In this document: positions 1 to 38,068 of the stretch, in pieces
How positions within the stretch are numbered: position 1 is the first letter of the stretch
Layout: the number at the start of each line of letters is the position of its first letter
DNA from: a virus
Taxonomy: Duplodnaviria > Caudoviricetes
DNA length: 38,068 bases
Reading direction: 5' to 3' (one strand)
Virus record (IMG/VR): IMGVR_UViG_3300033434_000387
Span: 1 to 38,068 of that record
Made by a program: the position numbers and the translations under genes
The notes under the pieces: generated by a model
Databases searched by the model: none
What the model saw: only the letters and a program-made list of their open reading frames with translations
What the model was told of the DNA's origin: nothing

Positions 1-393
1 GATCCTGCCATTTGGCAAAAACATAAACAAATTCGAAATGGTGAAAGTGTTGCTGAGACCTTCGCGAACGAAGGGGTATATTGGAATCAGGCAGATAATG
101 ATCGATTAGCAGGTAAAATGCAGGTCCATTTACGGTTGCGCGGCAGGGGAAGGAATGGTGCTGGTATTCGTATTTTCTCTAATTGTATTCATGCCATTAG
201 AACACTCCCGGAGCTATGTTATGATGAAAATAAGCCCGAAGATGTTGATACGACTTTAGAGGATCATTTTTATGACGAACTTAGATATGCATTAATGAGT
301 CGACCGTGGGTGCCGATTCTTCCCGAACAGAAAAAGCCGCAGGACCGATATCGTAAGCGAGAAAAGAAATCAAAAGATTGGATGGCTATGTAA
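1..393 (+). CDS. terL: Terminase large subunit, C-terminal nuclease part (5'-truncated by the window)
   Basis: Frame 1 is open from base 1 (DPAIWQK...ADNDRLAGKMQVHLRL...IFSNC...LPELCYDENKPEDVD...EDHFYDELRY), typical of the TerL RNase H-like C-terminus; upstream of portal. Confidence 0.88.
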   Translation, partial: DPAIWQKHKQIRNGESVAETFANEGVYWNQADNDRLAGKMQVHLRLRGRGRNGAGIRIFSNCIHAIRTLPELCYDENKPEDVDTTLEDHFYDELRYALMSRPWVPILPEQKKPQDRYRKREKKSKDWMAM

Positions 394-455
394 CCTATCG
401 CTATAGAGGTGGGCTATTTTAATAACCAATAAAAATAAAAAGGAGTGTATCATTC

Positions 456-716
456 ATGGAAACTTTAAAGGTATCTGCAAAATCAAATGCTAGTTCGGTT
501 GCCGGTGCAATAGCGGCGGTGATGGAAGGTGGAAATGATGTGGAACTTAGCGCAATAGGGGCGGGAGCAGTCAACCAAGCTATTAAGGCAGTAGCCATTG
601 CCCGAGGGTATGTAGCCCCGCATGGCATGAATCTAGGCTGCGTTCCGGCATTTCAGGATGTGGAGATTGAGGGAGAGAAGCGAACCGGGATGAAGATGAC
701 TGTTGTAACGTATTAA
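456..716 (+). CDS. spoVS: Stage V sporulation protein S homolog (Alba-like fold)
   Basis: LKVSAKSN..SVAGAIA...AIGAGAVNQAIKAVAIARGYVAP.G..L.CVPAF.DVEIEGE.RT matches SpoVS throughout; AAGGAG SD. Confidence 0.93.
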   Translation: METLKVSAKSNASSVAGAIAAVMEGGNDVELSAIGAGAVNQAIKAVAIARGYVAPHGMNLGCVPAFQDVEIEGEKRTGMKMTVVTY

Positions 717-761
717 GTGTTTTGTCTAGGAGGGTCATACATTCTATAATGGTTGGCAACA

Positions 762-1373
762 TTATGATTTAGTGGTGCTTGCATCATCATAAGAAACTAA
801 GCCAGCAACTTTGATCGGCCCCATGGTGAGCATCTTGATAAGTTGATCGGCCATGTAGGCAGGGGAATATGCCATATCATTAGTTAGCCACCAACTAAAG
901 GCACCGATATATAACGAGGTTAGGAGTTCAAGAAATAAGTCTGTTGGAATCAATGTCTGTTCGTGAAAACTTTGTCCGAGTTTTCGCTTCAATATATTTG
1001 CCATCTTTTGGCGGATATGAACCATTTCGTTATTTACTAAGATGGTTTTATAAAACAAAGCATCATCGGCGATAGTTTTTAATATTGCTTGAATATTTTG
1101 TGAAAAACTATAAAATTCTAAATTTCTTCCTTGTATGTGTGCTTCTGGAGCTATAAGAACTACTAATTTTTCAAATGTTTCATCGACGGTTTTTTCTAAC
1201 AACTCGTATTTATCCGTGTAATGGAGATAAAATGTTGAACGATTAATTTGAGCCTCTTGAGAGATATCATTTATCGTAATGCTTTCAAAGCTTTTTTCGG
1301 AAATTAGTGTTATGAAAGAATCACGTATGAGTTTTCGCGTTTTTGTTACTCGTAAATCTGAGTTTTTAGACAT
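762..1373 (-). CDS. TetR/AcrR-family transcriptional regulator
   Basis: DLRV.KTR..I...F..L..EK.FESITINDI...A.INRSTFYLHY.DKY.LL HTH; start moved to ATG 1373 (GGATGG upstream); divergent from the hydrolase. Confidence 0.92.
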   Translation of the reverse strand: MSKNSDLRVTKTRKLIRDSFITLISEKSFESITINDISQEAQINRSTFYLHYTDKYELLEKTVDETFEKLVVLIAPEAHIQGRNLEFYSFSQNIQAILKTIADDALFYKTILVNNEMVHIRQKMANILKRKLGQSFHEQTLIPTDLFLELLTSLYIGAFSWWLTNDMAYSPAYMADQLIKMLTMGPIKVAGLVSYDDASTTKS

Positions 1374-1461
1374 AATTAAGCCATCCATCTAATTTAGTAT
1401 AATAAAATCAACAATAATAGTGAATTTGATGTTTAAACTACAATCAAGAGAAAACCAATCA

Positions 1462-1490
1462 TTGTTTAAATTACTTGAAACTATTATAGT
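1462..1490 (+). promoter_or_regulatory. Putative sigma-A promoter of the hydrolase, in the TetR/hydrolase divergent region
   Basis: TTGTTT-N17-TATAGT. Confidence 0.4.
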
Positions 1491-1526
1491 ACAGTATATC
1501 AAATATAAAAAGTGGGAGCTGATATT

Positions 1527-2702
1527 ATGTTGAATGTAAAAAAAACCATAAATGATTTTCCAGTCGGATTTTTTGATGATTTACATCAGGACTTTAGCAT
1601 CAATTTTCAAATGAATCGATTTTACAACTGGACTAATGATTCTGAGATGTTAAATGAGATGCGTGAAGTGTCTCCTTCTATTCATACGTATGAAGAATAT
1701 ATCAGTACATTTCTTAAACTTGCTCAGAAAGCTTTAAATGAAGGAGAAAAATTAAAGGCTGCATATTATCTACGTGGCGCGGATTTCTACATTTCAGAAA
1801 ATGACCCCCATAAGCAATCTGTACGTAAGCAATTTATTACTCTAATAAGAGAATACTATGACCTAAATGAAGAGCAATTCTACAGAATTTCTTATGAAAA
1901 TGGTTTTCTTCATGCTTATCGTTTTTTAGCAGAAAAATCAAAAGGAAACATTGTAATAGTTGGCGGTTTTGATAGTTATGTTGAAGAAATTATTTCAATG
2001 GGGCTTGTGTTTAAAAACGCTGGCTATGATGTCACTTGTTTTGAAGGGCCAGGACAAGGTGCTGTACTGGAAGACTACAAAATTTCATTTACTCATGAGT
2101 GGGAAAAGCCGGTAAAGGCAGTACTAGATTATTTTCATTTAGACGATGTTACACTAATTGGAATGTCTCTCGGTGGATATATTGCAATACGTGCTGCGGC
2201 CTTTGAGAATCGTATTAAACGAGTAATTGCCGATGATATTTGTGCAGATTTTTATCACGTACTTGTAACGATTATAAGTAAATTTGATTCTTCCGTTGGG
2301 GATAAATTAGATACACTTATGGTGAGTGAAAATTCGGAAGAGGTTAATTCATTATTGGATAAGTTAATTAATGAAAGCTTATTGCTAAAGTGGGCAATGA
2401 TGCAGGGAATGCATATAACGGGAGGGAAAACACCATATGAGTTTATGGAAAAAATACGGACTTATAATACAACCGAAATTTCCCCGTTGTTGACCCAAGA
2501 CGTTCTTCTTTTGGCGGCGCAGGAAGATCATTATATACCGCTCTGCCAATTTACTGAACAAACTAAAACTCTTACAAATGTTAGATCACTTACTACTCGC
2601 ATGTTTACAAAAAAAGAGCATGCACAGAATCATTGTCATATAGGTAATTTGGGACTCTCATTTAAAGTTATGATGGATTGGATTCAACAAAGCAATACCT
2701 AA
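1527..2702 (+). CDS. Alpha/beta hydrolase (FrsA/DUF1100-like esterase family)
   Basis: GGFDS, FEGPGQG, nucleophile elbow GMSLGG, Asp in EDH, C-terminal HCH; ATG 1527 follows GGGAG. Confidence 0.88.
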   Translation: MLNVKKTINDFPVGFFDDLHQDFSINFQMNRFYNWTNDSEMLNEMREVSPSIHTYEEYISTFLKLAQKALNEGEKLKAAYYLRGADFYISENDPHKQSVRKQFITLIREYYDLNEEQFYRISYENGFLHAYRFLAEKSKGNIVIVGGFDSYVEEIISMGLVFKNAGYDVTCFEGPGQGAVLEDYKISFTHEWEKPVKAVLDYFHLDDVTLIGMSLGGYIAIRAAAFENRIKRVIADDICADFYHVLVTIISKFDSSVGDKLDTLMVSENSEEVNSLLDKLINESLLLKWAMMQGMHITGGKTPYEFMEKIRTYNTTEISPLLTQDVLLLAAQEDHYIPLCQFTEQTKTLTNVRSLTTRMFTKKEHAQNHCHIGNLGLSFKVMMDWIQQSNT

Positions 2703-2774
2703 TCAATTATAAGATAGTAGAGAAGTGACTAGAAAAGAATCATTTCGATGATGATAAAATCATGTAGCCTTTTT

Positions 2775-2825
2775 AAGGCCCCTTATCAGCGCAGTCAAGT
2801 GCTGATATAGCGGGCTTTTTATTTT
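2775..2825 (+). terminator. Intrinsic terminator after hydrolase moron
   Basis: TATCAGCGC/GTGCTGATA stem extended by GCCC/GGGC, followed by TTTTTATTTT. Confidence 0.6.
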
Positions 2826-2845
2826 GCCACAGAGGAGGTGGTAAT

Positions 2846-5101
2846 TTGGACAATGACTTAGCGAAACGCCGGACAGAGTTTCGGGCGGCGGTAGACAAGG
2901 ACCAGGAATGGCGCGATCAGGCCAGAGAGGATTATCAGTTTTACTATGGCAAGCAGTGGAATGAAAGTACTGAGCACCAACTCCGAGAGGCTGGCAGGCC
3001 GGTTATAACCGATAACCGTATTAAGCCGCTGATTAACCTTTTATCTGGCTATCAGCGACTTAATCGGTATGAAGCAGAATTCCTGCCCCGTACATCAGAA
3101 GATGAAGAACTATGCGCGGTACGCAAGGGCCTGACAAAGTTTATTACTGATCAATGCGACTATGGCACACAAGAAAGCCTAATGTTTATGGACGGCATTA
3201 TCTGTGGTCGGGGTTGGTTGGAAGTGTACTATGACATTGACTATGAGACACTGGAAGGTGAAGCCCAAATACGCCGAGTAAGCCCCTTTGATATATTCGT
3301 TGACCCGGAATGTAGAGAGCCGGATTATTCCGATGCCCGGTATATATGCCGGGCCAAGTGGACGGACAAAGATGAATTGAAGGCCATTTATCCTGAACAT
3401 GCCGATGAAATAGAAGCTATGACGGATGAGTACGATGAGGATGAACGGCATGAATATACAGGGATTGAACCATTATGGTATCAGCGAAATACCCGAAAAA
3501 TCAGGATGGTAGAGCATTGGCGAAAAGAAATATACCAGCGGCAATACTACCTTGTAGCCAACGGCGACTACGTTAAAAAGGAAGATTTAACTACCGAGCA
3601 TATTGTAGCTGGAATTGTTAAACCGGTGACACTTCCGGCTACGAAAGTGATTGTTACGATATTTGCTGATAAGGTGCTGTTAGAAGAAAAAGACTCGCCG
3701 TATGAACATGGCGAGTTCCCTTTTGTCCCCTATTTGGTGTACTACCTTGGCGAAGATGATATATCTGCCGGTGTGATTCGCGATCTTAAAGACCTGCAAC
3801 GGGAAATCAATAAGCGTAGGAGTCAATCTATCAATATTCTAAATACGCAGATGAACTCCGGGATGATATATGAGCAGGGTGCAATAGACAAAACGCAGAA
3901 GGAAAATTTTAAAAAGCTTGGTACTACACCTGGAGTTATGCTTGAAGTTATGCCCGGGGGATTGCAAAGAATAAAAATGATTGATCCGGCACCAGCACCC
4001 GCCGGAGAAATCCAAATGTTGCAGGAAACTGTACAGGCCATGAAAGACGAATCGGGCGTGAATGAATCCATGCTCGGTTCTGATATTCCGTCTGGTACGT
4101 CAGGCAAGGCCATAGAGTTACGGCAGAAAGCGGCGATAACCCACATAGGTGGACTGTTTGATAACCAGCGGCGATCTAAATTACAGGTTATGTTCAGGCT
4201 ATGGGGCCGGAAAAACAAAAAGGGCATAATTCAACAGTATTACACAGAGGAACGCACCTTCCGTATTATCGGTGATAACGGCAAGCAAGACTTTATGACC
4301 ATTAACAAGCAGGTGCCGGATCAGGACTCAGATGGCAATGCAGTTTGGCGCACGCTGAACGATATGTCTACCACGGAGTTTGATATTGTGGTTAGTGACA
4401 CGCCAGCGGCTTCTACTCAGCGTATTGCTCAGTTCTGGGCGCTTACCGATGCTGTCAGCAAACTTGGTATACCTGGCGATATGGTATTTGATATTCTCAT
4501 CGATCTTTGCGACTTACCGCAGAAAGAAGAAATCAAAAAACGGTGGCAGGAACGGCAACAGGCTCAACAACAGGCCGCAGGTCAGGCGCAAGAGAAAGTC
4601 AACGCATCACTCAACTTCAAGGACTTGCCGCCTGATGGTCAACAACAGTTTGCGGCTAAACTTGGTATTCAATTGTCGCCGCAATCGTATGGGGGGATGG
4701 TCGCGCAGGGACAAGGTATTAACTCGCAGACCCAACCCCAAGCGCAACAGCAGGAACCTGGTATATTGCAACAAGTTATCCAGAGTCTACCAACGCAAGT
4801 GCTTCAACAGTTAGCGCAACTTGCCCATACTGATATACAGAAGTTTGCCCAAACCATTGCTTATATTGAAAAGCAACTGCCGCAACAGGTACAGCAGCAG
4901 ATAGCACAGGAGGTGCAAAGAGTACAGCCACAGCAGTTAATTCAGATACTCTACAGTATGATAGTCCAAGCCTTACAGCAAGGATCGTCACCAACTCCAC
5001 CGTCCAATATGGGTCAACAGCAATCTACCCAGAATCAGCCGCAGACAATGACCAAGGCAGCTATGCAACAGGTGGCCGGGGATATGAATCCGAGCATATA
5101 A
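2846..5101 (+). CDS. Portal protein (P22-like) with Gln-rich C-terminal tail
   Basis: W...A.ED..FY.G.QW, GRP.IT.N.IKP.IN...G, FDIFVDP, PY.HGEFPFVPY, G.IRDLKD.QREINKRRS, SGKAI..RQ; TTG start with GGAGGTGG. Confidence 0.92.
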   Translation: MDNDLAKRRTEFRAAVDKDQEWRDQAREDYQFYYGKQWNESTEHQLREAGRPVITDNRIKPLINLLSGYQRLNRYEAEFLPRTSEDEELCAVRKGLTKFITDQCDYGTQESLMFMDGIICGRGWLEVYYDIDYETLEGEAQIRRVSPFDIFVDPECREPDYSDARYICRAKWTDKDELKAIYPEHADEIEAMTDEYDEDERHEYTGIEPLWYQRNTRKIRMVEHWRKEIYQRQYYLVANGDYVKKEDLTTEHIVAGIVKPVTLPATKVIVTIFADKVLLEEKDSPYEHGEFPFVPYLVYYLGEDDISAGVIRDLKDLQREINKRRSQSINILNTQMNSGMIYEQGAIDKTQKENFKKLGTTPGVMLEVMPGGLQRIKMIDPAPAPAGEIQMLQETVQAMKDESGVNESMLGSDIPSGTSGKAIELRQKAAITHIGGLFDNQRRSKLQVMFRLWGRKNKKGIIQQYYTEERTFRIIGDNGKQDFMTINKQVPDQDSDGNAVWRTLNDMSTTEFDIVVSDTPAASTQRIAQFWALTDAVSKLGIPGDMVFDILIDLCDLPQKEEIKKRWQERQQAQQQAAGQAQEKVNASLNFKDLPPDGQQQFAAKLGIQLSPQSYGGMVAQGQGINSQTQPQAQQQEPGILQQVIQSLPTQVLQQLAQLAHTDIQKFAQTIAYIEKQLPQQVQQQIAQEVQRVQPQQLIQILYSMIVQALQQGSSPTPPSNMGQQQSTQNQPQTMTKAAMQQVAGDMNPSI

Positions 5102-5156
5102 GGAGAAGGCAGATGCTTGAATCGGATAAAGAGGATATCTTTGTCCAGGATGATTT

Positions 5157-5183
5157 GAAGGATTTGGCAATTAAGAATAGAAT
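5157..5183 (+). promoter_or_regulatory. Sigma-H-type promoter of secreted moron, overlapping a possible sigma-A extended -10 (TGTTAAAAT, 5185-5193)
   Basis: GAAGGATTT-N11-ATAGAAT fits RnAGGAwWW-N11/12-RnnGAAT. Confidence 0.6.
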
Positions 5184-5216
5184 CTGTTAAAATATAAAAA
5201 ATGCAGGGGGTTATTA

Positions 5217-6290
5217 TTGATGAAGAATAAAGCCTTAGCCATTTTGTTTTTTACCCTGGTTATCGGGCTTTTAAATTTTTCCCATTCTTATGCGGAAGAT
5301 CGATTTTTATTATTGGATTCTTCAGATACTATTGATTCTTATCTAGACTCTGCAACCTTAGCCGTTACAAAAGATGATAGAAATTGTATCTACTATGATG
5401 CATGGATAAAAATTTATAATAAGCAAGAAATTCAAAAATTAAATATTTATACTAACCAGTATGAATATTTAGATTATCAATTGTTTCATATGATAATTGC
5501 TATAAGTCACGATAAGAAAATGATTCAGCTTCAAATTGTTAAAGATTACGGAAAAAGTGGCACAACACTTTTTACAAATAGGATAGTTAAACCAACATAT
5601 GTAGATATTACTAAGGGTTCAATAGCCGAAGAGTTGGCTGATAGAATAACTGAATATGTATCAAAAAATCATATTGAGCCAATTCCCGTTTCTAATGAAG
5701 AATATCTTCCACTTAATGAAAAGGAATTTTATAATTTATTTGAAAGTAAAGGTTATAAAATAAATAAAATAGAGGAGAGCAAAGGGCCTAATGTTGATGG
5801 TGATATTTATGGTTCTAGCACAACTCCTTATAGTTTTTTAGACATAGTTATTGATAAAGAAATTTATCTTGGTGTTTCTGGAGAAGATAAGCAACACTTA
5901 AGGAGGGCATCTGTATCCTTTAATATCAAAGGGCCAAATTATAAGCAATCAGAAATTCTCACTTATAATTTGCCTTCTGAAGAAAAATTAAATTTGTTTT
6001 ATATGACATTGCAAGCATTATTTCCTGACTGGGCACAAGATGAATCTAAAAACTGGGTGGATAGTTCAATTGCAAGAATGAATCAGAGTAATACGCTGAT
6101 GTTTATATATCTACATAAAGGTAAAGAATATATAATGATTTCGCGACAGCCAGTAGAAGATGATGTGTGCATAGCATATGTTCTTAAAGTTTCTCAAATC
6201 CAGCCAAGCGAAGTTAATCCTATACGACCATATTATGAAAGAAATGGTACTATTTCCGTTTATGAGGAATGGAAACCAGCACAAAATTAA
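5217..6290 (+). CDS. Secreted two-domain hypothetical protein (AT-rich moron)
   Basis: Signal peptide MMKNKALAILFFTLVIGLLNFSHSYA; low GC; own promoter and terminator. Confidence 0.75.
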   Translation: MMKNKALAILFFTLVIGLLNFSHSYAEDRFLLLDSSDTIDSYLDSATLAVTKDDRNCIYYDAWIKIYNKQEIQKLNIYTNQYEYLDYQLFHMIIAISHDKKMIQLQIVKDYGKSGTTLFTNRIVKPTYVDITKGSIAEELADRITEYVSKNHIEPIPVSNEEYLPLNEKEFYNLFESKGYKINKIEESKGPNVDGDIYGSSTTPYSFLDIVIDKEIYLGVSGEDKQHLRRASVSFNIKGPNYKQSEILTYNLPSEEKLNLFYMTLQALFPDWAQDESKNWVDSSIARMNQSNTLMFIYLHKGKEYIMISRQPVEDDVCIAYVLKVSQIQPSEVNPIRPYYERNGTISVYEEWKPAQN

Positions 6291-6385
6291 TTAATTATCT
6301 TTTTGATAATTGTGTTACATAATATTATAATTATATGAATTAATGTTCTGCTGAATCATGTATTTAATTATGAATATGGTTAGCG

Positions 6386-6420
6386 TAGCGACATAGCTTG
6401 AGTTCTATGTCGCTATTTTT
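6386..6420 (+). terminator. Intrinsic terminator
   Basis: Perfect 11-bp stem TAGCGACATAG/CTATGTCGCTA plus TTTTT. Confidence 0.8.
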
Positions 6421-6445
6421 ATATTTAATATTGGAGGGATAAACA

Positions 6446-6580
6446 ATGCCTAAGAAACCTAAAGCGTCAATACCTGGTGTTGCAATCATCATCCCAACAA
6501 CTAAAGACGGTATGAAAGCGCCTGATGGTATGAAGGCACCAGCCAAACAAAGAGCAAAGAAAGGATGTCGTGGTAAATAA
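6446..6580 (+). CDS. Small basic hypothetical protein, 44 aa (not in ORF track)
   Basis: GGAGGG SD; MPKKPKASIPGVAIIIPTTKDGMKAPDGMKAPAKQRAKKGCRGK; TAATG coupling to next gene. Confidence 0.6.
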   Translation: MPKKPKASIPGVAIIIPTTKDGMKAPDGMKAPAKQRAKKGCRGK

Positions 6581-6972
6581 TGGCGCGTAGAGGAACAGCA
6601 AAACCACCGGTCAATAAGCAACAGGAAAAAGCCCCGGCAATTATTCCAGATGAACAATATGAAGCAAAAGAAGTTACCTGCGAGAATAACAGTGAGTCTA
6701 TTCAATCTATTGTAGAGCAATATGAACGGCATACATTGCAGGCGTGTCGGAGCTATGCAAAGGCTGTAGACTTGGTGATGGGTAAAATTGCAGTAGGTTC
6801 GCCGGTAAATCAACTGCAAATACAGCAGATTGAAGCCTTAGGGCAGCATTGCACTGAGTTGGCTTATTTGATTCCACAGTTTAAATTCAAGTATCCTAAT
6901 TGGGATGACGATGCTAACCAAAAGGTTGATGAACCAGTAACTGAAAATAAAGACCATGCGACTGGAGAATAA
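6580..6972 (+). CDS. Hypothetical phage protein
   Basis: 130-aa ORF translationally coupled to the 44-aa ORF, in the head gene cluster. Confidence 0.65.
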   Translation: MARRGTAKPPVNKQQEKAPAIIPDEQYEAKEVTCENNSESIQSIVEQYERHTLQACRSYAKAVDLVMGKIAVGSPVNQLQIQQIEALGQHCTELAYLIPQFKFKYPNWDDDANQKVDEPVTENKDHATGE

Positions 6973-7104
6973 TTCAGCCGTATTTTTATGCGCGAATAGC
7001 GGCGTACTGCTATATGGCTTATCTTCGTCCGTGGTTAGGCCATTAATTTTAAGCGGACTAAACTTCGTGCCGCCGACGATACGGGCGTTTGACAGGAGGA
7101 TACT

Positions 7105-8238
7105 ATGTCTAAGAAATTTAACTTACAGCTGTTTGCTGGTGATGACGATATTGAAATTCCAGAAGAATTTGAGGGCATTGACCGCGATATTGCGATTGGG
7201 TTAATGCGTGAAAATGGCTTGGTTGAAGAAAAATCACTAGATAATGAACCGACAGCAAATGAACCACCCAATAATGAGCCGACAGAAGGTGCAAATCAGC
7301 CAACAAATACTACCAATGAAACTGAGCCTAACGGGAATCCGGCACCCGTAAAAGAGCCGGAAACAGGTGAAGACGATAAGGGTAGTAAGCGTGAGTCTGA
7401 TGAACCACATAAAGATGGTGGCCAAAAGACGGTTCCATATGGTGCGCTGGCTGACGAACGTGGTAAGCGTAAAGCTGCACAACGTGAAGCGGAAGCGCTT
7501 AAAGCTGAATTAGAGCAATTACGCCAGCAACAACGGCAGCCAATTGTTCAGCAACCAACACAGACAGCTCCACCGGAAGCAACACCACCAGTAGACGATA
7601 TTATCGAGAAAGCTGCGCTGCAATTGTTTCAGCAGAAGTATGGCCGTGAACCTGATGATTTGGAACGCGGTGATAATATTAAGCTGGCTTCTTGCACCTA
7701 TGAAGTAAATCGTAATATTGAAGCCTATCAAGCAAAACAACAAAAGGCCGCGGAAGAAGCACGCCAGCACGCGCAATCTTATCGGCATTTTGTTCAACAA
7801 CAGTCACAGCAAGACGATTTTGCAGAAGTACAAGCGGCACTTGTTGAGGATTTGAAGGCTATGTCGCAGGAAGAGCGCCAAATCTTTGATAGTGCCTACT
7901 TTAAGTGCGATCAAGGCCAGGGAACATCGCAAGACCTGTTTGTGGTTAAAAATTATTGGAACAATTCTCTTGCAAAATATCGGAAATCTGTGGAACCACC
8001 GGAAAAAGAAACTGAACCTTCAAAAACCGATCCGGCACCGCCACCGAAACCGGCAAAGAAAACGGCGGAAGAAAAATTAAAAGAAATTGAAAAACAACCT
8101 AAAGCGAGTCTTGTTAAAGGCACAAATCAGTCAAGCACCGTTAATGTCGATGAAATTGCGAGGCTGATGAATGAAATGCCTTGGTCAGAATTTGAGAGCA
8201 AGTATCCAGAGTATGCGAAACTTGTTCTTGAAAGCTAA
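7105..8238 (+). CDS. Capsid scaffolding protein with L27/Prp-type N-terminal leader
   Basis: Acidic Pro-rich N-terminus, TVPYGALADER coiled coil, immediately before MCP; starts MSKKFNLQLFA; AGGAGG SD. Confidence 0.8.
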   Translation: MSKKFNLQLFAGDDDIEIPEEFEGIDRDIAIGLMRENGLVEEKSLDNEPTANEPPNNEPTEGANQPTNTTNETEPNGNPAPVKEPETGEDDKGSKRESDEPHKDGGQKTVPYGALADERGKRKAAQREAEALKAELEQLRQQQRQPIVQQPTQTAPPEATPPVDDIIEKAALQLFQQKYGREPDDLERGDNIKLASCTYEVNRNIEAYQAKQQKAAEEARQHAQSYRHFVQQQSQQDDFAEVQAALVEDLKAMSQEERQIFDSAYFKCDQGQGTSQDLFVVKNYWNNSLAKYRKSVEPPEKETEPSKTDPAPPPKPAKKTAEEKLKEIEKQPKASLVKGTNQSSTVNVDEIARLMNEMPWSEFESKYPEYAKLVLES

Positions 8239-8298
8239 CAAACAAGCATTCTCCGCAAGGTTGTTTTTTTGTTTCACCAATACGGAGGATGATGTTTT

Positions 8299-9345
8299 AT
8301 GTCTGAAAATAAATTTAAAGGCTTTGACCTTCAACGGTTTGCAGAGAGCCCTGTCATTCCTGCTTCTCTGAGAGAGCAAGCCTGGGCAAAGCAAACTTGG
8401 ACAATGGCACTAAAGGATACCACCATTTCAAATTATGTAGGTACTGGGACCGATAATATTGTTCAATATGATGATACATTGAAAAAAGATGCTGGAGATC
8501 AGATAACATTTCATCTGCGTGCGCCGCTTACAGGGGATGGAACAACTGGCGATGATGTTCTAGAAGGTAATGAGGAAGCCATGGAATACTATGATTTCCC
8601 GGTTACTATTGATCAACTCCGTCACGCTGTCCGGCTAAAAGGTAAGATGGCAGAAAAGCGAACTTCAATTAAGCTTCGTACTGAGGCAAAGGATGCGTTA
8701 AAAGACTGGAATGCAGAAAAAATTGAAACCATGTATTTTGATACACTTAATACGGATCCGTCTACTAATCGGATTGTTTATCCTGATGGCATTACAGCCA
8801 TTAGTTCAATTGCGGCTACCAACACCATGAGTTGTGCCATGATTTCAAAAGCTAAACGTAAGGCGAAAAAACGGTCAACTTATACCAGCGATGGTGTAAC
8901 CTATATTCTACCCAAAATCCGGCCTATCAAAGCTAATGGCAAATCAGTGTGGATAATGATTTTAACCGAAGAACAAATGCGTGATCTGAGAAATGATTCA
9001 ACATGGATTACCGCCCAAGCGAATGCTAATATCCGGGGTGAAGATAACCCGCTCTTCAGTGGTGCTGAAGGTATATGGGATGGAGTTTTGATCTTCACTA
9101 ATGATAATGTTGAAGTTACGGCAAGCGGAGCATCCAGCATCGATGTTGGACACGCTTTATTCTTAGGCGCACAGGCTGCTTGTTTCGCCGTTGGCGGTGA
9201 CCCGGAATGGAATGAAGAAGAATTCGATTACAAAAACAAAGTCGGGTTTGAATTTGGGCAAATCTTTGGAATTGCCAAATCGGTATATAACGGTGAGGAC
9301 TACGGAGTTATGCATGTGTATACCGCATCCGAAGCTGATGCTTAA
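8299..9345 (+). CDS. Major capsid protein (N4 gp56/DUF4043-like)
   Basis: L.KDAGDQITF.L...L.G.G..GD..LEGNEEAM...V.IDQLRHAV, RG..NPLFSGA.G.WDGV, LFLGAQA, W.EE.FDY.N..G, DYGV. Confidence 0.9.
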   Translation: MSENKFKGFDLQRFAESPVIPASLREQAWAKQTWTMALKDTTISNYVGTGTDNIVQYDDTLKKDAGDQITFHLRAPLTGDGTTGDDVLEGNEEAMEYYDFPVTIDQLRHAVRLKGKMAEKRTSIKLRTEAKDALKDWNAEKIETMYFDTLNTDPSTNRIVYPDGITAISSIAATNTMSCAMISKAKRKAKKRSTYTSDGVTYILPKIRPIKANGKSVWIMILTEEQMRDLRNDSTWITAQANANIRGEDNPLFSGAEGIWDGVLIFTNDNVEVTASGASSIDVGHALFLGAQAACFAVGGDPEWNEEEFDYKNKVGFEFGQIFGIAKSVYNGEDYGVMHVYTASEADA

Positions 9346-9396
9346 TAGGGTGGGAGCGTAGCTCATACCTTTAAATGAGTTAAGGAGGATTTCTCT

Positions 9397-9837
9397 ATGA
9401 GCATGACTGATGGGCAACAAGTCCTATATGAGTATATGGTATGCAACGGTGCCGGTGACCGAGCTTCCTTGGTTAGCTTTATTAAAGCTATGTCCGGCGA
9501 TATGGTGTTGAATGTCAGCCCGACTACTGTTAGCGAATCGGCTGGCAGCACCGGGTTTACCAAAACTGTTACCGTTACATTGGAAACGGCTACTGGTGAA
9601 GTTTGTTCCTGGTATAACGGCCCAGTAACGTTGGCTATTGCTGATACGTCCACCGCTGGAGTGGCAAGTATTTCTCCTGCGGCTGGATCAAATGATATGA
9701 CTGATGGTGTTTTAACCGTAACACTTACAGGTAGTGCGGCTGCGTGGGTTGCCGCCGATACTGCCACATTAACAGTGTCTGGTTCGATCTTTGGTTATAC
9801 GCTAACCGATGCTACTAGCGTTGTTACTGTATCATAA
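9397..9837 (+). CDS. Thr/Ser-rich Ig-like virion protein, probable capsid decoration protein
   Basis: Beta-strand T/V/S-rich composition, directly after MCP; AAGGAGG SD. Confidence 0.55.
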   Translation: MSMTDGQQVLYEYMVCNGAGDRASLVSFIKAMSGDMVLNVSPTTVSESAGSTGFTKTVTVTLETATGEVCSWYNGPVTLAIADTSTAGVASISPAAGSNDMTDGVLTVTLTGSAAAWVAADTATLTVSGSIFGYTLTDATSVVTVS

Positions 9838-9840
9838 AAA

Positions 9841-9871
9841 ATAAGCCGGGGTGTAAAAAACCCCGGTTTAT
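9841..9871. terminator. Bidirectional terminator between convergent genes
   Basis: ATAAGCCGGGGT/ACCCCGGTTTAT stem flanked by A- and T-rich runs. Confidence 0.75.
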
Positions 9872-9886
9872 AATGAATTTAATAGC

Positions 9887-10324
9887 TTATATTAATTTTA
9901 TCTGTATTTTACATTCGGTATTATCCCATAAAGTTTTTAAAATATCAAACCCATAAGCTTTATTAATTCCCTTAATCATACCTTCAAACGGATTGAGACA
10001 GTAAATGTCGCACGGCTTATCTGTACCATTTTTTTTGCACAGTGAGCAAAGTTTGCAAAACTTAGTAATAGCGATGAACCCAGATTCGGTTTTGACTATT
10101 TCCCATTTTGCACAATTAAAAACTTCTTCTGAAACCGTAAAAACATCTTCAGCTTTTTTTATTCCCAGAAATTGAACTAGTTGACTTCCCGACTTCAATT
10201 GCTCTGTTTTCTTTTCCTCGATAATTCGATGTAATACGTTTTCTTTGGTGTAGTGGTAAACGGAGTCAGCTAATACTCCAATATAAATGTTTTCGAGAAA
10301 ATTCACTTTCTTTTCTAGTAGCAT
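9887..10324 (-). CDS. Cys-rich hypothetical protein, V4R/ATC-hydrolase-like metal-binding fold suspected
   Basis: CKLCSLC..., PCDIYC, C-terminal C; AAGGAGG SD; downstream of ECF sigma. Confidence 0.65.
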   Translation of the reverse strand: MLLEKKVNFLENIYIGVLADSVYHYTKENVLHRIIEEKKTEQLKSGSQLVQFLGIKKAEDVFTVSEEVFNCAKWEIVKTESGFIAITKFCKLCSLCKKNGTDKPCDIYCLNPFEGMIKGINKAYGFDILKTLWDNTECKIQIKLI

Positions 10325-10354
10325 AAAAAATCCTCCTTAGCTTTATTTAACTAA

Positions 10355-10382
10355 TTAGTGGAGAATATTATGTTTTTGTGAC
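10355..10382 (-). promoter_or_regulatory. Putative ECF-sigma promoter for the 9887..10324 gene
   Basis: Minus strand GTCACA-N16-CACTAA resembles GTCACA-type ECF promoters. Confidence 0.4.
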
Positions 10383-10387
10383 TAGTC

Positions 10388-11077
10388 TTATAAATATTTA
10401 ATCCAATAATTATACTCTGGAAGTATTTGATTTGATTCAAAATATAAATTAGTTCGACCAATAATATTGCGAATTTTATCGTACTCTTGAGGAAGATTAG
10501 CATTAATTACTAAGCTTTTCATGCGGCAGTTGCAGTTACCATTGCGATTTTGCAAAATACATTCATCATTTAAGAAATTCCGTAGTTTGCGCCTGCTACG
10601 TGAAATAATTTTACGCATGCAATCTTCATTTTTATTAAATATGGTAGCAATTTCTGAATATGATAACTGTAAGATATCACGAAAAATATATGCTAAACGG
10701 CTTTCTTTATCTAAACAGTGTAACACACCACTGAGGCATTTATCACACATTTCTTGTACCAAGACATGCTCATCAAGGTTATTAGCTCCTGAAATTTTAA
10801 AATCTTCATTTCTGAAATATTCTCTTAAAAATTTTGTAGTATATAAGCGTTCATTATTAATACAGCGTAAACAGACGCGACGGGTTATTGAGTATATCCA
10901 AGTAGATAATTGTGATTTTCCTTTAAAAGAATGATAGCTTTTTATAATTTCTAACCAAACCTCTTGTGCAATGTCTTTAGATAATTCTTCATTATGGGTC
11001 ATTCTGCGACATATAGAAGTAACCATAGTTCCATAGTTACTAGTAAGGTCTTCAAAAAAATTGTCTGTCTTTTCCAT
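10388..11077 (-). CDS. ECF sigma-70 factor with Cys-rich linker and C-terminal extension
   Basis: Region 2 (DIAQEVWL...SFKGKSQLSTWIYSI) and region 4 (LSYSEIA......RK.ISRSRRKL); CDKC..LHC linker and C-terminal C.......CNC. Confidence 0.88.
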   Translation of the reverse strand: MEKTDNFFEDLTSNYGTMVTSICRRMTHNEELSKDIAQEVWLEIIKSYHSFKGKSQLSTWIYSITRRVCLRCINNERLYTTKFLREYFRNEDFKISGANNLDEHVLVQEMCDKCLSGVLHCLDKESRLAYIFRDILQLSYSEIATIFNKNEDCMRKIISRSRRKLRNFLNDECILQNRNGNCNCRMKSLVINANLPQEYDKIRNIIGRTNLYFESNQILPEYNYWIKYL

Positions 11078-11156
11078 AGTATGAACTCCCTAGTTTCAGT
11101 GAAATAAATACTTTTAGTTGTATTTTACCATTTATCAATTGTGTTTTCTAAATTTT

Positions 11157-11190
11157 AATGGCCGGGGCATATTTGCTCCGGCCATTTTAT
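11157..11190 (+). terminator. Intrinsic terminator-like hairpin just upstream of adaptor 1
   Basis: AATGGCCGGGGCA-TATT-TGCTCCGGCCATT then TTAT. Confidence 0.6.
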
Positions 11191-11207
11191 AAAGCGTGGT
11201 GGAATAT

Positions 11208-11675
11208 ATGTCTGCCGTTAGTGAAATTATCTATAGATTACGCCTTAAATTAAAAGACATGGACGCTGTTAACTACAGCAAATATGAAGTGCAAGATGCA
11301 CTGGACGAAACCCTAAGTGAAATGAATACCCTAGTAAAACAGTATTACGGGCACTTAACTTTTATTGACCAAGATAATGAGAAACTTCCGCTTGAAGAAG
11401 GGGAAACGGTTATTAATTCAGATGGTGAAGTGGAGTTTGAGGAAACTGGTTTTCCTGATGAGTTTAATGGGTTGATTATTGAATATGCCATAATCTTGTT
11501 ATCTCCCGGAGATTATGCCACCAAGGAGCAGGCAAAACAGTTATGGCAGCAAAAGGTGTTATCTCTAGCAAGTACATTTAATAATGACAATAACTTGATG
11601 GATGGCTGTTACGGATCAAGATCAAGTAGATATAGACGAAAGAAAAGCGGGAATGATTATAATCTCCCAGGGTGA
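11208..11675 (+). CDS. Head-tail adaptor-like protein 1 (P22 gp4-like)
   Basis: V.EII.RLR.KLKD.....YS..EV.DALDE helix pattern and FPDEF..LIIEYA shared with two downstream paralogs. Confidence 0.7.
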   Translation: MSAVSEIIYRLRLKLKDMDAVNYSKYEVQDALDETLSEMNTLVKQYYGHLTFIDQDNEKLPLEEGETVINSDGEVEFEETGFPDEFNGLIIEYAIILLSPGDYATKEQAKQLWQQKVLSLASTFNNDNNLMDGCYGSRSSRYRRKKSGNDYNLPG

Positions 11676-11681
11676 AAAGTT

Positions 11682-12119
11682 CTATTTCAATTCACTTGGA
11701 TAAACGCGAGTAATAAATAAATTTTCGAGATTTTGATACCCTTCTGTCCAAACTAAGGTAATTGGACTTATTTGACGAAGAGTCCGATACCACTTCCCAT
11801 ATGAAAAAATATGCGGTTGCTGAGTCTTTCGTATACCAAATATTTCGGCTTTTTGTAGATCTGTGGAATATTCTACTAATATGTAATCGTAGTCTTTAAA
11901 ATCCTTAATAGTATCTATGGCGCTGGTTTTAATGATAATTACTGTACTCAATGTATGCCAAATTCCTTCGATTGGGTCCAGTTGCCTTCCCTGAAAATAC
12001 TTTTGAATAACTTGGTCTTGCGTTAATCCATTAAAAGGATTTTCAGCCGCATAAGTGATTCCGGAAAAAGCAAAGACCAACATTAAAACTAAGCTTAAGG
12101 TGAGAAAAATTTTGTTCAT
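11682..12119 (-). CDS. Secreted hypothetical protein (antisense moron), 145 aa
   Basis: ATG 12119 with GGAGGG SD; signal peptide MNKIFLTLSLVLMLVFAFSGITYA; LDPIEGIW motif. Confidence 0.75.
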   Translation of the reverse strand: MNKIFLTLSLVLMLVFAFSGITYAAENPFNGLTQDQVIQKYFQGRQLDPIEGIWHTLSTVIIIKTSAIDTIKDFKDYDYILVEYSTDLQKAEIFGIRKTQQPHIFSYGKWYRTLRQISPITLVWTEGYQNLENLFITRVYPSELK

Positions 12120-12154
12120 TGTTGTCCCTCCATAATAGTTTTTGTATGTTATAG

Positions 12155-12181
12155 ATTCTACTGAATATTTACATTTCCTTC
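12155..12181 (-). promoter_or_regulatory. Sigma-H-type promoter of the antisense moron
   Basis: Minus strand GAAGGAAAT-N11-GTAGAAT. Confidence 0.62.
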
Positions 12182-12234
12182 CAAACTGATTTGCAAAAAA
12201 ACGATAAGCATCTAAAATGTAGGAGGTGAAAACC

Positions 12235-12705
12235 ATGATAGGTTCAGACCTATTACCTGACCTACGCGTCCGTATTCGGGATGAAGGGAAAATATCAATC
12301 GGCGATGACAACCTTTTACTCATATATGTGAACGAAGCAATAAGCTGGTTAAGCAACCAGCTTATTTCCTTTAAAGACCCAATTATGATAACGGAAGACG
12401 AATTCACCGAAGATACGACTTTGCCTACTGGCTTTGTAAAGTTCGTAGGCCAATATCCCATAAAAAGAACTGGTACCGGGTTTATGTTATTGTTGGATTT
12501 AGACTCAGTGACAGCAGAATATTGGGCGGTGAAAGACTCGATTGATGCTTTTACTGATACCATTCATTTTCCTGATCAGTATAAAAATGTCCTGGTGCAA
12601 TATGCCGCCATTGCGGCAATCAACAAAATGGGCAAGCCAATTGACCAGGATTCGGTGATGTTGAAGCAACTGAATGACATGCTAACTCAGGCAATACAGG
12701 GGTGA
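12235..12705 (+). CDS. Head-tail adaptor-like protein 2
   Basis: LL.DLRVRIRD......DD..LL.YVNEAI.WL and FPDQY...LVQYA; ATG after AGGAGGTG. Confidence 0.72.
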   Translation: MIGSDLLPDLRVRIRDEGKISIGDDNLLLIYVNEAISWLSNQLISFKDPIMITEDEFTEDTTLPTGFVKFVGQYPIKRTGTGFMLLLDLDSVTAEYWAVKDSIDAFTDTIHFPDQYKNVLVQYAAIAAINKMGKPIDQDSVMLKQLNDMLTQAIQG

Positions 12706-12710
12706 TATAG

Positions 12711-13181
12711 TTGGCAACTACAGTCAGCACCTTATTAACCAAGGTCAGGATGAAAATCCGTGATACAACTTCCACGGAATATCCTGATAGTGAATTAATC
12801 GATTGCCTTAATCAAGCGTTTGACTATATGTCAGCTTTTTTGATTCGGATCAAAGATGGAGAAATGATAAATTCGGTGGAAGTAACGGACGGAAGTCTTG
12901 CCAAAACGGATGACTTTGACAGTATTGTTGGTGCTCAAATGCTGTATATGGAGGGCGACACAATCAAAACTTTGTCCGGCTTAACGGCCACCATGCGGTA
13001 TTATGCGGCTAAAAGCCATGTTAGTGCGACCAATGACACGATACCATTCAAGGTCAGTACTCAGCCTTTATTAGTGGAGCTTACTGCTATATATGCTTTA
13101 AACCGCAACGAATTTGATGTTACTCAGGACAATGCTTTGTTTGAAAAACACCTGTCTTTACTGCAAGGCGGTGGCAGTTAA
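12711..13181 (+). CDS. Head-tail adaptor-like protein 3
   Basis: TV..LL.KVR.KIRD....EYPDSELIDCLNQA and IPF.....LLVELTA; TAATG coupling to nozzle gene. Confidence 0.75.
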   Translation: MATTVSTLLTKVRMKIRDTTSTEYPDSELIDCLNQAFDYMSAFLIRIKDGEMINSVEVTDGSLAKTDDFDSIVGAQMLYMEGDTIKTLSGLTATMRYYAAKSHVSATNDTIPFKVSTQPLLVELTAIYALNRNEFDVTQDNALFEKHLSLLQGGGS

Positions 13182-15250
13182 TGAAGAAGTCAACCAAGCA
13201 TGAAAATGAAACGGTACTTTCTTTATCCGATTTTACCGGCGGCATTAACTATGCGATAACGCCGGATCAATTAGGGCAAACCGAATCCCAGGTATTAGAG
13301 AACTTCGAACTAAATTCGTCAGGGATGCTAGTATCAAGCGGCGGATTACGCAAGGTGTATACCTCTGCTAATGGCGATATAGAAACGCTATTTTCTAAAG
13401 GTGATGGTAACATGTTCTTTTCGAATAGCAGCAGCCTGTACGAAACCGACTTAGCTAGTATCTTGCATACTTATACCTTATCCGGTTATAAATTGCCGTC
13501 CTATACCCGGTTTGATAAAAAGATAGTAGTTTGCAGCGGTGGTGCTATTCAGTATTATGATAAAAAGGATACTGCCAGCGGCCTGCAAACCATAGATGAT
13601 GACGATGCACCAATAGCGGATGCTGCTTTCGTAAAAGATGGCCGAGTTATCGTCTATAATGCGAAAAATGATTATTTCTATTACTGCGGCATTGGTGATA
13701 TAACAAACTGGATTTTTTCGAGTGATACCGGCATTACTAACCCTACTAAAATAACATTGACGGCAACAACTAACGGCACCTTAGAAACCGCTTATCACGT
13801 AGACGTACTAACAATCTATGAGGAAGCTGATGCAGACGGCGATGTAACCTTAACCCTTGACGGTGATGTCGCATATACCGTTTCCATTGAGGACGATGAT
13901 ACCGCTATTGAGATTGCCCAAAAGATTGCTAATGGCAATGATTATGACGGCTGGACTGTAACCCGAGATAGTAATGTACTAACCTTTACAGCCAATAAGC
14001 GGGGTGAAAAAGATCAACTTGTTTATGACTATGGCGATACGGAAGCCCTGGGTACTGTAGTTAATAATGCCGAAGGGGCCGGGATTTATCAATATAAAGT
14101 GTCTGCCGTAAAGAACACGGCCATTGATGGAAACGACCCGGTTTATGCCGAAACCGCCGCCTCAGAAACGCAAGAAATAACCTTGACGGCAACCGGCGGT
14201 GTAACGATTAGCTGGTCGGCGATTACTGATGCGGTGAAATATAAGATTTATGGCCGTACTGAAGATGAACTCACTTTGCTAAAAACAACTACCGATACCT
14301 CATGGACGGATGACGGCTCAACATATAACCTTGGTACCGATCCACCGACAACCAATAGTACGACTTATACCCATACGACCAGCGATGCCGATAAAGTAAA
14401 GATAGGCTATAAGGACGACGGATTTATTACTGCAGTTGTCATGTTGAGTGCGGATATTATCGTATTTAAGAACAACGGCAAGATATTTCGAGTTGAAGGC
14501 GACTATCCCGACCAAGCTTTGTATAGCGTAAGTGATAGTGCCCATTGCCAAAATCGCTTTTGTGCTATTCAGGCCGGGAATAACGCCTATTTTTATGGGC
14601 AGTACGGCTTAAAGGACTTAGGTACGGTAGTCGAATATGGCTCGGTTAAAGCAAGTGAAATTGGAGCTAAAATTGATAGTATTGCCTCAAATAATGCGGC
14701 GGCTAGAATGTGGTATTTGCCATCACTTCAGCAGTTGTGGCTCAAAGTAGATAATAGTGGGAAAATCTATGTTTATAACTATTTGCGAAATGCCTACAGC
14801 GTGCGACGGTTTAGTAGTCCAATCAATGATATTGCTACTTTTCAGAATGCCGCTTATATTGCCATGGGAGCATCAATATATTTACTTAATCCTTTTAGTG
14901 ATAAAGAAGATGAGGTTTATGTTACTTCAATTTATAAATCCAAGCGATTCAGAAATGACAATGAAATAAATATGAAACGAATCCATATAGAGTTTTACTG
15001 TGTTAAAAATGCTACGTGTTATATTCAGATTGGTAAGTTTAGCGAAACGATATTATTAAGTGCAGAATCACCTTCGGTTTATAACAATACCAGTGTTATT
15101 TATAGTAGCGATCGGCCAATATGGGTTAACGGCTTAGTGATTGTAGATCGAAAAGTAGATTTTAATATAACAGATTTTGATATAACAATTAAGATTACTA
15201 AAGGTTTAGTGAAAATAAGAAACATTTCGCTGACGATAGCGGAATTGTAG
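13181..15250 (+). CDS. Tail nozzle / tubular protein B (P22 gp10/T7 gp12-like) with inserted Ig/FN3-like domains
   Basis: DFTGGIN....P......E...LENF N-terminus, beta-propeller-like body, position after adaptors. Confidence 0.75.
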   Translation: MKKSTKHENETVLSLSDFTGGINYAITPDQLGQTESQVLENFELNSSGMLVSSGGLRKVYTSANGDIETLFSKGDGNMFFSNSSSLYETDLASILHTYTLSGYKLPSYTRFDKKIVVCSGGAIQYYDKKDTASGLQTIDDDDAPIADAAFVKDGRVIVYNAKNDYFYYCGIGDITNWIFSSDTGITNPTKITLTATTNGTLETAYHVDVLTIYEEADADGDVTLTLDGDVAYTVSIEDDDTAIEIAQKIANGNDYDGWTVTRDSNVLTFTANKRGEKDQLVYDYGDTEALGTVVNNAEGAGIYQYKVSAVKNTAIDGNDPVYAETAASETQEITLTATGGVTISWSAITDAVKYKIYGRTEDELTLLKTTTDTSWTDDGSTYNLGTDPPTTNSTTYTHTTSDADKVKIGYKDDGFITAVVMLSADIIVFKNNGKIFRVEGDYPDQALYSVSDSAHCQNRFCAIQAGNNAYFYGQYGLKDLGTVVEYGSVKASEIGAKIDSIASNNAAARMWYLPSLQQLWLKVDNSGKIYVYNYLRNAYSVRRFSSPINDIATFQNAAYIAMGASIYLLNPFSDKEDEVYVTSIYKSKRFRNDNEINMKRIHIEFYCVKNATCYIQIGKFSETILLSAESPSVYNNTSVIYSSDRPIWVNGLVIVDRKVDFNITDFDITIKITKGLVKIRNISLTIAEL

Positions 15251-15266
15251 GGGGAGGTGGATAGAT

Positions 15267-15572
15267 ATGAGTTATTCTCCATTGTATCCATTGGATCATA
15301 CTAGCTCCGATGGAGATAATGATTATACCCAAGCTGAAAAATTGCAAAAGGAAATTGAGCATATTTACGCCTGCATGAATGACCTTTTGAATACGCAAGT
15401 GCCTACGCTATTAGAAAACTTCGATGCGGATAAAGTAGACGGCTATCATGCGACGAATACGGCTAATAATTTGCCGGTGCTTGATTCGGAAGGTAATTTG
15501 ACGGTAGATACAACTGGTACAGCCTACAATATTCCAACCGGAAACGTTGGTGGAAATATCTGGATTGCCTAG
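15267..15572 (+). CDS. Short tail fibre/needle-like protein
   Basis: Coiled coil, then DADKVDGYHA trimeric-fibre motif and LPVLDSEG.L. Confidence 0.6.
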   Translation: MSYSPLYPLDHTSSDGDNDYTQAEKLQKEIEHIYACMNDLLNTQVPTLLENFDADKVDGYHATNTANNLPVLDSEGNLTVDTTGTAYNIPTGNVGGNIWIA

Positions 15573-15587
15573 AAGGGAGGATGCTAC

Positions 15588-16196
15588 TTGTATATCCATG
15601 TTTATACCGACAGCCCTACGTCCGGTGGGACGGACGGAACCCAGGTAAGTGAAGAGATTTCAACAACATTAGCGTCAGCTGCTGCGATTGGCGATACGAC
15701 AATCACGGTAGATGACGCTACTAATTTTTATGCGGCTTTGTCAATTAAGATTGATTCAGAAGTAGCGACAGTATCAAGCGTTGATTATGATACCAACGTG
15801 ATAACCTTGTCCGCAGATTTGACGGTAGCGCATAGTTCTTCAGCCACAGTAAAAAGCGTGGCCAATGAATCCAGTCCCATTACGTATTCAAGTAGCGTTA
15901 CGGCTGGCAGCGAGTCCGGGACCATCACCCTGGCTATTAGAACCGAAAGCGGATATACAACGACAGGTAGTACCGTCATTACACCAGACGGTACTACTGC
16001 TAGTTATTGGGCTTTATCTGCCGATGGTTCAACCTGGAATGATTACGGGACGGCCTTGACGATCACCAGTACTATTACAACAACTAATACGTTGTTGTAC
16101 GCCAAATATAAATCTGTTTCAACTGAGTTAACATTGCACGATAAGACAGTCAACTTTGTTGTTGCAACAACGATTAGCGCAACGTCATCATCATAG
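15588..16196 (+). CDS. Thr/Ser-rich tail-associated structural protein
   Basis: PTSGGTDGTQVSE N-terminus, TTL.SAA..GDTTITVDDA beta domain; GGAGG SD with TTG. Confidence 0.6.
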   Translation: MYIHVYTDSPTSGGTDGTQVSEEISTTLASAAAIGDTTITVDDATNFYAALSIKIDSEVATVSSVDYDTNVITLSADLTVAHSSSATVKSVANESSPITYSSSVTAGSESGTITLAIRTESGYTTTGSTVITPDGTTASYWALSADGSTWNDYGTALTITSTITTTNTLLYAKYKSVSTELTLHDKTVNFVVATTISATSSS

Positions 16197-16207
16197 GTGG
16201 TGGGAGC

Positions 16208-17071
16208 ATGGCAACTACAGTTTCAATTAATGTTGATACTGCCCGAAATTTATCCAATTCATTTAGCATAAATGAAGATACTTATAGACTGCTGAAACAA
16301 TCCATAAGTATTAACGCGGATACTGCTAGATTAATGGGAAAATCCGTAAGTATTAACGTAGATACGCTTCGCCAAAACGTTAATGCTGTATGTATTAATG
16401 TTGATACCAAACGAAAAATTACGGCGACTACTACGGATAAAAGCCTCTACTACTTTAAAGACGATACTACTTATACGGTGCCTCTTTATACGGATGAATT
16501 TGACGTAGGCAGTACCTATATTTGTTTTCGCGATACGGAGAATGATAATGAAATCCTTTATGCTAGGCTTTGTGATGTGGATAGTGATAACGCGTCTGAT
16601 TTACGCGCCATTAAAAGCAGCACGACCTATGCGATTGCGAACAGTAATGATGGATTTCACGACTTATCTAAAACCAATCTCTATACAGATGGTTTTTGGG
16701 GAAGCTGGACGGATGTATCAACGAGCCTTAGCGTGGATCTGCCAGAAAACCGAACCATCACCATTGAATACGATATTGATTTTTATAATGATGATGGAGA
16801 TTCCTACGTGGAAGGCCGGGTGTTAGTAGATAGTGAAACGCAGACTTGCTATTTCTATAAGACTACAAGCTGGAATAGCGGTAGCAGCGGAGATTATACC
16901 ATGACCGAAGATATTTGGACGGCGAGGGAAACTGCGGGGAAAATATACAGTAAATCGGTCAGCCAATCGCTTAGTTTGGCCGCCGGGACTCATACCTTTG
17001 TTATGCAGTTAAAAGGTAGCGGCTGGTCGCGGGCTGATAGCTGCAAAGATAGGAATATTGAGATTACCTGA
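16208..17071 (+). CDS. Tail fibre/receptor-binding-like protein with five 14-aa repeats
   Basis: xSINxDTxR repeats at N-terminus; C-terminal beta-sandwich ending L.AGTHTF..Q. Confidence 0.6.
   Translation: MATTVSINVDTARNLSNSFSINEDTYRLLKQSISINADTARLMGKSVSINVDTLRQNVNAVCINVDTKRKITATTTDKSLYYFKDDTTYTVPLYTDEFDVGSTYICFRDTENDNEILYARLCDVDSDNASDLRAIKSSTTYAIANSNDGFHDLSKTNLYTDGFWGSWTDVSTSLSVDLPENRTITIEYDIDFYNDDGDSYVEGRVLVDSETQTCYFYKTTSWNSGSSGDYTMTEDIWTARETAGKIYSKSVSQSLSLAAGTHTFVMQLKGSGWSRADSCKDRNIEIT
16217..16426 (+). repeat. Five tandem 42-nt/14-aa repeats
   Basis: TVSINVDTARNLSN/SFSINEDTYRLLKQ/SISINADTARLMGK/SVSINVDTLRQNVN/AVCINVDTKRKITA. Confidence 0.85.
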
Positions 17072-17247
17072 TGGGGAGATAATAAAAAACTCAGTAACCT
17101 AAAAGAGGTATTTTAAGCGAAGCACGGCGAAATACAATTGTAACTAATTGCATCCTATAATAAACTGTTATGTTATTAACGGGATTATTGAAATATATAT
17201 ATAACTTGTAATTTTAGTATTAGGTTATATATGGAGGAGGGTTTACA

Positions 17248-18000
17248 ATGCAATCAACAGTGACACAAAGAGATATTATGTTTCGTCGGTTTCAAATACA
17301 TAAATTTAAAAGGGAAAGTATGTTTCCAACAGTTACGTTGACAATTAACATTAATGTTACTCATCTGGCAGAATTAAAAAGAAAATGGAATGAAATGCAT
17401 AGTTGTATTGCGCATTTAACTTTTACACATATTATAATTAAAGCTGTAGCAGATACATTAATGAATTATCCGGAATTATATAGCCTTTCTGAAGGGACTA
17501 ATATTATTCCAAGCTCGGATTTAATATTAAACATTCCTGTTGCTGTGGAAAAACATGTTGAATATATAGTAATTAATCAGCCGGAATCAAAAAATATTTT
17601 GGATATTTCGCAGGAATGCCAAAGTGAAATATCCAAAATTCGTAACGGTAATGGTGAGTTTATGAATTTTCTTATTCATATGTTCAAAGTTCCCGTTAAA
17701 GCAGCTAATCACAGTCCAGTTGAGTTTATGCAGCATTATGGAAATTTTGTAATTTCAAATATGGGATCTTTTCATGTTGATAGTGGTTCGCTGGCAATAA
17801 CGGAGCCTTTGATTGCCGGACTTTGCTTAGGTGCTATTACACCAATTGTAAAGTGTCAAGCAAATAGCTTTATAGAAGTTATGAACATTCCTATAACTAT
17901 TTCATTTGACCATCGAGCAATTGATGGAGCATATGCGGGGAATTTCTTGAATGACGTGAAAAAACTATTAGAAAATCCAGAACAAATCTTTTGCAGTTAA
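17248..18000 (+). CDS. Stand-alone 2-oxoacid dehydrogenase E2-type acyltransferase catalytic domain (CAT-like fold)
   Basis: IKAVA..L..YPEL, GNFVISNMG, SFDHRAIDGA.AG.FL..VK..LE.P; no lipoyl or E3-binding domain; AT-rich. Confidence 0.85.
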   Translation: MQSTVTQRDIMFRRFQIHKFKRESMFPTVTLTININVTHLAELKRKWNEMHSCIAHLTFTHIIIKAVADTLMNYPELYSLSEGTNIIPSSDLILNIPVAVEKHVEYIVINQPESKNILDISQECQSEISKIRNGNGEFMNFLIHMFKVPVKAANHSPVEFMQHYGNFVISNMGSFHVDSGSLAITEPLIAGLCLGAITPIVKCQANSFIEVMNIPITISFDHRAIDGAYAGNFLNDVKKLLENPEQIFCS

Positions 18001-18048
18001 TTTTAAAAAACTAGTACAGCGTCCGCTAAGAAAGCCTTATGTAAAAAA

Positions 18049-18078
18049 CACCGTTTCGTTGCTTGAAGTGGTGCTTTT
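18049..18078 (+). terminator. Probable intrinsic terminator
   Basis: CACCGTTTC/GAAGTGGTG stem (with G-U pairs) plus CTTTT. Confidence 0.5.
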
Positions 18079-18215
18079 GATTATATTTACATATGATCTT
18101 GACAACGTTTATTTAAATTTATAGTGATACAAAGGATTGATGTGGTTGTCAAGTATGAAATATAAATAGATTGATAACTATTATCATGAAATAAATGTAA
18201 AATGGAGGCCTAAGA

Positions 18216-18692
18216 ATGAATTTACAAACTGTCACTATTGAGCCAATAATGTTAATCGGTATTGAAGAAAAGACAAAAAATGAAAATGAAATAAACGGTA
18301 AAGGAAAAATTCCGAAGCTAATCCAAACCTTTTACTCCGAAATGTTAAGTAAAATTTCGAACCGTCATGAAAACCATATTTTATCGGTCTACACAGATTA
18401 TGAATCAGATGAAAATGGATATTATACTTATTTCATAGGTGCAAAAGTTAAAAACTTAAGTTACATTCCCGAAGGAATGGTAGGGAGAACAATTTCTTCA
18501 TCTCGTTACGCAATTATCCCTTCTGCTATTGGTAAAATTCCAGATATCGTCATAAACGAATGGAAACAAATCTGGTTAGACGATGCCTTAAAGGAAAAGA
18601 GAGCTTATTCAACGGATTTTGAACTATACGACAAACGATGTTCAAATGTTGATTATGCCCAAGTTGATATATATATCGCTATTAAAGATTAG
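18216..18692 (+). CDS. GyrI-like small-molecule-binding protein
   Basis: IGI...T.NE.E....GKIP.L, VYTDYESD..G.Y.Y.IG.V, IPEGM, W..IW, RAY.TDFELYD.R, VDIYIA. Confidence 0.88.
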   Translation: MNLQTVTIEPIMLIGIEEKTKNENEINGKGKIPKLIQTFYSEMLSKISNRHENHILSVYTDYESDENGYYTYFIGAKVKNLSYIPEGMVGRTISSSRYAIIPSAIGKIPDIVINEWKQIWLDDALKEKRAYSTDFELYDKRCSNVDYAQVDIYIAIKD

Positions 18693-18708
18693 ATGTAGGA
18701 AAATTCAT

Positions 18709-18750
18709 AAAGCCGTTACCCCTTAGCGTACGGGGAAACGGCTTTTCTCT
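18709..18750 (+). terminator. Intrinsic terminator after GyrI-like gene
   Basis: AAAGCCGTTACCCC/GGGGAAACGGCTTT stem followed by TCTCT. Confidence 0.75.
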
Positions 18751-18973
18751 CAAGAAAATTTGCTTAGCGTATGAAATCCGCATTTTGTTGGTGATATCCA
18801 AAGTAACTACTAACGTCCGATAAAAGTCCATTCCGTTAACTATAAACCCTAGGATTGCTACGCTTTTGCGGTATCCTAGGGTTTGTTATATGCAAATAGC
18901 TTACGTTTTGCTGGTGAGACTCCCAAAAGCAAAGCTAGTAAAGGAATATGTAAGAGAAAGAGGAGGGGTTTTG

Positions 18974-19192
18974 ATGTATTATGCGTTTAACACACGCGGT
19001 AAATGTGTTGGGTCCTTTACTCATAAGCCGTCCGATACGGCAATAGCTGACAGGAGTAATGTATCAGTTGAAAAATATGATAAAGAAGTAAAAACTAAAA
19101 ATTTAATTATGGAACATGGTGAATTGATAGATAACACGCCAAAGCCAACAACGAATACTACTACAGCAGTAACGGACAGTAAAACGACATGA
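18974..19192 (+). CDS. Small hypothetical phage protein, 72 aa
   Basis: ATG 18974 after AGGAGGGG; ATGA overlap with next gene. Confidence 0.65.
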   Translation: MYYAFNTRGKCVGSFTHKPSDTAIADRSNVSVEKYDKEVKTKNLIMEHGELIDNTPKPTTNTTTAVTDSKTT

Positions 19193-19491
19193 CACTAAAT
19201 GAGTGGCTTGAGTTTTATGAAAATAAATTAGGATATAAATTTAACCCTTTTCCTGATGCAAACTTTGTGTTTGATGCAGAAAAAGGGTTTTGTGTTTATA
19301 AGCAGGACGGTGATACGCTCCTGGCTGGAGATGTAACCGGCGATGGCCGTTATTGGGATAACTTCTTGGAAACTATGGCCCGAGAACTGGGGTGTAAAAG
19401 AATTAAATTCGGCACATACCGGAAGCCGGGGGCGTTTGTCCGCAAATTCGGGTATCACATCGTTGGCTTTATTATGGAAAAGGAGGTTTGA
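19189..19491 (+). CDS. GNAT-like fold protein preceding ejection genes (T7 gp13/P22 gp14-like position)
   Basis: GDGRYW...LE.MARELGCK.I...T.R.P.AF.RKFGY; conserved podovirus synteny. Confidence 0.6.
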   Translation: MTLNEWLEFYENKLGYKFNPFPDANFVFDAEKGFCVYKQDGDTLLAGDVTGDGRYWDNFLETMARELGCKRIKFGTYRKPGAFVRKFGYHIVGFIMEKEV

Positions 19492-19493
19492 TT

Positions 19494-20084
19494 ATGAGCG
19501 GGGTAAATAGTTTTCTTTTTGGTTCAAATGGGAGCACAACTCAATACGATAATCTAAGGCCGCTGTCTACATGGGGCACCAATGCCGGTAATACGTATTT
19601 TACTGGTGCGACTAATGAATATAACACTGGTCAAAAGTTGATCAATCAAGGTTCACAGTACCTTACTGACTTATATAATAATGGCACTAATTCACAGGTT
19701 AAAAGTGCTGATGCCGCATCGGCTCAATTAATTAATACCAATACCAATAAAAACTTTGGCTCAGCGTTAGCTAAAGCGGCAAGTAACGGCGTGATTGATT
19801 CTACACAATTTGGCGATACAGCTTCTAATATTCAAAGTACTGGTAATCAACAATTGCTTTCAGCTCATCAGCAAAATTATAATTCCGCGGCTAATCTAGG
19901 AAGTAATCTTGTTTCTACGGGTGAGAGTATGACTACGCCGTTACAGCAAGGGTATACAACCGAACGTAATTTCCAAGCATCAACGCCTTATCAGACAGTG
20001 CAGACGGGGGCAAGTAGTGGACTATTAGGTAGCTTACTTGGATCGCAAGCTGGGACACAAGCCCTCTTAAGTTTGATGGGTTGA
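19494..20084 (+). CDS. Ejection/pilot protein 1 (P22 gp7-like position)
   Basis: G/N/Q/S/T-rich with C-terminal GLLGSLLG segment; first of three size-increasing genes. Confidence 0.65.
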   Translation: MSGVNSFLFGSNGSTTQYDNLRPLSTWGTNAGNTYFTGATNEYNTGQKLINQGSQYLTDLYNNGTNSQVKSADAASAQLINTNTNKNFGSALAKAASNGVIDSTQFGDTASNIQSTGNQQLLSAHQQNYNSAANLGSNLVSTGESMTTPLQQGYTTERNFQASTPYQTVQTGASSGLLGSLLGSQAGTQALLSLMG

Positions 20085-20100
20085 TAGGATGTGATGATTA

Positions 20101-21966
20101 ATGGGACAAGTTATATATATCCCATCCCAAGATAGATGGGGTAATCTTGGTGCAACGGTAGGTCAGCAACTTGGTAATATTCTTGCCGCTAAAGCCAAAA
20201 ATGAAGCTTTAGAAAAAGGGTTGGATACAGCAAGCAAATTATATGATGCGGCTACTCATCCTACAGCAACCAATGACCAGATAACGTCAGCCGCCAGCCA
20301 ATATACTGGCATTCCTGGGTTAGTTGGCATGAATGCCGTTCAAGGTTTAGCTAACATGCAAAATACCTGGAACGCTGCCAGTAATCAAATGGAGTCTATT
20401 AATAATCAACTGGCGAATACAAGTGATCCAAATGTGCAAAAAACGTTAACCGACCAGAAAACAGCATTGCAGAACCAAATGGACACAGCAAATCAAAAGG
20501 CTATTTGGATGAGGACAGCGGTAGGAAACAAAGGGGCTGATTTAACCGGCTTGGGCGCAGATGATGATGTAAACCAATACATTCAAAACAGTAATGCTTT
20601 AAAAAATAGTTTACTGCCTCAATCAGCGACGACTACTTCGGCATTGCAAAGTATCAATAATGCTACGGGCACTTACGATAACGCTCAAAATGAGTTAAAT
20701 AGTATTAATGCACAATTAGCCAATCCCGATGAAAACACTGATGTTACAGGCTTGCAGACAAGAGCCGCGCAATTACGAAAAGATATGGATACCGCCCATG
20801 CGGATGCGGAATGGACACGTAATTCGATGTTTAATCCTAGTTTGCTTGGAACAAAGGGGCAATCGGTAGTTGGCGCTGACGGTAATTATAATAGTCAAGG
20901 GTTATTACCAGGAAATATGGATTTAACCAACTCATTTAGTAAGGCATTAACCAACGCTGATAACAATAAATATCAGATAACCTTAGATGATGTTGCAAAG
21001 GACCAAAACATATCTAATTATGCAAAAGCGGCGGCTTATGCTGCGGCTAGAGAAAAGTTTAGCCCGACTCAATATGAAAACCAAGCAATGCAAGCGCTAT
21101 TAAAGGCTGGTTTAAGTTCTGATGCAATTGCTAAGTTACAACCAATGATTGAAAAACAAGCTTCAGATATAGGTAGTAATTATTTAGCTAGTATGTTAGC
21201 AGCAAACAACGGTGATACAAGAAATGCGGCAATATATGCTTTAGGTAGTGGCTTGGGTAGTGCTGGTATTAATATGGCCCAAGCGTTTGCACCTAAGACA
21301 CAGATTGATAAAGTCGATACTGGCGATAAAATTGGATTATATTCAACAGCAACAAGTCCGTTTGGTGGTACGCCTACGTTTTCGCCTGGACCAACATATT
21401 TAAAAGGTAATAGCCCGGGTGATATATTACATGCTCAATTAACTAGGGAGCAATTAAAGCAAAATAGCGATCAATTCAGTGCAAAAATGCAGCAAAGCCA
21501 AGATCAGTTTAATAAGAATTTCCAACTAGCCCAAGTAAAATTAGGGCTTGAAAAAGATAATCAAGTTAGACAACAAGGCTTACAGCAACTTCAAATTATA
21601 GCGGGCATGGCAAATAATTATAAGGCTACAATAAGTGGCTATCAAGACCAAATTAGTGCAATTATTAAATCTGGTAATGGTATGCTGACTCAAGCAGACA
21701 AAGATAGTGTTGCGGCGCTAAATCAGAAGATAAATAATACAACTATGCAATATGAGTCATTAAATAAAACATTAGCTAACTCATTTGGTATTCAACTCCA
21801 ACAGTCAGATAACAATAGTCAATCGACCTACCAGCCATCTGCTGAAGAACAAGGAATAGCAGATTGGATTGATAAATGTAAAGCGAATGGTGCTACTGCT
21901 GACCAAATAAAACAAAAATTAAAAGATAAAGGTTATGGAAATAGATTCGATAGTTGGGTTTATTAG
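20101..21966 (+). CDS. Ejection protein 2 (P22 gp20-like position)
   Basis: Q/N/A-rich helical protein, W..LG..VG..LG N-terminus, internal duplication. Confidence 0.65.
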   Translation: MGQVIYIPSQDRWGNLGATVGQQLGNILAAKAKNEALEKGLDTASKLYDAATHPTATNDQITSAASQYTGIPGLVGMNAVQGLANMQNTWNAASNQMESINNQLANTSDPNVQKTLTDQKTALQNQMDTANQKAIWMRTAVGNKGADLTGLGADDDVNQYIQNSNALKNSLLPQSATTTSALQSINNATGTYDNAQNELNSINAQLANPDENTDVTGLQTRAAQLRKDMDTAHADAEWTRNSMFNPSLLGTKGQSVVGADGNYNSQGLLPGNMDLTNSFSKALTNADNNKYQITLDDVAKDQNISNYAKAAAYAAAREKFSPTQYENQAMQALLKAGLSSDAIAKLQPMIEKQASDIGSNYLASMLAANNGDTRNAAIYALGSGLGSAGINMAQAFAPKTQIDKVDTGDKIGLYSTATSPFGGTPTFSPGPTYLKGNSPGDILHAQLTREQLKQNSDQFSAKMQQSQDQFNKNFQLAQVKLGLEKDNQVRQQGLQQLQIIAGMANNYKATISGYQDQISAIIKSGNGMLTQADKDSVAALNQKINNTTMQYESLNKTLANSFGIQLQQSDNNSQSTYQPSAEEQGIADWIDKCKANGATADQIKQKLKDKGYGNRFDSWVY

Positions 21967-21977
21967 GAGGTGGAATT

Positions 21978-24900
21978 GTGGCTGATGTTGACGACATACT
22001 AGATTCGTTACCGGATAATAAAAAGTCACAGGCTTCTGCGCAAGATGTACTTGATTCTTTACCGTCATATTCTGCTCCATATTCCGGCTACTTAGATGCT
22101 GCGTGGCGTAATGCTAAAGCGGGTTTCGGTAGTGTCTATGGAGGTATCGGGAGATACGCCGAAGTCCATGCCCCAGAAGTAGCGAATTTAGTACAAGACC
22201 TTAATGCAGCAGGATTGGCCTATAATAATCCTATTGCCAACAGCGATAAGATTACGCAAATTGTATCCACTTCTCCTACAGACAGTGATATAAATGCAGT
22301 AAAAAACGTTGCTAAATCTGTAGGGGATTGGGGAACGGATGTAGCTGATTCCAATATACCTAAGGATGCAAAACAATATGGGGATTGGGATTGGCTACCG
22401 TTTATGTCTGACTACTGGACCAATCCAGCTGGGGCCGCAGCAGCTACGGGGCAGGGTGTTGGTAGTAGTGCAGCTTTAATTCCTATAGGCCTTGCTATTG
22501 CGCCCCTTTTGCCAGAAGAACTACCAGCCGCAGGCGCTGGGCTTTTAGGTAAAGGTTTGACTAATATTGGTCTTAATAAATTAGGTCAAAAAGTAGCCTC
22601 GGAAGCTGGGCAGAATATGCTCAAGTGGGGCACTGCTGGCGCGATAAGTAAAATTCCCGAAGCCGTATCTGAAGGCGGCAATATAGTTGATGATTTGCGT
22701 AAACAGGGGTATAGCGATGAGCAAATTAAAGGTATTGCCGATAAGGTAGTAGGAAAGAACATACCTTTGCTAATGGCAGAAGGTGCATTAGAACTAACCG
22801 GTCTTACTGGCAAGCTTGGTAAGGCGGTATTGAGTCCTACCGATTCAACTTTAAAAAGCATAGGTAAAAATATTGTTTTAAATACGGCCACTGGTATGCC
22901 AACCGAATGGTATACAGAAGGGGCGCAGCAGGCAATACAAAATGAAGCGACTGGCCAAAGAGCGCCTAGTGGTTTAGGTTTTGCTAATCCGCTTACATGG
23001 GGACCGGACGAATTTGGTGCAGCTGGTGCCGGGGCGGTTAGCGCTCTCGGATTAGGCGGTATTGGTGGTGCATATGCTGGTGTAGTCAATAAAGTTGTTA
23101 AGGCCGCTGAAGCTAATAATAGTAAAAAGGTATTAGATGCACTTCCCGAAGCTATCACCACTGAACAACCGGAGGAATCGGCTCAAAACGGATCGGATTT
23201 GACTCCAAGCGTAACGGAAGCGGCTGCACCAGCCAATAATTTTGAAACCTTGGTAAATGCCATATCCGGCCAAGAATCGGGTGGCAATTATGATGCAGTA
23301 AATAGTCGAACCGGAGCGGCCGGCAAATTTCAAATCATGCCCGGTAACTGGGCAAGCTGGGCGCAAGATGCTGGATTATCCCCGGATGCACCAATGACCG
23401 CGGAAAATCAGGAGCTTGTTGCTAAAAATAAATTACGCCAGTATTACGATAAATATGGGGCTAGAGGTGCGGCTATTGCCTGGTATGGCGGGGAAGGCGC
23501 TCTCGACTATTCTGATGAAGCAAAGAACCGAAAACAAGGCAATGGCGACGAACCGAGTATAAATGAATATGCAGATTCGATTATGTCCCGAATGGGAAAC
23601 CAAGGCGGATCGGCTACCGGGGCTTTAGATGATATTGGCGATATTAAGATTAATACCGATGATTTAACTTCAATTCAGTTGAGCGATATTAAAACATGGG
23701 CCGAGGAAAAAGCTGAAACAGCGACAGATGAAAAAGAAATTAACTTTTTGAATGAAGCCGTTGATAATGGACGAATTAAAGATATAGTTGAAAAGTACCC
23801 GGTGCAAATTGCTGATTTGCTACGTGGCGATAAAGCCACAGAATCAGCCGTAGACGGCGAAAAGACATCAACCAATGCAATTACACCTACAAGTAAAGAA
23901 AACCCCGCTACGGCTAACCCCGAGCAGGGTGATCAATCAAATTCTAGTGACCTGATTGTTCAGGCACGTAATGTTGCCGGAACAGGTGATTATACCCAAG
24001 CAGCCTCATTAGCAACTCAGGCCGGGGATAATGTTTTAGCGGAAGCTTATCTGTTAATGGCCGAACGGTATAACAATACTACTGGAAATGAAGCTACTAA
24101 AACGCAAGTGAACCCAATACCGTCTATTGATAACAAACCAATTGGTAGGCCAGCCATTACCGGAAACGCTGATGTTGTAAGGTCGGATGACGGAGAAGAA
24201 TTTCCAACACGGCTTGAAGATAATCAGGCACAAGTAAATAAGTCTAACGTTCAGATTATTGACAATACCGAGAAAAACGGCATTGAGCTTAAATTTGACG
24301 GAAAGCCAAATGATGAAATTCGTGATAAGTTAAAAGCTAATGGCTTTAGGTGGAATCGCGGAAAAAAAGTGTGGTACGCTAGAAAATCCGATAAGGCCGT
24401 AAGCGTAGTCAATGAAATAGCTAGTCTTGGTTTAACTAACGAACAACCACAAGAACAACGAGATGCCGGAGAACCTTCTACCGTAGACTTATTAAAAATG
24501 ATTCAAAACGGAAGCTTTACACCGCGCGAATTTGCCAATCAGTACGGAGAAAATGCATTTAATAGACTAAGACAAAGTAAATATATCGCGGCACCAGGCG
24601 GTAAATTGATATTGTCGGATGCTGGTAGGCAATTTGTGGATGTGGTAGGAAAGGCAACTAACAAGTCTAGCAATGAAATTGAAGCTGAAAATTCTCCGAA
24701 AAATGATTATAATGAAGGCGATAGAGTAACTTGGCAAGATCATAATGGCAATCAATTAACTGGCGCTGTTAGAAGTATAGACAACAATAACGGCCAACCC
24801 TATATGATGGTTAATACCGACCAGATAGCAACCTATGGAGGTGGCGTGCCGATTGGCCGAATTGAAATGGTTCGGTTGTCGGATAAGTCGCTGAGCAAAA

Positions 24901-27900
24901 TTGAGAAGCCGGCAGATGAAGAACAGACAAAACCCGATACTAATGTTGACAAGCAAGACGGGAAAATTAACGTTACTCAATTGAAATTAGAAGAGAAGCC
25001 ACAACAGACTGAACTTCGGCGGTTGCCTGACCAACATCAGCAATCGTCACAGGAGAAGGTTGCTTCTAATCCTGATGCTAATTTAACTGAATACCAACAG
25101 GCGGTTGTTAAAGTTGCTGATTGGGTAAAAGTTAGATTAAGTGTCGGTGAAAAATTCATTTCACAAGAATTGTTTGCAATTGCTGATAAAGCCTTTAATG
25201 GCACTCAAAGCAATGGAAAATATACCCCTAAAGATGCTTACGATGCGATGGAATTAGGCATTAATAAGTATTTGCTTGAACAAGGTTATGTGGATCCATC
25301 CAAAGCACATAATGCGGAAGAAGCTATAAAGGCTGTTGAAAAAATAAAGAAGGATATTTTAGACAAGATACCAACTCAGACAAAACGGACTGCGGAAATG
25401 GATGAATTTCAGCAATTCTCAACGCCTCCGACTTTAGCGTATGTAGCTGCTTGGGTATCTAACGTAAGCTCTAATGATATTGTACTTGAACCTTCGGCTG
25501 GTATTGGCGGAATTGCTACATTTGCCAAATTAGCAGGTGCTAAGGTCAATGTAAATGAGTACAGTGATCGGCGCGCCAGTATCATTAAGCAACTGGGATT
25601 CGATAAGGTATTTACCGAAAACGCCGAGCAATTAAATAATATTTTACCTGAAGACGTTAAGCCTACGCTTGTACTTATGAATCCACCGTTTAGTTCTACC
25701 GCTGGTAGGATGCAAGGTAAACGTCAAACTAAAAACGCAACACTGCACATTGAACAGGCTTTGCAAAGATTAGAACCAGGCGGCAGGTTAGTAGCGATTG
25801 TCGGTAAAGGTATGGCCGACAATGCACCGTCATTTAAAAATTGGTGGAAAAAGATAAAATCTGAGTATAATGTACGGGCCAATGTGGGCATAGACGGTCA
25901 AAACTATACTAAATATGGCACTAGTTTTGACAATAACCTTTTTGTAATTGATAAGACTGGTCCAACTGAAAATACTATAACTGGTAATTTCACTGGGTTA
26001 GATGAAGTTTTAACTGCATTGGAGGGTGTGCGTGATGAATTTAAAGGAACGAGAGAATCAAATGCAATCGCTCAATCAGTCACCACTCAACCGAATAGCA
26101 AAGTCACTACTAGCGAAAGCCAAAGTAAAGCTAGATCAGACGGACGAACAGGAGGCATTGAACGTGTACCGGCTAATGGATTGGGCGTTGGAAACGGGCG
26201 AGGTACGTCTGAGGAAACCGGAGGATACGAACAATCTGCTAGAAATGGTCGAAAAGATAATGCTTCGAGCGAATCCTCAGAAATCAATGGACTTTCTAAC
26301 GAAAGTGGACGAGGACGACGGGGAGAGTACGATGACCAGAAATTGCATGAGAATCAACAATCCGGTGGAAGCAGCGGAATATTTGATACAAATGTTAAAA
26401 CTGAAACTGGATTGTCTTCCGGATTAAAAGTCGAACAAATTGATAATCATAATGATAGCAATAAAGAATTAACGGATTCCACATTCAACGATTATCAGCC
26501 ACAAAAACTTAAAATACTAGGTGCAAAGCCTCATCCATCACCCCTAGTGCAAAGCGCGGCTATGGCAGCAGTCGAACCACCAGCACCTACATATTCACCT
26601 AAATTGCCAAAGGAGATAATTAGTAAAGGTAAACTATCCATTGCACAACTAGAGCCTGTAGTTTATGCAGGCCAATCATTTGAGCAAACCCTTCCGAATG
26701 ATACAAGGAAGGGTTATTTTATTGGAGATGGCACAGGGGTTGGCAAGGGCAGGGAAATATCCGGTATTATTATGGATAGCCTTAATAGCGGAAAAAAGAA
26801 AGCAGTTTGGGTATCAAAAAATGATCCGCTATTTGACGATGCGGTGAGAGATTGGACGGATATAGGTGGCAATAGCGATCAAATATTTCCTATTAGGAAA
26901 ATAAAGGCTGGTATGGATATTCCTACACGTGATGGTATTTTGTTTATTACATACCCTACATTAGCTAACAACCTTGAAGCAAATGGGAATGGTGAAGGGG
27001 TTAAAGAAAAGGTTGGAAAGTCTTCACGTCTCAGACAAATCGTTAATTGGTTAGGCAAAGACTTTGATGGTGTAATTGCTTTTGACGAAGCGCATATGAT
27101 GGCTAATTGCTTACCAATGAAGGGGAAACGTGGCAATAAAAAGCCATCCGCCCAAGGGCTTGCTGGAGTTGAATTTCAAAAACGGTTGCCTAATGCACGT
27201 ATTATTTATGTTTCAGCAACTGGAGCAACAGAAGTCTCAAATTTGGGATATGCTACTCGCCTAGGCTTGTGGGGTGAAGGCACGGCCTTTAGTGATGTAA
27301 ATGATTTTGTTTCACAAATCAATTCTTCCGGGTTAGCTGCGATGGAACTTATCGCACGGGACATGAAAGCTTTAGGCGTATATTTGGCCCGTAATCTTAG
27401 CTATGATGGTGTTACCTATGGGACCCTTGTCCATGATCTTACCACTGAACAGCGCGAAATATATGATACTATGGCCCAAGGATGGCAAATTGTATTACAG
27501 AATATTCATGAGGCATTAAAAACTACCGGGGCAATTAGTGAAGATGGTAAAACCAAAAATCCTAATGCTAAGAAAAATGCGCTTGGCCAATTTTGGGGCT
27601 CGCAACAACGATTTTTTAATCAGATACTAACATCTATGCAAATGCCTGCTGTTATTGATGATGTTAGAAAACAAATCAAAGCAGGCAATTCAATCGTTAT
27701 GCAGTTAGTTAATACAAATGAAGCAATTCAAAATAGATCGCTTTCAAATATGGAAGAAGATACAGCGCTAGAGGATTTAGATATGACTCCCCGCGATATT
27801 CTTATGCAGTTTTTAGATAAATCCTTTCCGGTGGCACAGTACGAAGAATTTATAGATGATGAAGGCAATAAAAGATCAAGACCTGTAAAAGATAGTCAGG

Positions 27901-30900
27901 GTAACCCTGTTTTAAATCAAGCTGCAGTTAGTATGAAAGAAGATTTAATGAATCGGTTAGGCTCTATGAAAGTACCGGAAGGACCACTAGAATTAATCAT
28001 TAATACTTTCGGAACTAAAACGGTAGCCGAAGTAACCGGGCGGCAACGCCGGGTTGTTCGCGAAAAAGATGATTCAGGACATAGTGTATCTAAAATTGAA
28101 AAACGGTCTAAGTCTCATAATAAAGCCGATGTAAAAGCTTTTCTTGATGATAAAAAAGCTATTCTTATTTTCTCAGAAGCTGGCGGTACAGGCCAAAGTT
28201 TTCATGCTGGTGCTAATATGAAAAACCAGCGGCGTAGAATACATTACCTCATTCAACCCGGATGGCGTGCTGATAGTGCGGTTCAAGGGTTTGGCCGTAC
28301 TCACCGATCTGGTGAAGTTTCACAGCCTCATTATGTTCTTGTTACTACTAACCTTAAAGGGCAGAAACGGTTTATTTCAACTATAGCGAGAAGATTAGAT
28401 CAATTGGGCGCATTGACTAAAGGCCAGCGTGATGCCGCCAATCAAGGATTATTTAGTGCAAAAGATAATCTTGAATCAGAATATGCGAAAGATGCTTTGC
28501 AACGATTTTATGAAAATTTAATGCACAACGTATATAAGGATTTAAATATTCACCAACTATTAATAAAAATGGGCTTAGAATCCTTAGAAAATAATGATGA
28601 TAACATTAATAAACGTAATGTTAATGTTGAGACGATGAGGGATGTTCCTAAATTTCTAAACCGAATATTAACTTTAGATTCTAATGAACAAAATCAGGTG
28701 TTTGATTATTTTATCGATATATTGGATCAAATAATTGACACTCATGTTGCTAATGGTACGCTTGATACTGGTATGGAAACATTGCGTGCGGACGGAGTAC
28801 AAGTTAAAGACGAAAAAACTGTTTATTCATCAGATAGTAATAATGCTGAAACAAAATATGTAGAGCTTGAAGCAAAATACAAAAATGAGTTTTTTTCTTA
28901 TGAAAAGGCAATACGCCTAAGAAATTTCATTGGTTTCTACAAAAATGAAAAGAGCGGTAAGATATGGGCTGTCCGCCAAGGCGCGAGTAGAACAAATGAA
29001 CGAGGCGCAGTAACCAATACCTATGTTCTGCAAAGTCCTTCTTTAAATAGGTATCGGTCAATAGATGAACAAGAATTTAAGCGTGATGGATGGAAGCAAT
29101 TAAAAGAAGATCAAGGTAAAGAATTGTGGGAACAGGCATTATTAGAAGAACCAAAATATCGGAATGAAACTTTACACATGATAACGGGTGCAATTCTTCC
29201 GATATGGGATAGATTGCCACAAGGACAAGCTAGAGTTATCCGGGTGCAAGCAGATGATGGCCGTGTATTCTTAGGGCGAATTATAAAGGAAAGAGATATT
29301 GCTGCTACTCTTAAACGACTTGGAACATCTAAAAAATATAATTTTTCAACTGATGATATTAAAAATAAAATTCTAAATGAAAACAACGAAGTTGAATTAG
29401 CTAATGGCTGGAAATTAGATAGAAGGCGGGTATCTGGAGAAAACCGAATAGAAATAATTGGCGATAATCTTTGGAAATACGATTCTCAATTCCAAGAACA
29501 TGGCATTATCCGCGAACGTATTCAGTATAATACCCGTTATTTCTTGCCGACGGGTGAAGAATTTAAACCATCTTATGAATGGTTGACAAAGGATCGACAG
29601 GTTACCGATGTCGTTGCTCCTGAAAGAAGCTCATCTAATAAATTCAATTCAGGCCTTGATCCTACCTTTGGTAAACTCGATAATATTGATCTTGCCGGAG
29701 AAATAAAAAAAGCGGCTGGTAACATACAAGATGCTATGCCGGGGCTAATCGAATTGGGCAAGCGCCTGGTTGCAGAAGGCTATAACAAGTCCGGGGAATG
29801 GGCCAAGAAAATGCGTGAGTACCTTGGTGATGTTTGGGGCAAGGTTAAAAATAAGATAGTTGATGTTTGGAAACAGGTTAAGGATACGGTAGCCAATGAA
29901 CGGGGTAGTTTTAGGCTTGGCACAGAGGCTACAGCGGCTGATGAAGAAGCTGATAACAGTATAAGTACGAAACAGGTAGATACTGTTGACAGTTCCGACA
30001 TTGCCGAAGTCAATGAAAAAGCTACGTTAAAACTAGCCCAAAAGATGGGCATAAAGCCAGCTGACAATGTTGCGATCCGAAATAAGTCAACTTCAAATAA
30101 AATTGGCTTATTTTCTAATGCGCTTCAATCTGTAAATGAGCTTGTTCGACAACACCAGAAATTAAAACCATTTTTTCGGTTAGCTACTATCGCTATGGAA
30201 AAGCAAGAAAGTTTGAGAAATGAGTTTAGGCACCGGATGGATAAATGGGAGTATGTGCTTGGCCGCCGCGAACTGCTGAAATATAAGCGGCTTAAAAATG
30301 AACCGGACTACAAAGAAAATAAGCTCAATTTATATAAGATATTACTTCAAGGCGATATTGACGGCAAAGACTATACTAATAATGAATTACGTGAAGCCGG
30401 TTATTCGGATAAGGTAATTAAGGCATATCGTATGGTGCGTGTGGCGATGGATAAAGCCTATACTCTGGCAAACGATATTCGCCAAGGCCTTGAAATCAAG
30501 TCGGAAAACCTAAACTCGTACCAATTAGCAAAGTTGAAAGAGAATAGATTCATCACGATATTGAAGGAGACACCATCTAATGGTGATCTCACCTTAGTGT
30601 CGTACAAAACCCCTAAAATTCGTGAAGATACAGCGGTTATGAGTAAACAAAACTTTGCGGAAATGAGGGATAATCCAAATGTCCAGATACTAAGCGCCAA
30701 CCCGTATGGAGTTACGGAACATGCAATGCCAGAAAGTAGCGGCTTAACCCGCGGTGATGGTTTTTACGAGGTTCACTATATGAGCCAAACCCCGCCTATT
30801 AACAAGCTTGGCGGGTACATTCCGCATTTCTTCCACGATTGGTTTATCATGAAGAAGATAACAGATGGAGAAACTGGCAAAACCACCTACAAGATGCTGG

Positions 30901-32756
30901 ATTCTGGTAATACCATGCGGGAAGCGATTCAAAAAGCTAATAAGATTGCAGCGGCTAACCCGGATATGGATATTGTGATTCAACCGAAACAGTTTAAGTT
31001 TCCGGGAGAAGAAATGCAGGCTGCGGTTGTCGGTGATTATCAATATTTTAAGATGCAGCAAAAAATAGCAGAGGATTTGCAAATTAGTTTATTCGATGCC
31101 AAACAGTTTATGGATGGCAAGGTAAGTATGAAAGGTCGCCATAGGTTCATGGGTAACTTCCTACAACGTAAAGGTGCGGAAGGTTATGAAAAGAACCTTG
31201 ATTGGGTACTGTCACATTACTTCAATATGGTTGGCCGTTATGTGGCAATGGACCCATTTAAATCAAAGGCTATCAGTACCTATGAACGTTTATTTGGACG
31301 GTGGGACAGTGCAAGCCATGAAGGTGAAGGTGCCTACGTCAAAGATTACATTAACGATGTTAATGGGGTGCCAACTAACATTGAAAAAGCGTTGAATGAT
31401 GCACTAGACTTAAACCCTATCTTTAAAAAGTATCTAAGTGCTTATTTGGGAGATCGGCCAGCTCTCCAGCTTGTCTCAGGACTAACCAATACAATTACGG
31501 GTTTGAAATTAGGTATGTTAAATGTGTCTTCGGCGCTACTTCAATTTGCTCAATTCAGCAATATAGGCGCAATACTAAATGACTATGGTGCCGCTTCAAA
31601 TGGTCTTACCCGATCAATAAGACCGAATTTAGCCGACCGTATCATCTTGCGAAAAGCCGGTGTAGATACAAATTTAACGTTGGCAAGCGGTAGTTATTCC
31701 CGAGCAAGTAATATGGGTAAGCTATTTAAGAACTCAACGATTCTATTTAACTACTTAGATATGTTAATGCGTCGGGCGGCAATATTGGGAGCCTATCACA
31801 AATCGATTAGTGAAGGCAAGAGTGAAGAAGAAGCCATGCAATATGCGAAGTTTGTAAACACTAAAGCTAACTTTGATTACAGCGTGGCCGATTCGCCAAA
31901 CCTATTCAGGCGTGGTGGTCCGGCGGCGCAACTTTTACTGCAATTTAAGAAATTTGGTCTTAAAGAAGTAGAGCTTATGGGCGACTTGCTACGTGAAGGT
32001 AGCGTAGGACAAAACCTACGGCTATGGGTACCACTATTACTACTTTCTGGACTTTTTGCCGGACCTCCGTTTTTGAATACTTTTATTGAATTATTAAGTG
32101 GAATTTCCGGTGTTGATTTTGAGGAAAAGATAAAGAAAGTCATGTTTGCTTGGGCTGGTGAAGATAAGCTTCGTCTAAACCTTGTTAAAGCTGCAACATA
32201 TGGTGTGTTCGCTACTGAGTATACCGGCGGTGTGGATATTTCTAACCGTACTGGCCTTGCGGATATACTGCCAACGGAATTAAAAGATGCATTAGGACCA
32301 ACGATTGGTACATTTATATCGGTAATAAGAGAAGCATCTAAGGGTAATGTTAATGAAACGTTGAAGGCTATTTCTCCTGGCGTGGGGAATATTGCGCAGG
32401 CTATTACTGGTGAATCAAAAACTACTCGAGGACGGATAAATAATGTTTATGATACTATGTATGAGCGTGTCGCGAAGGGCTTGGGCTTCCGGCTGACGGA
32501 TGAAGCTGTGGCCTCTGATTTGCGCAATATTATTAGTACAGAGCAAAAAGAAAAACAAGCCGAAGATGCTGAGGCTATTGATAGCTATATTGATAATCCA
32601 TCCGATAAAAACCGAGGTAAGCTGGTGGAACGCAGTATTTCTGGTAAGCGGGTAAATGCGGAAATGCAAAAGAAGAGTAAAACTGGCTTAGAACGGAGCC
32701 TACAAAATATATCTAAAGGCCAACGGGGCGAGTATGAGTATATGATGCTGCCTTAA
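21978..32756 (+). CDS. Giant polyvalent ejection protein (~3590 aa): Gly/Ala membrane region, lysozyme-like transglycosylase, amino-MTase, Strawberry-notch SF2 helicase and internal-virion-type C-terminus
   Basis: GTG 21978 after AGGAGG; ESGGNY...GA.GKFQIMP (~23270); QFSTPP, VLEPSAGIG, MNPPFSS (~25410-25700); IGDGTGVGKGR, FDEAH, YVSATGA, SEAGGTGQSFHA, QGFGRTHR (~26720-28310); GYIPHFF and ANFDYS...QFKKF in C-terminus. Confidence 0.88.
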   Translation: MADVDDILDSLPDNKKSQASAQDVLDSLPSYSAPYSGYLDAAWRNAKAGFGSVYGGIGRYAEVHAPEVANLVQDLNAAGLAYNNPIANSDKITQIVSTSPTDSDINAVKNVAKSVGDWGTDVADSNIPKDAKQYGDWDWLPFMSDYWTNPAGAAAATGQGVGSSAALIPIGLAIAPLLPEELPAAGAGLLGKGLTNIGLNKLGQKVASEAGQNMLKWGTAGAISKIPEAVSEGGNIVDDLRKQGYSDEQIKGIADKVVGKNIPLLMAEGALELTGLTGKLGKAVLSPTDSTLKSIGKNIVLNTATGMPTEWYTEGAQQAIQNEATGQRAPSGLGFANPLTWGPDEFGAAGAGAVSALGLGGIGGAYAGVVNKVVKAAEANNSKKVLDALPEAITTEQPEESAQNGSDLTPSVTEAAAPANNFETLVNAISGQESGGNYDAVNSRTGAAGKFQIMPGNWASWAQDAGLSPDAPMTAENQELVAKNKLRQYYDKYGARGAAIAWYGGEGALDYSDEAKNRKQGNGDEPSINEYADSIMSRMGNQGGSATGALDDIGDIKINTDDLTSIQLSDIKTWAEEKAETATDEKEINFLNEAVDNGRIKDIVEKYPVQIADLLRGDKATESAVDGEKTSTNAITPTSKENPATANPEQGDQSNSSDLIVQARNVAGTGDYTQAASLATQAGDNVLAEAYLLMAERYNNTTGNEATKTQVNPIPSIDNKPIGRPAITGNADVVRSDDGEEFPTRLEDNQAQVNKSNVQIIDNTEKNGIELKFDGKPNDEIRDKLKANGFRWNRGKKVWYARKSDKAVSVVNEIASLGLTNEQPQEQRDAGEPSTVDLLKMIQNGSFTPREFANQYGENAFNRLRQSKYIAAPGGKLILSDAGRQFVDVVGKATNKSSNEIEAENSPKNDYNEGDRVTWQDHNGNQLTGAVRSIDNNNGQPYMMVNTDQIATYGGGVPIGRIEMVRLSDKSLSKIEKPADEEQTKPDTNVDKQDGKINVTQLKLEEKPQQTELRRLPDQHQQSSQEKVASNPDANLTEYQQAVVKVADWVKVRLSVGEKFISQELFAIADKAFNGTQSNGKYTPKDAYDAMELGINKYLLEQGYVDPSKAHNAEEAIKAVEKIKKDILDKIPTQTKRTAEMDEFQQFSTPPTLAYVAAWVSNVSSNDIVLEPSAGIGGIATFAKLAGAKVNVNEYSDRRASIIKQLGFDKVFTENAEQLNNILPEDVKPTLVLMNPPFSSTAGRMQGKRQTKNATLHIEQALQRLEPGGRLVAIVGKGMADNAPSFKNWWKKIKSEYNVRANVGIDGQNYTKYGTSFDNNLFVIDKTGPTENTITGNFTGLDEVLTALEGVRDEFKGTRESNAIAQSVTTQPNSKVTTSESQSKARSDGRTGGIERVPANGLGVGNGRGTSEETGGYEQSARNGRKDNASSESSEINGLSNESGRGRRGEYDDQKLHENQQSGGSSGIFDTNVKTETGLSSGLKVEQIDNHNDSNKELTDSTFNDYQPQKLKILGAKPHPSPLVQSAAMAAVEPPAPTYSPKLPKEIISKGKLSIAQLEPVVYAGQSFEQTLPNDTRKGYFIGDGTGVGKGREISGIIMDSLNSGKKKAVWVSKNDPLFDDAVRDWTDIGGNSDQIFPIRKIKAGMDIPTRDGILFITYPTLANNLEANGNGEGVKEKVGKSSRLRQIVNWLGKDFDGVIAFDEAHMMANCLPMKGKRGNKKPSAQGLAGVEFQKRLPNARIIYVSATGATEVSNLGYATRLGLWGEGTAFSDVNDFVSQINSSGLAAMELIARDMKALGVYLARNLSYDGVTYGTLVHDLTTEQREIYDTMAQGWQIVLQNIHEALKTTGAISEDGKTKNPNAKKNALGQFWGSQQRFFNQILTSMQMPAVIDDVRKQIKAGNSIVMQLVNTNEAIQNRSLSNMEEDTALEDLDMTPRDILMQFLDKSFPVAQYEEFIDDEGNKRSRPVKDSQGNPVLNQAAVSMKEDLMNRLGSMKVPEGPLELIINTFGTKTVAEVTGRQRRVVREKDDSGHSVSKIEKRSKSHNKADVKAFLDDKKAILIFSEAGGTGQSFHAGANMKNQRRRIHYLIQPGWRADSAVQGFGRTHRSGEVSQPHYVLVTTNLKGQKRFISTIARRLDQLGALTKGQRDAANQGLFSAKDNLESEYAKDALQRFYENLMHNVYKDLNIHQLLIKMGLESLENNDDNINKRNVNVETMRDVPKFLNRILTLDSNEQNQVFDYFIDILDQIIDTHVANGTLDTGMETLRADGVQVKDEKTVYSSDSNNAETKYVELEAKYKNEFFSYEKAIRLRNFIGFYKNEKSGKIWAVRQGASRTNERGAVTNTYVLQSPSLNRYRSIDEQEFKRDGWKQLKEDQGKELWEQALLEEPKYRNETLHMITGAILPIWDRLPQGQARVIRVQADDGRVFLGRIIKERDIAATLKRLGTSKKYNFSTDDIKNKILNENNEVELANGWKLDRRRVSGENRIEIIGDNLWKYDSQFQEHGIIRERIQYNTRYFLPTGEEFKPSYEWLTKDRQVTDVVAPERSSSNKFNSGLDPTFGKLDNIDLAGEIKKAAGNIQDAMPGLIELGKRLVAEGYNKSGEWAKKMREYLGDVWGKVKNKIVDVWKQVKDTVANERGSFRLGTEATAADEEADNSISTKQVDTVDSSDIAEVNEKATLKLAQKMGIKPADNVAIRNKSTSNKIGLFSNALQSVNELVRQHQKLKPFFRLATIAMEKQESLRNEFRHRMDKWEYVLGRRELLKYKRLKNEPDYKENKLNLYKILLQGDIDGKDYTNNELREAGYSDKVIKAYRMVRVAMDKAYTLANDIRQGLEIKSENLNSYQLAKLKENRFITILKETPSNGDLTLVSYKTPKIREDTAVMSKQNFAEMRDNPNVQILSANPYGVTEHAMPESSGLTRGDGFYEVHYMSQTPPINKLGGYIPHFFHDWFIMKKITDGETGKTTYKMLDSGNTMREAIQKANKIAAANPDMDIVIQPKQFKFPGEEMQAAVVGDYQYFKMQQKIAEDLQISLFDAKQFMDGKVSMKGRHRFMGNFLQRKGAEGYEKNLDWVLSHYFNMVGRYVAMDPFKSKAISTYERLFGRWDSASHEGEGAYVKDYINDVNGVPTNIEKALNDALDLNPIFKKYLSAYLGDRPALQLVSGLTNTITGLKLGMLNVSSALLQFAQFSNIGAILNDYGAASNGLTRSIRPNLADRIILRKAGVDTNLTLASGSYSRASNMGKLFKNSTILFNYLDMLMRRAAILGAYHKSISEGKSEEEAMQYAKFVNTKANFDYSVADSPNLFRRGGPAAQLLLQFKKFGLKEVELMGDLLREGSVGQNLRLWVPLLLLSGLFAGPPFLNTFIELLSGISGVDFEEKIKKVMFAWAGEDKLRLNLVKAATYGVFATEYTGGVDISNRTGLADILPTELKDALGPTIGTFISVIREASKGNVNETLKAISPGVGNIAQAITGESKTTRGRINNVYDTMYERVAKGLGFRLTDEAVASDLRNIISTEQKEKQAEDAEAIDSYIDNPSDKNRGKLVERSISGKRVNAEMQKKSKTGLERSLQNISKGQRGEYEYMMLP
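26035..26427 (+). CDS. Nested +1-frame gene (130 aa, helical, unknown function) overprinted on the MTase-helicase linker
   Basis: GGAGGG at 26021-26026, 8 nt before ATG; globular L/M/E/K-rich sequence while the host frame is S/G/R/N-rich and disordered over the same span. Confidence 0.65.
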   Translation: MNLKERENQMQSLNQSPLNRIAKSLLAKAKVKLDQTDEQEALNVYRLMDWALETGEVRLRKPEDTNNLLEMVEKIMLRANPQKSMDFLTKVDEDDGESTMTRNCMRINNPVEAAEYLIQMLKLKLDCLPD

Positions 32757-32812
32757 ATTAGTAGATGATAAAAATAATGGCCTAGGGCAGACTATACGGT
32801 GAGGTGACGATA

Positions 32813-33007
32813 ATGACATATCGTAATGATGCTTCTTATCTGCGTTTTCCAAAGTCTATGAAGAAAAAAGCGGGAAGTAGTCTTTCTTTTGTCAATACTG
32901 AGATGAATAACCTGATTGAAGATAATAAGAAACAACCTCGTTTACAGGATGAATTAGCAGTTACTAAGTCGCAAAATGCTTTTGATGGTATTGAGATAGA
33001 CGAATGA
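32813..33007 (+). CDS. Small hypothetical protein, 64 aa
   Basis: GAGGTG SD before ATG 32813; followed by its own terminator. Confidence 0.55.
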   Translation: MTYRNDASYLRFPKSMKKKAGSSLSFVNTEMNNLIEDNKKQPRLQDELAVTKSQNAFDGIEIDE

Positions 33008-33043
33008 GAAAAAGGTAAAAATTGTCCAAGAGCCTACAGCCTG

Positions 33044-33072
33044 AAGAGAGTGCAGAAATTGCACTCTCTTTT
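33044..33072 (+). terminator. Intrinsic terminator
   Basis: Perfect 11-bp stem AAGAGAGTGCA-GAAAT-TGCACTCTCTT then TT. Confidence 0.75.
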
Positions 33073-33096
33073 GTGTTGAGGAAAGAAGAGGATATT

Positions 33097-33480
33097 TTGG
33101 AGATATTAGCTGGCAAAAATGGTGAATACCATTTCCGGATTAACCAGGGTGAGACATGGGTTCAGCCTATACAGTGGCTAAGCGCTGATCGTTCGCCAAA
33201 AAATTTAACCGGTTATACTATCCTTTGGCAAATAAGGCCATCAGCCAATAGCTCAACTATAACGGTTACTGGTGACTATGAAATCACTAATGCAAACAAA
33301 GGAATGTTCTCTTTAATTTTAACCGAAGACCAATCTAGTTCAATTCCAGCAAAAGGCCATGACTACTCTCAACTAACCAAATATGTGTATGACGTTTATC
33401 TGATAAGCCCTCAAGATGCATCAACTCGCATCCTGAACGGCTTTATTTATGTGTCGCCGGGGGTGAGTAAGGATGCCTAA
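33097..33480 (+). CDS. Tail spike adaptor, BppU-N-like Ig-fold protein
   Basis: Y.F.INQGETW...P.NLTGYT...QIR...A..G...L.LT..Q....YVYDV....RIL.G...VSPGVS; TTG start placed after the terminator (GAGGA SD). Confidence 0.7.
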   Translation: MEILAGKNGEYHFRINQGETWVQPIQWLSADRSPKNLTGYTILWQIRPSANSSTITVTGDYEITNANKGMFSLILTEDQSSSIPAKGHDYSQLTKYVYDVYLISPQDASTRILNGFIYVSPGVSKDA

Positions 33481-36400
33481 TGATATTATTGTTATTGAAC
33501 AAAAAGCGGATAGTCTTGTAATAATTGATCAAGGGTCTGATGCATTGGTTGCCCAGGCGGTAGCAAGCGCAAACACTGCTACTAAACAGGCTGCCATTGC
33601 TACAACAAAGGCAGGGGACGCAGCGGCCGGTGCTTCATCGGCGAAAGAAACATTAGCGACTATGGAATCGACCATAGAAAAAGCAGTAACCGAAGCAACG
33701 TTGGATGCTAAAACTAGTGCTAATGATGCAGCGACAAGTGAGGCGAACGCCAAGACATATGCCGAATCAGCCGAAAGTAGTGCAGAAGAAATACCTGATA
33801 TTAATGTAGAAGCCACTGGCTATGGCATAATATCTGGCGGCGAAGTAACCTTTTCGGGACTGACATATTCGACTGATACATGTGTGGTGCATATGCCTAG
33901 CGGTAAACGCTATTCAATTGCTGCAGTAACCGATCAGGCCATTGCTGCCGCCGACACGATAAACCCTAGAATAGACTTGATCTATATATCATCATCCGGT
34001 GTAATAACTTATGAAGCTGGAACAGCGGCAAGTTCGCCAGCAGCGCCAACAATACCAGATGGGGCGTTATCGCTAAAAACATTCACAGTATCCACTAATG
34101 CAACGGCGATAAGCGATTATGCCGATACGCGAACGATGAAGGTTAATTTGCAGTCCCTAACTGATTACACGGGTACCGCTAAATTAGCCGATATTAAAAC
34201 CCTTGGCCCGTGGGCGGATATCCGGGCTTATGGGGCGGCTGGTGACGGGACAACCGATGACTTGAACGCATATAAAGCTTTACGGACAGCGGCTTTGGCG
34301 GTGGCAGACGATGTATTATCTACTGCAACCTGGACGCAAGCGACGATAAGCACAGTAATTGGTAGCACGGTTACAATAAAAACAAGTACGACAAGGTTAT
34401 ATACTAAGGTCGATTTGTCTCCAAGTACAACTTATATAACAAGCATTGATGCAGGGTATATGCTGATTGTAGAAATAAACTCATCTGGTATCTGTACTGA
34501 GATTCATTCGTTTAGTTCCAGCGCAATTACCTTCACCACAAAAAATACGACAGCCCAGGCGGTTGTTGTGATAAAAGTCGATGATACAACAACGATAACC
34601 GCGTCAACTTCAGTAAATCCAGTTATTAAAGCACCTAATGTTGTTGCTTACTTACCTGGTCCGGCAACTTATTACTTTGCCGGAACCAGGCCGGATTTAA
34701 CCGGGTGTCATATCTATGCCGACCATGATGTTGTAATTCAGGTTGATGAAAATCCAAATATGAAAGATATGCATTTTCTAACCCCTATAGCCATCTATAA
34801 TTCTGGGCATGGAACGACATTTACTAAACCGGCCAATGTAAACGTACCGTGGGAGTTATATAATCTAGGAACAGCAGCCAGTTTTATCGATGAACAAGAA
34901 TTTAGCTGTATCGATATGAAGACCTTAACGACAGCAGCGATTACCTCGGTGAATACCTACGGAGATTTTACCGGCACTGTTGCCGTGAATCAAATAGCCT
35001 GGTCAACGGCATTTAGTTCCGGCCAGGAAGGTGTATTTTTCACCCCGGAAGTCGGCAACTCTTATGAAGTTACTTTCTCCGCCGGTACGGTAAACTCAAC
35101 AGGGTTTGTATCGGCGATTATTCTAACCGCGACTCAGCGTTACGATTTTGCGTTATATGGTAATACCGCTAAGCTAACATTGGTGTTTCAGTCTAGTGAC
35201 AGTAGCGAAAGTGACATAGCAACAACTTCGTACACGCTGCCAAATGGCTATGCTTATGCGATATATTCTTCTGGTTCGGTATCAATGAAATTAAGGTTTG
35301 TGGATATAGATACGGTAGAAGTTTATGTGAATGAATATAAAGTGGGATGTTTTTACCTCTCATCTGAGATAACTACCGCCGGATTTGCGGTTAGTTACCA
35401 TATAGCTGATGTGGTTACGATCAATAATTTTATCAAGTACACTAAAGATAATTTTCAAGCAGCCAATCCGCTGAGTATCGGCATTGTGGGTGACAGTATC
35501 AGCTATGGGGCGTGGTCCACGATTCCCTATGATGTCATGCTGAAAGCAATTGCCCAGAACATGCCGGGGATCGGAAAAGTTTCAGTAACTAATTACGCGA
35601 TTAGCAGTACTTCGGCGGTTAGTTGGTCGGTAAGTATTGAAAATTATGAGTTTAGTTCGCATGACTATGTGTTTGTTATGCTGGGAACGAATGATGTTCA
35701 AGGGGTGGCGAGTGATTCAACCTTTGAAACCGATTTAACCGCAATTGCGGCTAAAATCGTAGCGGATGGCGCGGTACCGATTATCGGGGTTTTCCCGGTC
35801 TATACCGAGGCGGCAGTATCCGGCGTTACCGGGGTGACAACAACCTACTATACCCAAGGAGCATTAAAACGCAGTATTATTAAACGGCTGTGTGCCGCCA
35901 ACGGTTATGAGATGGCTGATGTACAGGACTGTTTCGGGAGTAATCTTGGCTGGTACAATGATAACGTTCATCCGACGGCAGAAGGCTTAGTGTCAGTGGC
36001 CAAAGCCTTTGCTTATGCCCTATGCCGGGCTGAACGGCCCAAACCGGTAAAAGTAAGCTCGTTGAATGCATTAACTGTCAGCGGCAATACAGCCTTGGGA
36101 GGGACGCTGGCAGTAGCGGGGGCAACGGCGCTTGCTTCTACTCTGTCCGTGACAGGGGGTACTACTTTATCTGGCAGTTTAGCGCCGGATGGTGGGATTT
36201 CTAGTGATGCTTATAGTAGTACTAAAATCGGCACCAATGCGTTAGCGACATCGACGGGCTACTATAACGCCGGTGTTGGCCACGGTGCTTTAAGTGAGAA
36301 TACTACAGGGGAATCCAGTGTGGCGGTAGGCTACCAGGCCTTGTATAGCAATACTACTGGGAGCTACAACACCGGGGTGGGAAGAAGGGCCGCTTACGCT

Positions 36401-37273
36401 AATATTGCCGGCAGCTATAATACGGCTATCGGCAGCGGGGCGTTAGCCAGTGATTTGCGGAACTATAATACGGCGGTTGGCTATCAAGCTCAGGCCAATG
36501 TAGTGTCTGCTTCTGGATACAATACGGCCCTTGGTTACCAAGCGCTACTGGGGAATAGTGATTTAACTTCCAGCACCGGGAGTTATAACACGGCTATTGG
36601 TATAAGCAGCTTGGTAGCAGACACAACTGGCTCGTTTAATACCGCTTTAGGATATTTGGCGGGAAAAGCCGTCACTACCGGAACCTATAATACGGCAATT
36701 GGCTGTAATGCCGGGCCGTCAATAGCGACCTATACCAATTGCACCGCCTTGGGTTATAGCGCAGATATTACTGCATCTAATCAGGTTCAATTAGGAAATT
36801 CCGCCACCACCGTTTACTATTATTCGATTGCATCCCGTTCCGATCAGCGGGATAAAACAGATATTGCCGATACCTCGTTAGGGCTGGCGTTTATCAATAA
36901 ATTAACCCCTCGCCAATTTCGCTGGAATTACCGGGATGATTATACAACCTACACCGAGAAAGTGAATGATGATGGCACGACAACAACCACCGTTAATACC
37001 GCAGATAATGATGGCTCTAAAACCCGGACACGTTATCATCAAGGGATAATAGCCCAGGAGCTAAAGACAGTTATGGACGACCTAGGTATTGATTTTGCTG
37101 GGTATCAAGACCACACGGTTTGCGGCGGCAAGGATGTTTTGACAATCAACTACATGGAACTAATCGGGCCGATGATTAAGGCTATTCAGGAATTAAGTGC
37201 AACGGTTACAGTCCAGGCGGCTACGATAGAAACTTTGCAAACTATAGTGAACAGTTTGGCAACTACTAGTTAA
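33473..37273 (+). CDS. Tail spike/fibre: Ala-rich stalk, pectate-lyase-like start, SGNH esterase, YadA-like repeats and peptidase S74 chaperone
   Basis: DIRAYGAAGDGTTDD; VGDSIS, LGTND, DNVHP; repeated NTAIG/NTALG..AL..TTG; SDQRDKTDI...GIIAQE...IKAIQEL. Confidence 0.88.
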   Translation: MPNDIIVIEQKADSLVIIDQGSDALVAQAVASANTATKQAAIATTKAGDAAAGASSAKETLATMESTIEKAVTEATLDAKTSANDAATSEANAKTYAESAESSAEEIPDINVEATGYGIISGGEVTFSGLTYSTDTCVVHMPSGKRYSIAAVTDQAIAAADTINPRIDLIYISSSGVITYEAGTAASSPAAPTIPDGALSLKTFTVSTNATAISDYADTRTMKVNLQSLTDYTGTAKLADIKTLGPWADIRAYGAAGDGTTDDLNAYKALRTAALAVADDVLSTATWTQATISTVIGSTVTIKTSTTRLYTKVDLSPSTTYITSIDAGYMLIVEINSSGICTEIHSFSSSAITFTTKNTTAQAVVVIKVDDTTTITASTSVNPVIKAPNVVAYLPGPATYYFAGTRPDLTGCHIYADHDVVIQVDENPNMKDMHFLTPIAIYNSGHGTTFTKPANVNVPWELYNLGTAASFIDEQEFSCIDMKTLTTAAITSVNTYGDFTGTVAVNQIAWSTAFSSGQEGVFFTPEVGNSYEVTFSAGTVNSTGFVSAIILTATQRYDFALYGNTAKLTLVFQSSDSSESDIATTSYTLPNGYAYAIYSSGSVSMKLRFVDIDTVEVYVNEYKVGCFYLSSEITTAGFAVSYHIADVVTINNFIKYTKDNFQAANPLSIGIVGDSISYGAWSTIPYDVMLKAIAQNMPGIGKVSVTNYAISSTSAVSWSVSIENYEFSSHDYVFVMLGTNDVQGVASDSTFETDLTAIAAKIVADGAVPIIGVFPVYTEAAVSGVTGVTTTYYTQGALKRSIIKRLCAANGYEMADVQDCFGSNLGWYNDNVHPTAEGLVSVAKAFAYALCRAERPKPVKVSSLNALTVSGNTALGGTLAVAGATALASTLSVTGGTTLSGSLAPDGGISSDAYSSTKIGTNALATSTGYYNAGVGHGALSENTTGESSVAVGYQALYSNTTGSYNTGVGRRAAYANIAGSYNTAIGSGALASDLRNYNTAVGYQAQANVVSASGYNTALGYQALLGNSDLTSSTGSYNTAIGISSLVADTTGSFNTALGYLAGKAVTTGTYNTAIGCNAGPSIATYTNCTALGYSADITASNQVQLGNSATTVYYYSIASRSDQRDKTDIADTSLGLAFINKLTPRQFRWNYRDDYTTYTEKVNDDGTTTTTVNTADNDGSKTRTRYHQGIIAQELKTVMDDLGIDFAGYQDHTVCGGKDVLTINYMELIGPMIKAIQELSATVTVQAATIETLQTIVNSLATTS

Positions 37274-37313
37274 GATACAATAAACCGCTATATTTGTATT
37301 GGGAGGGGATGGC

Positions 37314-37496
37314 ATGACCCAGGATACTTGTATGGAACACTCCGGTTGCGAAGCCAGAATAGGACAGTTAGAAAAAAGCAATGCTGATATTTCTAAAAGG
37401 CTTCATGAAGTAGAAATGGCTGTATGGAAAGCCGCTGGAACAAGCGGAGGGGTAACTGCTGTTTTGGTAGTGGTTCTGGAAAAAATGCTGAAATGA
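37314..37496 (+). CDS. Putative holin (XhlA-like, coiled coil plus C-terminal TM)
   Basis: C.EHSG..ARI..LE coiled coil then hydrophobic tail; directly before endolysin; GGAGGGG SD. Confidence 0.6.
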   Translation: MTQDTCMEHSGCEARIGQLEKSNADISKRLHEVEMAVWKAAGTSGGVTAVLVVVLEKMLK

Positions 37497-37551
37497 TACG
37501 AAGATGACACTTTCAGTGAAGTTTTAGATGATAATATTTAAATTAAAGAGT

Positions 37552-37574
37552 ACTGCCGTTTGGGCGGTTTTTTT
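37552..37574 (+). terminator. Terminator-like hairpin between holin and endolysin
   Basis: ACTGCC-GTTTG-GGCGGT plus T run. Confidence 0.5.
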
Positions 37575-37594
37575 ATTGAAAGGGGTGATTTTAT

Positions 37595-38068
37595 ATGGAA
37601 GTTATACAAGAAGATTGGCCTTGGCCATGGGGACTGACGGTTAGAGGATCAACAACGTATATTGTTGTGCATCACACAGCAGGCCCGCAAATGCAGGACA
37701 CGCAAGCTATATGGGATGAACACATCAAAGCTGGATTTAATGGAATTGGCTATCATCGAATTATTAAAGGCGATGGAACTATAGTCCAGGGGCGTCCTGA
37801 TGATGTTGTTGGCGCACATGCTCAAGGTGTAAATTATTGCTCTGTTGGCGTAAGCCTAGAAGGTAATTTTGAGGAAGATGATACTCCAACAGATGCCCAA
37901 ATCGATTCACTACAATGGTGCTTGGATGATTATAAAACTATGTATCCAAATGCTCAGATAATTGGGCATAGGGATGTTGCAGGGATTGTTGAGCGTCCTG
38001 AGTTCGCTACAGCCTGTCCGGGAGATACGATGTATGCGTTGTTGCCGAACATTATAAAGGGACTGTAA
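37595..38068 (+). CDS. Endolysin, N-acetylmuramoyl-L-alanine amidase (Amidase_2), catalytic domain only
   Basis: IVVHHTA, IGYH..I..DG.I..GRP....GAHA.G.N..S.G..LEG, GHRD, TACPG zinc-amidase motifs. Confidence 0.92.
   Translation: MEVIQEDWPWPWGLTVRGSTTYIVVHHTAGPQMQDTQAIWDEHIKAGFNGIGYHRIIKGDGTIVQGRPDDVVGAHAQGVNYCSVGVSLEGNFEEDDTPTDAQIDSLQWCLDDYKTMYPNAQIIGHRDVAGIVERPEFATACPGDTMYALLPNIIKGL

Follow-up and report, generated by a model that had tools for sequence, protein, structure and literature searches.

A Conserved Gene Nested Out of Frame in the Methylase-Helicase Linker of Giant Phage and Plasmid Genes and Its Possible Role as a Methylase Inhibitor

The Giant Gene and Its Context

The window, i.e., the whole stretch of DNA analyzed (38,068 nucleotides), is a 38-kb phage record carrying on its plus strand a P22-like portal gene of the virion morphogenesis module (2846..5101), a capsid protein gene (8299..9345) and a giant polyvalent protein gene (21954..32756) of 3,600 codons, as counted from the first TTG, its putative start. 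In the giant protein, an SLT transglycosylase domain (23220..23510, plus strand, residues 423-519) is followed by a helical N-domain with an N6-adenine methyltransferase (25113..26036, plus strand), in which the STPP, EPSAGxG and NPPF motifs are intact, and then by a Strawberry-notch-type helicase, with its N lobe (AAA_34, E 1.5e-118) at 26529..27470 (plus strand, residues 1526-1839) and its C lobe (Helicase_C_4, E 4.6e-86) at 27987..28778 (plus strand, residues 2012-2275). The domain N-terminal to the methylase consists of four helices in the AlphaFold2 model, and Pfam gives no LPD36 match there. The gene bears the marks of the methylase-helicase dyad of polyvalent proteins, namely the conserved STPP and NPPF motifs and an SF2 Strawberry-notch-like helicase located C-terminally. 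DarB of phage P1 is the archetype of this dyad (Iyer et al., 2017, PMC5512222), and, as far as that source describes it, the window protein resembles it in the fusion of an N6-adenine methylase (TP and NPPF motifs) to a Strawberry-notch SF2 helicase and in the packaging or conjugation context. The module surrounding the dyad is represented by the portal and capsid genes in the window and by a tra operon in NC_016108 and NZ_CP064652.

Several other genes of the window are of separate interest. At 17248-18692, a gene with a 2-oxoacid dehydrogenase acyltransferase domain and a GyrI-like gene break up the morphogenesis module and are likely cargo. The phage late region also contains an alpha/beta hydrolase gene (1512-2702, plus) and, oriented oppositely, a gene for an ECF-type sigma factor (10388-11077, minus).

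The Open Reading Frame Nested in the Linker

Between the methylase and the helicase, the preliminary description, made from the sequence alone, had placed a hidden gene read in the +1 frame of the giant one, and its signals were found exactly as described there: a Shine-Dalgarno (SD) sequence GGAGGG (26021..26026, plus strand), written in Leu-Glu-Gly codons of the last helix of the methylase, is separated by an 8-nt spacer from the ATG at 26035, which opens 130 codons of the +1 frame (26035..26427, plus strand) terminated by TAA at 26425-26427; the alternative ATG at 26062 is present as well. The open reading frame (ORF) does fill the linker, since it starts inside the last methylase helix and stops 38 nt ahead of the helicase block. 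Over almost the same interval the frame-0 linker (26082..26417, plus strand; residues 324-435 of the fragment starting at 25113) is predicted by AlphaFold2 to be disordered (pLDDT <50), and the 130-aa nested product, P0001 (pI 5.0), is predicted to be a compact, all-helical protein (AlphaFold2: pLDDT 89.9, pTM 0.84). The family to which it belongs is acidic (median pI 4.64, median net charge -8) with a basic N-terminal third, the window protein itself being only mildly acidic (net charge -4).

Searches of Pfam and PHROGs gave merely scattered matches of one or two members of the nested family, PADLOC gave no match for P0001, no PDB sequence matched the nested protein below E 0.03, and the ESM Atlas returned no usable match. 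Fold searches yielded nothing at E 0.001 (best Z 4.5), which is not proof of a new fold, and in the searches run there was no significant fold or profile match to known DNA mimics of the Ocr/Arn/ArdA type. The nested proteins appear to form a new family of small proteins without a match among known folds. As the preliminary description anticipated, standard annotation misses the gene: it is unannotated in both plasmid records that carry it, and gene callers skip it wherever the giant gene is intact.

Conservation of the Nested Frame among Relatives

Relatives were fetched by the helicase, not by the ORF (170 loci, best 80 per search). This set and the window comprised 141 distinct loci with both methylase and helicase, 111 of them with linkers of at least 345 nt and 30 with shorter ones; dereplication at 90% helicase identity left 96 long-linker loci. 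Translation of the +1 frame of these homologous linkers, the check proposed at the outset, revealed an open frame of at least 100 codons in 94 of the 96 loci. The start lies within 12 codons of the same site, mostly at the identical codon, and is ATG in 91 cases and GTG in three. The two long-linker loci lacking the ORF are L038, which is frameshifted, and L160, where another domain is inserted. None of the 30 short-linker loci matched the profile of the nested family, a chance ORF of 100 codons being present in four of them under permissive starts. In a second set, fetched by the methylase and overlapping the first in part, an ORF of at least 85 codons was found in 107 of 109 long-linker loci (80 match the profile) and in 2 of 23 short-linker loci (none matching); this set also held 16 loci that were truncated or had no helicase.

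The carriers include phages, Bacillota prophages and tra operons of Methylococcales plasmids. A phmmer search of 1.84 billion representatives recovered 31 relatives of the nested protein (database clusters), all of 114-149 aa, although word-index homolog searches with P0001 or alignment A3 found no relatives; direct locus searches with P0001 and P0005 gave no match either.

Some loci at the margins of the family deserve mention. In a divergent clade (L226, L227, L232, L236, L238, L242, L243, L245-L247, L287, L291, L292 and L311), SD-led acidic +1 ORFs occupy the same site with a weak match to the profile or none, and may represent remote members of the family or additional families. The phage relatives L160 and L234 have long linkers without the nested gene downstream of the methylase, and in L160 an apparently folded domain sits at its site.

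Tests against Chance and Selection on the Frame

The initiation signals of the nested gene are fixed at positions where the giant protein leaves a free choice of codon. The Asn/Asp/His codon that supplies the AT of the start codon, at a site defined solely by the methylase, has T as its third base in 82 of 83 loci against 36.8 expected, and the Glu codon of the SD, also at a fixed position, is GAG in 61 of 71 relatives against 34.6 expected; a conserved Asp codon used as a control ends in T in 42 of 96. The expected counts were calculated from the codon usage of each gene, and the loci are related but share less than 90% protein identity. When synonymous codons of the window were redrawn with the frame-0 protein preserved, the +1 frame remained free of stops in 0.68% of the 20,000 draws. 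These 136 open draws reached at most 22.2 bits against a family profile from which the window had been left out, on which the real ORF scored 83.0 bits. Such synonymous shuffles contain on average 3.8 +1 stops per 130 codons.

Outside the linker, about 270,000 frame-0 codons of 99 loci contain 22 SD-led out-of-frame ORFs of at least 80 aa, five of which are internal starts of the same nested gene and the other 17 are mutually dissimilar. Two Lys/Ala/Ser-rich SD-led out-of-frame ORFs inside giant genes resemble shadow ORFs less closely than the others do: one of 103 aa in L127, located 1.8 kb before the methylase end, and one of 82 aa in L158, located 2.9 kb before it.

Substitutions in 24 independent close pairs are distributed over the first, second and third codon positions of the +1 frame as 355/289/564. 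Among 202 isolated changes in close pairs, 114 are silent in the +1 frame and 33 in frame 0. In distant pairs (methylase identity below 60%), frame 0 outscores the +1 frame in most cases, which we attribute to the 19% Gly content of the linker. Judging from the substitution patterns, selection evidently acts more strongly on the nested frame than on that of the host gene; long nested genes of this kind are rare in prokaryotes. Frame 0 itself contains no stops in the long linkers, save that of the frameshifted L038.

Production of the nested protein as a +1 frameshift fusion with the methylase was considered and rejected, because in 92 of 94 loci the ORF is preceded by an in-frame stop at a distance of no more than 59 codons, which in 19 loci is just two codons, and because the start codon and the SD spacing fit initiation. 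The nested ORF is, on these comparative grounds, almost certainly a real conserved gene with its own SD and start.

Linker Length and Loss of the Nested Gene

The length of the linker follows that of the ORF (Spearman 0.87, n = 198, uncorrected for kinship and set overlap), and linkers of gene-less relatives are mostly 33-309 nt long. As the compared sequences indicate, the long linker is present where the nested gene is and evidently shrinks where the gene is lost; the nested gene would explain why the linker is long and rich in Gly, Arg and Ser. On a FastTree tree of 99 rows, comprising every second long-linker representative and with L237 and L307 labeled as carriers by eye, gene-less groups lie among carriers and the presence label switches five times, at least three switches being forced by well-supported branches (shuffled mean 26.6). 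With the root of the tree left open, the pattern would be explained most simply by repeated loss of an ancient nested gene. Lineages with an apparently intact methylase-helicase and no nested gene number at least three and probably about five, so the enzyme does not always need the nested gene. One gene-less, short-linker methylase-helicase, L332 on the Azospirillum plasmid NZ_CP032328, is flanked by a type I-E CRISPR-Cas locus on one side and by a gene for a phosphorothioate-dependent endonuclease on the other.

In two cases the helicase is missing: in L224/L334 the methylase and the nested gene (E 3e-17) are followed by other domains with no helicase in frame, and in L310, a 3.4-kb contig, they are followed by a stop. 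Extra inserts in the linker (L017, L025, L096, L133, L135, L159 and L335) all lie downstream of the nested gene; the lack of inserts upstream may have no other cause than the location of the SD in a methylase helix.

Stand-Alone Copies

A profile search with the nested protein in about 1,400 genome slots revealed 30 strong loci, two of them in centre genomes already present in the alignment. In 27 loci the gene is nested in an intact methylase-helicase frame, and in three it is intact and stands alone. The suggestion of the preliminary description that the two partners are genetically inseparable is therefore wrong. The old frame of the three orphans contains 10, 1 and 0 stops. The orphan with 10 stops, in G779, is located near McrBC, WYL and ADP-ribosylglycohydrolase genes. 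That of G727, identical to the database hit P0015, lies behind the decayed tail of a methylase gene in an integrase-replication element. G917 has lost both enzyme domains by deletion, and the SD and the gene are left behind a relaxase, on a mobilizable replicon and near HamC- and NsnA-like defense genes. In the orphan assemblies, which are possibly incomplete, the methylase profile matched decayed tails alone and no full methylase, and a helicase search, run without a positive control, was empty. Further genome samples gave no new stand-alone or nested matches.

The element of G727 (G727:C12, L378:2248-6680) is small and satellite-like, with integrase, Phg_2220_C and IstB-like replication genes. 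Of the weaker genome matches, L351-L354 represent an unrelated membrane protein that matches only in part and were dropped; L350 proved to be a frameshifted remnant.

Nested Frames in Other Methylase-Helicase Genes

It had also been supposed that such overprinting may be a general feature of DarB-like linkers, and this proved true in part: an unrelated nested family occurs in six cultured phages, and nested genes are absent from P1 darB and from several lineages. Unlike the window gene, P1 darB has no acidic SD-led nested ORF, all four of its out-of-frame ORFs of at least 60 codons failing to combine the two features. In Bacteroides phage BS-TP4 (L339:4710-5066), an acidic +1 ORF of 115-119 codons with a weak SD fills the methylase-helicase linker and does not match the profile of the nested family. 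A second SD-led +1 nested family, of about 130 aa, was found in Serratia phage Parlo (L340:680-1066) and Vibrio phage D274 (L341:728-1120), whose nested proteins are 33% identical; it is present in eight records of six cultured phages (the others being ZX1, Skulduggery, 45A6 and 1.232.O), unannotated under the giant genes, and hhalign found it unrelated to the family of the window. The P1, BS-TP4 and Parlo-type cases together indicate that nesting recurs but is not universal. In Parlo the nested gene lies just ahead of the helicase and the methylase is 2.3 kb downstream, so that the common rule could be a position upstream of the helicase.

Possible Function of the Nested Protein

As a tentative explanation, which we prefer among those considered, the helical nested product may bind the methylase module of the giant protein and inhibit it in trans in the producer cell. 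Both proteins would be made from one mRNA, late in the phage cycle or from the transfer operon of the plasmid, so that the inhibitor would always accompany the enzyme. Delivery would then carry the giant protein along with the DNA, as may be supposed by analogy with P1 DarB and with gp69 of JC1, which was found in virions (PMC9144972); the same analogy would suggest carriage in the virion and an anti-restriction activity. The small protein would stay in the producer and, left behind in this way, would confine the activity of the enzyme to the recipient. As to the stand-alone copies, they would represent orphan inhibitors that shield their carriers from related elements entering the cell. The retention of the nested gene with the methylase in the two helicase-less cases (L224/L334 and L310) speaks for the methylase as the target, as does the location of extra linker inserts on the far side of the gene, and the three intact orphans, with which no full methylase or helicase was found, speak for action in trans. 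Like immunity proteins, the family is encoded both with the enzyme (27 nested copies) and as orphans (3 copies), and orphan immunity genes exist as a precedent. A cognate inhibitor acting in trans fits best because of the methylase-linked retention, the small acidic build and the survival of orphans. Two further results are counted neither for nor against this explanation: prediction of a complex between the methylase module and the nested protein scored 0.16 (mark 0.32) in a run without control complexes, and inter-chain mutual information in 126 paired rows, uncorrected for kinship, reached a top z of 9.9 versus about 6 in row shuffles.

More speculatively, the linkers of giant delivered phage and plasmid enzymes might generally encode their own off-switch, the Gly/Arg/Ser-rich disordered linker being the out-of-frame shadow of an inhibitor gene of new fold, with at least two unrelated families in this place and with satellites, small plasmids and defense islands capturing the inhibitor as immunity to the methylase-helicase that incoming elements bring. 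If true, anti-anti-defense genes would lie unannotated in the low-complexity linkers of polyvalent proteins, which would serve as their reservoir.

The main rival explanation, itself rather doubtful, is that the nested protein is instead an independent anti-defense or exclusion factor directed at a host target, e.g., a restriction enzyme, and sharing only transcript and timing with the giant protein. Inhibitors of the Ocr/Arn type are small and acidic, as is the nested protein; intact stand-alone copies occur in mobile elements without the enzyme, and the family diverges fast, some of its sub-families having moved beyond the reach of the profile. However, 27 of the 30 strong matches are still nested at one fixed site, and phyla with differing defenses share this gene, both in phages and in tra operons of IncP-like plasmids. 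Moreover, the protein is only moderately charged and has a basic N-terminus, and one orphan lies in a defense island rather than in an anti-defense context.

A chaperone or escort, which would keep the giant protein soluble and guide its loading into capsids or the conjugation apparatus, is an unlikely role, although the gene is found in both virion and tra contexts and P1 needs accessory proteins for DarB packaging. Secretion chaperones are small, acidic and encoded beside their clients, and the nested protein recalls them in size, acidity and co-location. A pure chaperone or packaging role is opposed by intact client-less orphans, one of them with 10 stops in the old frame, and a chaperone by the several lineages that do without the nested gene.

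Binding or regulation of the helicase rather than the methylase would agree with the position of the nested gene directly upstream of the helicase, shared by the unrelated Parlo family, yet the gene persists in L224/L334 and L310, where there is no helicase, and domains are inserted between the two in at least seven loci, which makes such a target quite unlikely. That the protein is a positive subunit of the methylase, i.e., a target-recognition or activating partner, seems highly improbable: its N-terminal helix is conserved and basic, and it is encoded where gamma-class methylases carry their target-recognition domain, but it is acidic overall, exists in orphans, and is not replaced by any domain in the short-linker enzymes that have no nested gene. 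Finally, the ORF can hardly be an untranslated by-product of a hydrophobic-poor linker, even though such linkers have few +1 stops (the above mean of 3.8), given the ATG and SD fixed at synonymous codons, the selection on the +1 frame, the confidently predicted fold and the intact orphans.

Relation to Known Embedded Genes

Embedded genes as a kind are already known, Rz1, Slr0489S and comS being examples. In Bacillus subtilis, the small gene comS is read out of frame within srfAB, a giant gene for a multidomain protein; the 46-aa ComS peptide serves an unrelated pathway, and, in distinction to comS, the nested gene of the window is conserved across phyla at one site. The products of Rz and Rz1 work together. 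Rz1 is embedded in Rz in phage spanins (PMC9144972), so that here, too, a whole gene lies within another one on the same strand of a phage and in a different frame. However, Rz1 is a short lipoprotein encoded in a small lysis gene, whereas the protein of the window is a predicted globular one of 130 aa encoded in the inter-domain linker of a 3,600-aa enzyme and also stands alone. Slr0489S of Synechocystis, a slightly acidic protein of 112 aa from an internal out-of-frame ORF of slr0489, is supported by Ribo-seq and peptides (bioRxiv 10.64898/2025.12.20.695498); compared by description, it differs in being chromosomal and in having as a host a 151-aa protein with a signal peptide, and no relation to methylase-helicases is stated for it.

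No description of a nested gene in the methylase-helicase linker was found in the literature, subscription journals and supplements being outside the scope of the search. In the main text of PMC5512222, supplements likewise lying outside the scope, the word "linker" is absent, "reading frame" occurs once in an unrelated sense, and no nested gene is mentioned. The nested gene offers a handle on the control of DarB-like methylase-helicases between producer and recipient cells. Cultured carriers include Methylotuvimicrobium alcaliphilum 20Z, on whose plasmid NC_016108 the nested ORF lies within MEALZ_RS20390, and, for the second family, Pseudomonas fluorescens phage Skulduggery.
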